Shown in pieces: positions 1 through 64,000 of a stretch of DNA of 64,000 nt (position 1 is the first letter of the stretch; every line of letters begins with the position of its first letter). A program made the position numbers and the translations under genes. A model generated the notes under the pieces. That model worked only from the letters and a program-made list of their open reading frames with translations, made no database searches and was not told the DNA's origin. This DNA comes from Bacillota bacterium (GTDB lineage: Bacteria; Bacillota; DTU065), in assembly GCA_036721855.1 (NCBI GenBank), contig DAIMKF010000008.1, positions 4,003 to 68,002 of the forward strand, given 5' to 3'.

Positions 1-15
1 GGGAGAGGTTGAAAA

Positions 16-1575
16 ATGAAAACACAACAGTTAGATGTCTATGCTAGCACACATGAACCTTATTGGTTAGCATCAATAAAAAAGACTGACTATCCAGTTC
101 TAAAAGAAAATATCAGCGTAGATGTAGCTATAGTTGGTGGCGGGATAGTAGGTATAACTACTGCTTATCTCCTTAAAAATAAAGGCTTGAAGGTAGCTGT
201 ATTAGAAGCAAATAAAATACTTCATGGAACTACAGGACATACTACGGCCAAAATCACATCGCAACATGGACTAATATATGACAAAATCATTGCTAAATTC
301 GGGAGAGAGAAAGCAAAACAGTATGCAGAGGCTAACCAAAAAGCCATCCACTTTATAGCTGATTTAATTACAACCAAGGAGATAGACTGTGATTTTTCCT
401 GGCGCTCTGCTTATGTATATACCCAAGCCGAAAACTACATAAAAAAGATCACCAAGGAAGTAGAGGCTGCTTCTAGTCTGGGTATTAAAACCAATTACTT
501 AGATAGAGTTCCAATGCCTTTTAAGATTAAGGCAGCTATTGAATTTACCGATCAAGCTCAATTCCATCCTCTAAAGTACCTGCTAGCCTTAGCTAAAGAA
601 ATCCCAGGTGATGGAAGTCAGATATTTGAAGCGACTAAAGTTATCGATATCGAAGACAAAAAAGTAGCTACGGTAATAACTGAAAATGGTCATAGGGTTA
701 AGGCAGATAGAGTTGTTATCGCTTCACATTTTCCTTGCTATGATGGGTTGGGAATGTATTTTGCCAGAATATATGTGGAAAAATCATATGCTTTGGGAGT
801 AATCATTAACGAACAGTTCCCGGAAGGTATGTTTATTTCGGCTGAAGAACCAACTCGCTCACTTCGTTCACAAAGATACAAAACAGGAGAAATGGTAATT
901 GTAGGCGGTGAAAATCATAAAACCGGTAGTGAACAAAAAACTAATATCCACTATGAAAACCTGGCTCAATTTGCAGAAGAGACATTTAATCTCGAAGAAA
1001 TTCTCTATAGGTGGTCGACGCAAGACTGCATGACAGTAGATGGGCTTCCATATACCGGTTATCTTACGGCAAGTACTAAAAATATATTGGTAGCTACAGG
1101 TTTTGGTAAGTGGGGGATGACAAATTCTACGGCTTCAGCTCTAATCCTAACCGATCTCATTACCAAGGGAGATAGCCCTTATGCTACAGTATATAATCCG
1201 TCAAGATTTAATCTGGTGGCCTCTGGAGGTAAGTTAATAACAGAAAATGTGGATGTAGCGGTAAAACTTATAGCTGGCAAAGTAGTTTCGGCACCACTTA
1301 ATGTAGATATTGATATTGGTGAAGCCAAAGTAATAACAGTAGATGGTGAAAAAACCGGTGCTTATCGTGATGATAAAGAGCAGTTACATCTTGTCGATAT
1401 AACTTGCACTCACTTGGGATGTGAATTAGTTTGGAATGAGGCCGAAAAAACCTGGGATTGCCCCTGTCATGGTTCAAGGTTTAGCTATCAAGGTGATAAT
1501 ATTGAAGGGCCTGCCTTTAATAGGTTAAAAAGGATTGGTGAAGGCCCCAACATAAAAGACCCAAATATATTTTGA
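16..1575 (+). CDS. FAD-dependent oxidoreductase with C-terminal Rieske [2Fe-2S] domain
   Basis: 519-aa ORF. Dinucleotide-binding motif VAIVGGGIVG near the N-terminus. Rieske motifs CTHLGC and CPCHGS near the C-terminus. GGGAGAGG RBS at 1-8. Confidence 0.8.
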   Translation: MKTQQLDVYASTHEPYWLASIKKTDYPVLKENISVDVAIVGGGIVGITTAYLLKNKGLKVAVLEANKILHGTTGHTTAKITSQHGLIYDKIIAKFGREKAKQYAEANQKAIHFIADLITTKEIDCDFSWRSAYVYTQAENYIKKITKEVEAASSLGIKTNYLDRVPMPFKIKAAIEFTDQAQFHPLKYLLALAKEIPGDGSQIFEATKVIDIEDKKVATVITENGHRVKADRVVIASHFPCYDGLGMYFARIYVEKSYALGVIINEQFPEGMFISAEEPTRSLRSQRYKTGEMVIVGGENHKTGSEQKTNIHYENLAQFAEETFNLEEILYRWSTQDCMTVDGLPYTGYLTASTKNILVATGFGKWGMTNSTASALILTDLITKGDSPYATVYNPSRFNLVASGGKLITENVDVAVKLIAGKVVSAPLNVDIDIGEAKVITVDGEKTGAYRDDKEQLHLVDITCTHLGCELVWNEAEKTWDCPCHGSRFSYQGDNIEGPAFNRLKRIGEGPNIKDPNIF

Positions 1576-1608
1576 TCCTAAAAAGCCACGCCCGTGGCTT
1601 TTTAGGAT
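1575..1608 (+). terminator. intrinsic terminator (palindromic hairpin)
   Basis: ATCCTAAAAAGCCACG / CGTGGCTTTTTAGGAT inverted repeat directly after the stop codon, with a T-run in the 3' arm. Confidence 0.7.
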
Positions 1609-1794
1609 CAGTATGTAGAGAAAAGCTATAGTTTTTTACACCAAGTGAGTCTTCTTTTAGAGATCTCCGAAAATACCTTGCTTTGGTATATAATAAAATA
1701 GAGAAAGGCTTAAGAGTCGGTAGATTAATTAAGAATGAAAAAACAGCAGTTACCACTTAGCGGTTAAGTTTAAGAAGAAAGGGGATATGATATT

Positions 1795-2208
1795 ATGTGG
1801 AAAGTTTATGCAGTACTGTCAGCAGTATTTGCCAGTTTAACTTCAATTTTGGCAAAAGTGGGCATTGAAAGTGTCAATTCTAATCTAGCTACGGCCATTA
1901 GAACAGTGGTTGTCTTAGTTTTAGCCTGGGGTATTGTCTTTATCACCGGAGCTCAAGTAGGTATTAGAGATATTTCTAAAAAAAGCATGATATTTCTTAT
2001 TTTATCTGGACTGGCAACTGGGTTTTCCTGGTTATTTTATTATAAAGCTATCCAGTTAGGTGATGTTTCTAAAGTGGTACCCATTGACAAATTTAGCATT
2101 GTCTTAACAATGATACTGGCTTTTTTTATTTTAAAAGAAGAAGTTACCATGAAAACAATCATAGGTGGACTGTTTATAAGTGCCGGTACTTTTGTTTTAA
2201 TCCTCTAA
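1795..2208 (+). CDS. small EamA/DMT-family membrane protein (single EamA domain)
   Basis: 137-aa hydrophobic ORF with about four TM segments. Typical EamA-like sequence (FSWLFYYKAIQLGDVSKVVPIDKFS). GGGG RBS upstream. Confidence 0.65.
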   Translation: MWKVYAVLSAVFASLTSILAKVGIESVNSNLATAIRTVVVLVLAWGIVFITGAQVGIRDISKKSMIFLILSGLATGFSWLFYYKAIQLGDVSKVVPIDKFSIVLTMILAFFILKEEVTMKTIIGGLFISAGTFVLIL

Positions 2209-2410
2209 AAAGCTAACTGTTCTTTTGCCATTAAAAAAGGCTTTTTTATTTGGTAGAAAATAGCACAAGTATTTTTGTTTTCTGTAAAGAAGTATGCTGA
2301 TAGAGCTAAATAGTTAAGGAATGTTGCGGCGTTTGTTTCTTTTAATGAGCCTATGAGGTAAAATGGTATTAGAAAGTGCATACAGTATTCAAAGATAAGG
2401 AGGTGTGGCT

Positions 2411-3355
2411 GTGGCAGTCCGCCTTTATTCAGTAAAGCTTTTGCAAATAATTATTGGTAGCTTTTTTGCTGCAATAGGTATTAATATGTTTATTGTTCCC
2501 AATCACTTACTCGCCGGTGGTGTCTCAGGCATTTCAATTATTGTTCACTATATTTTTGGCTACTCAATTCCCATACTTATGCTTCTTATTAACATCCCTA
2601 TTTTTATCGCTGGCTTTTACAAACTGCATTATGGTTATGTTATGAGAAGTTTGCTAGGTTTAGGTTCTCTAGCCTTGTTTATTAGTCTAACCAAACTTTA
2701 TTTACCGCCGATTCTGGTGAATGATCTTTTAATTGCGGCACTTTTTGGGGGACTATTACAGGGTTTAGGATATGGACTTATATTTAAAGGCCGAGGTTCT
2801 TCCGGAGGTACGGACATTATCTCTTTAATTCTTCGAAGAAAGTATTCTTTTAACGTGGGCTCGTGTAATTTTTTAATGAATGCTATTATTATGGCTATTT
2901 CCCTGTCTTTTTTTGAAATTAAATATGTGGGCTATACTCTGGTATCAATGTTTATTTCCGGTTATGTGATTGATAAGATCCAGTTGGGTTTGGATAGAGC
3001 CAATAATGTTTTTATCATTTCTGACCGTTCCAATGAAGTAGCTGAAGTTATTATGCATGAAATAGGCAGGGGAGTTACTCTTTTGCAGGGTCGTGGTGCT
3101 TATTCGCAAACCGATAAAGAAGTTATTTTAACCAGCATTTCTATGACTCAGTTACCAAAGTTAAAAGATGTAGTTTATCTAGAGGATCCAGCCGCGTTTA
3201 TGATGGTGGGAGAGGCGAGTGAGGTTTTTGGCAGAGGTTTTAAACCATCACCTCTTAAAGAAAAAGAAGAATTAGAGTTCGGTCTAAAAAAAGCCTGGCG
3301 AGAAGTTAAGTTAAAAAAAGAGAAGATTCAGCTGGAGAAAACCAAATCGAATTAA
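2411..3355 (+). CDS. YitT-family membrane protein (DUF2179 C-terminal domain)
   Basis: Polytopic N-terminal region (GGVSGISII, GSSGGTDI) plus a soluble C-terminal domain. The track start at 2405 sits 1 nt after the AAGGAGG RBS (2397-2403), so the GTG at 2411 is the more plausible start. Confidence 0.7.
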   Translation: MAVRLYSVKLLQIIIGSFFAAIGINMFIVPNHLLAGGVSGISIIVHYIFGYSIPILMLLINIPIFIAGFYKLHYGYVMRSLLGLGSLALFISLTKLYLPPILVNDLLIAALFGGLLQGLGYGLIFKGRGSSGGTDIISLILRRKYSFNVGSCNFLMNAIIMAISLSFFEIKYVGYTLVSMFISGYVIDKIQLGLDRANNVFIISDRSNEVAEVIMHEIGRGVTLLQGRGAYSQTDKEVILTSISMTQLPKLKDVVYLEDPAAFMMVGEASEVFGRGFKPSPLKEKEELEFGLKKAWREVKLKKEKIQLEKTKSN

Positions 3356-3357
3356 AG

Positions 3358-3388
3358 AAAGAAGCTGCGTAATTTACGCAGCTTCTTT
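3358..3388. terminator. bidirectional hairpin between convergent genes
   Basis: GAAGCTGCGTAA / TTACGCAGCTTC inverted repeat that includes the ATPase stop codon. Confidence 0.55.
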
Positions 3389-6037
3389 GGGTAAAAAAAC
3401 TTTTTGAAACTCCCCGGTAACTAAAGGCAAAAGACCTAAACTAAGAACCCAAAGCCACTGTGAAGTTGATAGAGGAACAAGACTAAAGGCTTTAGCTAGG
3501 GTGGGGATAAACAACACCGGCAATAAAAGTAAGATAGATCCCAAAATTGCTAAGAGCATGACTTTATTGCTAAAAAGACCAAGTTTAATAAGGCTGATTT
3601 GCTCGGAGCGTGATGAAAATGCTCTTAAGAGCTCGCCGTTAATTAAAGTTAAAAAAGCCATGGTACGTCCCAGAGCGAGAGAGTTAGATACCGGAGTTTT
3701 AAGACCAATATAGAAGGCTAATAGGGTGGTTGTGGTAACAACCAAAGCTTGGATAACTACTAAACGCCACAGCTTGCGATCTAGGAGAGGTTCTTTTGGA
3801 CTGCGGGGTTTTCTTTTCATGATATCACTTTCACCGGCTTCAACACCTAAAGCGAGGGCTGGAAAGGCATCTGTCAAAACATTAACCCAAAGAAGCTGAA
3901 TAGGCAAAAGCGGAACAGGCCAGCCAATCAACATAGAAATAAAGATTACCAAGACCTCAGCAAAATTGCAGGAAAGGAGGAAGTAAACAAATTTACGGAT
4001 GTTAGCATAGATAATACGGCCTTCTTTGACGGCTCCAACTATACTGGCAAAATTATCATCCATTAAAACCATATCAGCAGTTTGTTTAGCAACATCAGTA
4101 CCGGTAATGCCCATGGAAATACCAATATCAGCCTTCTTTAGGGCCATGGCATCATTTACTCCATCACCGGTCATAGCTACAATGTGACCATTGGCTTTAA
4201 GAGCGTTGACAATTCTTACTTTGTGTTCGGGAGAAACTCTGGCATAGATATGGACATTTTCAACTGCAACTTGTAGATCATCATCACTAAGTTCTGAAAG
4301 CTCTGTGCCGGTAAGAACTTTATTGTTATCAATAGCCAGACCGATCTGCCTAGCAATAGCCAAGGCAGTTTTCGGATAATCACCTGTAATCATCTTGGGA
4401 GTAATACCGGCATCTTGGCATTCTTTAATCGCTTCTTTGGCTTCTTCTCTTGGCGGATCAATCATGGCCACTAGACCTAAAAAGGTAAGAGAAGATTCGT
4501 CAAAGACATCAAGCTTATCAGGCAGTGAGGGGAGATCTTTATAAGCCAAGGCGAGTACCCTTAGTGCCGAATCAGCCAACGACTCATTGGCTTTTAGGAA
4601 GTAGTGCCTGAGATCATCGGTTACAGGTACACTTTTACCGCTAATAAGTATCTGATCTGTAACTTTAAGCATCTCATCGGGAGCACCTTTTACCAAAAGG
4701 CGATTGGTATTATGGTAATTGATTAGAGTGCTCATTCTTTTGCGATTAGAATCAAATGGCAGTTCTAAAAGCCGGGGATATTTAAGTGATAATTTTTCTT
4801 TAAATAAGTTGTTTTTGGCGGCCGCCACCATTAAGCTGCCTTCAGTAGGGTCTCCGATTATTTCATACTGGTCCTCGTTTAAGACTAATTCAGAGTCGTT
4901 ACAGAGAAGACCTGCCAGAAGAAGTTCATTTAAACCGGCATCAGTACCTTCTAAGATTTTAAACTCGCCTTCTGGGTTATAGCCATTTCCGGTAACAGCC
5001 ACAATCCCCTGAGGCAGAATCATCTTAACTACAGTCATCTGATTTTCGGTGAGAGTACCGGTTTTGTCAGAACATATAACTGTTGTAGTGCCAAGGGTTT
5101 CAACGGCAAGCAGCCTGCGAATAACAGCGTTTTTTTGGCTCATTCTGGTCATACCAAGAGCGAGCACAATGGTAACAACAGCCGGCAAACCCTCCGGAAT
5201 GGCTGCCACGGCAAGAGAAATAGCTGTCATAAATAGTTCTAAAGGGCTTTCAAGTCCTCGTAAAAGACCGGTAAGAAAGACTATCACAGAAATAATTATA
5301 ATTCCTAAACCTAGTTTCTTGCCTAAACTGTCGAGTTTAATTTGCAAAGGTGTAGGCGAGGTATCAACAGTACTTATGGCTGAGGCAATTTTACCGACCT
5401 CAGTCTTCATACCGGTAAAGACAACGGCACCAAAACCTCGGCCATAGGTAACAATAGTACTCATATAAGCCATGTTTTTTCGATCGGCTAGCTGAGTTTT
5501 ATCATCACCGATAAAACCAGCATCTTTTACTGAAGCAACAGATTCTCCTGTTAGAGCAGCTTCTTGAATCTCTAGATTTGTTGTTTCTAACAATCTAAGA
5601 TCAGCAGGAACGCTGTCTCCTGTTTCTAAGATAACAATATCTCCGGGTACAAGTTCTTTTGCACTTAAGTATTCACGTTTACCATTTCTGAGAACTTTAG
5701 CTTTAGGAGCACTCATTTGGGCCAATGCCTCTAGAGCTTTGTCAGCTTTATTTTCTTGCAAAAGGCCAAAGATAGCATTGATAACTACAATCATAATAAT
5801 AAGCAAAGCATCTAGTACCTCTCCCATTAGGGCGGAGATTAGAGCCGATGCCAGGAGAATAACAATCAAAAAATCACTGAATTGAGCGAGAATCTTTTCC
5901 CAAAGACTACGCCCTTTTTTTTCAGCTAACGCGTTAAAACCATATTTTTTGCGTCTTTCATTAGCCTCTTCTGCTTGCAGACCGTTTAGGTCGGTGTTTA
6001 GTTTTTTAAGGGCTTCTTCTTTGCTTAAGCGATACAC
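3374..6037 (-). CDS. P-type cation-transporting ATPase (Ca2+/Mn2+ PMR1/SERCA-like, type IIA)
   Basis: DKTGTLT phosphorylation motif, TGES, MITGD and GDGVNDA motifs, 10-TM architecture. The true start is probably the GTG at 6037 (or TTG at 6040) after the AAAGGAGAG RBS. The track start at 6085 lies inside the riboswitch terminator. Confidence 0.9.
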   Translation of the reverse strand: MYRLSKEEALKKLNTDLNGLQAEEANERRKKYGFNALAEKKGRSLWEKILAQFSDFLIVILLASALISALMGEVLDALLIIMIVVINAIFGLLQENKADKALEALAQMSAPKAKVLRNGKREYLSAKELVPGDIVILETGDSVPADLRLLETTNLEIQEAALTGESVASVKDAGFIGDDKTQLADRKNMAYMSTIVTYGRGFGAVVFTGMKTEVGKIASAISTVDTSPTPLQIKLDSLGKKLGLGIIIISVIVFLTGLLRGLESPLELFMTAISLAVAAIPEGLPAVVTIVLALGMTRMSQKNAVIRRLLAVETLGTTTVICSDKTGTLTENQMTVVKMILPQGIVAVTGNGYNPEGEFKILEGTDAGLNELLLAGLLCNDSELVLNEDQYEIIGDPTEGSLMVAAAKNNLFKEKLSLKYPRLLELPFDSNRKRMSTLINYHNTNRLLVKGAPDEMLKVTDQILISGKSVPVTDDLRHYFLKANESLADSALRVLALAYKDLPSLPDKLDVFDESSLTFLGLVAMIDPPREEAKEAIKECQDAGITPKMITGDYPKTALAIARQIGLAIDNNKVLTGTELSELSDDDLQVAVENVHIYARVSPEHKVRIVNALKANGHIVAMTGDGVNDAMALKKADIGISMGITGTDVAKQTADMVLMDDNFASIVGAVKEGRIIYANIRKFVYFLLSCNFAEVLVIFISMLIGWPVPLLPIQLLWVNVLTDAFPALALGVEAGESDIMKRKPRSPKEPLLDRKLWRLVVIQALVVTTTTLLAFYIGLKTPVSNSLALGRTMAFLTLINGELLRAFSSRSEQISLIKLGLFSNKVMLLAILGSILLLLPVLFIPTLAKAFSLVPLSTSQWLWVLSLGLLPLVTGEFQKVFLPKEAA

Positions 6038-6062
6038 CAAAAACTCTCCTTTCACCCTACTG

Positions 6063-6205
6063 AAACAAAATAGGCAAGACCTCATTTGAGGTCTTGCCTA
6101 TTTTAACGTGAACCGAGCAGGTTACCCCGCTGTACTGACGATACACGTACCTCTACCGTGGAGGTGGCTACTCCCCTCTAGATTGTACAGATTTGGAGCT
6201 GGTTA
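6063..6205 (-). promoter_or_regulatory. yybP-ykoY (Mn2+) riboswitch with terminator expression platform
   Basis: The minus strand reads AGAGGGGAGTAGCCACC ... GGCAAGACCTCA, matching the conserved GGGGAGUAG and AGACC cores of the family. The 3' conserved segment is also the 5' arm of a 12-13 bp terminator (GGCAAGACCTCA-aat-GAGGTCTTGCC, then TATTTTGTTT). Confidence 0.75.
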
Positions 6206-6212
6206 TACCTTA

Positions 6213-6240
6213 ATTTTAACATTTTTTCATTATTTCGCAA
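6213..6240 (-). promoter_or_regulatory. sigma-A-type promoter for the riboswitch/ATPase transcript
   Basis: On the minus strand: TTGCGA (6240-6235), 16-nt spacer, TAAAAT (6218-6213). Confidence 0.5.
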
Positions 6241-6351
6241 CTTAAAAGATAGACCTCGTAAAAGATAGACCTCGGCAATATCTTTTAGTTATTTTAGCCC
6301 AAAAGACAGAGAAAATTACCCAGCAGAGTATTCAAAGTATAATTTGCTAAA

Positions 6352-7206
6352 TCACACTTGATTTTCCAGATTGAGGAAAGAAAAATCAGCTGGGTTATGT
6401 GGTGTAAACACAAGAGGTCTCTCGGGTGTATTGTTTACCCCCGCTGTGTAGCTAGGGCGGTGGCTTTTATAGATGATTCCTAAAGGGATATGCAAAGAAA
6501 ACTCATGAGCTTTTTCAAAAGCCAACATTTTATCGGTAGGATCGTAATCATCCGGAAGATAGTAGACTCTATCTTGATACCATTTATACGTATTTACTTT
6601 ATTAAAGGAGACACAAGGCTGTAGTACATCAAGCAGAGCAAAACCCGGATATTCAGCGGCAGCTTTAATCATTTCTACTAGATGATCCTTATCTCCGGCA
6701 AAGGCTCTGGCGACAAATCCGGCATTCATGGCTATAGCCAAAGGCAGGGGGTTAAAAGGAGGAGTGCGTGTTCCCCAGGGAGTCATTCCACTGACATAGC
6801 CCTCAAGGCTTGTTGGCGAGGCCTGTCCTTTAGTCAGCCCAAAAACCTGGTTGTTATGGACAATATAGGTTAAGTCCACATTGCGTCTGAGAGCATGTAG
6901 CAAATGGTTACCACCTTCTGCATAGCCATCACCATCGCCTCCAAAGACAAAAACTTTTAGAGCAGGGTTTACAAGTTTGATAGCTTGAGCGGCAGGCAAT
7001 GACCGGCCATGCAGACCGGTAAATGAATTACCTGAGATATAAACAGGGAGTTTTGCCGCCTGACCGACACCGGAAACAAACATAACTTGATGTGGTAAAA
7101 GATCCAGTTCGATTAGTGCTTGCCGAAAAGCACTGCGAAGGGCAAAGTTACCACACCCCGGACACCAAGCTGTATCTTTTAAGATATAATCATTAATATC
7201 TACCAC
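6352..7206 (-). CDS. 2-oxoacid:ferredoxin oxidoreductase, beta (TPP-binding) subunit
   Basis: 284 aa. N-terminal CPGCGN motif, GDGD TPP-binding region, and a 7-nt overlap with the alpha subunit gene. Confidence 0.85.
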   Translation of the reverse strand: MVDINDYILKDTAWCPGCGNFALRSAFRQALIELDLLPHQVMFVSGVGQAAKLPVYISGNSFTGLHGRSLPAAQAIKLVNPALKVFVFGGDGDGYAEGGNHLLHALRRNVDLTYIVHNNQVFGLTKGQASPTSLEGYVSGMTPWGTRTPPFNPLPLAIAMNAGFVARAFAGDKDHLVEMIKAAAEYPGFALLDVLQPCVSFNKVNTYKWYQDRVYYLPDDYDPTDKMLAFEKAHEFSLHIPLGIIYKSHRPSYTAGVNNTPERPLVFTPHNPADFSFLNLENQV

Positions 7207-8930
7207 GGAATATCTCCTCCCTCTTCGAGTCTGGCTACAATGTATTCAGGGGTTAGGGGTCTACCATCATAGCGCAAAACATAACCGGTCATGCCGATGC
7301 CGGTTTCTGATTTGATTAGTTTACTGAATTGTCCGGTGGCATTGCCCTCAATTCCTATTCTCCCTCTGCAGCCAACAATAGAGTTAATAACATGCTCAGG
7401 ATTTATAGGGTAAAGGTCAAGGAAGTGTACCATTTTAGTGGGACGTCCTCTGTGATTAATTAAGTCAACAGCTTCTTTAATGGCGCCATAACTAGATCCC
7501 CAGGAGACTAAAACAAGGGAGGCATCTGAAGGCCCATATTCAAGAGGCTTTTTAGCTTCAAGTTTTAGTGCAGCCAGCTTAGAGAGCCTTTTTTCGTGTT
7601 GTTTAAGGCGAGTGTTCGCATCTTCAATGATATCACCACGTTCATCGTGTTCGTCACCAACAGTTTTAAAAATAGCCTTGCTTCTTCCCGGTAAAGCCCG
7701 TGGCGAAATGTTATCTTCGGTTAAAAGGTGGCGTTTGTAATTTGGACCTATTAGGTCTCCGGCTTCTTTTTCTAAGAGTTTACCTCTGTTTATAGTGATT
7801 TTATTAAAGTCAAAAAAGGGAGTAGTTTTTAGGGAATCAGCTAGAAACTGGTCACCTAGGACTATTACAGGCAACTGATAAACTTCAGCGATGTTAAAAG
7901 CTCTGATCATTGTTTCGAAAGCTGATTCGGGACTATAGGGAGCCATGACAAAACGAGGGAATTCACCCTGATGAGCATAGATGCTAAAAAGAAGGTCAGC
8001 TTGCTCAGTACGGGTAGGAAGTCCTGTGGCAGGGCCAGGCCTTTGCATGTTTACAATAACAAGAGGTGTTTCAGTGATACCTGCCAGACCTAAACCTTCC
8101 ACCATTAGAGAGAAGCCACCACCTGATGTTGGTACTAAAGCTCTGGCTCCGGCAGTTGCAGCTCCAATACCCATTATTATGGCCGCAATCTCATCTTCAA
8201 CTTGCTCAACTATGAGAGGGCATGATAATTGTTGAGAAGCCAAATACTCGGTAAGACTCGTAGAAGGAGTCATAGGATATGCACTGACAAATCGGCAACC
8301 TGCAGCTATAGCTCCCATACCCATAGCTGTAGCACCATCTATGATTAACCGTTTATCTTCTTTAACCCTACCATCGTTAAGTTTCAGCTCAAAGCCTGCA
8401 GGTCTATGTTCTTTGGCCCAGTTATAGCCGGCCAGAGTTGCGTTTTTATTTTTTTCTACAGTGTCTCGACCTTTTTTACTCCATATCTCTTCTTGGAGTT
8501 TATATAAAATACCAATATCTCCACCTAAAAGACCCCAGAATGAACCTAGAGCCACGGAGTTATTCATCAATTTACTACCACCATATTTTTGGGCAAGATC
8601 ATCAAAAGGAACCGGAAAAGCATTAGGGGATTTAGTTTTAACAACACTTGAATCACAGATAATTAAACCATCTGGGGTTAAATTAGCTTGATGAGTATCA
8701 AGTGATATTTGATCTAAAGCGATGAGAATTTGGCAGTTTTCTTGAACAGAGGAGATCTCTTTTTCAGCAAAACGGATGCGAAAGAAGTTATGACCACCTC
8801 TAATGCGTGACATATAATCCTGAGTTGAAAACACATGAAAACCTGCTTTTCCACCTGCCTTTACTAGCGCATAGCCTAGTGATTTTAATCCCGTACCGGC
8901 AGCACCACCAACAATAATTGACAGGTCCAT
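7200..8930 (-). CDS. 2-oxoacid:ferredoxin oxidoreductase, fused gamma-alpha subunit
   Basis: 576 aa. N-terminal gamma-like domain (GGAAGTGLKS) followed by an alpha domain (AYPMTPST). Confidence 0.85.
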   Translation of the reverse strand: MDLSIIVGGAAGTGLKSLGYALVKAGGKAGFHVFSTQDYMSRIRGGHNFFRIRFAEKEISSVQENCQILIALDQISLDTHQANLTPDGLIICDSSVVKTKSPNAFPVPFDDLAQKYGGSKLMNNSVALGSFWGLLGGDIGILYKLQEEIWSKKGRDTVEKNKNATLAGYNWAKEHRPAGFELKLNDGRVKEDKRLIIDGATAMGMGAIAAGCRFVSAYPMTPSTSLTEYLASQQLSCPLIVEQVEDEIAAIIMGIGAATAGARALVPTSGGGFSLMVEGLGLAGITETPLVIVNMQRPGPATGLPTRTEQADLLFSIYAHQGEFPRFVMAPYSPESAFETMIRAFNIAEVYQLPVIVLGDQFLADSLKTTPFFDFNKITINRGKLLEKEAGDLIGPNYKRHLLTEDNISPRALPGRSKAIFKTVGDEHDERGDIIEDANTRLKQHEKRLSKLAALKLEAKKPLEYGPSDASLVLVSWGSSYGAIKEAVDLINHRGRPTKMVHFLDLYPINPEHVINSIVGCRGRIGIEGNATGQFSKLIKSETGIGMTGYVLRYDGRPLTPEYIVARLEEGGDIPW

Positions 8931-8998
8931 TTTCTACATTCCTTTCTGGATTAAACGCAGTTAATTTAATTAATTAATTAAGAGCCAACAAGACAGAG

Positions 8999-10096
8999 CT
9001 ATTTTTTTAAGGAAAAAGTAGTATTACCAATAATAAGAGGGGCAGGTAAAACAATTTTACCAAGAGGAAGATTGGCAGTAACAGCAGTTATTATCTGCTC
9101 AGCTAAACAGGTGCCTAAAAGGTCAGAATCTTGATTGACAGTGGTAAGTTTTAGATTGTAAAAGTTATTTTCTAGATTATCAAAGCCTGTGACTGAAAGA
9201 TCCTGGGGAATATTTAGACCGAGGCCAAGGGCTTTATCAATAACCTTGTAAGCCTCGATATCATCTTTGCAAACTACAGCTGTAGGTCGCTCTCTTTGCG
9301 AAAGGCAAAGCAAGAGTTGATGCAACCCATTTTCACCTTCAGGGAAGATCCAATCATAATTTATAGTCAAACCATTTTTTGCTATTGTATGCAAATAACC
9401 ATTGAACCTATCTTCAAGGCTAGTGGGTCTGTTTGTTAAGGTACCATAAAAAGCAATTGATCTATGTCCTAAAGAAATAAGATGCTGGACAAGAGAGGTC
9501 ATCGCAGCATAGTTATCGGTAATAACATAGCCAGCATCAAGTCCTTTAATGGTTCTATCAAAAAGGAGCAGAGGATAACCATCTGCTGCTAACTGGAAGG
9601 CGTAATGACTAGCAGAACGATATGACTCATCTTCGGGCAACCAGATAATACCGGCGTTTTCACGGGCGAGGATTTGCAAGATACGATTTTCATTTTCCAG
9701 GCTATAGTTGGATTGAGCTAAGATTAAGTTGAAATTTTTTTTCTGTAGATAAGTTTCAACTTTGCTAACAACTGAAGCGGCAATATTATTCGAATGCTGT
9801 TGCAGTAAATCAGGGAGCAAAAAAGCAATACTTTTTAAACCCTGGATGGTTTGAATGCGTTTAGGTTTATTGGCAATAACAAAGGTTCCTTTGCCCTGCT
9901 GTTTCCTGACAAAACCTTCTTTAACTAAAACTTCAATTGCTTGACGTACAGTAGTCCTACTTACGTTATAGAAAGCTTCAATTTCATCTTCACCAGGCAA
10001 TTTACTACCAACGGGAATAGACCCGTTAACTATTTTTTGTTTTAGAATTATAAACAGCTGTTGATATAAAGGTATGGGACTTTCCCTTTGTATCAT
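8999..10096 (-). CDS. GntR-family regulator with LacI/PBP1-type sugar-binding domain
   Basis: N-terminal winged-helix GntR motif (LPGEDEIEAFYNVSRTTVRQAIEVLVKEGFV) plus a periplasmic-binding-protein-like C-terminal domain. Same strand as the oxidoreductase genes and upstream of them. Confidence 0.8.
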   Translation of the reverse strand: MIQRESPIPLYQQLFIILKQKIVNGSIPVGSKLPGEDEIEAFYNVSRTTVRQAIEVLVKEGFVRKQQGKGTFVIANKPKRIQTIQGLKSIAFLLPDLLQQHSNNIAASVVSKVETYLQKKNFNLILAQSNYSLENENRILQILARENAGIIWLPEDESYRSASHYAFQLAADGYPLLLFDRTIKGLDAGYVITDNYAAMTSLVQHLISLGHRSIAFYGTLTNRPTSLEDRFNGYLHTIAKNGLTINYDWIFPEGENGLHQLLLCLSQRERPTAVVCKDDIEAYKVIDKALGLGLNIPQDLSVTGFDNLENNFYNLKLTTVNQDSDLLGTCLAEQIITAVTANLPLGKIVLPAPLIIGNTTFSLKK

Positions 10097-10477
10097 AGAT
10101 TCCTACCTCCAAAAGACTAATGGCTAAAACAAGCCTGAAAACAGAAAGCTTATATTGCCCAAGTCTAAAAAATTTTTATTTATTAATAAGTGAGTAATTA
10201 CTAAAAAGATATCGTAGGGAGGGTATTGAGATTTGAAGATAATTTTGCAGAGTATCTTTTGTTTCGTTCGTTTAATAACACCTAACTTCCTGCTTAAGTT
10301 TAAATTCGCCTGATGCTTATCTAAATAGAGCTAATACCTGTAAGTAAAGAGGTATATTAGCTAGAATAAAAGAAAAGAATCACAAGGCTAATTTGGTATA
10401 AGCTATAAGAAACCAGATTTTTTTATTTGCTAAATATAAAAAAAGACCAGTAACAAAGCCAGAAAGAAGGGATAAAG

Positions 10478-12100
10478 ATGATTGTTACTATTGATGGTAA
10501 AAAAATGGAAGTATCTCCCGGTACTAATGTGTTAAGTCTTGTAAGAGAAGGAACTTTGGCTTGTAAGGTAGACAATTACCTAGAAAGTCTTTCTTATGAA
10601 ATTAATTCGAAGGTAGATATTAAAAGTGTGGATTTGTCTTCAGTACTTGGACAGCGAATTTTTGAACGCAGTCTGGTATTTGTTTTGGTAAAAGCAGTAA
10701 GAGAACTATATCCGACTGCACGAGTAATAGTACAGCATTCTATCTCCAATGGTATTTTTGTGGAAATAAAAAACGTTGGCAAAGCAATATCTCCGGCTAT
10801 GGCCAAAGCTATTTCTTACAGAATGAATCAAATAATTGATAGTAAGGAGCCATTTAAAAAGGAGATTCTGAGAAAGTACGAAGCAGAGAAAATGTTCTCA
10901 GAAGACAATCAACTCGACAAGGTAGAACTGTTAAGGCAAAGACCCGAAGATTATATACCTGTATTTAGTCTGGGCTGGTATAAGGATTTTTCCCATCTAC
11001 CGATTGTACCTCATGCAGGTTTATTAAAACCTTTCGAACTTAAGTTTTATTTGCCGGGTTTTATTTTACAAATTCCTACTTATCAAAATCCCGGTATGAT
11101 TGCCACCTATGTCGAACAGCCTAAGCTGGCCCAAATCTTTTCGGAAGAGGAGAAACAGGCAGAGATTCTTGAGGTATCTAATGTCACTTCGTTAAATAGA
11201 AAGATTTTTGCTAACTCTAAACGTCTGATCCTGATATCAGAGGCCATTCATGCTCGCAAACTGGCCTTACTCGCTGAACAGATTATAAACAACCCTGAGA
11301 AAAGATTGATTTTAATTGCCGGTCCTTCTTCATCCGGCAAAACTACTTTTGCCCAAAGGCTTTCAATTCAATTGGAATCTTTAGGATACAAACCTATATC
11401 GATCTCATTAGATGATTACTTTGTTGATAGAGAAAAAACGCCTTTAGATGAAGATGGCCAGCCTGACTACGAAAACATTAACGCTATTGAACTGGAGCTT
11501 TTTAACGATCAGTTGGCACGTTTAATGCAGGGAGAGAAAGTCGAGGCACCGGTATTTAACTTTAAGCTAGGCAAACGAGACGAAAAGAAAAGGGAACTTA
11601 GTGTAGGTCACAACCAGCCGATTATTATCGAAGGTATCCATGGACTAAATGAGGAATTAACTCACGCCATACCCAAAAATCGTAAGCATAAGGTCTATGT
11701 AAGTGCGTTAACTCAGCTAAATATCGATGATCATAACAGAGTACCGACAACTGATGCCAGGTTAATCAGAAGAATTGTCAGAGATTTCCATTATCGCAAC
11801 CACGATGCTCTAAAGACTCTGAGAATGTGGCCTAAAGTCCGCCGTGGCGAAGAAAAGTATATCTTCCCTTACCAAGAAGAAGCAGAGTTTATGTTTAACT
11901 CAGCTTTACCATATGAATTAGCTGTTTTAAAACCATATGTTGAACCGCTTTTAGTCAAAGTTGCACAGACCGAAGATGAATTCAGCGAAGCTCAAAGGTT
12001 GCTTCAGTTTTTACAGTTTTTTGCCAGTCTTAACAGCGAAAGCATACCCTCGGATAGTATTTTGAGAGAATTTATCGGAGGAAGTGTCTTCTACTCCTAA
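10478..12100 (+). CDS. uridine-kinase-family nucleoside kinase with extended N-terminal (TGS/ThrRS-like) region
   Basis: 540 aa. P-loop GPSSSGKTTF at about residue 280, with a PRK/Udk-like C-terminal half. Confidence 0.65.
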   Translation: MIVTIDGKKMEVSPGTNVLSLVREGTLACKVDNYLESLSYEINSKVDIKSVDLSSVLGQRIFERSLVFVLVKAVRELYPTARVIVQHSISNGIFVEIKNVGKAISPAMAKAISYRMNQIIDSKEPFKKEILRKYEAEKMFSEDNQLDKVELLRQRPEDYIPVFSLGWYKDFSHLPIVPHAGLLKPFELKFYLPGFILQIPTYQNPGMIATYVEQPKLAQIFSEEEKQAEILEVSNVTSLNRKIFANSKRLILISEAIHARKLALLAEQIINNPEKRLILIAGPSSSGKTTFAQRLSIQLESLGYKPISISLDDYFVDREKTPLDEDGQPDYENINAIELELFNDQLARLMQGEKVEAPVFNFKLGKRDEKKRELSVGHNQPIIIEGIHGLNEELTHAIPKNRKHKVYVSALTQLNIDDHNRVPTTDARLIRRIVRDFHYRNHDALKTLRMWPKVRRGEEKYIFPYQEEAEFMFNSALPYELAVLKPYVEPLLVKVAQTEDEFSEAQRLLQFLQFFASLNSESIPSDSILREFIGGSVFYS

Positions 12101-12199
12101 GAAGGCAGGTTTAAGCCTGTTCTTGTGGAATACTTGCTGTAAATTCTTTAGGAACCATTATTATACTGTCGGGAGTGGTATTTGAGAGGAGCGAGTTCA

Positions 12200-12982
12200 T
12201 TGAAGGCGAGCGAAGTAGCACAATTTTTTCAGAACCTGACACCACAGGTATATCAAAGAGAAACCTGTGACGGTTTTAAATTTGGCAATGTAGATCAAGA
12301 CGTTAAGAAATTAGCTGTAACATGGATGGCAACAATGGGAGTTTTACGCGAAGCTATCAGAAGAGGTTGTGATATGGTTATTACTCATGAACCCACATTT
12401 TACAACCATTGGGATCATACTTCCGATCTCAAAGACGACCCTGCTTACCGGGTAAAAGAAGAATTTCTAAGAGAGCATAATCTGGTAGTTTATCGCGTTC
12501 ACGATGGCTGGGATTTCTATCCTGAATATGGTATTTTAGATAGTCTCGCCAAAGAACTTGGTTTTAAAAGAATAGCTGGTGAATCAAGATGGATCAGGGT
12601 TTATGTTATACCTACAATAACCTTGGATCATTTAAGCTGGGATGTTCAAAACAAACTTAGCCTTAAAGGAATTCGTTATGTGGGGGATCCAGATCAGGAA
12701 ATAACCAGAGTAGGGGTTGGAGTTGGCTCGTTAGGTATGTTAAATAATCTTAAGGATGCCATGCAGTTTGGTGCGGATTGTCTTATCTGTGGAGAGACAG
12801 TCGAATGGTGGACAGCACGCTATGCTGAAGATGCTAATGTAGGTTTGATGCCGCTTGGACATTCTAATAGCGAAAACCCAGGTATGAAGTCCATGGCTAC
12901 ATTTCTACGACAAAAGCTACCTCTTGAGATTGAGTATATTCAAACACCCGATCCTTTTGTCTATCGAGAGGGGGTAAAATAG
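12200..12982 (+). CDS. NIF3-family (DUF34) dinuclear-metal-centre protein
   Basis: Motifs MVITHEPTFY and LGHSNSE. The track start is TTG 12182, but TTG 12200 has better spacing to GAGAGGAG. The stop abuts the next gene's start. Confidence 0.7.
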   Translation: MKASEVAQFFQNLTPQVYQRETCDGFKFGNVDQDVKKLAVTWMATMGVLREAIRRGCDMVITHEPTFYNHWDHTSDLKDDPAYRVKEEFLREHNLVVYRVHDGWDFYPEYGILDSLAKELGFKRIAGESRWIRVYVIPTITLDHLSWDVQNKLSLKGIRYVGDPDQEITRVGVGVGSLGMLNNLKDAMQFGADCLICGETVEWWTARYAEDANVGLMPLGHSNSENPGMKSMATFLRQKLPLEIEYIQTPDPFVYREGVK

Positions 12983-13621
12983 GTGTATCAGAAGTTTCAA
13001 AAAGTTTTTAATGAGATTATCCAAAGGATTATAGCAGATGAAACAGCTAATATTAAAAGAGCCGCTTTACTACTTAGCAAGACTGTCATGGAGGGTGGAA
13101 CGCTCTATACATTCGGTACAGGTCATTCCCTAAGTATTGCTCTTGAAGCTGTGGGGAAAAGAGGCAGTTTAATAAAAGCCAAGCTGTTAGATGAGCATAT
13201 CGGTAATCTAGCCCGTTTTGAAAGATTAGAAGGTCTAGGTCCCGTTATTATGAAAAATCACCAGCTTAATAAAGAGGATACAGTAATTGTTGCTTCCAAT
13301 TCCGGTCGTAACCCCCTAACTATTGAAGTAGCTGAAGAAGCTAAAAGAAAAGGAGCAAAAGTCATTACCATCTCGGCCCACTCTGTTAAAGCTGAATTAG
13401 GATCACTTAGAAAAGACAGCAAGTATCTTTCTGACTTTGCCGATGTGGCCATAAATAATCATGGTGATAGCAAGGATCTATTAATAGAGATTCCCAGAAC
13501 TGATTTGAAGGTAGGTTCACCTTCTACTTTGACTGGTATTTACATCTATTATTTAATACTCATCGAGGCTATCGATTTGATGTTAAAAAATAATTTCCAG
13601 CCTCCCTTAATAAAAGGATGA
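12983..13621 (+). CDS. SIS (sugar isomerase) domain protein, UPF0309-like
   Basis: 212 aa, GTG start immediately after the upstream stop. SIS-like motifs FGTGHS and VASNSGRN. Confidence 0.65.
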   Translation: MYQKFQKVFNEIIQRIIADETANIKRAALLLSKTVMEGGTLYTFGTGHSLSIALEAVGKRGSLIKAKLLDEHIGNLARFERLEGLGPVIMKNHQLNKEDTVIVASNSGRNPLTIEVAEEAKRKGAKVITISAHSVKAELGSLRKDSKYLSDFADVAINNHGDSKDLLIEIPRTDLKVGSPSTLTGIYIYYLILIEAIDLMLKNNFQPPLIKG

Positions 13622-15204
13622 AAGTTCTTTTAGTGGCACTCAATGCCAAATATGTGCAATCTAATTTAGCCGTTTACGCTCTTAGAACTGCTTGTCTCGC
13701 TTACGATATAAGATGCAGCATATATGAGAGTAATATCAATGAACTTCTAGTAAGCCACCTGGCCAAAATCGTAGCCTTTCAACCAGATGTAGTGGGCTTT
13801 TCCTGCTATATTTGGAATATAGATATTATCAGTCGTTTAATTACTGATCTGAGGAAAATCTTACCACAGACGGTTATTGTTTTAGGGGGTCCTGAGGTAA
13901 GTGAAATACCTAAAGAGGCTTTGGGAAAATACCAACCAGATTATATTATATCAGGTCCGGGTGAAAAAGCATGGCCTGAGTTGCTTATAGCTCTTAAAGA
14001 AGGCACCAAAATGCCCCAAATCGTTGAAAAGACTGTCAGTATAGATCAAACATCATTTCCCTATTTTCCTGAGGATGATCTTAAAAACCATCTTGTTTAT
14101 TATGAAGCATCAAGAGGCTGTGCAAATCGTTGTGCATATTGCCTATCTTCTGTAAACCGAAAGCTTGAGTTTAGACCTCTGGAATTAGTGTTTCAGGATT
14201 TAAAAAAGCTTTGGGAGATGGGGATTAAGCAGATTAAATTTGTCGATCGCACCTTTAATTTAGATAAAAAACGCACTTTAACAATTTGGCAACATCTCTT
14301 AACCAATTATCCCGAGGGTAATTTCCATTTTGAGATGGCAGCAGACAGGCTTAGCGAGGCGGAAATGGATTTTTTAAAAAAGGTACCGGCGGGACTTTTT
14401 CAAATGGAAATTGGTGTTCAATCAACTTATGTACCCACTTTAGAAGCTATTAATCGTTCTACTAACTCAAACATCCTTTTAAATAGATTGAAAGAACTAT
14501 CTGAAGAAACCAAGGTGCTTGTTTATGCCGATTTAATTGCAGGTTTACCTTTAGAAAGTTATAAGCAGTTTTTACAAAGTTTTAGTGATGTATTGGCAAC
14601 AGAGCCTGACCAACTTCAGCTTGGATTTTTGAAATTACTCCCGGGAACTTCATTAAGAGCAAAGGCTTCGAAATGGGGACTAATCTACTCGAATTATCCG
14701 CCCTATGAAATATTAAAAACAGATCACATTTCTTTTAGTGAACTACAAAAGTTGAAAGGTTTAGAATGGACTGTTGATCTTTTCTATAATTCTGGTTATT
14801 TTAAGGAGACATTAAAGGAGATTGATAGTTTAAGGTTAGGTCCTTTTTTTATTGAACTTCAAGAAAGGTTAACAAAAGCCGGTGAACTTTTTCAAAAGAG
14901 AAAAGTGGAGTCTCGCTATAAATTCTTGAGTAAAGAACTTCCCGAACTAGCGGATTGGATTTTGCTTGATTTTTTAAAACAGGGGCTATCCCATACCATA
15001 CCTTCTTGGTATAAAGGCGAGCTCTATTTAGAATCTTCTCGGGAAAGCAAAAAAATGTTTTCAAATGAAAAAAGGCCGGTCTTACTTTTAAGGCTTACAC
15101 CAAATTTAGAAAAAAGATTTCTAACCAAAAAGCTAGCCCTTATTATGGGTCTCCCTCATATAGACAGGCGTTGCCAAGAGATTCTAACTATAAATGAAAG
15201 CTGA
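13618..15204 (+). CDS. B12-binding-domain radical SAM protein (DUF4080 C-terminal region)
   Basis: 528 aa. CANRCAYC (CxxxCxxC) cluster motif after an N-terminal B12-binding-like domain. 4-nt overlap (ATGA) with the SIS gene. Confidence 0.8.
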   Translation: MKVLLVALNAKYVQSNLAVYALRTACLAYDIRCSIYESNINELLVSHLAKIVAFQPDVVGFSCYIWNIDIISRLITDLRKILPQTVIVLGGPEVSEIPKEALGKYQPDYIISGPGEKAWPELLIALKEGTKMPQIVEKTVSIDQTSFPYFPEDDLKNHLVYYEASRGCANRCAYCLSSVNRKLEFRPLELVFQDLKKLWEMGIKQIKFVDRTFNLDKKRTLTIWQHLLTNYPEGNFHFEMAADRLSEAEMDFLKKVPAGLFQMEIGVQSTYVPTLEAINRSTNSNILLNRLKELSEETKVLVYADLIAGLPLESYKQFLQSFSDVLATEPDQLQLGFLKLLPGTSLRAKASKWGLIYSNYPPYEILKTDHISFSELQKLKGLEWTVDLFYNSGYFKETLKEIDSLRLGPFFIELQERLTKAGELFQKRKVESRYKFLSKELPELADWILLDFLKQGLSHTIPSWYKGELYLESSRESKKMFSNEKRPVLLLRLTPNLEKRFLTKKLALIMGLPHIDRRCQEILTINES

Positions 15205-15227
15205 CAATCAAACTGTCAGCTTTCATT
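15193..15227. terminator. bidirectional terminator hairpin
   Basis: ATGAAAGCTGACA / TGTCAGCTTTCAT inverted repeat between convergent genes. Confidence 0.6.
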
Positions 15228-16184
15228 TCATTCAGGATTAAATTCCTCCATGTCTTTTGCTAATTCTTTAAGTACAACCGAGGCAGAGATAAAGTCTTTT
15301 TGCTCCTGTTGATTAAGCGGAAGTTCAATGGCTTTCTGAATACCCCCCGCACCAATAACTGCCGGAAGCCCCATGCTTACATTATAAACACCAAGATAAC
15401 CGTTTATGTGCATAGACACAGTAAGTACGGAGTGTTCATCTTTCAAGACAGCTTCAGTAATACGTGTCAAGGCCAAAGCAATGGCATAATACGTGGCTCC
15501 CTTTTTTTTAATGACTTCCATACCAGCATCACGAACCTCTAAAAAGATCTGTTCACGCTTTTTACGCTCACAGATTCGATTACATAAACTGCAATAAGTA
15601 GCCATTGGTACACCTGAGATATTGGCTAAGCTCCATACCGGCAACTCTCCTTCGCCATGTTCGCCGATAATATCGGCATGGATACTACGAGCCTCAATAT
15701 GGCAATTTTGGGCAAGAGCAAAGCGAAATCTAGCTGTATCAAGAAGTGTTCCCGACCCAAAGACTTTTCCTTTAGGTTGCTTTGATGTCCTTTGGGCAGT
15801 TAAGGACATAAGATCAACCGGATTGGTAGCTACAATTATTACAGGGTCAGAAGCATAAATATTTAACTGATTAACGATTTCTTGAACAATGCGGCTGTTA
15901 GAATGAATCAGGTCCCGGCGGCTTTGGCCAGGTTTTCTTGGTAGGCCAGCTGTTATAATAACTACTTCAGCATCCCTCGTATCTTGATAAGTTCCAGCAT
16001 AAATATTAGCTGGGTTTAAAAATGGCAGGCCATGGTTAATATCTAAAGCTTCACCTTCAGCTTTTTCTTTATTGATATCGATAATTACCAGTTCGGAAAC
16101 AAGACCTTTGACAGCTAAGGTAAAGGCCGTTGTCGCACCTACTTGACCGGCACCAACTATGGCAACTTTATTTTTTTTTATCAA
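15228..16184 (-). CDS. ldh: L-lactate dehydrogenase
   Basis: Motifs VAIVGAGQVG and IGEHGE, with LDH/MDH family architecture. Probable TTG start at 16184, 6 nt after AGGAGGA; the track start is 16202. Confidence 0.85.
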   Translation of the reverse strand: MIKKNKVAIVGAGQVGATTAFTLAVKGLVSELVIIDINKEKAEGEALDINHGLPFLNPANIYAGTYQDTRDAEVVIITAGLPRKPGQSRRDLIHSNSRIVQEIVNQLNIYASDPVIIVATNPVDLMSLTAQRTSKQPKGKVFGSGTLLDTARFRFALAQNCHIEARSIHADIIGEHGEGELPVWSLANISGVPMATYCSLCNRICERKKREQIFLEVRDAGMEVIKKKGATYYAIALALTRITEAVLKDEHSVLTVSMHINGYLGVYNVSMGLPAVIGAGGIQKAIELPLNQQEQKDFISASVVLKELAKDMEEFNPE

Positions 16185-16219
16185 GACTATTCCTCCTAAC
16201 ATCCACTTTGGCTATTAAT

Positions 16220-17332
16220 TTAGTAGAGAAGATAGGGTTTAATTTGTTGCTTAAAGTGGTTCAGTTCATTTTCAAAAATTTGTTGAATCTCTTTTGGAGT
16301 TAAAATCGGTAGCAACGAGTATAAGCGATTACCAGCTAAAGCATTAAATCTAGCCAGATTAACTTTAAAATCAGCGCAGTTATTAAGTAGATCAGAGATC
16401 ATAGAAATACCTGTATAAATAGGATCAAAAGTTTTATCATCGGTAATATGTAAACAAACTCCTTCACACTTAACACCCTGATATCTCCAGAAAGTGGGTA
16501 TAAATTCCACCGCTCTAAAATAAACCCCGGGAATACCTAAGGAATTAAGCCTTGAAGAATATTCGTGACCATTTAGAAAAGGCGCACCTATTATTTCAAA
16601 AGGCTGAGTTGTACCACGTCCTTCAGAGACATTAGTGCCTTCAAAGAGACAGGTGCCAGGATAAACCTTGATAGTATTAAAAGAAGGGATATTAGGTGAG
16701 GGAGCAACCCAAGGTAGCTTGTATGAAACAAAATCTTTTTTAGGATCATAACCTTCGCAACGAATAACCAGAGGAGGATTGCTCTTATTGCTGTATAAAT
16801 GACCGATTTCGCCTAATGTTAATCCATGCTGCCAAGCTAGGTTATCAAGGCCCAAAAAAGAAGCTGCTTCTTTTTCTAAGATGTTACCTCTTATTATTCG
16901 ACCGAGGGGGTTTGGTCGATCTAAGATGACAAAATCTAAATTATGCTCCAAGGCTTTTTTATAAGCATTAACCATGGTGACACCATAGGTATAAAAACGT
17001 ACGCCAACATCTTGAATATCAAAGACTAAAGTGTCAATTTCAGCGAGCATTTCAGTAGTAGGTTCGGTAGTATTGTCAAAAAGGCTATAGATTGGTAAAC
17101 CACTTGGTTTATGCATATGAGAGGCCACTTTAATTGTATCTTGCACAGAACCGGAAAAACCATGCTCAGGGGAGAAGAGTACTTTTAATTCTATATTTGG
17201 TATCTCAAGTAAAACTTGCCAGTTTGGCCGGATAGACTTAGTTATTCCGGTATGATTAGTAATAAGGCCAATTTTCCTACCTTTTAACAAGGAACAGTTT
17301 TTAGAGATGAGTACATCTATTCCATAAAGCAT
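16220..17332 (-). CDS. namZ: DUF1343 family protein (NamZ-type exo-beta-N-acetylmuramidase)
   Basis: 370 aa. Family-typical blocks: GLITNHTGI, LFSPEHGF, VFDIQDVGVRFYTY, ILDRPNPLG. Confidence 0.8.
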   Translation of the reverse strand: MLYGIDVLISKNCSLLKGRKIGLITNHTGITKSIRPNWQVLLEIPNIELKVLFSPEHGFSGSVQDTIKVASHMHKPSGLPIYSLFDNTTEPTTEMLAEIDTLVFDIQDVGVRFYTYGVTMVNAYKKALEHNLDFVILDRPNPLGRIIRGNILEKEAASFLGLDNLAWQHGLTLGEIGHLYSNKSNPPLVIRCEGYDPKKDFVSYKLPWVAPSPNIPSFNTIKVYPGTCLFEGTNVSEGRGTTQPFEIIGAPFLNGHEYSSRLNSLGIPGVYFRAVEFIPTFWRYQGVKCEGVCLHITDDKTFDPIYTGISMISDLLNNCADFKVNLARFNALAGNRLYSLLPILTPKEIQQIFENELNHFKQQIKPYLLY

Positions 17333-17549
17333 TGAACAACCCCCTTAAATTTTTCTAGTAATGCTATATATAATTAAAGTCAGAGCAGGAAAATATATTT
17401 GGTAACCAGAAAGTCTTATTAGAATCATATATTGGTGAAGAAAATACATTAGAATTTCTCTATCTTTCTGCTTGCATTCTGTCCACTTAAGGTCTATAAT
17501 AGAGAAAATAGGAATGATAATCATTATCAATAGCTTTAAGTAAGGGTGG

Positions 17550-18311
17550 GTGACCGACATGCTTAGTGGAATTGAGAAAAATGTTAGAGGTGTAGTTACT
17601 GGAAAAGATTGGGATTCATTTTCTGCCGAAAAGTTGAGAACTGAGCTGTTTGATCACTATCACGAGCTGGTTCCTCGATTAGTTAGGCGTTTTGCTGGCA
17701 AGGGTGAAAGCTGGGAGGATCTGTTACAAGTAGGCTATTTAGGTTTATTAAAAGCAATAGACAAATTCGATCCCAAACAAGGTAATTCCTTTATCGCCTA
17801 TGCCATACCTACGATTCAAGGCGAATTAAAAAGACATTTCCGTGATAAGGCTTGGCGCATAAAAGTATCTAGACGCAACAAAGAAAAAGCATTACAAGTT
17901 AAGGAATTTATTGATAACTATCTGAGGTTAGAAGGAAATAAACCTAGTAATGACGTGATTGCTAAGGAAATGAATCTTTCTTTAGCTGATGTTACAGATG
18001 CAAAACAGATTCTTGATAATTTTTATACGCTAAGCTTAGATGCACCTGTTTCATCTGATCCCGGTGCCGATGATCTTGGCTCTTTATTTGGAGGAGAGGA
18101 TACCGGTTTTGAAGAGATTTTAAATCGAGAAACTTTAGACAGTGTTTTAAGATATCTACCGAAGAGACAGCAGGACATACTGAAACTTCGCTACTTTGAT
18201 ACTTTACCCCAAAGACAAGTCGCAGATATGTTAGGAATATCCCAAATGCATGTTTCTCGTTTAGAACGAAAAGCTCTTGATAAACTAAAAAAGCTCTTGC
18301 AAGTAAATTAG
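17550..18311 (+). CDS. RNA polymerase sigma factor, SigB/F/G (group 3) family
   Basis: 253 aa. Region 2 (YLGLLKAIDKFD, IQGELKRHFRD) and region 4 HTH (QRQVADMLGISQMHVSRLERKAL). No adjacent anti-sigma or anti-anti-sigma genes. Confidence 0.85.
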   Translation: MTDMLSGIEKNVRGVVTGKDWDSFSAEKLRTELFDHYHELVPRLVRRFAGKGESWEDLLQVGYLGLLKAIDKFDPKQGNSFIAYAIPTIQGELKRHFRDKAWRIKVSRRNKEKALQVKEFIDNYLRLEGNKPSNDVIAKEMNLSLADVTDAKQILDNFYTLSLDAPVSSDPGADDLGSLFGGEDTGFEEILNRETLDSVLRYLPKRQQDILKLRYFDTLPQRQVADMLGISQMHVSRLERKALDKLKKLLQVN

Positions 18312-18360
18312 TTGCTTGCTTTATTGAAAATAAAATATAGATAAAACTATTTGTTTCCTC

Positions 18361-18385
18361 AGCTACCCTTCGGGGTAGCTTTTAT
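18361..18385 (+). terminator. intrinsic terminator
   Basis: AGCTACCC-ttcg-GGGTAGCT followed by TTTAT. Confidence 0.7.
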
Positions 18386-18480
18386 CACAAAATACAAAAA
18401 ACTGTTACCACTATTAAATAACTTTCAGACTGAGCATTATCTTATTCGGATTAACGGGTAAATCTAAGGGAGGAAACGCT

Positions 18481-20154
18481 ATGAACTGGAAATACCTAAT
18501 TATCATGGTTTTGATTTGTTTTGGTCAAAATCAAGCAATAGCTCAAAAGATAGAACCAATCAATTTAGCTCAAGGAAGGCCATATAATATTACCGCCACT
18601 TGGCCTGATCCGCTTTTTACCAAATTTGAGGAGCACTATCCGGATACCAACCAGGTTGAATTAACCGATGGTTATCTGGGAGAGGTACGTTATCAAGATT
18701 CAGCTTGGCAAGCTTTTCTGCGCCAGGGTAAGCGGATTATTGAAATAGATTTAGGTGAAATTCAGACTATTAACCAGATTCAAGGAAGATTCCTTCAGAT
18801 GCATTCAGCAGGTGTATATGTACCGCGCTATATAGATTACTCTCTTTCTTTAGATGGGAAAGATTGGTTTAAGGTAGGGCATAAAGAGACTCAAGTTGGT
18901 CCTTGGAACAGAGAAAACCAAGTTGAGGTAATCAACCTTAAAAACCTTAAGCATCTAGCTCGCTGGGTAAAGCTAGAGTTTGAGGTGGATGGGAATGTCT
19001 TTATGGATGAAATTGAGGTTTGGGGATGGTTGGGAATAGTCGAAGCGGCTAAGACATTAGATCCTATTAAAGGTCTCTTAGAACTAACTCATGAAAATCC
19101 GGAAAGTAAAAAAGGTGTGCTTAAAGCAGGGTCTAAACAGGCAGCAGGGGCCTGTCACATAGCACTTTTAACCTATGCTTATCCCCCCAACCCACAAGAT
19201 GGTATTTGGTATTCGTTAGAATACCTACCTTATATTACTTATATTTCAGAAGAAGCAGTTCCAATAGATTGGATGTTTGACACAGTTTTACTTTGCCCGC
19301 AGGGTACAACTCCTTCAGGTAGGAATCTAAATGCTACTAAGGTTTCAGAGGCAGCTACCATTGATGACTGGAAGTGGTACTTAGAAGAAACATTTAGACC
19401 CAACCAGCAAATATCGGCTCTAAATCAAGCAGTTGGAATAGGTCAAAAGTTGTTAAATGAGCCCGATAAAAAGATCAAGGTAATTCTAACCCTGATTAAC
19501 CCCTCACCCCTACAACAAAAATTTGGTTCATTAAAGGTTAGCGGAGAAAGCCTAAATTTTGATTGGAACCAGATCGGAATAGAACAATCTCTTAAAAACC
19601 GTCTATCAGCTATAGAGTGGCTAATGGATGAATTATTAACTAGCTGGGAAGCTGAAAATCCTGAAAATTTAGAACTCATTGGTTTTTACTGGCAACCAGA
19701 GGCGATTCGTTTTCAATTTAGTCCCAAGGAAGATATCTTTATTAACAAGGTTGCAGATCTCGTACACAAACGAGGTTATAAATTGTTTTGGATTCCTTTT
19801 TATGGAGCTGAAGGCTCATATAATTGGCAACAATATGGTTTTGATGTAGCTATTCTTCAACCTAACTATATGTTCTCTGAGGTTGGGGAAGAAAGACTTA
19901 AATTAGCCTTTGAGATAGCATCTTCTTTAGGTATGGGCGTAGAAATTGAAAAACATTGGGTAGATGGAAAGAGAGAGAGAGAAATTTGGCAAAACTATTT
20001 AATATATGGAGTCAAATATGGTTATAGCGACGCTGTATGTGCTTATTACCAGGGATTTAAAGATCTTGAACGTGCGGCACTGAATTATAATACCCGTTTT
20101 CTCTACTATGAATCAGTCTATCAGTTTATCAAAGGAAAATACCAATTAAAATAA
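18481..20154 (+). CDS. secreted DUF4855-like protein with N-terminal discoidin/F5-8-type-C-like domain
   Basis: Signal peptide. C-terminal blocks GFYWQPE, FWIPFYGA and ILQPNYMF resemble DUF4855 as I recall it. Confidence 0.55.
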   Translation: MNWKYLIIMVLICFGQNQAIAQKIEPINLAQGRPYNITATWPDPLFTKFEEHYPDTNQVELTDGYLGEVRYQDSAWQAFLRQGKRIIEIDLGEIQTINQIQGRFLQMHSAGVYVPRYIDYSLSLDGKDWFKVGHKETQVGPWNRENQVEVINLKNLKHLARWVKLEFEVDGNVFMDEIEVWGWLGIVEAAKTLDPIKGLLELTHENPESKKGVLKAGSKQAAGACHIALLTYAYPPNPQDGIWYSLEYLPYITYISEEAVPIDWMFDTVLLCPQGTTPSGRNLNATKVSEAATIDDWKWYLEETFRPNQQISALNQAVGIGQKLLNEPDKKIKVILTLINPSPLQQKFGSLKVSGESLNFDWNQIGIEQSLKNRLSAIEWLMDELLTSWEAENPENLELIGFYWQPEAIRFQFSPKEDIFINKVADLVHKRGYKLFWIPFYGAEGSYNWQQYGFDVAILQPNYMFSEVGEERLKLAFEIASSLGMGVEIEKHWVDGKREREIWQNYLIYGVKYGYSDAVCAYYQGFKDLERAALNYNTRFLYYESVYQFIKGKYQLK

Positions 20155-20313
20155 TCTTGGTAATCGTTTGGTTTTGGTCTTAAATAGTGTTAATAAGCAC
20201 TCCTGCTCTTGCTACAGAAAGTTATGTTTTAAATAAACATAAAACGATGTTAGTTTATGGCCGGCAAAACCCTAGTGGCTGTTTAATCAAGCCCACTGTT
20301 TAATACAGAAAAA

Positions 20314-20354
20314 CCCTATAGGTGGACTTTTTATTTTGTGTCCACTCTATAGGG
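20314..20354. terminator. long hairpin between convergent genes
   Basis: CCCTATAGGTGGAC ... GTCCAC(T)CTATAGGG, 14 bp with one bulge. The loop is T-rich. Confidence 0.5.
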
Positions 20355-20466
20355 TACATGTATATCAGTTGGAGGTGCCTTTTTAGTGTGTCACATATAC
20401 GATTAAGCGTTGGTATTCCGGTAACCTAAAGGTTGCAGTTTTATCCTCTTATCTTTCCCAAAGCAC

Positions 20467-21447
20467 TCATTTATTAAGAAGGTACTGTATTATATTAACA
20501 GCTAAATGACGAAAATCATCATTTGTAGTGTTATCAGGATGCCAAAACCAAGCATTACAGTAAATAGCAGCTTCTGTCTCTACTAAAGCCACATTGAGAC
20601 CTTCTTCGCGCATTGGATTTAATGAATTATTAAGCCAGATACCAATCGGTTTACCATTTCCAAGCCACTGACAGATCAACTGATCAGCAGTAACGAGTTT
20701 AATTTCCTCCGGAAGGTCTTTCCAAACCGAATGATTGTTTAGATCCTCGGGCTTGCCAATAAAGACACCACCTGTACCTATCCAGCTACTATATTTCATA
20801 TCATAGATCTCTTCTAGTTGGAAGTTGCCATCTCCGACTCTCTGATTGGCTGCATCGCGGAATGAAGATTGATAGGTACCAAAGACTTTTAACTTACCAG
20901 AGGCAGCTAAATTCAAAACCACATCAGCTGCGCTAGTATCCATTTTGCGATTGCCGGGAAGAACCAAAAGTTTGTAATTGCTAAGCTTATTACTGTTAGC
21001 CAAGTCAGCGTCGGAAACAATATCAAATTCGATCTTTGCTTCGTTAAAGACATCAAAGATACCATCCATCATGGCCTCGTATGGCCAGCCTAATTGAGTA
21101 TAAAAGTCGTTAGTTAATTCGCTATCCAAAATAGCAACTTTAGTAGGTATTGATTTAAAAACAGCTTTAACATATTTTGTTTTATCCATTTTGATACTGG
21201 TTTTCAAGTTTTCACCTGATAAGTCGCCTTCCCATTTTAAAAAGGCCCAACCTTCTTTTGGTAATGCTTCCAATTGTATAACGGTATCTTTCTTATAACC
21301 TTTGTTCTTATCATCAGGGGTTATTTTTACAGTTCCCTGACCATCAATTGAAATGTTTAGGAAAACGTTTGAGGAAAGAAAACATCCACTTACTGACAAC
21401 AATAATACTAAAAGCAATAGATATAATATCCAAGGCTGTCTATTCAT
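20467..21447 (-). CDS. lipoprotein with InlB-B-repeat-like domain and amidotransferase-fold-like C-terminal domain
   Basis: Lipobox LSVSGC. Repeat-domain pattern GWAFLKWEGDLSG. Confidence 0.5.
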   Translation of the reverse strand: MNRQPWILYLLLLVLLLSVSGCFLSSNVFLNISIDGQGTVKITPDDKNKGYKKDTVIQLEALPKEGWAFLKWEGDLSGENLKTSIKMDKTKYVKAVFKSIPTKVAILDSELTNDFYTQLGWPYEAMMDGIFDVFNEAKIEFDIVSDADLANSNKLSNYKLLVLPGNRKMDTSAADVVLNLAASGKLKVFGTYQSSFRDAANQRVGDGNFQLEEIYDMKYSSWIGTGGVFIGKPEDLNNHSVWKDLPEEIKLVTADQLICQWLGNGKPIGIWLNNSLNPMREEGLNVALVETEAAIYCNAWFWHPDNTTNDDFRHLAVNIIQYLLNK

Positions 21448-22110
21448 TGAAACTCCTCCTAAAAAAGTTATTGGATATTTCGAGAACCTTAAAGGAAGCG
21501 TCTAAATCAATACTCTCGTAAAGAGAAGGTTGATGCACAGCTACAAACCAGCTCTGGAGATTGATATTAAGTATGGCTTCGTAAAAGACAGTAGGAGATT
21601 TCCTTTCTTGAGTATTAATATCAGAAAAAAATAACTATTCTTAGTTAGCATATAAGGGTACCGAGAAAATGCTAAACAACTCAAAAAACGCAATTAAATG
21701 CAGAAAGATTTAATGATTACTATATTATATTTAGCTTGAGAAAGAAAAAGACTTCTTAAGAAGATAGAAAACAGAGGTATCTAGATGTTACTAAAAGCTT
21801 AGTGTTGATAGTTATGGACTTAAGCACTTATTTTTATATTAAAATAGTGCTAGGGGAATACAGAATAACCCGAAAACCCTTATATTTTTTAGAGAAAACA
21901 CAGTACAATCTTTCTAGCATACAAGTGACACTGGATTTTACACTGCCTTTTTCTGGTAAACTACAAGCAGTTAATTAAATCCCCAGGCCTAAATCGAAGC
22001 ATCAGAATTTGTTTAGGAGTGTAAGGGAGAATGTTAACCGGGTTGAGCCTCTTAAATAAATAAAAAAGTTCTCTATTCGGAGAGACTAAGCTTTATAGGA
22101 GGTTCACAGG

Positions 22111-22707
22111 ATGGATACACGTTTATTTATTGTAGGTCTTTGTCAAGGAGAAATAATTAATAAAGCGTTACTTATGCAAAGACTCTTGTCAGAGAAATAC
22201 AAAATCTATAAAAAAAGACTCCCACCGTTGCATATTACTTTTGAGGTAGTGGAGGCACCAGAAAAACAACTAATAGCTAAAATAAAAGACGCTATTTATC
22301 AGGCCTCCCTTAATATCAATTCGTTTCCGATTAGAACCAATGGATTTGCCTGTTTCCCCCCACCTTATAAATCGGTCGGTTTGTTGATTGAAAAGGATGA
22401 AGAGTTGGAATCTGCCGCCGGAATAATCAAAAAGCAGCTAAATAGGGCAGGTGTCTACACAACTAATCCCTTTGGTAGGAACAGGGTTTTCCATCTAACT
22501 ATAGTTAATACCTTTTTAGCTGATCGGAAATGGAGTGAAGATGAATTTCTTGAAGTTTGTCATGTGGTAGATAAAATTCCACTAGATTTACGAGGTTTGG
22601 TGTTTCAACTCGCTCTTTGGCATCCTACTAAGGTGAAAGAGGCAATGAGTGAAGGTACATTTCCACTTCAAGATAGAAAAATTGTATCAGTTAATCTTGA
22701 AACTTAA
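22111..22707 (+). CDS. 2H-phosphoesterase superfamily (LigT-like) protein
   Basis: Two HxT motifs (PLHITF and VFHLTI) at the spacing typical of 2H enzymes. Confidence 0.5.
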   Translation: MDTRLFIVGLCQGEIINKALLMQRLLSEKYKIYKKRLPPLHITFEVVEAPEKQLIAKIKDAIYQASLNINSFPIRTNGFACFPPPYKSVGLLIEKDEELESAAGIIKKQLNRAGVYTTNPFGRNRVFHLTIVNTFLADRKWSEDEFLEVCHVVDKIPLDLRGLVFQLALWHPTKVKEAMSEGTFPLQDRKIVSVNLET

Positions 22708-22895
22708 AAAAGTTCTTTGGTAAAAATTACTAGTCGCTCTAATTACAAAAAAACGGTTGCTTTTCCAGGTCACAAAAAATCTTCTTGGTTTAGTTTGGTT
22801 TTAGTTATTAATTTAGAAGGGAAAGAGTGTTGCTATACATAATTAACTTTATGATGAACAATTTTACTATGAAAGACTTTTTAGGGGGGTTTGGT

Positions 22896-24179
22896 ATGCG
22901 TAAAGCTACTTTACTACTAGTTATTGTTTTGCTATTTGGAGTGTTAGCATCAGCAGTGGAGATAACTGCTTGGGTTACCTATGGAGGAGTTATGGGTAAT
23001 ATTCTCAAGGAAATGATTGACAAAGACTTTTCTCCTAAAACGGGTATAAAGGTTAGATACGAACCTTATATGGTTGATGCTGCTTTTTTTCAAAAAGCAT
23101 TGTTAGCTATAGCTACAGGTGACGCACCTGATGTTATGACACTAGGAGCAGGACAGGTTGTTGATCTTGCCTTGCGTGGAGCAATTGAGGATCTTAATTC
23201 TTTTCCCGATTATAATAAAGCTGTTGCAGATATTTATCCTGGGGCACTAAGAACATTAACATTTAAAGATCATGTTTTTGGCTTGCCTTTTGAACTAGGA
23301 TGGACAATTTCATTTTATAGGTCGGATATTTTTAATGAATTAGGACTAAATCCTCCTAATACTTGGGATGAACTCAAAAAAATAATTCCCAAGATTCAAG
23401 CACAGGGGAAATCCATGTATCTTTCAACAATTGGCAACACACCAGATGGTCATGTACGTGCGTTTTTCCCATTTATCTACCAAAGAAACCAGGATATCTT
23501 TACAGAAGATGGTCTACGTTCTAATTTAGATTCTCAAGCAGCATTAGAGGCTTTTAGAGAGTTTACATCTTTTTATACTGAGTATAAATCACCTCTTGAG
23601 TTACCTGAAATTGAAGCCTTTAGCAATGGAGATACACCTTATATGGTATCCCTCAATTGGCTTTATTCAAGATTTATCCTTGGTAAACCACAGCTAAAAG
23701 GTAAGTGGGGTATTACACAGGCACCTGGAACAGTTGATGCTAAAGGTAAGATAAATAGGAATGTGCCGTTATCTTCCTTTGCTTTTGCCATGCCGGTAAA
23801 TAAAAACCAGGAAAAACGTCAAGCAGCTTGGGAATTCTTAAAATGGATCGCTTCAGATGCAGTTCAAAAAGAGTTCCAAAAGAGAATCTATGATTCACCG
23901 GAAGAATGGATTTTAGTTTTTGGGACTAAAGGAACAGCCAACTCTGAGGTGTTTGACGAAAAGGATCGTAAAGTAATTGATGCTACATTAAAAGAAGCAA
24001 TTGGTCCAAAAGCTGTTGTAGGTGGTTACCAGACCTATCGTTACCTTAGCTTTGCCTTTTCAAAAGTAGTCATGCAAAAAGAAGATCATAAAAAAGCTCT
24101 CTTAGAGGCAGCTAAAGATTCTAATAATGAGTTGATTAAAAAGCAAAAAGAGTTCGAGCGTTTTGTCAAAAAACTTTAA
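22896..24179 (+). CDS. ABC-type extracellular solute-binding protein (family 1, sugar-type), orphan
   Basis: Signal peptide ending ASA-VE. GDAPDV motif. The start is probably ATG 22896 after AGGGGGG. No permease or ATPase genes adjacent. Confidence 0.75.
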   Translation: MRKATLLLVIVLLFGVLASAVEITAWVTYGGVMGNILKEMIDKDFSPKTGIKVRYEPYMVDAAFFQKALLAIATGDAPDVMTLGAGQVVDLALRGAIEDLNSFPDYNKAVADIYPGALRTLTFKDHVFGLPFELGWTISFYRSDIFNELGLNPPNTWDELKKIIPKIQAQGKSMYLSTIGNTPDGHVRAFFPFIYQRNQDIFTEDGLRSNLDSQAALEAFREFTSFYTEYKSPLELPEIEAFSNGDTPYMVSLNWLYSRFILGKPQLKGKWGITQAPGTVDAKGKINRNVPLSSFAFAMPVNKNQEKRQAAWEFLKWIASDAVQKEFQKRIYDSPEEWILVFGTKGTANSEVFDEKDRKVIDATLKEAIGPKAVVGGYQTYRYLSFAFSKVVMQKEDHKKALLEAAKDSNNELIKKQKEFERFVKKL

Positions 24180-24282
24180 GGAATCCGATTAAACTTTTGC
24201 TTTATCTCAAACTAAGAAAGTGCATGTACTAAATTAATTGGATCAAACCTTTACAAAGGGTATCCGAAAATAATCTGGATCT

Positions 24283-24320
24283 AAAAGAACGAGAAGCCAA
24301 TTACTTCTCGTTCTTTTTTA
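24283..24320 (+). terminator. intrinsic terminator
   Basis: AAAAGAACGAGAAG-ccaatta-CTTCTCGTTCTTTT followed by a T-run. Confidence 0.7.
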
Positions 24321-24463
24321 GGCAAAACAGTAAAATGGTTATAAATATTCAGTTGTAATTAGGTAAGAATCTGTCTTTATTTAGGCAGTGTATTCTTCTA
24401 AGAAGAGCTTTTAATATATAGGCACAGTAAATACAATAAAGGCTGAGATACTCAGTTGCTGAC

Positions 24464-25075
24464 TCATATTAAAAATGAGGCTAACAACTGCAAGACAAAC
24501 GGGACAAACATTGAAAGGACAGCTCCGGAAATAAAAGCAGCTAGTGCTGTTTTAGGACCTGCGACTTTTAAGATAACAGGCAGAGTACTATCCATTGTAG
24601 TTGCTCCACCGGCAGCAAAGGTTAGTGGCTTTATTCCTCCTTTTTCCAAGTTGCTTTTGGCCAATAGAGGTGCCAGAAAAAAGGTGCCTAATTCACGGAA
24701 AAGATTAGTCAAAAAGGCAACTGTTCCTAGTTCCGGTGAAACCAGTTTGCCAAGGAGTGGACCGGAGAGGCTATACCAGCCAAAAGCTGAGGCACAAGTT
24801 AAGCTAGGCAGCCAACCGAGCGGTAAAAATAGACCGGCAAAAAGTGCGCCGGATAAAGAACCTACACCGATCAGCATAGGATAGATAAGCAGAGAAAAAC
24901 CTTCCTTTTTAATCTGTTTAAAAAGCTCTCTATCTTGTCCAAAATCAAAACCGACAAAAAACATCATTAGTAGCAGAGAGATTGTCACTAAATGGTCTAT
25001 GGTATAACTAAAATCAGGATAGATATAACCAAATAAGATCCCCAAAAGCACAGTAATAATTATTTTAATTGTCAT
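24464..25075 (-). CDS. LysO-family (DUF340) membrane protein, large subunit
   Basis: 203-aa polytopic ORF overlapping the upstream 91-aa DUF340-like ORF by 11 nt. This is the usual two-gene arrangement. Confidence 0.65.
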   Translation of the reverse strand: MTIKIIITVLLGILFGYIYPDFSYTIDHLVTISLLLMMFFVGFDFGQDRELFKQIKKEGFSLLIYPMLIGVGSLSGALFAGLFLPLGWLPSLTCASAFGWYSLSGPLLGKLVSPELGTVAFLTNLFRELGTFFLAPLLAKSNLEKGGIKPLTFAAGGATTMDSTLPVILKVAGPKTALAAFISGAVLSMFVPFVLQLLASFLI

Positions 25076-25340
25076 TTAGATCCCTCCTAAGGAGGTAGAG
25101 CTTAACTGCTAAAAGGCTACCGGCAACTGTAGCTACACAAAGGATGAAAGCTTGGATTCCCAAGGATTTAAGCATGTGAAGAAGTTCCTTGTTGGCGCCA
25201 ATACCATATCCTAGTGAAAAAAGCATAAGTAAAAGAATCCCCCAAGAGATGCGACTAGTATCTTTCTTTGGTAACTTAAAAATATTACCGGCCAGGAAAC
25301 CAAGACCAAGAAAGAGAAAACAAAGCAGCAAAAAATGCAT
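25065..25340 (-). CDS. LysO-family (DUF340) membrane protein, small subunit
   Basis: 91 aa with three TM segments, GGTGGTGA RBS. Confidence 0.6.
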   Translation of the reverse strand: MHFLLLCFLFLGLGFLAGNIFKLPKKDTSRISWGILLLMLFSLGYGIGANKELLHMLKSLGIQAFILCVATVAGSLLAVKLYLLRRDLNDN

Positions 25341-25847
25341 CGAGTTTCACCACCATTATTAGTTACTCTTAAAATAACAGTCTTGTACTTTTAAGAGCCA
25401 GGTTTTTACTTACCTTTGGAATTAGTTGAGATAGCATTCTACAGATCAAACATATTTAACATTCAAGGTTTGAATCCTCCAAGAATAAATACAACCAGCA
25501 AAAAACCAGGATATTATTACTGGAGATGGCTTTAGCTCAAACTAAAATTTTTCTAAGGTGCCGTAAGCTTTCAGAGAATTCACTTTCTGTTAAATCCATG
25601 GTAAGTCTTCTATCGAGTTACTGGAGATTCCAGCCTTTAGAAGTGGGGATATATTTAGCAAAGCATTACTAAAGTAATTACGTAGTTCTAAGTACTCCGG
25701 ATACCAATATTAATCGCAATTTACCGGAATGTTAAAAATAATTTGAACATATAGTAGCAAAACTCTAACTTTTAATAGTTTAACTCACTTTTTATGGTGG
25801 TATATTAAAACAGCATAATAATTTATTTACAAAGAGAGGGAACTAAG

Positions 25848-26009
25848 ATGGAAAAATGGGTTTGTACAATTTGTGGTTATGTCTATGATCCTGAAATTGG
25901 TGATCCAGATAACGGCATTGCTCCTAAAACAGCATTTGAAGATATTCCAGAAAGCTGGGTCTGCCCTGAGTGTGGTGTAGGTAAGAATTTATTTGAAAAG
26001 GAAGATTAA
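25848..26009 (+). CDS. rubredoxin
   Basis: 53-aa ORF absent from the track (below its length cutoff): [53 protein letters not shown]. Two CxxCG knuckles. AGAGAGGG RBS. The stop is 3 nt before the next start. Confidence 0.9.
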
Positions 26010-26012
26010 CCT

Positions 26013-27194
26013 ATGCAAATAGAAAAGGTTACCCATCGGGTAGACTGGATTGGTGTAGCCGATCCGAAACTGGAAATCTTCGATATTGTGATACCAACCG
26101 AGTGGGGAACAACTTATAACGCTTATATCATTAGCGCTGAAAAGATAACTTTAGTCGACACAGTCAAAGACGTTTTCGCAGAGTCATACCTAGCCAAAAT
26201 AAAAGCTAGGGTTAATTTAGACAGGATTGAGTACTTGGTAGTCAATCACACAGAACCGGATCATTCAGGTTCGATAGCTAAGTTGCTCGAACTTAATCCT
26301 AACATCACAATTGTAAGCACTAAAGCTGGCAACTTATTTCTAAAAGAACAAGTAAATAAACCTTTTAAGTCTTTAATTATAAATGATGGGGATACATTAA
26401 ATCTTGGTGATATGAATTTAGAGTTTATTGAGGCACCATTCTTGCATTGGCCGGATTCAATGTTTATCTATCTTAAAGAAGAACAAGTTCTCTTTACTTG
26501 TGATGCTTTCGGGTGCCATTTCTGTGATAAAAACGGTAAAATTTTCAATGATGAAATAGTTAATTTTAAAGAAGCTTACCGCTATTATTACGATGAAATA
26601 ATGTCTCCATTTAAGTCATACATTATGGATGCTACAGAGAAAATAATTAATTTACCTGTAAAAATAGTTGCTACCGGCCATGGGCCTATTCTTAGAAAAG
26701 AACCTAAAAAATATTTTAATTTATATTTAGACTGGAGTCGTCCCCCAAAAAAAAACAAGAAAAAACTGGTTGTGGCTTATATTAGCGCCTATGGTAACAC
26801 TAGAAAAATAGCCGAAGCAATTGCTAGTGGTTTTAGCAACTCTGGTGGAGAAGTTGATCTTTTAGATGTTGCTTCGATGGACTTTAGAAAGATGCGCAAG
26901 GCATTTGAAGAAGCTGATGCACTAGCCTTTGGGTCACCAACATTTAATGCCGATGCAGTAGTTCCAATTTGGGTTGCCTTAAGTGCCGTCTCTCCAAAAA
27001 CCAGTCGAAATAAACCAGCTTTAGCTTTTGGTGATTATGGCTGGAGTGGCGAAGGTGTTTTAAACATCGCCGAACGGCTAAAAAGTTTGAAACTTAAATT
27101 AGTAGCAGATGGATTTAGGGTTAGGTTTACCCCTACAGCTTCGGATTTAAATAAAGCAAAGGAGCTTGGTGAGAGATTATATCACGAAAGTTAA
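26013..27194 (+). CDS. flavodiiron protein (FprA / rubredoxin:oxygen oxidoreductase type)
   Basis: Metallo-beta-lactamase-like domain with the HTEPDHSG diiron motif, plus a C-terminal flavodoxin-like domain. Confidence 0.85.
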   Translation: MQIEKVTHRVDWIGVADPKLEIFDIVIPTEWGTTYNAYIISAEKITLVDTVKDVFAESYLAKIKARVNLDRIEYLVVNHTEPDHSGSIAKLLELNPNITIVSTKAGNLFLKEQVNKPFKSLIINDGDTLNLGDMNLEFIEAPFLHWPDSMFIYLKEEQVLFTCDAFGCHFCDKNGKIFNDEIVNFKEAYRYYYDEIMSPFKSYIMDATEKIINLPVKIVATGHGPILRKEPKKYFNLYLDWSRPPKKNKKKLVVAYISAYGNTRKIAEAIASGFSNSGGEVDLLDVASMDFRKMRKAFEEADALAFGSPTFNADAVVPIWVALSAVSPKTSRNKPALAFGDYGWSGEGVLNIAERLKSLKLKLVADGFRVRFTPTASDLNKAKELGERLYHES

Positions 27195-27230
27195 ATTTCA
27201 GATATTTTTTAGGTTATAAAAGATAATCCC

Positions 27231-27265
27231 AACCCCCATCCTTGATGGGGGTTAGTTGTATTTAT
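27231..27265 (+). terminator. intrinsic terminator
   Basis: AACCCCCAT-ccttg-ATGGGGGTT followed by a T-rich tract. Confidence 0.65.
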
Positions 27266-27318
27266 TGGTTGTAAACGTTAAAATATATTTTAGCTAACTC
27301 AAGGTGAGGGGAATAATA

Positions 27319-28104
27319 ATGGAGCTGCCTAAAAATTATCTACGTAAGCTTTGGCGTGCTGCAATGGAATTTGAAATGTTGTTTTCAAAGGATAAAGTTT
27401 TAGTAGGACTTTCAGGAGGCAAAGATAGTCTGTTTTTACTTTACGCTCTAAAAGTAATGCAGTTGCATTCTCCATTTCCTTTTGAATTAGCAGCAGCTAC
27501 TATTGACTTGGGTTTTAGTGATCTAGATGCAAACTATCTAAGAGCTTACTGTGATAGGTTAGAAGTTCCGTTCTTCTTGGAAAGAACAGCTATCAGTAAC
27601 CTAGTTATAGAGACTGCACCGGACAATCCTTGCAGTAAATGTGCCTTTTTTAGAAGAGGGGCCTTGCTTACAATTTGTCAAAAAGAGGGTTATAATGTTT
27701 TAGCTCTTGCCCATCACCAAGATGATGCAATTGAAACCTTTATACTCAGCCTATTATATTCGGGTCAAATAAAAACTTTTTTACCTAGGACTAACCTTGG
27801 TCGTAGTGGGGTCAGGGTAATTCGCCCCCTAGCTTATTTTAAAGAAGCTGAAGTTAAAGGTGCTCTTAAGTTTACCGGAGTACAGGCTATTAAAGATCCT
27901 TGTCCATATTCAGGGAGAACTCAAAGAACAAAGGTTAAAGCTCTTTTAAAAACACTTGTTAAAGAAAACCCTAATGTTTATACTCATCTTCTTTCTGCAA
28001 TGAGGGAAGGTAAAAAAATAGAATTGTGGCCCAAAACACCTAGTAAAGAAGAGATGCACAGACGATATAAAACATTTTTAGGCAACGTTGACACTTTAAT
28101 GTAA
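27319..28104 (+). CDS. PP-loop ATPase, TtcA-like tRNA thiolation enzyme
   Basis: SGGKDS PP-loop and PCSKCAFFRRG motif. ATG 27319 follows AGGTGAGGGG. Confidence 0.8.
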   Translation: MELPKNYLRKLWRAAMEFEMLFSKDKVLVGLSGGKDSLFLLYALKVMQLHSPFPFELAAATIDLGFSDLDANYLRAYCDRLEVPFFLERTAISNLVIETAPDNPCSKCAFFRRGALLTICQKEGYNVLALAHHQDDAIETFILSLLYSGQIKTFLPRTNLGRSGVRVIRPLAYFKEAEVKGALKFTGVQAIKDPCPYSGRTQRTKVKALLKTLVKENPNVYTHLLSAMREGKKIELWPKTPSKEEMHRRYKTFLGNVDTLM

Positions 28105-28116
28105 ATATTATAAAAT
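28088..28116 (+). promoter_or_regulatory. sigma-A-type promoter
   Basis: TTGACA (28088-28093), 17-nt spacer, TAAAAT (28111-28116). Lies within the last codons of the upstream gene. Confidence 0.6.
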
Positions 28117-28137
28117 GAAAATATAGTGACTACAGTG

Positions 28138-28210
28138 GTTCCTCGTATAATCCTAGGGATATGGCTTGGGAGTATCTACCAGATAGCCGAAAACTATCTG
28201 ACTATGAGGG
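28138..28210 (+). promoter_or_regulatory. purine riboswitch aptamer, guanine-type (C at the ligand-specifying position)
   Basis: CCTCGTATAATCCTAGGGATATGGCTTGGGAGTATCTACCAGATAGCCGAAAACTATCTGACTATGAGG. P1 pairs CCTCGTA with TATGAGG, P2 TCCTAGG with CTTGGGA, P3 CAGATAG with CTATCTG. Conserved UAUAAU, GAUAUGG and UCUACC blocks are present, and the C74-equivalent is C28201. Confidence 0.85.
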
Positions 28211-28373
28211 AGCGGCACTCGAGTCTGTCTACCTACCCACTTACAGTATACGGGACTGCCAACCCGGTTAAAGACTGTAAGAGTTCAGACCGGGTGGTTT
28301 CTCCACTCATTATTCGAGGAGGACGGAACCATCAGGGAGGTGGGCATTAACAGTAGTCGCAATGAGAGGAAAA

Positions 28374-28402
28374 ACTGCAGGTCAAATAACCTGCAGTTTT
28401 TT
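28374..28402 (+). terminator. intrinsic terminator
   Basis: ACTGCAGGT-caaata-ACCTGCAGT (9 bp) followed by TTTTTT. Confidence 0.8.
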
Positions 28403-28549
28403 ATTTCATATTAAAATATTAAAAATTGTTAGTTTATGTAGGAAGGATACACTTATTATTAGTGGATTTTGAATGAGGAAGGAATTTATTATAGGCTGTC
28501 TAAGTACTAATTAAAGGTACTAAACAGTTTTTTAGGGGGGGAGTGTACA

Positions 28550-29869
28550 ATGACACAAGGAAGAATAAAAACTATGAAAAAGAGTAGCTATTGGTTTTTT
28601 CTCTTAGTTTTTCTCCTGTTATTTGGATCTGTGGTGGCTTCTGCAGTAGAATTAAGGGTTTGGATGGTAGGGGTCAGTAACGAGCAAGTAAAGATAATCA
28701 ATGATATTCTTGATGCGGATTTTACTCCCAAAACCGGTATTAAAGCTCGGATCGAACAACTGCCTTGGTCGGGATCTGACAATAGGATGTTACTGGCTGC
28801 TGCCTCGGGAGATACTCCTGATGTTGCTTTGATGAGTGGTCTTTTAGCAGCAGAGATGGGTATTCGCGGAGCAATGGTGGATTTAAAACAGGATTTTGGC
28901 GCGGACTTTAACAACCACATTAAGGATACTTTTCCAAATGCCTTTAGGACCTACGAATTTATGGGGGCAGTTTTTGGGGTACCATTTCAAATGGCAGTAT
29001 CCCCAATGGTCTATCGCCATGATATTTTAAAGGATTTAGGACTTGTCAAACCAGAGACTTGGGATGATATCCGCACCATGATTCCAAAGCTACAAGCTAA
29101 TCAGATGAATTTTGCTTTAGCTTATGGAATCGAAGCGGAATCTTTCAGAGATTTCCAGATGTTTCTCTGGCAAAATGGTGGCGATATGTACAGTCAGGAT
29201 CGTACTAAATCTGCTTGGGATACACCTCAATCGTTAAAGGCTTTCAAAGAATATACAGATTTATACAGAACTTACAAAATTCCTCAGGCACCTCAACATT
29301 TCGAATCATTCCGTCGCGGTGAATTACCAGTGGCTTGCATTCCTTGGTGGACATATGCCAACTATTCGATGGGTTTGCCCGAACTGGTTGGAAAATTTAG
29401 TTTATCGGTTGTTCCGGGGACAAAACGTGATGGTAAAATCTACCATACAAACTGGGCAGCCGGAACACCTCTGGCCATGTTTAAAAACACTAAGCATAAA
29501 AAAGAAGCCTGGACATTTATGAAATTTATGACTAGCGTTGATTTCCAAAAGCAGTATACCAAACTAATCTCTGAGAGAATCCCAGGCTCTATATACCTAC
29601 CATCTACCAGAAGTGCTTATTCTTATATGCCAATTCCAGAACAGCATCGGCAGGTATTTTTACAACAGGCTAACTATTCTATGACTCCACCGTTTGCTAT
29701 TGCCTCTGAAATGGTTGTAAACAGGTATATTGAATTTGCAATTAACAAAGTTGTAGTTCAGAAACTAAATACAGAAGAAGCTCTTCTAGAAGCAGCCAAA
29801 CAAATGAATAGTGATTTAAGAACCAGAATCGCAGATTATAACCGTTTCATTAAGAAGTACCAGAAATAA
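28550..29869 (+). CDS. ABC-type extracellular solute-binding protein (family 1), orphan paralog of 22896-24179
   Basis: Signal peptide ending ASA-VE. The shared N-terminal block DFTPKTGIK and the GDTPDV motif are also in the other SBP. No transporter partners adjacent. Confidence 0.75.
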   Translation: MTQGRIKTMKKSSYWFFLLVFLLLFGSVVASAVELRVWMVGVSNEQVKIINDILDADFTPKTGIKARIEQLPWSGSDNRMLLAAASGDTPDVALMSGLLAAEMGIRGAMVDLKQDFGADFNNHIKDTFPNAFRTYEFMGAVFGVPFQMAVSPMVYRHDILKDLGLVKPETWDDIRTMIPKLQANQMNFALAYGIEAESFRDFQMFLWQNGGDMYSQDRTKSAWDTPQSLKAFKEYTDLYRTYKIPQAPQHFESFRRGELPVACIPWWTYANYSMGLPELVGKFSLSVVPGTKRDGKIYHTNWAAGTPLAMFKNTKHKKEAWTFMKFMTSVDFQKQYTKLISERIPGSIYLPSTRSAYSYMPIPEQHRQVFLQQANYSMTPPFAIASEMVVNRYIEFAINKVVVQKLNTEEALLEAAKQMNSDLRTRIADYNRFIKKYQK

Positions 29870-30005
29870 ACGAAAAAAGAGAGGTCACCACAATATTTGT
29901 TAGGTGGCCTTTCTTTTATGTTTAAAATGTTTGTGTTAATATATAACATAAGGGGATAGGTAAAAAAGCTTAGTAGCTTTAATTGGTAGACAGGAGCTGA
30001 AAAGA

Positions 30006-30869
30006 ATGGCAACTAAAGAGCAAAAAGTTAAATCGGTGCTTTCTGTCTACCGCGAAAGAGATCCTCTTTATGGGTTTAGATATGTTGCCGATCCTTATGT
30101 TGGGTGTTCACATCAATGTCTGTTTTGCATATCTCCAAAACGTGAAGAAAACAAAGATGATATTCAAGTAAAGATAAACGCTGCAGAGGTTCTCTCGAGG
30201 CAACTTGTTAAAAAACAACGCGAAATTGTCGGCCTTGGACAAGGTTGCGATCCGTACATGCTTTTAGAAAAACATTATTTGATAACCCATGATATTCTCC
30301 AAGTCTTAGCAGTGCAAGGCTTTCCTGTGCATATAGTAACAAAAAGTAATATGGTACAAAGAGACCGTAAACTTTTACAGGAAATTCAAGAAAAGACAAT
30401 GGCTACGGTTACCTTCCAATTTGGTGCACCTTCCCTGGAACTGGCAAAAAACTTAGAACCAAATGCACCCTCACCCATTAAGCGCTTTAATGCTTTACAT
30501 AATCTAGCAACAAAAGGAATTAACTGTGGTATTGCTTTATATCCGATTTTGCCCTTTATAAGTGAATGGGGGCAGGGAATAAAACAATTGATCTTGGCAG
30601 CTAAAGAATCGGGTGCCAGCTATGTTTTAGCTGCACCTCTTACGACAAATACCAAATCCAGCAAAAAAAAATTTCTTACTTATCTAGAACAATATTACCC
30701 AGCATTACTGGATTCTTATCGTGATCTATATGGCAGAAAAGGCAAGGTGCCAGACTCTTATTGGCAACCGATAGATGAAATGATCAAAACCCTGACATAT
30801 GAACAGGGTATGGCCTATGAGCCACCATTTTGGTCTGAATTGCAAAAGAAACAACTTTCACTGTTTTAA
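30006..30869 (+). CDS. radical SAM protein, SplB/DNA-photolyase-like family
   Basis: CSHQCLFC (CxxxCxxC) near the N-terminus; 287 aa. Confidence 0.7.
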   Translation: MATKEQKVKSVLSVYRERDPLYGFRYVADPYVGCSHQCLFCISPKREENKDDIQVKINAAEVLSRQLVKKQREIVGLGQGCDPYMLLEKHYLITHDILQVLAVQGFPVHIVTKSNMVQRDRKLLQEIQEKTMATVTFQFGAPSLELAKNLEPNAPSPIKRFNALHNLATKGINCGIALYPILPFISEWGQGIKQLILAAKESGASYVLAAPLTTNTKSSKKKFLTYLEQYYPALLDSYRDLYGRKGKVPDSYWQPIDEMIKTLTYEQGMAYEPPFWSELQKKQLSLF

Positions 30870-30898
30870 AAAAGAGGGGGTAAAGAGCCTCCTCTTTT
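30870..30898. terminator. bidirectional terminator
   Basis: AAAAGAGGGGG-taaagag-CCTCCTCTTTT. Confidence 0.6.
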
Positions 30899-30899
30899 A

Positions 30900-31103
30900 T
30901 CATGATGCAGCATGATCCCCTTTTTTATCTTTATGGTCAGTAACATAAAAACCATTAGTTTTGTAAATAACACCTAAACCACCGGAGATTACTCTTTTGA
31001 CTGGTTCTTGGCAGGTCGGACATCTTTCAAGTGGTTTATCTGTTATTTGCTGAGAAACTTCAAATTTCCCACACTTTAAACATCTGTAGACATAGGTGGG
31101 CAT
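30900..31103 (-). CDS. FmdB-family zinc-ribbon protein
   Basis: MPTYVYRCLKCGKFE ... CPTC pattern. True start is ATG 31103 after GGAGG. The track's longer ORF is an upstream extension. Confidence 0.8.
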   Translation of the reverse strand: MPTYVYRCLKCGKFEVSQQITDKPLERCPTCQEPVKRVISGGLGVIYKTNGFYVTDHKDKKGDHAAS

Positions 31104-31272
31104 AATAACACCTCCAAAATATGGGCTATAGTTTTTAATTAAAATGAAGGGGCAAATGCATTTAGCACTAAAGCCCCAACACCTAAAGACTATATTAGTA
31201 TGATCGGAGCAAAAAGGCAAGAGTAGATCTCGGTTCAGGTAAAATCAAAGCATAGGTATCAAGGTAAGTTTG

Positions 31273-32127
31273 TTAATAACAAGCTTTTTTAACATGTTGC
31301 ATATAAGTTTGCCACAATTTAGAAGCTACTGGTCCGGGTACACCACTACCTATTTTACGACTATTAATTTCAGTAACACTAAGAAGTTCAAGACCGGTAC
31401 TTGCTAGCATTACTTCATCAGCTTCAAGGACTTCCGAGAGGGATAAAACTTTTTCTTCAACCTCAAAATTGCATTCGTAAGCGACCTCGATAATTTTACC
31501 TCTGGTAATCCCAGGAAAAATATAAGGAGATAGTGGGGGTGTAATAAGTTTATTATCTTTGAAATAAAAGATATTACTTGATCCACCCTCAACAATACCT
31601 ACACCGGCTCTATCATAGAGAACATCATCAACATTATGATCTTTAGCAGTTTGCTTGGCTAAAACATTGGCCAAAGCACTTAAGGCTTTGATATCACAGT
31701 GGAGCCAACGAATGTCCGGGATAGTGATTACACGGGCACCTTTTTCTCTTACCTGATCAGAGGGTTTGGCAGAGGGCTGAGTGTTCATAACCAGTGTAGG
31801 CTTAATATTCTCCGGAAATGAATGCTGTCTTACAGCTCTACCTCTAGAGATTTGCATATAGATATAATCATCCCTGAGATTGTTTCTAAGAGCAGTTTCT
31901 TTGGCAACTTCTATCAGTTCTTCCTTAGACCAAGGAAGTTCAATTCTAATAACACAAGCACTTTCAATTAATCGTTCAACATGTTCTTCAAGAAGAAAGG
32001 GATGGCTATTATACCAATGCACAACTTCATAGACGCCATCTCCAAAGTTAAAACCTCTATCTTCAGCAGAGATATAAGCCTTACTTGCCGGAACAAATTG
32101 CCCGTTAATAAAAAATATACGTTCCAC
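31273..32127 (-). CDS. class IV aminotransferase (D-amino-acid / branched-chain type)
   Basis: EDRGFNFGDGVYE block. GTG start at 32127, 8 nt after GGGGGAGGAA. Confidence 0.8.
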   Translation of the reverse strand: MERIFFINGQFVPASKAYISAEDRGFNFGDGVYEVVHWYNSHPFLLEEHVERLIESACVIRIELPWSKEELIEVAKETALRNNLRDDYIYMQISRGRAVRQHSFPENIKPTLVMNTQPSAKPSDQVREKGARVITIPDIRWLHCDIKALSALANVLAKQTAKDHNVDDVLYDRAGVGIVEGGSSNIFYFKDNKLITPPLSPYIFPGITRGKIIEVAYECNFEVEEKVLSLSEVLEADEVMLASTGLELLSVTEINSRKIGSGVPGPVASKLWQTYMQHVKKACY

Positions 32128-32378
32128 GAAAAATTCCTCCCCCAACCGATATTTAATCTTCCTATTACATATTCTGCCCAAAACATCAAGCTTCCTTGTT
32201 AACCAAACTCCAGAATAGCCCTTTTTAAGTCATTTGGCAACTTTTTGATTTCAGGTTAGTTTAGTAGTTTAGTAAGCATATGAAGGGATTATTCTTGTTG
32301 CAAAAAGTGTTTTTGGCAGGAAAGGTCTTTTGGCTGTTAAAGAATATACCAATAGCTTTATTATTTGGAGGTAAGACA

Positions 32379-33404
32379 ATGAAACGTTCTTTTTTAATAG
32401 CCCTTATTCTTCTTTTAAGTATCAACATTGTAGCTAACGAAAAACTTAATTTAGCATCTATTTTTGAAGGCGGTACAGTTCTCTTTAGTGATCCTCCTAA
32501 AGATAGCTTAGCCTTAAATACAATAATCGATGGGGTTATAGGTACCGGTGGATTAGTGTTTACGGTTTCACCCAATAGTGTGGGCACCATATTAATGGAA
32601 TTAGGTGGCAAGAGTATTAATAAAGTTGAAGAAGTTATTATAACTGCAAAGGTACCGGTATGGCAAAGTAATCAGGCCTGTGAAATAAAAATCTGGACAG
32701 CAGTTAAACAAGAAGGACCTTTTCTGGAAGTTGGAAGTCTATATTTAGCTTATTCAGGAGTTTTAGGTACGGTCTTTGAACAACAAAACGCTAAGTATAT
32801 TTTGCTCGAGGTAATCTCACATTCTAAAACCCCGGAAAATATTGTTATCGAGGAAATAGAGGTCAATGGAGTACCTTTTTTGGAGCAAGATATAGAGAAA
32901 GAACGTGCAGTTACAATAGATAAAATTAACCTCTTTGATCATCTCGGGATGGAAGTATCCTGGAGTATTACAGATTTTCAAGTGATAACTCCAAAACCTT
33001 ATCTATCTGTGGATGGCTATGCTAAAATAGAGGTTAAAACAAGCGATATTAAAGTAGCATTTAATGCTGATGGTACATTGGCCAGAAGTATTAACCTTTC
33101 GGGACAGTTATCTATTCCCAAAGGTTGGGAACGTTTATTCCTTCCTGAGACCGTCTATGTACGTTGTTATTTCCAAGATAAAGATAAAGAGTGGTTAATA
33201 GGAAGTAAAACTGTATTTTTAAATGAATTGACCAACAAAGTCGAGTTAACTCTTTCTTTGGGGAAAAATCGGAGTTGGCCTCAAGGGAAATATAGACTTG
33301 AGTTATTTGTTAATGATGCTTTGCCGCTATCTCAGTATTTTTGGATAGAGGAGGAAAAAGAGAATGTTGATTCTTCCATGGTTAGTACCGGAGGATCAAA
33401 CTAG
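32379..33404 (+). CDS. secreted hypothetical protein with galactose-binding-like N-terminal domain
   Basis: Signal peptide starting at ATG 32379 (GGAGG RBS). No recognised catalytic motif. Confidence 0.45.
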   Translation: MKRSFLIALILLLSINIVANEKLNLASIFEGGTVLFSDPPKDSLALNTIIDGVIGTGGLVFTVSPNSVGTILMELGGKSINKVEEVIITAKVPVWQSNQACEIKIWTAVKQEGPFLEVGSLYLAYSGVLGTVFEQQNAKYILLEVISHSKTPENIVIEEIEVNGVPFLEQDIEKERAVTIDKINLFDHLGMEVSWSITDFQVITPKPYLSVDGYAKIEVKTSDIKVAFNADGTLARSINLSGQLSIPKGWERLFLPETVYVRCYFQDKDKEWLIGSKTVFLNELTNKVELTLSLGKNRSWPQGKYRLELFVNDALPLSQYFWIEEEKENVDSSMVSTGGSN

Positions 33405-34287
33405 CTTTTTAGCCTTGAAAAGGGCTTTACCATCTCTTGAACGAGTGAGTCCATGTTATTTGAGTATCAATGGAAAATTTGAATAAAAACATGCCAGTGA
33501 TCCAAATAGAAAAGAGCTTCTAGCATTAGGTTTAAAACTTATTCCCCTAGTTATCAATGAAGGCTTTAAACCCGAGGTAGCAGCTAATTTACTAGCAACT
33601 GCTAAGGCAAGAAAGAAAACGGCAGAAATCCTTACAGCCATAGTTTTAAATGAGGGTTATTTCGGCCTTAATGTCGATTTTGAAGGTCCTTTTGGGGAAT
33701 ATAGAGAGGAGTATACGGAGTTTATCAAGATTCTGGCAGAGCTTTTGCATGAAAATGACAAAGAAATATCTGTTGATGTTATTGCTCAAACTATAGAACC
33801 TTCTCCTGAACATTCCTGGGGTTATCCCTTTCAATATCAAGAATTGGGAAAGGTAGTCGATTACCTGATTATAATGGGATATGATTATGCCAGTGTTTTT
33901 AGTCCACCGGGGCCAGTGGCACCGAATGAATGGTTAACTGCAGTTAAAAAATATGCGCTTAGCCTGGTGCCACCACAGAAAATCATCTTAGGCTTACCAT
34001 TTTATGGTCGTCACTGGACAACAGCACCAGATGGGAAGCATTCCCAGGGCAGAGGTGTAACCTACAATCAAGCTATGGCTCTGGCCAAAGATTGGTCTAA
34101 AAAGCCAAATTTCCATGAATCCGGCTGTTTACACATTGATGTTAAGCAGCCAGATGGTAGTCGAGATCAGATCTTTTTTGAAGATAAGAATACTTTTCTG
34201 GAAAAGATTAAGATTGCACAAGGTATGGCTGGCATTGCTTTTTGGCGGCTAGGCCAGGAAGATGAAAGAATATGGGAATATTTCTGA
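33364..34287 (+). pseudogene. GH18 family glycosyl hydrolase interrupted by one in-frame TAA (33484-33486)
   Basis: A single frame reads MLILPWLVPED...INGKFE*KHASDPNRKELLALGLK...GLNVDFEG...IIMGYDY... GH18-like sequence continues across the stop. The track reports only the last 180 aa. Confidence 0.65.
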
Positions 34288-34325
34288 TTGTTAAAGAGCC
34301 CTTTTTAGGGCTCTTTAACAATCAG
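34284..34325. terminator. bidirectional terminator
   Basis: 18-bp inverted repeat CTGATTGTTAAAGAGCCC / GGGCTCTTTAACAATCAG spanning both stop codons. Confidence 0.6.
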
Positions 34326-35884
34326 ACGCTAACAGGTAGTAAACCCGGAGCTTTAATTTTACCTGTAAGGACTTCCCAGGCAGCTGACAGGGAAGGTTGA
34401 CGATAGCTGTAGGTAGTGATATAACCATCAACTAAATCCGAAAGAACTTTATATTCATATGGAGTTCTAAGCCCTACCGCAAAAACTCGTCCTTTTTGTT
34501 TCAAGGCTTTAATTATTGAAAGCTGTTCTGGATAACGATGGGCATCCATTGTTGTCACTACATATATTTCAGCATTTAAGGCCTGAAGTTTCTCTAGGTT
34601 AAGTTCATCCTTTCCAAAAGGAAGAACGAGAGATTGAGAGATATCTTCTTTGGCAGCATAACTTAAGGTAGTTGGATTTAAGGTAATATCTTCAGCAATG
34701 GTAATAGCTTTGGCCTGTAAATCGATGATAGCTATCTTACCCCTAAGCGGCAAGAGATTATCGCCTTTAAGAATGGTAACAGCACTTCTGGCAATAGTTT
34801 GGGCAATATTTAAGTTTTCCGGTGCTCTAAGTGATATAAAATCACATTGTTGCCAGTCTTGATCTATAATACCATAATCAATTTTAGCCTGAAGAATTCT
34901 CAGTACCGATTCATTGAGCCTTTCTTCGCTGATTCTTTTGGTATTTACTGCGTTTAATAGAGCATCAAAAGCTTCTAGTTGCAGTTTGGGTGTATGGCTG
35001 ATTAAAACCATGTCTGCACCGGCGGCAATAGTTCTAATCGCTCCTTCTACGGTACCATAGTTTTCGCTTATAGCCTTCATTTCCATACAGTCGGTAAGAA
35101 TTAAACCATCAAATTCTAATTCATCCCTTAGTAATCCGGTGAGTACATTTTTTGAAAGGGTAGCAGGGATGGTGGGATCTGGTTCTATGGCTGGAAAGGC
35201 AACATGAGCAGTCATGATAGCCCTTAATCCTTTTTGGATGGCCGACTTAAAAGGTATTAGTTCTACCTCGTGCAGACGTTTTGCAGGATGAGCTACAATC
35301 GGCAGGTTAAGGTGACTGTCCTGATCGGTATCACCATGACCGGGGAAGTGCTTCGCGGTTGCAATAACCATAGCATCTTGAAGGCCTAAAGCCAGTGCTG
35401 AACCGAGTTCAGAAACCAAGTTGGGATCTTCGCCAAAAGATCTAAGTCCAATAACAGGATTGTTGGGATTATTATTGACATCAAGTACCGGTGCCAAATT
35501 CATGTTAACTCCTAAAAGATATAGCTCTTCACCGGTAATTCTACCGGCCTGGTAGGAGAGAGTGGCTGATCTGGTAGCACCTAAGGCCATATTCCCGGGA
35601 AAGACTGTTACACCATCTGCAAGACGCATAACTGCTCCACCTTCTTGGTCAGTGGAGATAAAAAGGGGTAGTAAGCTTAGCTGTTGCAGTTTCAAACTAA
35701 GCTTTTTAACTTGGTCGGGGTTTTGAATGTTGCGACTAAAGTAGATGATCCCACCTGGTTTTATCTCATTTATTTGTCGAATGGTTTCTTCGCTAAGCTC
35801 AGCTTTTGGAATACCAATATGAAGCAATTGACCGACCTTTTCTTTTAAGGAGAGAGAGCTAAGCATCTCTTTAGCATTAGGCAA
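34322..35884 (-). CDS. nagZ: GH3 beta-N-acetylhexosaminidase (NagZ-like) with C-terminal extension
   Basis: Blocks KEKVGQLL, DQEGG, KHFPGHGDT. TTG start at 35884 (alternative ATG at 35866). Confidence 0.8.
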   Translation of the reverse strand: MPNAKEMLSSLSLKEKVGQLLHIGIPKAELSEETIRQINEIKPGGIIYFSRNIQNPDQVKKLSLKLQQLSLLPLFISTDQEGGAVMRLADGVTVFPGNMALGATRSATLSYQAGRITGEELYLLGVNMNLAPVLDVNNNPNNPVIGLRSFGEDPNLVSELGSALALGLQDAMVIATAKHFPGHGDTDQDSHLNLPIVAHPAKRLHEVELIPFKSAIQKGLRAIMTAHVAFPAIEPDPTIPATLSKNVLTGLLRDELEFDGLILTDCMEMKAISENYGTVEGAIRTIAAGADMVLISHTPKLQLEAFDALLNAVNTKRISEERLNESVLRILQAKIDYGIIDQDWQQCDFISLRAPENLNIAQTIARSAVTILKGDNLLPLRGKIAIIDLQAKAITIAEDITLNPTTLSYAAKEDISQSLVLPFGKDELNLEKLQALNAEIYVVTTMDAHRYPEQLSIIKALKQKGRVFAVGLRTPYEYKVLSDLVDGYITTYSYRQPSLSAAWEVLTGKIKAPGLLPVSV

Positions 35885-36031
35885 CTATACCCTGCTACTT
35901 GTATATCCGCCAATTATATGCTTTTTGCCAAAAAGCAATTTAGGCATTACTTTGAAGTAGCAGGTTCACCTCCTTTCAGACCTAAGAGCAGGAATTGAAT
36001 TTTCATTTACTACCCTCACATATCTTGGGTT

Positions 36032-37966
36032 TTACGAAAATGATATCGCTTTAGTGTAAGCCAAAAGACCACCTTTTGTTACAATGTTTAGTTGACGCTT
36101 ACTTAAATTAACCACTAGCTTGATTTCGTTTCTAGTTCTTTGGTTTGTGAGACTAACTTCACCTTGTTGGAGGGATTGTTGGAGGTTATTAAATACCAAC
36201 AAATCGTTTAAGCATACGGTATCATAATCAGAGGGATTTAAAAACTCTAAAGGGAGAATGCCAAAGTTGATTAAATTTGACTTATGAATCCGAGCAAATG
36301 ATTTAGCAATAACAACTTTAACACCTAGATACATAGGTGCTAAAGCCGCATGTTCACGGCTGGAGCCTTGACCATAGTTAGAACCACCGATAATAAGACT
36401 TTGTTTGGCATCTTTGGCTCTAGAGGCAAAATCAGGATCAATGCTGTTAAATACATATTCGCTAATGGCTGGGATATTTGAACGCAAGGGAAGAATCTTA
36501 GCTCCTGCCGGCATAATATGATCGGTTGTTATATTGTCGCCTACCTTAATAACCACTGGCAGATGCAATTGATCTAAAAGAGGTTCTCCAAGGGGTACGG
36601 GTTTGATGTTAGGGCCACGAACTACTTCAACCTCAGCAGGCGTTTTAAAAGGAGGAAGAATCAGATGATCATCAAGGAGATACTTTTTTGGTTGACTTAC
36701 CGGAATATATAAACCAAGTGTTCTGGGGTCTGTAATTTTACCGGCTAGAGCCGAAGCGGCTGCGGTTTCCGGACTTACAAGATAAACCAAAGCATCCTTT
36801 GTACCAGAGCGGCCTTCAAAGTTACGGTTAAAAGTACGCAAGGATACCGCTTTGCTTTTTGGGGCTTGCCCCATGCCTATGCACGGTCCACAAGCTGATT
36901 CTAAGATTCTTGCACCAGATGAGATCAGTTCAGCTAAAGCACCATCGCGAGCTAGCATCTCCAGCACCTGTCTTGAACCGCAGGAGATAACCAGACTGAC
37001 ATTGGGGTGAATAGTTTTGCCTTTCAGTATTTCAGCTACCCGCTTCATATCGGTAAACGATGAATTAGTGCAACTGCCGATAGCTACTTGGTCAACCTTG
37101 AGATCTATATTTTTAACAGGTTGAATATTGTCCGGTGAGTGAGGACAGGCAGCCAGGGGTTCTAATTTAGCTAAATCAATTTCAATGATCTCATCATAGG
37201 TCGCATCTTTATCGGCTGAAAGTTCCACAAAATCATTCTCTCGCCCTTGAGCCTTAAGAAAAAGTCTTGTTATTTCATCTGAGGGAAAGATTGATGTAGT
37301 TGCGCCAAGCTCTGCTCCCATATTGGTAATGGTTGCTCTTTCCGGTACAGTTAAAGTGGCTACCCCCTCGCCACCATATTCTATGATTTTATTGACACCG
37401 CCTTTTACTGTTAACAAGGAAAGGAGGTGTAAGATGATATCCTTGGCGGAGACCCAAGGTTGTAAACGATTTTTTAGTTCAATCCGTACAATTTTGGGCA
37501 TTGTTAGATAAAAAGCCCGACCAGCCATTGCCACAGCAACATCTAAGCCACCTGCTCCAATTGAGAGCATACCTATACCACCGTTAGTCGGTGTATGACT
37601 ATCAGAACCTAATAAAGTCTTACCTGGTTTACCAAACCTTTCGAGATGGACCTGATGGCAGATGCCATTGCCTGGTTTGCTAAAATAAATCCCATATTTA
37701 GCAGCTACGGTTTGTAAGAAAATATGATCGTCAGCATTTCTAAAATCAGATTGTAAAGTATTATGGTCAACATAACTAACTGACAACTCTGTTTTTACCT
37801 TGGGGATTCCCAGAGCTTCAAATTGAAGATAAGCCATAGTACCGGTAGCATCCTGGGTCAGAGTTTGATCGATCTTGATAGCGATCTCTGTACCTGTTAT
37901 CATATCTCCAAAAGCAAGATGTGATTTAATAATTTTTTGCGTTACATTTAAGCCCATTCGTTGCAC
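36032..37966 (-). CDS. aconitate hydratase
   Basis: 644 aa. Blocks GSDSHT, IGSCTNS and CGPCIGMG for Fe-S cluster ligands, plus a swivel-domain C-terminus. Confidence 0.9.
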   Translation of the reverse strand: MQRMGLNVTQKIIKSHLAFGDMITGTEIAIKIDQTLTQDATGTMAYLQFEALGIPKVKTELSVSYVDHNTLQSDFRNADDHIFLQTVAAKYGIYFSKPGNGICHQVHLERFGKPGKTLLGSDSHTPTNGGIGMLSIGAGGLDVAVAMAGRAFYLTMPKIVRIELKNRLQPWVSAKDIILHLLSLLTVKGGVNKIIEYGGEGVATLTVPERATITNMGAELGATTSIFPSDEITRLFLKAQGRENDFVELSADKDATYDEIIEIDLAKLEPLAACPHSPDNIQPVKNIDLKVDQVAIGSCTNSSFTDMKRVAEILKGKTIHPNVSLVISCGSRQVLEMLARDGALAELISSGARILESACGPCIGMGQAPKSKAVSLRTFNRNFEGRSGTKDALVYLVSPETAAASALAGKITDPRTLGLYIPVSQPKKYLLDDHLILPPFKTPAEVEVVRGPNIKPVPLGEPLLDQLHLPVVIKVGDNITTDHIMPAGAKILPLRSNIPAISEYVFNSIDPDFASRAKDAKQSLIIGGSNYGQGSSREHAALAPMYLGVKVVIAKSFARIHKSNLINFGILPLEFLNPSDYDTVCLNDLLVFNNLQQSLQQGEVSLTNQRTRNEIKLVVNLSKRQLNIVTKGGLLAYTKAISFS

Positions 37967-38070
37967 CTCCCGGAAAAAGATTGTTTTTATAATTTTACCT
38001 GAGAAAGGGCATACTTCCTATCCCTAAAAAGTGTATACTTGATTAAGAGAAATATTTAGGAGTGAGATCT

Positions 38071-38532
38071 TTGGAAATAGCTCTTTTTGAGCCTGAGATT
38101 CCTCAAAACACAGGTAATATAGCACGTCTTACAGCTGCTAGTGGAGTTAGTCTTAATTTAGTTGGTGCTTTGGGCTTCCATCTTAGTGATAAGCTTGTTA
38201 AAAGAGCAGGTATGGATTATATTAATTTAGCTTCTATCGAGCGAACTCTTACTCTTGAGGAGTTGTACCAGAAAAAGAAAAGTGGGCGTATTTGGCTTGC
38301 AACTACCAAAGGCACCCAGCGTTACAGCGATGTGGAATATAGCATGGAAGATACTATAATGTTTGGTCCTGAAAGCCGTGGACTTCCTAAAGATTTGCTT
38401 AATGCTCACCCCAATGATTGCATCCGAATTCCTATGTTTGAAGAGATTCGCTCATTGAATTTAGCTACCTCTGTAGCGATAATTCTCTACGAAGCTCTAA
38501 GGCAGCTAGATTTCCCTAGACTTTTTCCTTAA
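38071..38532 (+). CDS. trmL: tRNA (cytidine/uridine-2'-O-)-methyltransferase TrmL (SpoU family)
   Basis: EPEIPQNTGNIARL and SLNLATSVAI motifs. TTG 38071 has better spacing to AGGAG than the track start at 38062. Confidence 0.8.
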   Translation: MEIALFEPEIPQNTGNIARLTAASGVSLNLVGALGFHLSDKLVKRAGMDYINLASIERTLTLEELYQKKKSGRIWLATTKGTQRYSDVEYSMEDTIMFGPESRGLPKDLLNAHPNDCIRIPMFEEIRSLNLATSVAIILYEALRQLDFPRLFP

Positions 38533-39031
38533 GTGAATCTTTACTAGATGGTACTAGACCGTTTTGGAGTAAAAAGAACAAAGTTGCGGTTATAATTGGG
38601 TAGTGAATAGCCCTAGAAGAGAGTCTGCCCGGCAGAAGTACAAGATAAGCTTTTCCTGTTATCATGCTTAGCCAGACTGTATTAAGTAAAACATGGCAAA
38701 GAAGTTCGGTTAGAGCAATGGTAAGGATTAAGTTTACCAATGAATGTTTCTTCTTTCTAAGCAAAAATCCCGGAAGAAAACCTACGAGTGCTGTTGTAAG
38801 AGTAAAGCCGGGGAAATAAGCACCACCCATAGGATTAATTAAAAAGCCAACTAAATCGGCAACAGCTCCAGTGGCTAGGCCATATAAAGGGCCTAGAGCA
38901 ATCCCGGATAACATAATGGGTATAGTTCCAAGTGAAATGCGAATTACACCAAGATTAATACCAAAAAATCTTGTGAGTACAACAGCTATGGCAGAAAGTA
39001 AACTTGCAGAGATGAGATTTCTTGTCTTCAA
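38516..39031 (-). CDS. ECF transporter S component (FolT-like)
   Basis: Six-TM pattern with a FolT-like N-terminal half. Probable TTG start at 39031 after AAGGGGTGA. 17-nt convergent overlap with trmL. Confidence 0.6.
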   Translation of the reverse strand: MKTRNLISASLLSAIAVVLTRFFGINLGVIRISLGTIPIMLSGIALGPLYGLATGAVADLVGFLINPMGGAYFPGFTLTTALVGFLPGFLLRKKKHSLVNLILTIALTELLCHVLLNTVWLSMITGKAYLVLLPGRLSSRAIHYPIITATLFFLLQNGLVPSSKDSLKEKV

Positions 39032-39279
39032 TGTAATCACCCCTTTTGACGAATCTGTTAAGCTCAATTATACCACAGGTCCAAACCTAAAAAATAGTTT
39101 AAATAAAAAGACTTTGTGGAAAGCCCAGCTAAAATGCGATTCTTGGTTGACTCAGAGCAGTTAAAAGTGATAAACTTATTCTGATATTTATGGTTTAAAG
39201 CCACACTGTGGGCTTTTTTTACTGTATTTCAACTGTATTTCATTTAGAAGTAATAAATTAAAAGACAGGAGAGTCGGCA

Positions 39280-40479
39280 ATGAATATACTGGTTATTAAC
39301 AGTGGCAGTTCGTCCTTAAAATATAAACTTTTTGATATGGACGAAGAAAAAGTTCTCGTAAGTGGTGTAGCAGAAAGAATTGGTGGGGAACACTCCTTTA
39401 TTAAACATGAAAACGATGAAAAGACCATTATTAATGTTGACTTACCTAATCATAAAGCAGCCTTGAAGGAAGTTCTAAATTTACTTATGGATACAAAACT
39501 GGGAGCTATTAAGAATCTCTCTGAAATAGATGCTGTGGGACATAGAATTCTGCACGGACAAGAAGCCTTTTCGGAATCTGTAATTTTGGATCAAGAGAAA
39601 GTAGAAACCCTCAAAGGTTTTATAGAAATGGGTCCTTTGCATATGCCAGCTAATATAGGAGGTATCGAAGCTTGTTTTAGCTTAATGCCGGATACTCCCC
39701 AGATTGGAGCTTTTGATACGGCGTTTCATGCTACAATCCCTGCTAAAGCTCATTTATATGCACTGCCTTACGAGTTATATGAAAAGTATAAGATTCGTCG
39801 CTATGGTTTTCATGGTACAAGCCATAAATATGTAGCCAATAAAGCTGCCAAATTTCTTAAAAAACCTCTTGAAAGTTTGAAAATGATTACTCTTCATCTT
39901 GGCAATGGCTCGTCGGTAGCCGCTGTTAAAGATGGGAAATGTATAGATACATCAATGGGCTTTACTCCCTTGGAAGGTCTTGTTATGGGGACACGTTGTG
40001 GTGATATGGATCCTGCCATTGTACCATTTATTGGTAAAAAACTTAACATGACACCTGATGAAGTCGATGAACTAATGAATAAACAAAGTGGTCTTAAAGG
40101 CTTTACAGGAATTTCTAACGATATGAGAGACATCCAGCAAGCCAAAAAAGAAGGAAACAAACTGGCTCAGCTGGTCTATGAGATGTTTATTTATAGAATT
40201 GTCAAGTATATTGGTGCCTATACAACTGCCTTAGGTGGTTTAGATGTAATGGTATTTACCGCTGGTATTGGTGAGAATGACTACCAAGCCAGAAAAGATA
40301 TTTGTGAGAAACTAGGTTTTATGGGTGTTAAGATCGACGAGAAACTGAATGACGGTTTAAGAGGTAAGGAGACTCGTCTTACAGCCGCAGATTCAAAGGT
40401 AGAAGTTTTATTAATACCAACTAACGAAGAATTATCTATTGCCCTAGATACCTATAGATTGGTCAATAACAAAAAATAA
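39280..40479 (+). CDS. ackA: acetate kinase
   Basis: ILVINSGSSSLKYKLF N-terminus, HRILHG, FHGTSH, GIGEN. Confidence 0.95.
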   Translation: MNILVINSGSSSLKYKLFDMDEEKVLVSGVAERIGGEHSFIKHENDEKTIINVDLPNHKAALKEVLNLLMDTKLGAIKNLSEIDAVGHRILHGQEAFSESVILDQEKVETLKGFIEMGPLHMPANIGGIEACFSLMPDTPQIGAFDTAFHATIPAKAHLYALPYELYEKYKIRRYGFHGTSHKYVANKAAKFLKKPLESLKMITLHLGNGSSVAAVKDGKCIDTSMGFTPLEGLVMGTRCGDMDPAIVPFIGKKLNMTPDEVDELMNKQSGLKGFTGISNDMRDIQQAKKEGNKLAQLVYEMFIYRIVKYIGAYTTALGGLDVMVFTAGIGENDYQARKDICEKLGFMGVKIDEKLNDGLRGKETRLTAADSKVEVLLIPTNEELSIALDTYRLVNNKK

Positions 40480-40497
40480 ACTAGGAGTGAGGAAACA

Positions 40498-41079
40498 TTG
40501 AACTCATTAAAGAGGCTTGTTTTAGAGTGCAGTAAAGAGCTTGTTTCTCTTTCACTTGTTAAAGCTACCTCAGGCAATGTTTCTCTGCGAGACAAAAACA
40601 GATTTTTTATTACACCATCCGGGTATCCTTTGCATAGTTTATCAGAAGATTTAATCGTCGAGATCAATTCTTCCGGGCAAGCTTTAGAAGAAAAAACCGG
40701 ACCTTTTGGATTATTAAAACCATCGATGGAGACTCAATTACACCTCGCTATATATAATGCACATCCTGAGGCTAAAGCTATTGTTCATGCCCATCCTCTT
40801 TATGCTACAATTATAGGAACATATATACCTCTAAAACCTTTGACTTATGAAGCAGCAGCTTTTATAGAACCCATTGACTATGTACCACCATTGCAGCCAG
40901 GGAGTAAGGAATTAGCAGCCTATGTTGGTAAGACAACTGCGTCAGTTATTGTCCTTAAAAACCATGGTGTGGTAGTGTGGGGAGACAATTCTAAGGAATG
41001 TATCTTCAAGATGCAGGTTATGGAAGAAAACGCAAAGCAGACTTATATTGCCAATACCATGGGTGTTCTGCCAAAGTGA
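40498..41079 (+). CDS. class II aldolase/adducin-domain protein
   Basis: SGNVSLR, ITPSG, PSMETQLH, VHAHP blocks. Confidence 0.8.
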   Translation: MNSLKRLVLECSKELVSLSLVKATSGNVSLRDKNRFFITPSGYPLHSLSEDLIVEINSSGQALEEKTGPFGLLKPSMETQLHLAIYNAHPEAKAIVHAHPLYATIIGTYIPLKPLTYEAAAFIEPIDYVPPLQPGSKELAAYVGKTTASVIVLKNHGVVVWGDNSKECIFKMQVMEENAKQTYIANTMGVLPK

Positions 41080-41127
41080 TAAGGTTATTTATTTTTCTTA
41101 ATATATAAAAAGGAGTAAGAAAAACTG

Positions 41128-41643
41128 ATGAAACGCTTAGCTTATCTTGGTCTTAGTGTCGCATTGGTTTGTATTGCCACTATGATAATTCAGGTACCAA
41201 TTCCGGCTACCAAAGGGTTTCTTAATTTAGGAGATAGTATTATTATGGTTTTGGCTGTTGTGTTTGGCGCAAGATTTGGAGGAATCTCAGGAGCAGTTGG
41301 CTCTGCTTTGGCAGATGTTTTATCTGGCTATGCCTATTGGGCACCGTGGACTTTTATTATTAAAGGCTTAGAAGGCTTGATTGTTGGACTTATTGTTTCA
41401 AAGTCATTTCAAAAGAAAACGGCCTTTAATTTTAGGACAACTATAGGAATTGGTGTAGGTTCAATGGTAATGGCTTTCGGCTATTTATTTGCGGGGGCAA
41501 TAATGTATGGCTGGGCAGCGTCCTGGACAGATATGCCAGCTAATCTGGTTCAAGGTATTGGCAGCGCAGTTATTTCCCTGCCGGTGCTGTATGCTTTAAG
41601 GAGAATGCCTTTTTTCAATAAGAGCTTTGAGACGAAAAACTAA
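41128..41643 (+). CDS. ECF-transporter S-component-like membrane protein
   Basis: 171 aa with 5-6 TM segments and a glycine-rich motif pattern. Substrate unknown. Confidence 0.45.
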   Translation: MKRLAYLGLSVALVCIATMIIQVPIPATKGFLNLGDSIIMVLAVVFGARFGGISGAVGSALADVLSGYAYWAPWTFIIKGLEGLIVGLIVSKSFQKKTAFNFRTTIGIGVGSMVMAFGYLFAGAIMYGWAASWTDMPANLVQGIGSAVISLPVLYALRRMPFFNKSFETKN

Positions 41644-41674
41644 ATGATAAATTAAGTAGAAAGAGGGGTAAAAA

Positions 41675-42721
41675 ATGCATCTGGTTAGCTTAATACCTGG
41701 AGATGGAATTGGTCCTGAGATAACAGAAGCAGTTAAGGAAATTATGGCCAGCGCTAAAGCGCCAATTAAATGGGAACCGGTACTTGCCGGGCAAACAGCT
41801 TTGGAAAATGAGGCTGATCTTTTACCCCTTAAAACATTACAATCTTTAACCAAGAACAAAGTAGCACTTAAGGGGCCTTTAACAACACCAATCGGGACAG
41901 GATTTCGCAGTGTCAATGTTTCGCTTAGACAAAAGTTCGATTTATATGCTTGTGTGCGTCCTTATAAATCTATGCCCGGTGTTTCTTCTCACTATAATAA
42001 TGTTGATATTGTTGTTATAAGAGAGAATACCGAGGATCTTTATAAAGGGATAGAATTTGCACCCGGTTCACCTGAAGTTGCTATGATAACCGAAATGAGT
42101 AGGGGAATGGTAGCTACCGATGCAGCAGTAGCTGTAAAAGCTATTAGTGGCAAAGCTTCAAGGCGTATTGCCAAGTATGCCTTTGAATATGCTAAGACTA
42201 CAGGACGGAAAAAAGTAACAGCTTCTGCGAAAGCGAATATTATGAAATTTACAGACGGACTTTTCTATAAGGCTGCAAAAGAGGTAGCTAAAGATTATAA
42301 GGAAATTGAATATAATGAAGTTTTGGTAGATGCACTATGCATGAAGCTTGTGCAAGATCCCAACCAATTTGATATCCTTTTGCTACCAAACCTTTATGGA
42401 GATATTGTCTCAGACCTAGTAGCTGGTCTAGTTGGCGGTCTTGGTATGGCTCCCGGAGCTAATATAGGTACTAAAATGGCGATCTTTGAAGCTACTCATG
42501 GTTCGGCACCTGATATTGCTGGCAAGGATCTGGCTAATCCTACAGGATTACTCCTATCAGCCATTATGATGCTAGACTATTTAGGGGAGAATGATATTGC
42601 CAGAAAGATTGAAAGGGCTGTTTATATAGTTTTAAAAGATGGTAAAGAAGTTACTAAAGATCTCAATCCCAGAGGTGTAGCGACATCCAAAATGACTAAG
42701 GCAATTATTAAAGCGCTTTAG
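41675..42721 (+). CDS. isocitrate/isopropylmalate dehydrogenase family enzyme (probably NAD-dependent isocitrate dehydrogenase)
   Basis: 348 aa. Blocks IPGDGIGPE, NLYGDIVSD, HGSAPDIAG. Confidence 0.8.
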   Translation: MHLVSLIPGDGIGPEITEAVKEIMASAKAPIKWEPVLAGQTALENEADLLPLKTLQSLTKNKVALKGPLTTPIGTGFRSVNVSLRQKFDLYACVRPYKSMPGVSSHYNNVDIVVIRENTEDLYKGIEFAPGSPEVAMITEMSRGMVATDAAVAVKAISGKASRRIAKYAFEYAKTTGRKKVTASAKANIMKFTDGLFYKAAKEVAKDYKEIEYNEVLVDALCMKLVQDPNQFDILLLPNLYGDIVSDLVAGLVGGLGMAPGANIGTKMAIFEATHGSAPDIAGKDLANPTGLLLSAIMMLDYLGENDIARKIERAVYIVLKDGKEVTKDLNPRGVATSKMTKAIIKAL

Positions 42722-42918
42722 TATCATGATTGATTTTAGCGTAGGCTCCAAAGAGGCTGCGCTAATTATTTGCAAAAAAGGCCTTAAAGTGCTTATAATA
42801 AAGGAAAAAGGACACTTTAAAATTAACAGCTTTATTTAAACCCAGTAGATATTTCTTGTAACGTATATCCTAAAAGCAGCTTGACTTTTTTGTTATGCTA
42901 TAAACGGAGGAATGTAAG

Positions 42919-44364
42919 ATGGTTGACTCCAGATCGGATTATTTGACTGCTTGCTGGCAAGAGAAAGTTCGGCAAGCAGCATCTCAGATGATAACATGCC
43001 GTGTGTTTACGGCATTTAACACTAATGTTGATGTAGTAGTCCATGTAAACAATGAAAACCTTAACTGTATTCTAGAGAAAAACCCGGCTCTTAAAAAGAA
43101 AAAGCTTACGAGAGACTTTACTCGTCAAGCTGATGTTATCGATACTCCTGAATCTTTTATAACTATGTTGCTAGGAGCCATGCAAAAAGGGAAGTCACTT
43201 TATGCACTGACTAACTGTAACGGATTTTTAATGTGGTTAGAAGAGTCATTTAGTGAGGCTAAGGAGATTCTAGGGGGACAGGCAGGAATTGTTGCCAACC
43301 AAATTAGTTCACTTAATGCTCAGGCTGTTGTCTATTCTCGTTTACTGTCACCAAAACAAGCAGCTCTTTTTAGAGATGATGTTTTAGCACCTAAGATAGA
43401 AAACAACCAGCTAATTTTAGATGCGGTTAAAAAGGTTTCAAGCCCTACCGATCAATGCAAAATAAACTGGATCTTTGAATATGCAAAAGGGATAACCATT
43501 AAATTTGGTGAGATAACAATTACCACCCCAAGAGCTAATAGAGTTATTTTAGCTACCAGACCAAAAAATGCTATTATGTCTTTTCCTGATGAAATGATGT
43601 CTTATCTGCCTCAGCTAGGTAAGCAAATCGATTTGGCCTTTATGGCAGGATATCATTATATTTCCGAGAATAACCCGGATGGAAGAAATTATCAGGAGTT
43701 CTTAGAAAAAGCCATAAAAGAGATCGAAGCTTTACGTGAAGAAAATCCCAAACTTGCTTTCCATTATGAATATGTACCTATGAAAGCGAGAAATCTAGAA
43801 GCAAAAACTTTAGCTTTAATTGGCGATGCAGTTGAAAGTTTTGGTATTAACGAGAATGAGATTAAACTTGTTTTAGATGATTTTAATTTCCTGGAAGAAA
43901 GAAAAGCTCTTGAAACTTCGGAAAGAGCCTATACACTTTACAAGGCAGCTTTGCCTATATTCAGAAAGATGAGCTTAAAAAGACTCCATGTTCATAATCT
44001 AGGTTACTATGTAGTTATTATCGCTAAATCGTACCATGTCTCTCCTGAAAGATGTCGAGAAGCTTGTCTGTATGCTTCTTGTGTAAATGCTCTTAAAGCT
44101 AAATATGGCGGTTATGTCTTGGCGGATAAGTTAAAAGAGGCCGGAAATTATCCTTTATCTAGCATTGGCTTTAAGCAGCTTAAGGGAATCAAGGAAGAAC
44201 TTAACCTAACCGATGATTTTTTATCTACCGGTATCTATGAAGGTGATGATCACTATCTTTTAGTGGTTCCTGCTCATGTAATTGCAAATCCAGTAAGTAC
44301 GGTAGGAATGGGGGATACAATTTCATCAACTTCGTTTGCTTTAGAGTATAGTGAAAAGAGGTAG
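42919..44364 (+). CDS. ADP-dependent sugar kinase family (ADP-GK/ADP-PFK type)
   Basis: 481 aa. AFNTNVDVVV near the N-terminus and the C-terminal VGMGDTISS motif typical of the ADP-dependent branch of the ribokinase superfamily. Confidence 0.65.
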   Translation: MVDSRSDYLTACWQEKVRQAASQMITCRVFTAFNTNVDVVVHVNNENLNCILEKNPALKKKKLTRDFTRQADVIDTPESFITMLLGAMQKGKSLYALTNCNGFLMWLEESFSEAKEILGGQAGIVANQISSLNAQAVVYSRLLSPKQAALFRDDVLAPKIENNQLILDAVKKVSSPTDQCKINWIFEYAKGITIKFGEITITTPRANRVILATRPKNAIMSFPDEMMSYLPQLGKQIDLAFMAGYHYISENNPDGRNYQEFLEKAIKEIEALREENPKLAFHYEYVPMKARNLEAKTLALIGDAVESFGINENEIKLVLDDFNFLEERKALETSERAYTLYKAALPIFRKMSLKRLHVHNLGYYVVIIAKSYHVSPERCREACLYASCVNALKAKYGGYVLADKLKEAGNYPLSSIGFKQLKGIKEELNLTDDFLSTGIYEGDDHYLLVVPAHVIANPVSTVGMGDTISSTSFALEYSEKR

Positions 44365-44400
44365 TATCCTTAGTTTATATAAGAAAGCGAGGTGGCTTTT

Positions 44401-44865
44401 ATGCGTGAAATAAAAAAAGTTGCTGTAAATCGCAAAGCTCGACATGAATACTTCATTGAAGATACTCTTGAAGCGGGTCTTGTTTTACAAGGCACAGAGG
44501 TTAAATCGTTACGACTTGGCCGCTGTAATATGCAGGATGCATATGCAGCTATCAAAAAAGGCGAAGTTTTTATCCATAATATGCATATTAGCCCCTATGA
44601 TCAAGGAAATATTTATAATCATGATCCTTTAAGACCTAAAAAGGTTTTATTAAATAAAAAACAGATTAGAACTTTAATCGGGAAGACACAACAAGAAGGT
44701 TATACTCTTATTCCTTTGGAGATCTATTTCAACGAAAGAAACTGGGCTAAAGTTATCTTGGCTCTTGCTAAAGGTAAGAAACTTTATGATAAAAGAGAGG
44801 ATATAGCCAAAAGAGATATTAAGCGACAAGCAGAACGTGTGGTTAAAGAGCGCAATGCATATTGA
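44401..44865 (+). CDS. smpB: SsrA-binding protein SmpB
   Basis: NRKARHEYFIED, LQGTEVKSLR, IPL blocks. ATG 44401 follows GAGGTG. Confidence 0.9.
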   Translation: MREIKKVAVNRKARHEYFIEDTLEAGLVLQGTEVKSLRLGRCNMQDAYAAIKKGEVFIHNMHISPYDQGNIYNHDPLRPKKVLLNKKQIRTLIGKTQQEGYTLIPLEIYFNERNWAKVILALAKGKKLYDKREDIAKRDIKRQAERVVKERNAY

Positions 44866-44900
44866 CATAAGTCGAGATAACCACTAGTATTATATTGCAG

Positions 44901-45262
44901 GGGGGCGATTTGGCTTCGACGGGAAGTTACGATGGTAGTCGCAGCGAGCCGAGTTTTCCGCAAGCTCGTTAAAAAGGCGGAAGCGTTTATAAACGCCGAT
45001 AATAATTTAGCTTACGCTGCTTAATTAAAAGCAGCTGTCCTTAGATAGTTTATCTGTGGCTATCTAAAGGGCATCAAATTAACAGGTTGCCGTTTAGCCA
45101 TTACCTGTGGGCGAAGACGAAAGATTTTTACAGGTGTAGTGACAAAGGAGCCTGTCTGGTGGCGTTCTTTGAAGCGAAAATAATTAAGTAGCCAGACTAT
45201 GCTCGTAGACGGGACTATGGTCGTCTTTTCGGACGTGGGTTCGACACCCACCGCCTCCACCA
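44901..45262 (+). ncRNA. ssrA: tmRNA (SsrA)
   Basis: The 5' GGGGGCG pairs with the 3' CGCCTCC (G3:U wobble), followed by ACCA. T-arm GGGTTCGACACCC. Tag reading frame 44995-45024 is GCC GAT AAT AAT TTA GCT TAC GCT GCT TAA = ADNNLAYAA*. Directly downstream of smpB. Confidence 0.9.
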
Positions 45263-45263
45263 T
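45250..45263 (+). repeat. direct repeat copy 1 (attL-like), ACCGCCTCCACCAT
   Basis: The 3' end of ssrA. An identical 14-mer is at 48025-48038. Confidence 0.6.
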
Positions 45264-45612
45264 TGAAATCCATAATTTTAAATGTTATATCAAGTCGATC
45301 TTCGTAAACCACAACCTTTTCTACATAGGTTTGGATAATGTTTTTCATCTTAAGCAAGTCCTTAGATTCTAGGGCTTGCTTATCTTTTTTTAGATAAACT
45401 TTCATCATATCCTCATTAAGCTCTATACGACTTTCCGAGGTGAGCTTATTCAGATCTTTTGTTAAAATTCCCTTTTGTTCCTCTAGTCCGGTTAAGGTTT
45501 CCTTCATAGATTCGGTATAGAGGCCGTCTTTTATTGCTTTGATTATTCGATCTATTTTTGTAGTAACTTCAACAAGCGTTTTTTCGGTTTTTTCTACTAT
45601 CGTTATTCCCTA
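45264..45612 (-). pseudogene. C-terminal remnant of a large serine recombinase
   Basis: The minus frame reads GITIVEKTEKTLVEVTTKIDRIIKAIKDGLYTESMKETLTGLEEQKGIL...YVEKVVVYEDRLDITFKI, a coiled-coil and C-terminal pattern typical of large serine recombinases. No catalytic N-terminal domain. The frame opens after a TAG and runs on into ssrA. Confidence 0.55.
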
Positions 45613-45676
45613 GATAATTTATTTTTCTGCGCAACGCGAAGTTTTTCAACTAATGTCGCTATGCCTGCATTGAATC

Positions 45677-46831
45677 CTATTTAGGATATTTTCTGTAAGG
45701 CATTCGTAACATATCTTGCTTTTTAACCCTAATACGATACGCCAGCCACAAATCAATTTTGTGAAATTCTTTTTTTCTAGTTAACTCTATATCAATTCCC
45801 ATTGCTTCTGTAGAGTACTCAAAGCCATTGTAATAGACAGAACCTATCATATGAAAAGGAAGAAGATCAAAATTGGCCATATCGAAACCTAAATCGGTAA
45901 TTATTTGGGCAACTTCTTCAGATGTAAGAGTAGGATCTACAGCTCTGATAAATATTTCTATTGCTGTTTTACAATTCTGAATCACCTTTTGATTATCACC
46001 ATAATGTGCTTCTAAAGAAATAATTGCGCTTTTTATTTGATTTGAAAATGAGTTTGATGTTAACTGAATATACAGATAATCGTAAGGCTCATTTGGCATT
46101 CTAAAGCCCCAGTAATTAGAAACTTGTTCTGGAAGTTTCCAGAGGATTAGATCGTTTCTATTCATTGCAACTGCAAATGCATTCCAAGTATCTTCAAAAG
46201 CTTCTTTATTTTCTAAACCACTGTCTGGAAGAAGGAAAGCGGATGCTTTTGTGATAGCTTTTTCGCGAATAGTATCTAATGTTTTTTGGTAATGATTATT
46301 AATAAAATCAATCAGTAAAAATACTTCATAGGGATGGTCAGTTTGCGAAGAAACTCCCAAATTAATAGAACCCCTGTTAATTGTGTAAGTTTCTTTGGCC
46401 ATAGCATTACCATACTTTTCGACAAGGAAAGGTTGTAGGTCAAGTAAGGCTTCCGCGTCTATGTATAGAGAAGATCTTCCTTGGGGTACATAGAAAACAT
46501 CGGGAGCGTCTTTTGCTGCAAAATCAGCGAGAATACGCTGTTCATACCCAGATATAAAACCAGTTTTAAATTGCATGTCTTCGTATGAAGTTGGGCTAAT
46601 TTCTAAAACAACTTCGACCTCTGGATACATCTCCTCGAACTCATACTTGATCTCTTTCATGTACTCCTCTTCCAAGTAACCTCCGTAGCCACTCAACCTG
46701 AGATTGATTTTATCATCGCTCACACTGGGCTTACTTGCCAAAAATGAAGTTGGCAAGAATGACTTCACAATCAAAACACCAGCTAGCAAAATGAGAACAA
46801 TAAATATCACAAAAGTTCCGCGATCTTTCAA
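45677..46831 (-). CDS. membrane-anchored hypothetical protein with a partial solute-binding-protein-like N-terminal lobe
   Basis: N-terminal TM helix. The block FEEMYPEVEV...FAAKDAPDVFYV resembles lobe I of family-1 SBPs. The remaining 230 aa or so are unrecognised. Confidence 0.45.
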   Translation of the reverse strand: MKDRGTFVIFIVLILLAGVLIVKSFLPTSFLASKPSVSDDKINLRLSGYGGYLEEEYMKEIKYEFEEMYPEVEVVLEISPTSYEDMQFKTGFISGYEQRILADFAAKDAPDVFYVPQGRSSLYIDAEALLDLQPFLVEKYGNAMAKETYTINRGSINLGVSSQTDHPYEVFLLIDFINNHYQKTLDTIREKAITKASAFLLPDSGLENKEAFEDTWNAFAVAMNRNDLILWKLPEQVSNYWGFRMPNEPYDYLYIQLTSNSFSNQIKSAIISLEAHYGDNQKVIQNCKTAIEIFIRAVDPTLTSEEVAQIITDLGFDMANFDLLPFHMIGSVYYNGFEYSTEAMGIDIELTRKKEFHKIDLWLAYRIRVKKQDMLRMPYRKYPK

Positions 46832-46844
46832 TTTAGAACCTCCT

Positions 46845-47384
46845 TCATTGTTCTAGAGTTTTCATCTTTTTCCGTTGCCATGCTGGCATATTTAGCCACC
46901 CTTGCTGGTATTCCCAAGCAATATTTTCGATTAAATCGATAGCTTGGGAACGATTTTTACTTAACTTATTTACACCAAAGCTAAGATAGGCATTTATTTT
47001 TACAATGGTACTTTCATCGATATAAGAGGCTATTACTGTTTCTTCTTCCAATTGTCGAGCTGGATTTGAGACTAACATAATCACATCATATCTTTCAGGG
47101 GAGCTCTGTAACTTCTGTAACATCTTAGGGATGGCTGTCAACATATTTCCACTGTGCTTGTTTGCATAATAAATTTTGACCACGAAACCTGAAGATGCCT
47201 TGTAATCCTTAACGAAAGCTCTGAGGGGTTCTTCTAGCATAATTTCAGGATAAAAAATACATGCTATTTGCTCGCTGGTATTTTGAAAGGACTTCCAACT
47301 TGGAAATATCTTCCAACCAAGAAATATAATTGTTAAGAGCAATCCCCCAAGCAAAAAGAGCAAAAAACGTTTTTTCATAGACAT
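46845..47384 (-). CDS. membrane-anchored hypothetical protein
   Basis: 179 aa with an N-terminal TM helix and AAAGGAGGAAAA RBS. 13 nt upstream of the next gene. Confidence 0.45.
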   Translation of the reverse strand: MSMKKRFLLFLLGGLLLTIIFLGWKIFPSWKSFQNTSEQIACIFYPEIMLEEPLRAFVKDYKASSGFVVKIYYANKHSGNMLTAIPKMLQKLQSSPERYDVIMLVSNPARQLEEETVIASYIDESTIVKINAYLSFGVNKLSKNRSQAIDLIENIAWEYQQGWLNMPAWQRKKMKTLEQ

Positions 47385-47497
47385 TTTCCTCCTTTAACTT
47401 AGGTTAATCGTTCTTCTTCGTTGTAAGAACACCTTCTTATATTCAAGTCATAGACAGGAAGCTCTTACCTTCCTGTCTTTGAACGACCCTATTCTAC

Positions 47498-47791
47498 TCA
47501 ATATAAGTGGTAACTCCAACCTTGAGGTTCTATATATACAGAGTCTTTATTTATTGATACTTCGACTATTTCGTCGTTTGGTTCTGAGGCTTCAGTGAAG
47601 TAAAGAACAAACTTTGGTTCTCTGATCTGATGCATTAAACTGAATAAACCAAATAAAGCTGCTAGGATTGCTGCTGCCGCTGTAAGAGATTCATACCAAG
47701 TTAGGACACCAAAGCAGGTAGCTAGAAACGCTAACAAGGGCACAAATACTAAAACCAACCATAACGGACACTTCGATTTAGAAAACCGCAA
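47498..47791 (-). CDS. hypothetical two-TM membrane protein
   Basis: 97-aa ORF with a TTG start. Followed by a 10-bp hairpin (AGACAGGAAG/CTTCCTGTCT). Confidence 0.35.
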   Translation of the reverse strand: MRFSKSKCPLWLVLVFVPLLAFLATCFGVLTWYESLTAAAAILAALFGLFSLMHQIREPKFVLYFTEASEPNDEIVEVSINKDSVYIEPQGWSYHLY

Positions 47792-48024
47792 TCGCGTTTA
47801 GCTTCACTCCTATATAAACATTTTGTGCTTTTTCCCGCGTTACAAGGTGGTCTGTTTCGTTGTTGCGCTCTGTTTTCATAGAATGCTTTCTTGGGAAATC
47901 ATGTATAATCATTAGTTCCTTTGATTTTGGTGCTTGTCCTTCTTTTATTCAGTCTTAAAGAACCTAATCGTCCCTAAGAGTGCCTTATCATACTTATGTC
48001 TATTGTGGATTTGATATAGTACGT

Positions 48025-48038
48025 ACCGCCTCCACCAT
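48025..48038 (+). repeat. direct repeat copy 2 (attR-like), ACCGCCTCCACCAT
   Basis: Identical to 45250-45263. Confidence 0.6.
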
Positions 48039-48067
48039 AAAAGAACTTAAATATTGATACAATAGAA

Positions 48068-48099
48068 ACTCCTTGATTTCAAGGGGTTTTGTTGTTTTT
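48068..48099 (+). terminator. intrinsic terminator (probable original ssrA terminator)
   Basis: ACTCCTTG-attt-CAAGGGGT followed by TTTTGTTGTTTTT, 30 nt after the second repeat copy. Confidence 0.65.
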
Positions 48100-48340
48100 G
48101 GAGATAAATTTAAGATGAATTTTCTATATTTGCACACAGTATTGCTAAATTATGCACACCTGTGTGCAGTTTTTTTGAGTGGGTGCTCTTTTTAGCGATA
48201 AGGGGATTTGGTTAATTCTAACTGGCTTTTTTGTTATTATTTAATATAATATAGTTATGACTTGGAAGATTGGAAATAGTTAATAATGTTTTTTAGTTTA
48301 AGATTGATTTTAGAGGCATTGATATGAAAGGGGGGAGGCA

Positions 48341-48523
48341 ATGGGAAATTTTGTTTTAGATGGAGTCATGGGTTTATGTGTAGCTGATGCATTAGGTGTT
48401 CCAGTAGAGTTTATGGATAGGGGAACCCTTAAAAAAGATCCAGTAGTTGGTATGAGAGGATATGGTACATACAATCAACCTGCTAGTACACGGTCGAGTA
48501 CATATGAGGGCGTGTCTCGCTGA
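48341..48523 (+). pseudogene. N-terminal fragment of an ADP-ribosylglycohydrolase-family gene
   Basis: VMGLCVADALGVPVEFMDRGTLKKDPVVGMRGYGTYNQPA matches the family's N-terminus. Similarity is lost after about codon 48 and a stop follows. The rest of the gene was not found in the window. Confidence 0.6.
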
Positions 48524-48735
48524 GAATTGACACGCCCTGCTACAACCGAAAAGCGAGGGAGCAACTTCCATTACTACTATCCTAAATATATTAATGCTTA
48601 CCATAAAGAAAATTACCCGACCTGTAAAGGGAATCTGCACCCGATGGACAAACTGACATTATAGTAGACGATAAGATTTGTATATGAGTTGAACACCCAG
48701 GTCAAGGTTGCTTATTTGCCAAAAGGAGGAACAAG

Positions 48736-49485
48736 ATGTTTGATTATACAGACAACAGCAACAATCTTTGGGAAGCGATTGCCGATGATTGGGATAACCG
48801 TGTTGGCGATGATGGCAACGACTTTCATCGTGAACTAATCCGCCCGGCTACTCTGCGAATGTTAAATCCGTTGAGTGGTGAACGCATTTTAGATGCTGCT
48901 TGCGGTAACGGTGTGTTCTCACGGTATCTGGCAGAACTCGGCGCAGAGGTCGTCGCTTTCGATTACAGCCCTGCCATGATTGAACATGCAAATAAACGCT
49001 GTGCGCCATTTATGGATCATATCTCGTTTTCTGTTGCGGACGCTACTAACTACGACCAGTTAATAACGCTTGGTAATGGGAAGTCATTTGATAAAGCTGT
49101 TGCGAATATGGCGGTCATGGGCATACCCGATATATCCCCATTGTTCAAAGCTGTTTTTGAAATGCTTCAGCACGATGGAGTGTTCGTTTTTTCCGCTACT
49201 CACCCTTGCTTTCAAACGCCTGGTAAGAGCTTTACCCCTGACGGAAGCGGTGTGATTACAACCGATTACATCAACTCAAAACGCTATTCATATCAGATAC
49301 TAGCTGATAATCCAAAGTGCGCCTATCACTGGCATCGTCCTCTGCAAGACTTATTGAGGATATGTTTTGACGCTGGTTTTGTTCTTGATGGTTTAGAAGA
49401 ACCAGTATTCGCCAAAGGATGTTGTACACACTCTGTCTGGGAGAATGTTCCATTGCCGATTGTTATGCGAATACGGAAACTATAA
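48736..49485 (+). CDS. class I SAM-dependent methyltransferase
   Basis: ILDAACGNGVFS motif I followed by VVAFDYSPAMI. AAAGGAGG RBS. Confidence 0.8.
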   Translation: MFDYTDNSNNLWEAIADDWDNRVGDDGNDFHRELIRPATLRMLNPLSGERILDAACGNGVFSRYLAELGAEVVAFDYSPAMIEHANKRCAPFMDHISFSVADATNYDQLITLGNGKSFDKAVANMAVMGIPDISPLFKAVFEMLQHDGVFVFSATHPCFQTPGKSFTPDGSGVITTDYINSKRYSYQILADNPKCAYHWHRPLQDLLRICFDAGFVLDGLEEPVFAKGCCTHSVWENVPLPIVMRIRKL

Positions 49486-49519
49486 GGAAGATGTTCTATG
49501 CCAAAGTTGCCGAACATGC

Positions 49520-49800
49520 TCATAATCCTGTCATATGACCCGAATTAGAAAATCGAATTTGAACGGATCCGTGATTGGAGCAGATAGGCGACTTAATGCT
49601 TTTTAAATCAAATACGTTAGCAGTACATCCACCTCTGGTTTGTACGCTAAGCCTATCATTGATATTGTGGCTGTTATGGAAGTCTATGATACTGTCCTGG
49701 CTTATTGAGGAAGTGAACGGTGACCGTGTTCTCAACACTAACCTAAAGACAAATTTTATTCTAGGTGATATAAACAAAGCCATTCAGGAGGGCGAAACGA
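49520..49800 (+). pseudogene. GrpB-family gene remnant (multiple frameshifts and stops)
   Basis: Fragments YDPN*KIEFERIRDW and SSTSTSGLYAKPIIDIVAVMEV lie in different frames. They resemble the GrpB YDPxW and GSTSVPGLxAKPIIDI blocks. Confidence 0.45.
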
Positions 49801-49910
49801 CGTGAATCTTGAAGTGGATTGGAAGCCCAAGAAGCGATGCTATTGCAACATTACCTTTCCGGGCATTATTGATTGCATATTATGCAGGGGCTAATGGAGG
49901 TAAATAAACT

Positions 49911-52262
49911 GTGACTGATACAATAAAAATCACTGGCGCACGAATCCACAATCTGAAAAAAATTGATGTTGAAATCCCTAAAGGCAAACTGACAGTCATA
50001 ACCGGCGTGTCCGGTTCGGGCAAGTCCAGCCTTGCCTTTGATACACTATACGAAGAAGGTAAACGGCGGTATCTGATGTTTTCGGATACAGCGTTTATGG
50101 TGGATAGCATTCCCACCTTTGAAAGAATAACCGGATTGTCGCCTACGGTAGCGGTAGAACAGCGGATAACACGCCAGTCAAATCCACGAAGTACCGTTGG
50201 AACACGCACAAAAATCAGTGCCATGCTTGCGATGCTGTTCGCTAATTATGGAAAACGCGACCCCGAATATGATGACGGTCTGCCGCTGGAGATGGCGATG
50301 TTTCAAAAGAATTCGGCAAAAGGAATGTGTGTGCGGTGCTTGGGGAGCAGCATGACTGCTACGGTAAATGAAGAAGTGTTATTTAAAAATCCCGAAAGGT
50401 TATTGAGGGATATATTGCCGGAGGTCACTCGTGGCGGAACAGGACGTAGATTCCGAGAGTTTTGTCAATTTCACCATTTTTCTTTTGAACAAAGATATTG
50501 CGATTTAACCACAGACGAACAAACTCTACTCATATATGGTGACGGAGGGAAAACGCCATTTAACGGTGTGATTCCGTGGCTGTTGCGTTCAGGTAAAATA
50601 GAAGAAATCAGTGGACGGCAAAATTATCTTTATAAAAAAGCTGGATTGATTACTTCTAAATCATGCCCGAAATGTAAAGGAACAGGGCTTGGTGAAGCTG
50701 CTTCCCACACCACCGTAGGGAATAATACCATTTCTGAACTGGAATCAATGTATATCCGCGATCTTCGGGGCTTCTTTACAGACAATCCTGAATTACCCGG
50801 TAAAAGGCTTACCGAAGAAATTTTGCTCAAATTAGAATGTATGGATGACGTGGGCTTGCATCACCTCGCTTTATCTCGACCCATTACAACTCTCTCGGGC
50901 GGAGAAATTCAACGCCTATTCCTTGCCAGTTATGTCATCGCCGAAATGGATTCCATCATCTTCATTTTTGACGAACCCACCATCGGTTTGCACGAAGTAG
51001 AAAAACAAAAGCTCATTTCCATTATTCAAAACTTGATAAAGCGCGGAAACACGGTAATCGCCGTAGAACATGACGAAAACTTTATGAAAGCTGCTGACTA
51101 TATCATCGACCTCGGCCCACGTGCCGGGGAACATGGCGGTCAACGGATTTTTCAAGGAAGCTATGCCGATTTCATGGGTTGTGATAATTCTCTGACTTCG
51201 CCCTATTTATCAGGTAGAGCGGCAATGCCGATAAAAACAGTGTACAAACCGATTGACAATCAAAAACTGTTGACTCTTAAAAATTGCTGCATCCATAATC
51301 TACGAAATGTTTCTGCGGAGATACCGCTCGGGTTATTGGTCGGTGTGGCAGGTGTATCCGGTAGCGGCAAGTCCAGTCTTATTTCCGACACTCTTGTTCC
51401 GAAACTGAAAGAAAAGTTGAAAAACAAACTGGTGTCGGACGATGAGGATAAAAATGTGGATGATGAAATTTTACCTGATACCGAAATAGGCGGTACAGAG
51501 CATATTAAGAAATGCGTTATCATCGACCAAAAGCCAATCGGACGTAGCCGTACATCCTGTCCCGCGACCTATACCGGAATTTTTGATAAAATCCGTGCGC
51601 TGTTCGCCAAACAAAGCGGAATGGATCCTGGACTTTTTACGGTCAATTCCAAAGGTGGCTGCCGCGTTTGCAAGGGCGATGGCGTGATTCATTATCATGT
51701 AGGCATGGGGAATTTCATTGATTTAGAATGTGAAACGTGTGCCGGAACCGGCTTTATTGAGGAAGCCATGTCGATTATGTTGGACGGTAAAAACATTCGT
51801 GAAATTTTAGAAATGAGTGTTTCCACTGCTATCGCCTTTTTCAAAAAGAAAGATAAAACCATATTAAAGATGCTACAAACGCTGGAGCGTGTCGGAATGG
51901 GATATATCAGGTTAGGGCAAAAAACACCCACTATCTCTGGCGGCGAAGCACAAAGGATTAAGTTGGCATCGGAGCTTGGAAAATCCGGCAGCGCAAAGGG
52001 TAACGTCTACATACTGGACGAACCGACCACTGGGTTGTCATTTTCAGACAGTGAGCGGTTAATTCATTTGATGCAGGAACTTGTAGATGGCGGCAGCACG
52101 GTAATTGTTACCGAGCATGACCCGTCCGTGCTGTCAAATTGCGATTATATTATTGAAATGGGGCCAGGCGGCGGCAGTGACGGCGGATATGTGCTTGCTA
52201 CAGGAACGCCTGCCGAACTGAAAGTTAATAGCAAATCTATAATCGGGAGGTATTTGAAATGA
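49911..52262 (+). CDS. UvrA-like ABC ATPase paralog (short form, apparently lacking the UvrB-binding region)
   Basis: 783 aa, GTG start after GGAGG. Two Walker A motifs ([10 protein letters not shown] twice) and signature motifs (LSGGE, ISGGE). Zinc modules CPKCKGTG and CRVCKGDG...CETCAGTG. N-terminus is collinear with UvrA. Confidence 0.85.
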
Positions 52263-53170
52263 ACCATGCCTTCCTTCAACGACTTGACGACTATATCATC
52301 GAACACCGTTATCGTCTTGTGAATTCTGTTTTGGTTTATGAAAATGACGAATTGGTTTTTGAACGGTATTATAATAAATTTATGCCGGAAAGCCGCAATC
52401 AAATAAAATCTGTTTGGAAAAGCATATTGTCCCTTACGCTTGGTATCTGTCTTGATAAAGGAATTATAGGTAGCATTGAAGACCCAGTATGCCGCTATTT
52501 ACCGTCTTTCAATGAGGACATACACCCTTATCACAAGCATATGACCATTAAGCATCTGCTCACCATGTCCAGCGGGATTTACTGGAATGGTGGCGTTCAT
52601 TATCATTGTCCCATGTTTGAGCAGTTGCGGCGTTCCCGAAATTGGGTGGAGCATATTGCTGATGTCCAAATGAAGGCTCTACCGGGTTCGGTTTTTCAAT
52701 ACAAGGAATGGGATGTCGTTCTGCTTTCTGCTGTGATTGGTACCGCTTGCGGAAATTCATCGTGGGATTATTGTTATAAGCATTTATATCAGCCATTAGG
52801 GATAGAAAGCGATAAGTGGACGCAAACGAAATGCGGTGTTGATTATCCCTCTTTCGACGCAGACATAACCTCCGATTTATCCGCTCGTGACCTTGCTAAA
52901 ATAGGACTGTTGATGCTCCACGGCGGCAAGTGGAAGGGGCAATGTATTATATCGGAAGAATATGTGAAAGCGGCAATTTCATCGTCAGAAGTGAATAGTG
53001 GCTATGGATTTTTATGGTGGTTATCGGATAAGGGCTATCACGGACGAGGTTTTGGCGGTCAGGAGTTGAATGTATATCCCAACGAAGATATTGTCGCGGT
53101 GGTTCAGGCGACCGTCACGCCAAGCAGTAAGAGTTATGGAGATATTTGTGCTGGAATTATAAGCGAATAA
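52259..53170 (+). CDS. serine hydrolase (beta-lactamase/PBP4*-like family)
   Basis: SVWK (SxxK) motif. 303 aa. ATGA start/stop overlap with the UvrA-like gene. Confidence 0.7.
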   Translation: MNHAFLQRLDDYIIEHRYRLVNSVLVYENDELVFERYYNKFMPESRNQIKSVWKSILSLTLGICLDKGIIGSIEDPVCRYLPSFNEDIHPYHKHMTIKHLLTMSSGIYWNGGVHYHCPMFEQLRRSRNWVEHIADVQMKALPGSVFQYKEWDVVLLSAVIGTACGNSSWDYCYKHLYQPLGIESDKWTQTKCGVDYPSFDADITSDLSARDLAKIGLLMLHGGKWKGQCIISEEYVKAAISSSEVNSGYGFLWWLSDKGYHGRGFGGQELNVYPNEDIVAVVQATVTPSSKSYGDICAGIISE

Positions 53171-53189
53171 ACGCAAGGAGGTTTTGAGG

Positions 53190-53476
53190 TATATCCAATA
53201 TTAGAAACAAGGAGATTGTTATTAAAGCCTTTGCAGGAAAGCAATTTGGATGATATGTATAAGTTATATTCAAATCCGACAGCTTCCGAAACAATGGAAT
53301 ATTGGGATTCCATATACAGTTTTGCAAACCCTGTCATTAAACCTAAAAGAGACGTATTCGTTAAAACTCTAAAAACAGTGTTATCAAAAGGCTTTTTCGA
53401 CGAAGGAGTGTGGGAAGAAGAAAACCAAAATTATAGATACCCATGTTTGAATGGATGGAATGTATTTCCTTGTTAA
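53190..53476 (+). pseudogene. GNAT (RimJ/RimL-type) acetyltransferase fragment
   Basis: ILETRRLLLKPLQESNLDDMYKLYSNP is a typical N-terminus, but there is no canonical start codon after the AAGGAGG RBS and similarity is lost after about 35 codons. Confidence 0.4.
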
Positions 53477-53651
53477 CGTATCAGCGCTGGGTACAGTATG
53501 CATTTGGCTAACGGCCAATGCGAAATCGACAGCACGCTCGTAATCGTAGTGGTAGTGGAATAGGATATCCAGCCGTGAGCCGGGATTAACGGTGACCGTG
53601 TCTGACGCGTGAATGAAAAACATTTCGTTTAAATAAAAACTGCCGTGATGA

Positions 53652-53975
53652 GCCTACCCGCGAACCTTTGTCTATACCGATTTCCACTAAACAAACCTCG
53701 CTGTAGCGTGGGATGGTTCCTCGGCGTTGGTTTTTGAATACAATTTCTTTTCCAAAGGCTATGCCTATTCCGACATTCGGAATGTGTGCGGTAACTTCTA
53801 CAATGAGAAAGCGAAAGCGGCGATTTTGTCCGCGTATGGCGCAATAGACGAGCGTGAAGTTATCATAGACGACATCGCGAAGACTTTCCCGCATTGGGCT
53901 AACACCCTGTTGGAAAGGGTTAAGGACGGGAGGCTGCTAGCAGCGGTGGAAAAATTTGTGCAGAAGAAAATCATT
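53652..53975 (+). pseudogene. C-terminal remnant of an APH/choline-kinase-type phosphotransferase with in-frame TAA (53688-53690)
   Basis: VYTDFH*TNLAV...LVFEYNFFSKGYAYSDI resembles the HxDxxxxN catalytic loop and the DxE..G...D block. No N-lobe upstream. Confidence 0.4.
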
Positions 53976-54374
53976 ATGTCCTTTGACGAGTTTTTGAGCT
54001 TTCGTAATGTGGAAATTAGAAATAAGGATCACGAGAGAATCGTGCGGATGTTTTACCCGCATCTCACCAGCGTGTGCGGTGTGCCAGAAGCTTTATCGAA
54101 AGTGATTGGAGAGATAATCGGTGTTGACTTCTTCGGGGCGTCTATTATAACTGGATGCTTCACAAACGACGATACGATCGCGCCGTATGGTACGCCTGAC
54201 TTATATTGTAAATGGGATAGTGGGATTCAAGTCTATTTATATGGAGCGTTGCCCAAAAGCAATTTTCTCGCGTTACAACCCAATGAATATGTGCTGTTTG
54301 CTCTCTCTGACCAAATCACCAACAACGTAGAGCAAACGATGGATCATCACTTTTATATGAGGTGTGCCCAATGA
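53976..54374 (+). CDS. hypothetical protein (about 132 aa)
   Basis: An internal ATG of the 215-aa track ORF. The 3' end is ATGA-coupled to the next gene. No family recognised. Confidence 0.3.
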   Translation: MSFDEFLSFRNVEIRNKDHERIVRMFYPHLTSVCGVPEALSKVIGEIIGVDFFGASIITGCFTNDDTIAPYGTPDLYCKWDSGIQVYLYGALPKSNFLALQPNEYVLFALSDQITNNVEQTMDHHFYMRCAQ

Positions 54375-55162
54375 AAAAGTTTATAACAGAAAATAAATCA
54401 TTCACTATCACGGTCATTGACCATGCCAAAGACGGAAAACCGCTACATTGCCGCAACGGTCACGAAATCGGCGATACATATGCTTTTGAATATGGTTGCC
54501 CCATGCCGACTAATGACTGCGGCGGGTTTTGCTCGAAAACAATGACGAATCTTTACCGGTTAAAAGAAATAATTTATGCTAACGGAGATTTGCGGATATT
54601 GGGGTTCTCAAATAACCACGATATAGAGTTCCCCTGTCCCGACGGCGCGGTATGGTTTCGGATGCAAATTCACGACCTCGCCGAAATACGCCCTCTGACC
54701 GCCGATGATCTATCGCAATATGCTGACGTCATTCGCTGCAGTTTTGCTACCGTCGCAAAAAACTTCGGCTGGACAAGGGAAAACTGCCCCGGTCACACGA
54801 GCTTTATCACCGATGAACGACTGTTAACCAAAATAAAAGACGGTTATTTCCCGTTCGGTCTGTGCGTCGGCGAAAAAATCTTCGGGTTCGCGTCCATCAC
54901 CGATATGGGCGGTGGCATATATGAAATGAACGATGTGTCCGTTTTACCGGAATGGCGCCATTATGGATACGGAAAGCGAATGATTGATTTTTGCAAAGAA
55001 AAAATCAAAGAACTTGGTGGCAATAAAATGACAATCGGCATCGTGGAGGATAACACCGTCCTCAAAGAATGGTACACCGCGAACGGTTTTATCCACACAG
55101 GAACGAAACAATATGGTAGTCTACCATTTACGGTAGGTCATATGGAATGGAGCGTAACATGA
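54371..55162 (+). CDS. fusion of a Cys-rich TIGR04076-like domain and a GNAT acetyltransferase domain
   Basis: N-terminal region with the CRNGHEIGD...CGGFCSK...FPCPDG pattern. C-terminal GNAT region (RHYGYGKRMIDF). ATG 54371 after GAGGTG. Confidence 0.55.
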   Translation: MKKFITENKSFTITVIDHAKDGKPLHCRNGHEIGDTYAFEYGCPMPTNDCGGFCSKTMTNLYRLKEIIYANGDLRILGFSNNHDIEFPCPDGAVWFRMQIHDLAEIRPLTADDLSQYADVIRCSFATVAKNFGWTRENCPGHTSFITDERLLTKIKDGYFPFGLCVGEKIFGFASITDMGGGIYEMNDVSVLPEWRHYGYGKRMIDFCKEKIKELGGNKMTIGIVEDNTVLKEWYTANGFIHTGTKQYGSLPFTVGHMEWSVT

Positions 55163-56226
55163 ATGTCAGCATTGATACATCAAAAATAAGGATTGAAACG
55201 GACAGGCTGGTTATTCGAGCGTTTTGTAAGGATGACTTCTCCGACTTCTATGAATACGCCAGTGTTCCGGGCGTCGGTGAAATGGCGGGTTGGCCGCATC
55301 ATAAAACCAGCGAAACCTCCGAACAAATCTTACAGAGCTTTATGATAGAAAAAGAAGTTTTTGCTCTTGCCCTCAAAGAAAACGGCAAGGTGATCGGTTC
55401 GCTGGGGTTACACCATTCATGGGCAAATGAAGAACCTAAATACGCAAACATGACATCCAAGGAAATCGGCTATGTTCTTTCCCGCAATTATTGGGGACAA
55501 GGGCTTGCACCGGAAGCGATCAAAGCGATAATCGTCATGTGTTTTCATGAGTATTGCTGCGATATGCTGACTTGCGGGCATTTCAGTACAAACTATCAAT
55601 CCCGCCGTGTTATCGAAAAAAATGGATTCAAGTTAGAAAAACAAAGTGTCTATCATTCTAAGCAGCTTGATATGGAATTTGATTGCATGAAATATGTTTT
55701 ATTAAGATCGGAATGGTCAGATGCGGCTTGCTTTGTCCGTCCCGCGCAAATAACGGATGCCGCCGAACTTGCTAAAATCCTCTGTGATTCTTGGCAGGCT
55801 TCTTACAACAGCATCCTCACGCCGGAAGAACTGGAACGCAACACTAATCTTGAATCACGGACGATTATGTTTGAAAGGCTTCAAAAATCTGGTGTTGGTA
55901 ATATAATGATTGCCTTTTCAAACGGTGATCCCTGTGGAATGGTATCTTTTGGAAAAAGCCGTGACGCTGATTTGGCGGATTATGCTGAGATTGTCGCTAT
56001 TTATTCCCTTAAAGAATATTGGGGCAAGGGTGTTGGCAGTCGATTGATGGAGCTTGCGCTGATCGACTTGAAGCGACAGGGATATAAGAACGTATTGTTG
56101 TGGACATTTGAAGCAAATACAAGAGCACGGCGGTTTTATGAAAAGCATGAGTTTGTAGTGGATGGAACAGTTAAAGACAGCGGCTTTGGCAACAGAAAGG
56201 AAGTGCGTTATCGGAGGGATATTTGA
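55159..56226 (+). CDS. tandem GNAT acetyltransferase (RimJ-like plus a second GNAT domain)
   Basis: IETDRLVIRAF...YWGQGLAPEA in the first domain, then YWGKGVGSRLMELA...ARRFYEKHEF in the second. ATGA overlap with the upstream gene. Confidence 0.75.
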   Translation: MNVSIDTSKIRIETDRLVIRAFCKDDFSDFYEYASVPGVGEMAGWPHHKTSETSEQILQSFMIEKEVFALALKENGKVIGSLGLHHSWANEEPKYANMTSKEIGYVLSRNYWGQGLAPEAIKAIIVMCFHEYCCDMLTCGHFSTNYQSRRVIEKNGFKLEKQSVYHSKQLDMEFDCMKYVLLRSEWSDAACFVRPAQITDAAELAKILCDSWQASYNSILTPEELERNTNLESRTIMFERLQKSGVGNIMIAFSNGDPCGMVSFGKSRDADLADYAEIVAIYSLKEYWGKGVGSRLMELALIDLKRQGYKNVLLWTFEANTRARRFYEKHEFVVDGTVKDSGFGNRKEVRYRRDI

Positions 56227-56420
56227 ATGAGTAAAAACTATGCTGTTATCGTCCGTTTTGACGAAGAAACGGACAGAGGATGAACAAGCTACGTGGCTTA
56301 ATTGGCGGAAGCGGGTTATTCTGTCCCGGAATGGCCACTGTGTATCACGATTGCGGCATACGGAGATTTTGACGATAAATTGCTTTGTCCGAATTTTCAT
56401 CCAAACATAACAAGATTAAA
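56227..56420 (+). pseudogene. 2H-phosphoesterase (LigT-like) gene remnant, frameshifted and truncated
   Basis: MSKNYAVIVRFDEETDRG* then, in another frame, LAEAGYSVPEWPLCITIAAYGDFD (HxT motif degraded to CIT). Confidence 0.45.
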
Positions 56421-56439
56421 TCGCTCTTATTTCATTGAA

Positions 56440-56975
56440 CATCTTGCCTACCGGCACGACGCTGTGAGGAATTTAGAGGAACAGCTTAACGAAAGCGTAA
56501 ACCCTGTATGATCGGAACCGGCGTAATGTGCGACCCATATATTCATCTGGAGGAGGAGCTACGCGTTACACGGCTGTGTCTTGAATTGATGGAAAAGGAC
56601 GGATTCGGGCTGGTGATCCAGACAAAATCCGCGAGGATACTGTGGGATTTGGATTTACTTCAGGCAATCAATGCGAGAACAAAATACGTAGTGGCAATCA
56701 CGCTGACCACCTATGATGAAGATTTGTGTTGTATAATTGAACCGGAGGTATCTACGACTGCGGAGTGGTCTGCTTTGCTGGAAGCCATGCGCGATGCAGG
56801 AATCCCCACTGTAGTCTGATGACGTTAACTTTACCCATAAATAACGATACTGAAAATAATTTGCATGGGTTACTGGATTATTGCGTCAGAGCGAAGATTC
56901 ACCGAATAATCAATTTCGGGTTCGGCGTGACCCTACGTGAAGGCGAACGGACATTTATGGGAGATTTACCGTGAT
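56440..56975 (+). pseudogene. SplB-like radical SAM gene remnant lacking the CxxxCxxC region, frameshifted
   Basis: IGTGVMCDPY...LVIQTKSARIL... is collinear with residues about 75-190 of the intact paralog at 30006-30869. It continues in a second frame (56765-56974). Confidence 0.5.
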
Positions 56976-57086
56976 GTCTGTAAAAAAACGGTCTACTTTA
57001 TCGCCTCAGCAATGTGTTCGGATACATAGGGAAATTTGAATAGAAGAACAGCAATTATCGTTTTTTGGATGAAAGGGGTATGTCAA

Positions 57087-57827
57087 ATGATCATGCAAAA
57101 TAAAACTGTGTTGATTACGGGAGGAGCGTCGGGCATCGGGAAGGCTTCTGCGATTGCATTTGCGAAAGCGGGCGCAAATGTATTTATCATTGACATTGAT
57201 GTTGACAGTATGAATGCTGTCGCTGATGAAATCACAGCTTTCGGCGGTAATGCGGTAGCGCATAAGGCCGATGTTTCAAAGGAACATGAAGTATCGGATG
57301 CGGTCGCCCGCTGCGTTGAACTTTTCGACTCTATTGAATATGCCCACAACAACGCTGCAGTCATTATCAGCAAATCGACTGTGAACTGCACCGAAGATAT
57401 TTGGAACGCTACAATGAACACAAATTTGAAAGGCTATTGGCTCTGTATGAAGCATGAAATTTTACAAATGCAGAAGCAAGGTCACGGAAATATCGTAAAC
57501 ACCTCTTCCATCAGCGGTCTTATCGGACGCGCCGGAGATATGCCGTACAATGTCAGTAAGTTCGGCATTATCGGCTTGACCAAAACTGCCGCTTTGGAAA
57601 ATGCTGACAAAAATATCCGTATCAACTGCGTTTGCCCCGGAGCGATACAAACGCGGGAATGGAACGACCGTGTTCTTAAAAAGTTAGGTGGATTGCATCC
57701 CATGAACCGGATCGGACAGCCGGAGGAAGTGGCAAACGCCGTTATGTGGTTGTGTTCAGATAATTCTTCTTTTATCACAGGACACAGCTTGGTTATCGAC
57801 GGTGGCCGGATTGCGGGAGAGTGGTAA
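57087..57827 (+). CDS. SDR-family oxidoreductase
   Basis: TGGASGIGKA, NNAA and YNVSK (YxxxK) motifs. ATG 57087 after AAAGGGG. Confidence 0.85.
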   Translation: MIMQNKTVLITGGASGIGKASAIAFAKAGANVFIIDIDVDSMNAVADEITAFGGNAVAHKADVSKEHEVSDAVARCVELFDSIEYAHNNAAVIISKSTVNCTEDIWNATMNTNLKGYWLCMKHEILQMQKQGHGNIVNTSSISGLIGRAGDMPYNVSKFGIIGLTKTAALENADKNIRINCVCPGAIQTREWNDRVLKKLGGLHPMNRIGQPEEVANAVMWLCSDNSSFITGHSLVIDGGRIAGEW

Positions 57828-58424
57828 TGAGGAATGAAAACTATAGTTTTTAAACTTTTTGATTTAGAATTGGTAGGTTGCCAATGGGTTCATCCACACT
57901 GGGACAAAGAATTTTGAACGTCGGCCGTTTACGGTGGGATATAAGGAGCGGAGCATATGAGTAGACGGTAGACGGGTTATTTCGCTCAGTAGAATGGATT
58001 AATAAAAGGGGTATGCTCTAAAGGGAGATTAATGATTGTCGCTGACCTTGGTGGCACTTTTTAGAATATGTGTTAAGCCATGTAGATTCCGCGCGAGCTA
58101 GATACTGTTATGACAGCGGATATCATAACTACCGAACCCCAAACGAGGATTTGTTGTCACGAATGGTTTACGCCAGATGGCTCTGCATCTGCATGACAAC
58201 GACAGCAGCGCTTAGCATTGATTACCGTTTGACGGTACGATTGATTGGTCGTTCGCTATGAAAAAAATAGTCCAAGCTGATTATACAGGTGCAGTTGCAC
58301 TAGATTCTGCAACTGGTAAGTTTTCCAGGGCGTTTTTGGCAAGAAATGAGCTGAGCAAAGGTCACTCTGTGAACTTTTTATTTTTTGTGGGCTATTATTT
58401 TTTTAAAATATTATCATACTCACA

Positions 58425-58453
58425 TTGACAAAACTTGATTTGATGCATATATT
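58425..58453 (+). promoter_or_regulatory. sigma-A-type promoter of the arsR-like gene
   Basis: TTGACA (58425-58430), 17-nt spacer, TATATT (58448-58453). The track ORF start at 58425 is this -35 box. Confidence 0.55.
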
Positions 58454-58461
58454 TATAGCAT

Positions 58462-58477
58462 ATCAAATATTTTTGAT
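58462..58477. promoter_or_regulatory. palindromic operator candidate ATCAAA-N4-TTTGAT (copy 1)
   Basis: ATCAAAtattTTTGAT just downstream of the -10 box. Confidence 0.45.
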
Positions 58478-58490
58478 GCGAGGTGATAAT

Positions 58491-58802
58491 TTGGAGACGG
58501 TTTATGAGGAACACGCAAAAGTTTTTAAAGCCTTTTGCGACGAAAAACGACTGCGAATACTTGAATTATTATGTAGCGGTGAAAAATGTGCTTGCGTATT
58601 ATTGCAACAGATAGATTTGGGGCAGTCAGGGCTTTCCTACCATATGAAAATATTAGTCGAGTCGGGTATTGTGGAGAACCGACAGGAAGGTAAATGGACG
58701 CATTACAAAATCAGCGAAAAAGGCAGCACTTATGCTATAGCTTTGCTAAAGGAGCTGACAACGCCAAACACAGTTTTAGGAAAAAATAATTGCTGCAAAT
58801 GA
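58491..58802 (+). CDS. ArsR/SmtB-family metalloregulator
   Basis: FKAFCDEKRLRILELL, a CAC motif (EKCACVL) and HTH SGLSYHMKIL. TTG 58491 after GAGGTGA (alternative ATG at 58476). Confidence 0.8.
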   Translation: METVYEEHAKVFKAFCDEKRLRILELLCSGEKCACVLLQQIDLGQSGLSYHMKILVESGIVENRQEGKWTHYKISEKGSTYAIALLKELTTPNTVLGKNNCCK

Positions 58803-58841
58803 TAAGGCCATCCATTTGATGGCTTTTAACAGGAAGAATAC

Positions 58842-58857
58842 ATCAAAAGATTTTGAT
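58842..58857. promoter_or_regulatory. palindromic operator candidate ATCAAA-N4-TTTGAT (copy 2)
   Basis: ATCAAAagatTTTGAT, 33 nt upstream of the permease start and after a weak terminator hairpin (58807-58827). Confidence 0.45.
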
Positions 58858-58889
58858 ATGATTGTCCATTTTAGAAAGAGGGTTATCTG

Positions 58890-59903
58890 ATGCCAGTGTT
58901 AAAAGCAGTCTGGGATTTTTCACAAGACAATATCCTTGGCATGAAATGGCTGAATGATTTAATTGGAGGAGTGTTATCTTTTTTCGGGCTGGATACCTCC
59001 AGTCGCTGGATCGGGAGCATTCAGTTTTTCATTTATGATGTTATAAAAATTGTGGTTCTTTTATGCTTCCTGATCTTTATTATCAGCTATATCCAAAGCT
59101 ACTTCCCGCCGGAACGCAGCAAGAAGATATTAGGACGGTACCACGGTATCGTGGCGAACTCTGTTGCAGCCTTGCTTGGAACGGTAACGCCGTTTTGTTC
59201 CTGCTCGTCCATTCCGTTATTTATAGGCTTTACATCCGCAGGGTTACCACTTGGAGTCACTTTTTCATTCTTGATTTCTTCGCCAATGGTAGACTTGGGT
59301 TCTCTTGTCCTGTTAATGAGCATATTTGGAGCAAAAGTCGCTATTTTATATGTAATATTCGGTTTGGCAATTGCTATAATTGGTGGCACTCTAATCGAGA
59401 AAGGACATATGAAAAAGCATGTTGAGAGCTTTATCTTGACGGCCGGAAGTGTTGATATTGAGTCACCGGATCTTACAAGAAAAGACCGGTTGATCTATGC
59501 AAAGGAACAAACGCTGTCTACATTTAAAAAGGTTTTCCCATACATCCTGATCGGTGTTGGTATAGGTGCCGTTATTCACAACTGGATACCCGAGGAATGG
59601 GTGGTATCCCTGCTTGGAAGTCAAAACCCCTTCGGCGTAATCTTAGCGACACTCATAGGTGTGCCGATGTATGCTGATATCTTTGGCACAATTCCGATTG
59701 CTGAAGCACTGCTCTTAAAAGGTGCAAAGCTGGGTACGGTGCTGTCTTTTATGATGGGTGTCACCACGCTGTCTTTGCCATCTATTATAATGCTTCGCAA
59801 GGCAGTTAAGCCAAAGCTGCTGGCGCTGTTTATTGCCATATGTACGATGGGAATAATTATTGTCGGATATCTATTTAATACTTTACAGCCACTTATTATT
59901 TAG
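58890..59903 (+). CDS. permease of the DUF318/ArsP-like family
   Basis: 337 aa, polytopic, with the TPFCSCSSIPLF cysteine motif typical of this family. Confidence 0.7.
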   Translation: MPVLKAVWDFSQDNILGMKWLNDLIGGVLSFFGLDTSSRWIGSIQFFIYDVIKIVVLLCFLIFIISYIQSYFPPERSKKILGRYHGIVANSVAALLGTVTPFCSCSSIPLFIGFTSAGLPLGVTFSFLISSPMVDLGSLVLLMSIFGAKVAILYVIFGLAIAIIGGTLIEKGHMKKHVESFILTAGSVDIESPDLTRKDRLIYAKEQTLSTFKKVFPYILIGVGIGAVIHNWIPEEWVVSLLGSQNPFGVILATLIGVPMYADIFGTIPIAEALLLKGAKLGTVLSFMMGVTTLSLPSIIMLRKAVKPKLLALFIAICTMGIIIVGYLFNTLQPLII

Positions 59904-60177
59904 GAATGGCGAAGACCTGGTTTTCTGCTATTTATTAGCTGACTCGTATAGAGTACAGCACCTTGGTTGTGAAGTGGGTTTTCGGTAGCGTAAACGCTGA
60001 TGGCTTGCTCTTGAGGTGGTAGTAATTGCTCGAAAACTTGAAATCTTCTTCAGTAGCAAGAAAAATATATGTGTTTGCAGAGGTAACTGCTGCTGATGGA
60101 GCAAAAGCTCTTTGATCCTGCTGGTTAGATTTAATATGTTTTATCTGGGATTCTAAAAACGAGAGGAGATATTTATT

Positions 60178-60531
60178 ATGGCACTGTTTGGAAAGAAAAA
60201 TAAAAATGAAAAAACCAACTCCTGTTGCTTTGGAGGTAGCTGCGATGCTGAAAGTATGATAAAGGCAGAAGAAGCAAAAACCGAAGGCGCAAGTGTGAAA
60301 GTTCTTGGAAGTGGCTGTGCAAAATGCAATCAGCTTGAAGCGGCGACAAAAGCGGCACTTGAACAATTGGGCATGGACGTAACGATCGATCATGTGACCG
60401 ATTTTGCTCAAATCGCAGCTTACGGTGTGATGACTACTCCTGCTCTTGTTGTAGACGGAAAAGTCGTCTCTTACGGCAAAGTTCTTAAAACTGATGAGGT
60501 TGTGAAAATATTAAAAGAAGTTAGAGGATAA
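60178..60531 (+). CDS. thioredoxin-fold redox-active disulfide protein 2-like, with Cys-rich N-terminal extension
   Basis: The VKVLGSGCAKC motif starts the Trx-like core. The N-terminal 38 aa contain SCCFGGSC. GAGGAG RBS. Confidence 0.7.
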   Translation: MALFGKKNKNEKTNSCCFGGSCDAESMIKAEEAKTEGASVKVLGSGCAKCNQLEAATKAALEQLGMDVTIDHVTDFAQIAAYGVMTTPALVVDGKVVSYGKVLKTDEVVKILKEVRG

Positions 60532-61069
60532 GTATATGAAAAAAAGCAAATGAGGAAGCAACTCAGCGAGAAACCACTTCTTTAATAGATATCTTTAGTT
60601 TAGCTTACTCCATTGACCGCCCCTTAACCGTTTATTACTCATGGGTGAGCATTTAAGCGGTAAAACAACAGAGATAATGTTATTGCCATCAATTTACCAA
60701 TGACGATGTGCAGGCAACGCTCTTCAATGGCTCATGAACATGCACCATCTGTATTATGATGATGATCAATTAATCGCAATTTGTTCAAAAAAATAGGCAT
60801 AGGAAGCAAAAAAAGAGAATCAAACCGCTCAGTTTACTACCTATTTGCTTATGCCACCTAAGACACTTTCCAAAATGATAAAGAGCGTAAAAAAGTCAGA
60901 TTCAGACAAACTGTTAGTAAAGGATGTCGTGTATTGTAAGCATCATTTTGGTGTAAACATACAGGCAATGGTAATATTATTCCAAAGCCTGTGTACGACA
61001 AGTTGTCTTATCCCGGAATCGGAATATTTAAAAGCTTATTGCAATCCGAGATTCGATGTGATAGTATTG

Positions 61070-61083
61070 TAACGAACGTTAGA
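61070..61083. promoter_or_regulatory. operator candidate TAACGAACGTTAGA (copy 1)
   Basis: Inverted repeat TAACG-AA-CGTTA, 16 nt upstream of the tetR start and just after a possible TTGCAA-17-TAGTAT promoter. Confidence 0.5.
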
Positions 61084-61098
61084 TATAGAGGTGTTGGT

Positions 61099-61659
61099 AT
61101 GGCAGAAAAAGATATGAGAGAAAGAATCAAAGAAGTAGCAGTAGAACATTTTAACATTAATGGTTACCATGGAACAACGATCCGCAACATAGCAAAAGAC
61201 GTAGATTGCTCCTTGCCAATGATTTATTACTATTACCATAATAAAAAAGATCTGTTTGATGAGATCATAAAAAAGGAATTTTTCGAACTGTTAAAAAGGC
61301 AGGTATCACTCTTGAGGACAGATAACATCATAGAGCTTTATACAAAGTTTGTGAATGATTTAAATTTCTTGAGCGACTATGATAAAAAGGTTTATCGCCT
61401 TGGAATCAAAGTTTATCTGTCCTTTGATGGCGATGAGGAACTGATGGAGATCATGGATGAGTGGGAAAAGACTATACTTCCAAGGCATTATCAGATATTA
61501 AAATCACATTTAAAGAACGTAGACAATGATATTGCAGTTATACGAACATTAATACATTTATTGGAAACATTGATAGAAAGTATTGTCGTCAAAAACAGGT
61601 ATCTACCTGAAGAAGAAATCCGGGAAGAGATTTCGATCGTTCTTCGTGGGTGTGAATAA
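61099..61659 (+). CDS. TetR/AcrR-family transcriptional regulator
   Basis: N-terminal HTH FNINGYHGTTIRNIAKDVDCSLPMIYYYY. ATG 61099 after GAGGTG. The track's longer ORF is an upstream extension. Confidence 0.8.
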   Translation: MAEKDMRERIKEVAVEHFNINGYHGTTIRNIAKDVDCSLPMIYYYYHNKKDLFDEIIKKEFFELLKRQVSLLRTDNIIELYTKFVNDLNFLSDYDKKVYRLGIKVYLSFDGDEELMEIMDEWEKTILPRHYQILKSHLKNVDNDIAVIRTLIHLLETLIESIVVKNRYLPEEEIREEISIVLRGCE

Positions 61660-61716
61660 TTGCTATCTGCAGTTGGAGATTTAATTTAAACTGTTATGAT
61701 TGTTTTTCATAGTGGC

Positions 61717-61730
61717 TAACGAACGTTAGA
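61717..61730. promoter_or_regulatory. operator candidate TAACGAACGTTAGA (copy 2)
   Basis: A 14-mer identical to 61070-61083, 30 nt upstream of the next gene. Confidence 0.5.
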
Positions 61731-61759
61731 ATAAATAACATATTAGGAGAGAAGAAAAA

Positions 61760-62209
61760 ATGGATATTGAGAAGAGATTGGCCTTATTACAAAATACCTA
61801 TGCGGCATCTATAGCAGAGACTGTAAACACTTATGATAAGTTACAGGTGCTTGAAACAATCGTAGAGAGAAGAAAAGAGAGGCAAGCACAGACAGCAACC
61901 TTTTTGAATCAACAACTTGGCATTGAAATCGTTGAGGATGTTTTTGGTAAGCTTTCAGAAATTTATGGGTGTGCTAACTGGTCTGTGGAAAAAAAAGACG
62001 ATGGCTATATCGCTACAGCAATTTCGTGTAAGTTATGTGCGCTAGCTAAGAAAATGGGAGGAGCAAATCCTTGTAATGGGTGGTGCTTAGATCCTATGTT
62101 TGCTATGATCACTGCCATAGAAAAAACCGATGTTGAAAGCATAGTTGTTGAAAGCACTTTAATGGCCGGAGATTGTTGTAAAGTGCTTGTAAATACCCAT
62201 ATAGAATAA
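61760..62209 (+). CDS. small Cys-rich protein, possibly of the L-2-amino-thiazoline-4-carboxylate-hydrolase-like family
   Basis: 149 aa. Pattern CKLCALAKKMGGANPCNGWCLDP...GDCC. The family assignment is from memory only. Confidence 0.35.
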   Translation: MDIEKRLALLQNTYAASIAETVNTYDKLQVLETIVERRKERQAQTATFLNQQLGIEIVEDVFGKLSEIYGCANWSVEKKDDGYIATAISCKLCALAKKMGGANPCNGWCLDPMFAMITAIEKTDVESIVVESTLMAGDCCKVLVNTHIE

Positions 62210-62389
62210 AAGATGTTACTAAAATACCATCGACATATGGAAAATGAGAGAGAAATGTATTTATTTTATTATGAAAATGAGAAACTCAACAAAATCTTAG
62301 TTATGGTATAAGGGTTTTTTGTTTAGGCGAGAGAGTAAAAAAGAGTATATGAAGTCTTTATTAAAGAGGCCTTGAGGAGTTGGTTGAAA

Positions 62390-63130
62390 ATGGAAAAGAA
62401 ACAAGCCGATCAGAAAAAAATATTGTTATATGGAATTATGATTTTTCTGCTCCTTATTTTTCAAGAAGTTCTAGGCAAGGTGGGGAGAAGCGTCGCTGAT
62501 TTACTCTCCTATGAGAGAGTTGATCCCTATAAAGCCTTTGCATGGGTTTCTGTTCACCATATCACTATGATGCTAATTACCCTTGCTGTAATTATGGTAC
62601 TAAGCAAGCTGTTGAAAGTTGATTTTGGTTTTAGCCTTGGTGACAAGAAAACAGGGACCAAATATGTAGTTATGTATACGGCCATATTTACAGGGGTTAC
62701 CCTTGTTTTACATATACTTATGCTGATCAATAACAGGCTACCAGTATATGACTTCCCCCTAAACAAAAAGAATATTCTTGGCACGCTTGGCTTTCAATTG
62801 TTCTTAAGCGGGCCTGCTGAAGAGATTCTGTATCGAGCGCTCCCCATAACAATACTTGTGCATGTACTGGGAAAGAGTGTCAAAGTAAAGTGGGGAATTA
62901 CATTAGAAACAATCATTGCCTCATTATTATTTGCCATGGCACATATGAAATGGTCTTTATTCCCGTTAACATTTGAAGCGGATTACTTCAGGTTGTTTTA
63001 TGCTTTTGTGTTAGGCATTATCCAGGGCAAAGCTTACCAAGATAGTCGTAGTATTTTGTATCCGATGTTTATGCACAGTATCAGTAATGTGTTAATGGTT
63101 GGAATAGGGTATCTGTTTCTTTTACTATAA
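62390..63130 (+). CDS. CPBP-family intramembrane glutamic endopeptidase (CAAX protease / Abi-like)
   Basis: Motifs PAEEILYR (EExxxR), FAMAH (FxxxH) and HSISN (HxxxN). Polytopic. Confidence 0.8.
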   Translation: MEKKQADQKKILLYGIMIFLLLIFQEVLGKVGRSVADLLSYERVDPYKAFAWVSVHHITMMLITLAVIMVLSKLLKVDFGFSLGDKKTGTKYVVMYTAIFTGVTLVLHILMLINNRLPVYDFPLNKKNILGTLGFQLFLSGPAEEILYRALPITILVHVLGKSVKVKWGITLETIIASLLFAMAHMKWSLFPLTFEADYFRLFYAFVLGIIQGKAYQDSRSILYPMFMHSISNVLMVGIGYLFLLL

Positions 63131-63199
63131 GACAGGCACATTAACAGCGTTTTTGAATCTAGCTTGTGGTAATAATAGTTGTTGATAATTAATAAGGGT

Positions 63200-63688
63200 C
63201 AAGTTATGAATTCTCTTTTTCCTAGGACTCGCCGATAGGTGGCCAGTGATGAGTCTCAAAAGGCGGAAGCAAATACTGGAAAAACAAGGGAAGATAGGAG
63301 ATAAAAACGACGAGCATCAAAACGATTAAGCAGCAATATATTGCTGCTTACTTCAGCAGGGCTATCAGCCTCAACATATTATATTTGCTGGAGATTCTGC
63401 GTGGGGGGTATTAAGTCTGGTACGCTTCTAAAGCTTAAGGATGATAACATTCCACTACCAGCTGCTTGTGTGGCATTTTCCCCCTATCTTGACATGACAA
63501 TGTCGGGGCAAACGCATCGAACTCGTGCCAAAGTTGATCCTTATACACCCAAAGGCATTACCGAAACTTATTTTGATTATTATGTGAGCGATGGTGATCC
63601 AAAACACCCTTATACTTCACCTCTTTTTGGTAATCTTGAAGGTTTGCCACCAATCATGATTCAGGTTGGCAATTACAGTCAGTCGTAA
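63200..63688 (+). pseudogene. alpha/beta hydrolase (esterase/lipase, HSL-type) remnant, frameshifted and truncated
   Basis: GYQPQHIIFAGDSAWG (the GDSAGG nucleophile-elbow region) lies in one frame. The continuation LKLKDDNIPLPAACVAFSPYLDMT is in another. No N-terminal part. Confidence 0.5.
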
Positions 63689-63774
63689 AAGAACAAGAAG
63701 CAACAGCACCAATTAAAAAAGCATTCCATCAGTTTATTAAATGTTAAAGAACATCGGAAGGACAGGGATAAAGC

Positions 63775-64000
63775 ATGAAGATGAATAAAAATCGCATTCA
63801 ATGGCTGGCACTGATGGGCATGGTAGGATTAATCTTTTACTTTCTCCATGTAATCTTAGGTGAAATAAGCTATCCGGGCTATAATCCTTTGTCGCAGGCT
63901 GTAAGCGACCTTACCGCTGCTACAGCGCCATCAAGGGAAATAGCATCAGCTTACTCTACGGTCTACGCCTTTTTCACCGTCGCAGCTTGTACCTTACTTT
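63775..64000 (+). CDS. DUF998-family membrane protein (partial, runs off the window)
   Basis: MKMNKNRIQWLALMGMVGLIFYFLHVILGEISYPGYNPLSQAVSDLTA. Absent from the track because no stop falls within the window. Confidence 0.55.
   Translation, partial: MKMNKNRIQWLALMGMVGLIFYFLHVILGEISYPGYNPLSQAVSDLTAATAPSREIASAYSTVYAFFTVAACTLL

Follow-up and report, generated by a model that had tools for sequence, protein, structure and literature searches.

Directly downstream of a TtcA-family gene, a guanine aptamer forms part of what is predicted to be a discrete structured RNA of about 280 nt, with its own promoter and terminator, located at roughly 28123-28402 of the window (the whole stretch of 64,000 nucleotides that was analysed). 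The aptamer is followed by a second conserved domain of about 135 nt (domain 2), and the two domains are enclosed together by a long-range helix, P0. With this layout, the RNA looks more like a small RNA that senses a metabolite than like the leader of an ordinary gene. We propose, with a probability of roughly 45%, that the RNA is a stand-alone, guanine-responsive non-coding RNA, which is at the same time the 3' UTR of the upstream operon, and that domain 2 serves as its platform or effector through a strand exchange between aptamer helix P1 and hairpin PB. The features to which we refer are as follows:

27304-28104, plus strand: upstream ORF of the TtcA-family PP-loop ATPases (Pfam PF01171; NCBIfam TtcA at 158 bits, below the cutoff)
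28088-28116, plus strand: sigma-70-type promoter, TTGACA-17-TAAAAT, with a probable start of transcription at ~28122-28124
28126-28133, plus strand: 5' strand of clamp helix P0, GUGACUAC, 2-4 nt from the predicted 5' end
28139-28211, plus strand: guanine-type purine aptamer (P1 28139-47/28203-11, P2 28151-57/28165-71, P3 28180-86/28194-28200, C74 at 28202)
28216-28227, plus strand: 5' strand of stem S, CACUCG-A-GUCUG, beginning 5 nt past P1
28228-28238, plus strand: 5' strand of P1', C-rich, UCUACCU-A-CCC, with ACCUACC invariant
28240-28281, plus strand: hairpin PA, with an 8-bp helix (28240-47/28274-81) and an invariant cap, CGGG-[A/U]CUGCCAA-CCCG (28251-66)
28286-28296, plus strand: 3' strand of stem S, CAGAC-CGGGUG, with CAGAC invariant
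28297-28329, plus strand: hairpin PB, with an invariant 5' strand GUUUCUCC, the 3' strand GGA-C-GGAAC and a loop of varying length
28335-28345, plus strand: 3' strand of P1', G-rich, GGG-AGGUGGGC, with GGUGG invariant; the helix crosses stem S
28353-28360, plus strand: 3' strand of P0, GUAGUCGC, pairing with 28126-33 directly before the linker and terminator
28361-28372, plus strand: linker between P0 and the terminator, variable among homologues in sequence and length (about 10-25 nt)
28369-28402, plus strand: intrinsic terminator with a 14-bp stem and a U-tract; the core CUGCAGG/CCUGCAG is invariant and the loop variable

The RNA unit and its conservation

The near-consensus promoter proposed in the preliminary description of this DNA holds up well, as it matches the sigma-70 consensus at 11 of 12 positions and as the TTGACA box, together with a -10 box, was found in all eight variants of the RNA, including equivalent promoters in lineages L022 and L023, and is absent from L026, which lacks the RNA. 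The -35 box (28088-93) falls within the last codons of the upstream ORF, which ends at 28104. At the other end, the terminator previously placed at 28374-28402 was recovered at 28369-28402, and at the base of its stem an A-U pair is replaced by G-C in one compensatory change. Where the RNA begins and ends, and how efficiently it is terminated, are predictions from the sequence. The unit had been described as lacking an ORF, and a comparison of the 74-aa ORF at 28126-28350 across the homologues agrees with this: the frame is interrupted by an in-frame stop codon in L001 and by frameshifts in L012 and L014. Short ORFs starting from a conserved GUG at 28340 likewise vary in frame and length between lineages, and a conserved small ORF was rejected on these grounds.

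We recovered eight distinct homologues from seven lineages, all of them uncultured Bacillota, with a length of 284-298 nt and with the promoter, aptamer, domain 2 and terminator present in each. Collecting such regions and testing the segment behind the aptamer had been suggested as a check, and the segment proved to be conserved and to covary in P0, S and PA. In an alignment of eight sequences from one narrow clade, which was built by hand to fit the model, 18 pairs of the whole structure are changed on both sides, compared with 6.4±1.8 in shuffled alignments (0 of 500 reach 18) and 1-3 in slid controls. P0 and S contribute four such pairs each and PA three; the known helices P2 and P3 have three apiece. 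Folding yields a z-score of -7.84 for the unit as a whole and of -3.97 when domain 2 is taken by itself, in line with the structure potential noted earlier for the spacer, which spans ~150 nt behind the aptamer.

Domain 2 shares 0.69-0.88 identity with the window sequence, whereas the third codon positions of the adjacent gene share only 0.36-0.72, and the DNA beyond the terminator diverges much faster than the RNA. To judge from these sequence comparisons, the RNA is apparently kept under purifying selection despite differing downstream genes. A scan of 185,579 species genomes with an exact pattern returned three MAGs, and a JGI metagenome scan returned three true loci and one false positive. 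No match was obtained in an exact-pattern scan of viral contigs or by blastn against plasmids and phages, and a second copy of the RNA was not found within the window. Neither these blastn searches nor scans of the genome and viral collections for exact signatures turned up domain 2 on its own, as a singlet; the metagenome scan is uninformative on this point, as the pattern used there was tied to the guanine aptamer. Among the matches of these exact-pattern scans, which are blind to distant relatives, the layout appears only in a small clade of uncultured Bacillota.

The aptamer itself is canonical, as had been claimed. The RF00167 covariance model matches 28123-28224 of the window with 78.7 bits, against a gathering score of 37, and the homologues with 77.9-84.3 bits; the P1-P2-P3 three-way junction is present with its conserved junction and loop nucleotides, and P2 and P3 each contain three pairs that are changed on both sides among the eight homologues. 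The cytosine at the specificity position, C74 of GACUA, is invariant in all eight and predicts specificity for guanine, hypoxanthine or xanthine. It had been recognised correctly and lies at 28202, one nucleotide from the position first given (28201). P1 shows no variation other than a single change from U-A to U-G, while P0, P2, P3, S and PA vary, and this would fit an additional sequence constraint on P1.

Domain 2 and its coupling to the aptamer

P0 is present in the minimum free energy (MFE) fold of all eight homologues. A competing pairing of GCGGCACU (28212-19) with AGU.AGUCGC (28352-60), which appears when domain 2 is folded alone, is unsupported in L012 and L014, and P0 is supported instead. 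Stem S, which was absent from the earlier structure model, consists of 11 bp (28216-27 with 28286-96). Its RNAduplex energy ranges from -14.5 to -15.9 kcal/mol within the window clade and is about -9.3 kcal/mol in L022 and L023; its four double changes come from the manual alignment, and two of the four are independent of alignment choices. A 5-nt insertion in L027 sits exactly at the boundary between S and PB. The lower part of PB in the MFE fold (GGUG/CAUC), by comparison, was discarded as it is restricted to the window clade, conflicts with stem S and is split by the same insertion. PB pairs in 94.3% of cells and lacks a U-tract. The 8-bp helix of PA had already been noted and covaries, and its apical hairpin is invariant in all eight homologues. 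Further blocks of domain 2 that are invariant in all eight are GUCUG, ACCUACC, ACGGGNCUGCCAACCCGG, CAGAC, GUUUCUC and GGUGG.

Two other pairings of the preliminary description fared less well. For the closing helix CCCAC/GUGGG, both strands had been identified correctly and the register had not: the conserved register pairs (G)UCUACCU-A-CCC (28227/28-38) with GGG-AGGUGGG(C) (28335-45). This helix, P1', is predicted by both MFE folding and RNAalifold, and 94.9% of its cells are paired, with four one-sided changes and no double change. The pseudoknot proposed between ACCCGGU and ACCGGGU has to be given up, since the complementarity seen in the window is broken without compensation in L014, L022 and L023; no pair is compensatory, and five of the seven pairs depart by unpaired cells only. 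A different crossing pair, stem S and P1', is supported by the comparison, and the two form either a pseudoknot or alternative states.

We could not assign domain 2 to a known class. An Rfam search beyond RF00167, which had been advised, matched nothing else in domain 2 at E<=10, whether in the window or in L023, a divergent homologue, and PRPP/ykkC, ZTP or any other known second aptamer was rejected on this basis. Resemblances to ZTP and SAM-I motifs that were spotted by eye are not conserved, ARAGORN reported nothing tRNA-like at this RNA, and a pair of hexaloop hairpins of the ANTAR type was not seen in the RNA by eye.

Both strands of PB are complementary to opposite strands of the aptamer helix P1, giving rise to two alternative helices, X1 and X2. 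The best alternative partner of the P1 3' strand is the PB 5' strand plus loop (X2), with -10.3 to -12.5 kcal/mol in seven of eight lineages, compared with about -11.3 kcal/mol for P1 itself, and the best alternative partner of the P1 5' strand is the PB loop plus 3' strand (X1) in eight of eight. X2 pairs in 94.4% of cells, and a state in which X1 and X2 are enforced lies only 1.4-14.5 kcal/mol above the MFE. Among the eight homologues, X1 and X2 show no compensatory changes, as the strands on either side hardly vary. Cross-pairing is easy between CU-rich and GA-rich strands, and in unconstrained folding with one P1 strand blocked, domain 2 mostly keeps its structure.

The terminator seems to take no part in such an exchange. 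There is no terminator-like site between 28211 and 28368, and none of the constrained folds provides the 5' arm of the terminator with a conserved partner further upstream, in agreement with the earlier statement that no segment competes with the terminator arms. Two candidates were rejected: the 5' arm can pair with 28130-36 as an antiterminator, but only in the window and L001 type, and the complementarity between the PA 5' strand and the terminator (CUUGCAGU/ACUGCAGG) is not conserved. A terminator in competition with an antiterminator that involves the P1 3' strand, as in a classical cis riboswitch, was thus not found; the alternative partner of that strand is PB, which has no U-tract.

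We infer a ligand-driven strand exchange with constitutive termination and an output that is exerted in trans or on the RNA itself. The RNA would toggle between two global folds. In one of these, the P1 3' strand (AUGAGGGAG) would pair with the PB 5' strand and loop, thereby lengthening stem S to a helix of ~20 bp, and the P1 5' strand would pair with the PB 3' strand. Binding of guanine would lock P1, so that the strands of PB are freed to form PB and pairing of P1' is allowed. The output would then be the conformational state of domain 2 in the free RNA, and not termination ahead of an ORF. One might speculate that this state exposes or sequesters the purine-rich, SD-like strands GAGGAGGA and GGGAGGUGG or the invariant hairpin, and that it could act on a trans partner or on the stability of the RNA. 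A more far-reaching proposal, which we regard as rather doubtful, is that domain 2 (28216-28345) represents a new class of ligand-binding aptamer or a new effector fold, allosterically coupled to the guanine aptamer within a P0-clamped, stand-alone RNA; this would be a free metabolite-sensing sRNA that is switched by conformation and not through termination or translation of an adjacent gene.

Genomic context and competing explanations

The TtcA-family gene lies directly upstream of the RNA in all seven RNA-bearing lineages. As no terminator was found between its stop codon (28104) and the RNA, the RNA would also be the 3' UTR of this ORF, and the terminator at 28369-28402 would have to end the upstream operon too; we infer that one unregulated intrinsic terminator probably ends both. 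The downstream side is less constant. A gene coding for a solute-binding protein (SBP) follows in five lineages, and a radical SAM gene follows directly after the RNA in L022 and L023, in which the SBP gene is located elsewhere. The description of the next gene as an orphan SBP gene therefore holds in the window and is lineage-specific. SBP homologues with 50-73% identity have no purine riboswitch upstream, and a TGTCTAA motif found upstream of the SBP gene also precedes an SBP homologue without the RNA. A functional link between the RNA and the SBP gene was rejected on account of these RNA-less homologues and of the location of the gene in L022 and L023, and the earlier reading of the RNA as a long platform for the SBP gene is disfavoured on the same grounds. 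The consistent association with a downstream gene that marks a classical cis riboswitch was not found, and purine biosynthesis genes are absent from the neighbourhood, which comprises the TtcA-family, SBP and radical SAM genes. The next start codon lies only about 110-150 nt past the terminator, and a simple scan found no consensus sigma-70 promoter in between, so that read-through might be required for the downstream genes; the sole counter-argument is a conserved extended -10-like element of the TRTG type ahead of the radical SAM gene.

Several other explanations have to be weighed against a stand-alone RNA. Domain 2 could be a second aptamer, and the two aptamers of such a two-input tandem riboswitch would jointly determine how much transcription reads through the terminator into the gene downstream, or else which state the free RNA adopts. 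Its blocks are invariant in all eight homologues, about as invariant as an aptamer core, and this together with the crossing, pseudoknot-capable topology is typical of aptamer cores; in addition, the domain begins 5 nt past P1, close to the 5-7 nt spacing of guanine-PRPP tandems (PMC5912903), and one terminator follows both domains. The specific analogy with these tandems, as drawn in the preliminary description, fails for want of a ykkC/PRPP-type or other Rfam match at E<=10, of purine biosynthesis genes nearby and of a terminator overlapping domain 2, as P0 and the variable linker separate the two. With neither a conserved antiterminator nor a singlet domain 2 found in the genome and viral exact scans or the plasmid and phage blastn, we consider a tandem unlikely. 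An ordinary cis guanine riboswitch with an unusually long platform, which would control read-through into the SBP gene in the window or the radical SAM gene in L022 and L023, seems quite improbable to us. It would account for the short distance to the next start codon and the missing consensus promoter in the simple scan, and the pairing of the P1 3' strand with the PB 5' strand does resemble a classical switching sequence. However, the hairpin that alternates with P1 has no U-tract, the actual terminator, without a conserved competitor, is set apart by P0 and a variable linker, and the selection on the RNA appears to persist although the downstream gene differs by lineage. The SBP genes elsewhere without the RNA, the TGTCTAA motif before one of them and the extended -10-like element ahead of the radical SAM gene argue in the same direction, and a P0 clamp at the extreme 5' end is unusual for an mRNA leader.

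The position of the RNA directly 3' of the TtcA-family gene in every lineage, with no terminator after the stop codon at 28104, would also be explained if it acted in cis as a 3'-UTR element on the mRNA of the rubredoxin/TtcA-family operon, with a guanine-dependent fold at the 3' end setting mRNA stability. The conserved, near-consensus internal promoter argues instead for independent transcription, conserved gene order in so narrow a clade says little about a functional link, and we know of no precedent for a purine riboswitch in a bacterial 3' UTR; we therefore hold this explanation to be very improbable. The upstream gene invites one further thought, since the TtcA family carries out 2-thiolation of C32 in tRNA. 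The apical hairpin CGGG-NCUGCCAA-CCCG could mimic an anticodon stem-loop (C32 U33 GCC A37 A38) and serve as a binding partner or substrate of the TtcA-family enzyme encoded next to it, with guanine gating access. The hairpin is invariant in all eight homologues, and EutX/Rli55 provides a precedent for a riboswitch-bearing non-coding RNA with a protein-binding module (PMC5821096). But its loop has 8 nt and not 7, ARAGORN finds nothing tRNA-like, the resemblance was spotted post hoc and the assignment of the enzyme to the TtcA family falls under the NCBIfam cutoff, so that this idea is far-fetched. The stand-alone, riboswitch-bearing small RNA, which had already been suggested by analogy with SreA/SreB, fits best with the promoter of its own, the P0 clamp, the variable, non-overlapping linker, the missing antiterminator and the changing downstream gene. 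The analogy itself is imperfect, as the terminator is not followed by a regulated ORF and a search for a base-pairing target, which covered the radical SAM leader, yielded only a 9-bp match (28225-33 with 29985-93) that is not conserved in L012, L014 and L023.

Comparison with known riboswitches and small RNAs

To our knowledge, nearly all purine riboswitches are 5' leaders of an adjacent purine-related gene, with a terminator or SD-sequestering hairpin right after the aptamer. Here, a canonical guanine aptamer appears to be built into a closed, ORF-less two-domain RNA with its own promoter and terminator and with a second, pseudoknot-capable domain that has no Rfam class. The RNA resembles guanine riboswitches of the xpt-pbuX type (RF00167) in its aptamer, with C74 and covarying P2 and P3, and in the conserved downstream alternative partner of the P1 3' strand. 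It differs from them in that the partner hairpin PB has no U-tract, that the aptamer is separated from the sole terminator by ~150 nt of conserved structure and by P0, and that there is no consistently controlled ORF and the neighbours are non-purine genes. Type-I 3'-UTR-derived sRNAs have an ORF-internal promoter and share their terminator with the upstream mRNA. The same arrangement is predicted here, with the -35 box placed within the upstream ORF and a common terminator; the known members that we are aware of are base-pairing sRNAs of the Hfq type without metabolite aptamers.

Guanine-PRPP tandems, ykkC subtype 2b, have the two aptamers spaced by 5-7 nt (Sherlock et al. 2018; PMC5912903). 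The present RNA shares with these tandems a second conserved, structured domain only a few nucleotides past the guanine aptamer, with a single terminator after both (PMC5912903). What is missing here is a match to the ykkC clan at E<=10 (in the window and L023), a terminator stem overlapping domain 2 and a purine biosynthesis context, and P0 encloses both domains, in a further difference from the tandems.

EutX/Rli55 is an sRNA with an AdoCbl riboswitch and its own promoter, the output of which is the availability of a second module and not control over an ORF next to it (PMC5821096, PMC5449094). The RNA described here is predicted to share this organisation, with its own promoter and with an aptamer and a second module on one non-coding RNA. 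In EutX, the ligand causes termination between aptamer and module (PMC5821096, PMC5449094), whereas no terminator lies between the aptamer and domain 2 here, so that any control would have to be conformational. The dual hairpin of the ANTAR type that marks EutX/Rli55 was likewise not seen here by eye. SreA and SreB are terminated SAM riboswitches that act in trans, and SreA also controls the downstream operon in cis and is terminated in a ligand-dependent manner (PMC5449094). They share with the present RNA a short, aptamer-bearing transcript ending at an intrinsic terminator; termination appears to be unregulated here, and the radical SAM leader yielded no conserved base-pairing target. Should domain 2 bind a second ligand, both its aptamer class and the tandem architecture would be new. 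If the RNA instead acts freely as a regulator that senses guanine, the short list of riboswitch-bearing sRNAs formed by EutX/Rli55 and SreA/B would gain a purine ligand and purely conformational control. Either way, the covarying helices P0, S and PA provide a concrete, testable structure model.

A conserved unit with an aptamer and a second domain

The RNA of about 280 nt at approximately 28123-28402 and its promoter are made up as follows; the region between aptamer and terminator is referred to as domain 2.

28088-28116, + strand: sigma-70-type promoter, TTGACA-17-TAAAAT, 11/12 consensus positions matched
28123-28224, + strand: purine riboswitch, Rfam RF00167, 78.7 bits (gathering score, 37)
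28369-28402, + strand: terminator, 14-bp stem followed by a U-tract, the sole terminator-like site on the strand

Promoter and terminator had both been proposed in the preliminary description and are present, and the aptamer is an RF00167 member by all tests run. Its junctions are canonical, and the sequence agrees with the guanine-type assignment made earlier; in GACUA the specificity C is 28202, a shift of one base from the position given before. Around 150 nt separate aptamer and terminator, and this spacer, already suspected to be structured, folds far more stably than shuffles (z-score of -3.97 for 28211-28365 alone and -7.84 for the whole unit). The Rfam search suggested in the preliminary description returned nothing except RF00167 for 28050-28600, even at E<=10, and likewise RF00167 alone for the most divergent homologue.

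Homologues were collected by three routes, namely the neighbours of homologues of the sugar-type solute-binding protein (SBP) gene, the neighbours of homologues of the TtcA-like gene and two exact-pattern scans. This yielded eight distinct versions of 284-298 nt (window, L001, L012, L014, L017, L022, L023 and L027), all from metagenomes or MAGs of uncultured Bacillota, such as the taxonomically unclassified 'Firmicutes bacterium UBA4881'. The comparison set is therefore eight sequences of one narrow clade, and exact-pattern matching, the sole method of the database scans, could miss distant relatives or domain 2 as a singlet. The TTGACA promoter, the aptamer, the entire domain 2 and the terminator are present in 8/8 versions. 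The -35 hexamer falls within the end of the TtcA-like coding sequence, in its final codons (..N V D T L M stop; window 28088-28104). Every RNA-bearing lineage keeps it as DNA sequence even though the protein C-termini diverge; the TtcA-like proteins of these lineages are 67-83% identical to that of the window. The hexamer is absent in L026, the next relative (63% identity), where no such RNA was found in the 208 nt available downstream. Identity to the window is 0.69-0.88 for domain 2 and 0.36-0.72 for third codon positions of the adjacent gene, and the RNA diverges far more slowly than the sequence just past the terminator, which argues that the whole unit is under purifying selection. In another contig, L018 (DUTE01000407.1, 1-310), the contig start is an inverted duplication of the RNA locus; domain 2 is encoded on the + strand and precedes its reverse complement plus the aptamer on the - strand, an arrangement suggestive of an assembly artefact.

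The transcript had been described as ORF-less. The 74-aa ORF of the window is disrupted by an in-frame stop in L001 and by frameshifts in L012 and L014, short ORFs starting at a conserved GUG at 28340 range from 2 to 24 codons among lineages, and no conserved ORF was found among the eight versions. Taken together, the comparison points to a real, conserved two-domain RNA.

Structure model of the RNA

Pairs were counted on a manually built structural alignment, A5.

28126-33 with 28353-60: P0, long-range clamp, 4 pairs changed on both sides
28139-47 with 28203-11: aptamer P1, invariant
28151-57 with 28165-71, and 28180-86 with 28194-28200: aptamer P2 and P3, 3 pairs each changed on both sides
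28216-21 + 28223-27 with 28286-96: S, a new stem, 4 pairs changed on both sides
28228-38 with 28335-45: P1', 94.9% of cells paired, 4 one-sided changes, 0 double
28240-47 with 28274-81: PA, 3 pairs changed on both sides
28297-28304 with 28321-29: PB, pairs in all lineages, invariant 5' strand GUUUCUCC
28262-68 with 28289-95: previously proposed pseudoknot, 0 compensatory changes, 5/7 pairs broken in some lineage

In the covariation check that had been recommended earlier, 18 pairs of the full model are changed on both sides, compared with 6.4±1.8 in column shuffles (0/500 reach 18) and 1-3 in slid controls, although hand fitting biases these counts in the model's favour. Aptamer and domain 2 are both enclosed by P0, which varies in sequence (window GUGACUAC/GUAGUCGC versus GUAGUUAUG/CAUAACUAC in L023) and is found in the MFE fold of 8/8 sequences and in the RNAalifold consensus. 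Stem S is recovered by RNAduplex in every lineage without manual alignment, and two of its compensations are independent of alignment choices (C-G to U-A in L014; an A-U beside GUCUG/CAGAC in L023). It is favoured over the basal GGUG/CAUC pairing of the MFE hairpin, since this pairing is limited to the window clade and L027 carries a 5-nt insertion precisely at the S/PB boundary. P1' crosses S, and in every lineage the energies of the two nested alternatives differ by only a few kcal/mol; S and P1' are thus predicted to form either a pseudoknot or alternative states. The core observation of the preliminary description, including the 8-bp helix PA, is borne out by these data, but the specific ACCCGGU/ACCGGGU pseudoknot was rejected, and much of the structure model has been redrawn.

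The apical hairpin of PA, CGGG-NCUGCCAA-CCCG (28251-28266; CGGG-[A/U]CUGCCAA-CCCG), is invariant in all eight versions. Its loop resembles an anticodon loop (C32 U33 GCC A37 A38) with one extra loop base, and the gene adjoining the RNA belongs to the TtcA family, the tRNA C32 2-thiolation family. The hairpin may serve as a substrate or as a mimic, or the resemblance may be coincidental.

Proposed switching and genomic context

P1 is invariant while all other helices vary. The best alternative partner of its 3' strand (AUGAGGGAG) outside the aptamer is the PB 5' strand and loop start (CUCC-N-CUCAU) in 7/8 lineages, and that of its 5' strand is the PB loop end and 3' strand (helix X1) in 8/8. 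The former helix, X2, is paired in 94.4% of cells, has a predicted energy of -10.3 to -12.5 kcal/mol versus about -11.3 for P1, and would extend stem S to a nearly continuous helix of ~20 bp. In the model, this P1/PB exchange corresponds to how a riboswitch switching sequence works. Folds with X1 and X2 enforced lie 1.4-14.5 kcal/mol above the MFE, a gap that ligand binding energy could plausibly bridge. No compensatory changes were seen in X1 or X2 among the eight versions, as both partners are nearly invariant, and otherwise unconstrained folds with one P1 strand blocked leave domain 2 mostly unchanged. Because PB, the hairpin of the predicted ligand-bound state, is followed by neither a U-tract nor a start codon, we propose a conformational toggle of domain 2 in the free RNA. 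Guanine would alter PB, P1' and how far the purine-rich strands GAGGAGGA and GGGAGGUGG are exposed, and the RNA would act in trans or on itself.

P0 is joined to the terminator by a linker that varies in sequence and ranges from about 10 to 25 nt. As in the preliminary description, no competitor for the terminator was found: in prefix folds with the aptamer strands free or blocked, its 5' arm has no conserved upstream partner, and we therefore read the terminator as unregulated. No terminator was found between the TtcA-like stop codon (28104) and the RNA, so that 28369-28402 must end the upstream operon as well and the RNA is the operon's 3' UTR too.

The TtcA-family PP-loop gene is the upstream neighbour in every RNA-bearing lineage. 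Downstream, five lineages have the SBP gene; L022 and L023 have a radical SAM gene (Rv2578c/PA0069 type) with 66-67% identity to window 30006-30869. In the latter two the SBP homologue is upstream of the TtcA-like gene, and in L023 also upstream of rubredoxin; its shifting position relative to the TtcA-like/RNA/radical SAM block (window 28550-29869, L022 3391-4674, L023 2266-3549) is a local rearrangement. In other genomes, no purine riboswitch accompanies SBP homologues of 50-73% identity. Both observations argue that the SBP gene is no conserved partner of the RNA.

Past the RNA terminator, a simple consensus scan found no standard promoter ahead of the next gene. An element TRTG-n-TAAkAT, with T or G at k, upstream of the radical SAM gene is conserved in the window (29925-29945), L022 and L023, in the latter two downstream of the RNA terminator, and looks like an extended -10 promoter box. 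A conserved block of its own (GAAGGAATTTAT...TGTCTAA; window 28440-28549) precedes the SBP gene; TGTCTAA, also found upstream of an SBP homologue in an RNA-less genome (L003, about 3880-3895), may be a site for a regulator or an atypical promoter. RNA positions 28225-28233 (CUGUCUACC) are a perfect 9-bp complement of GGUAGACAG (29985-29993), just upstream of the radical SAM RBS. L001 and L027 retain all 9 bp, one of them a G-U, and L022 retains 8/9; the complementarity is absent in L012, L014 and L023.

Other features of the window are:

24464-25340, - strand: two adjoining ORFs of 91 aa and 203 aa, both matching the LysO lysine-exporter family
44901-45262, + strand: tmRNA gene, RF00023, 183.5 bits, ARAGORN tag peptide ADNNLAYAA

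Between the LysO-family ORFs and the rubredoxin gene lie ~500 nt (25341-25847) without an ORF >=60 aa and without an Rfam family at gathering thresholds. Group II intron domains (RF02001, RF01998) occur near an SBP homologue of an unrelated metagenome contig (L007 7797-8118; L008 4476-4797, - strand).

Relation to known systems

The RNA is most likely a stand-alone guanine-responsive ncRNA, a variant on the guanine riboswitch theme. Type-I 3'-UTR sRNAs have an ORF-internal promoter and a shared terminator; the RNA resembles them, with its promoter within the upstream ORF and a terminator common with the upstream operon. The guanine-PRPP tandem (PMC5912903) was rejected as a model, as the RNA has no ykkC-type domain, its terminator does not overlap domain 2 and its neighbours are not purine biosynthesis genes. 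With SreA/SreB (PMC5449094), the sole likeness is a terminated transcript containing an aptamer. In the literature, covered incompletely, no description was found of a purine aptamer and a second domain within a P0 helix. Closest in outline is EutX/Rli55, in which an aptamer and a second module lie on one ncRNA with its own promoter (PMC5821096, PMC5449094); the RNA has neither the ligand-dependent internal terminator nor the ANTAR element of these, but likewise joins an aptamer and a second module under its own promoter.
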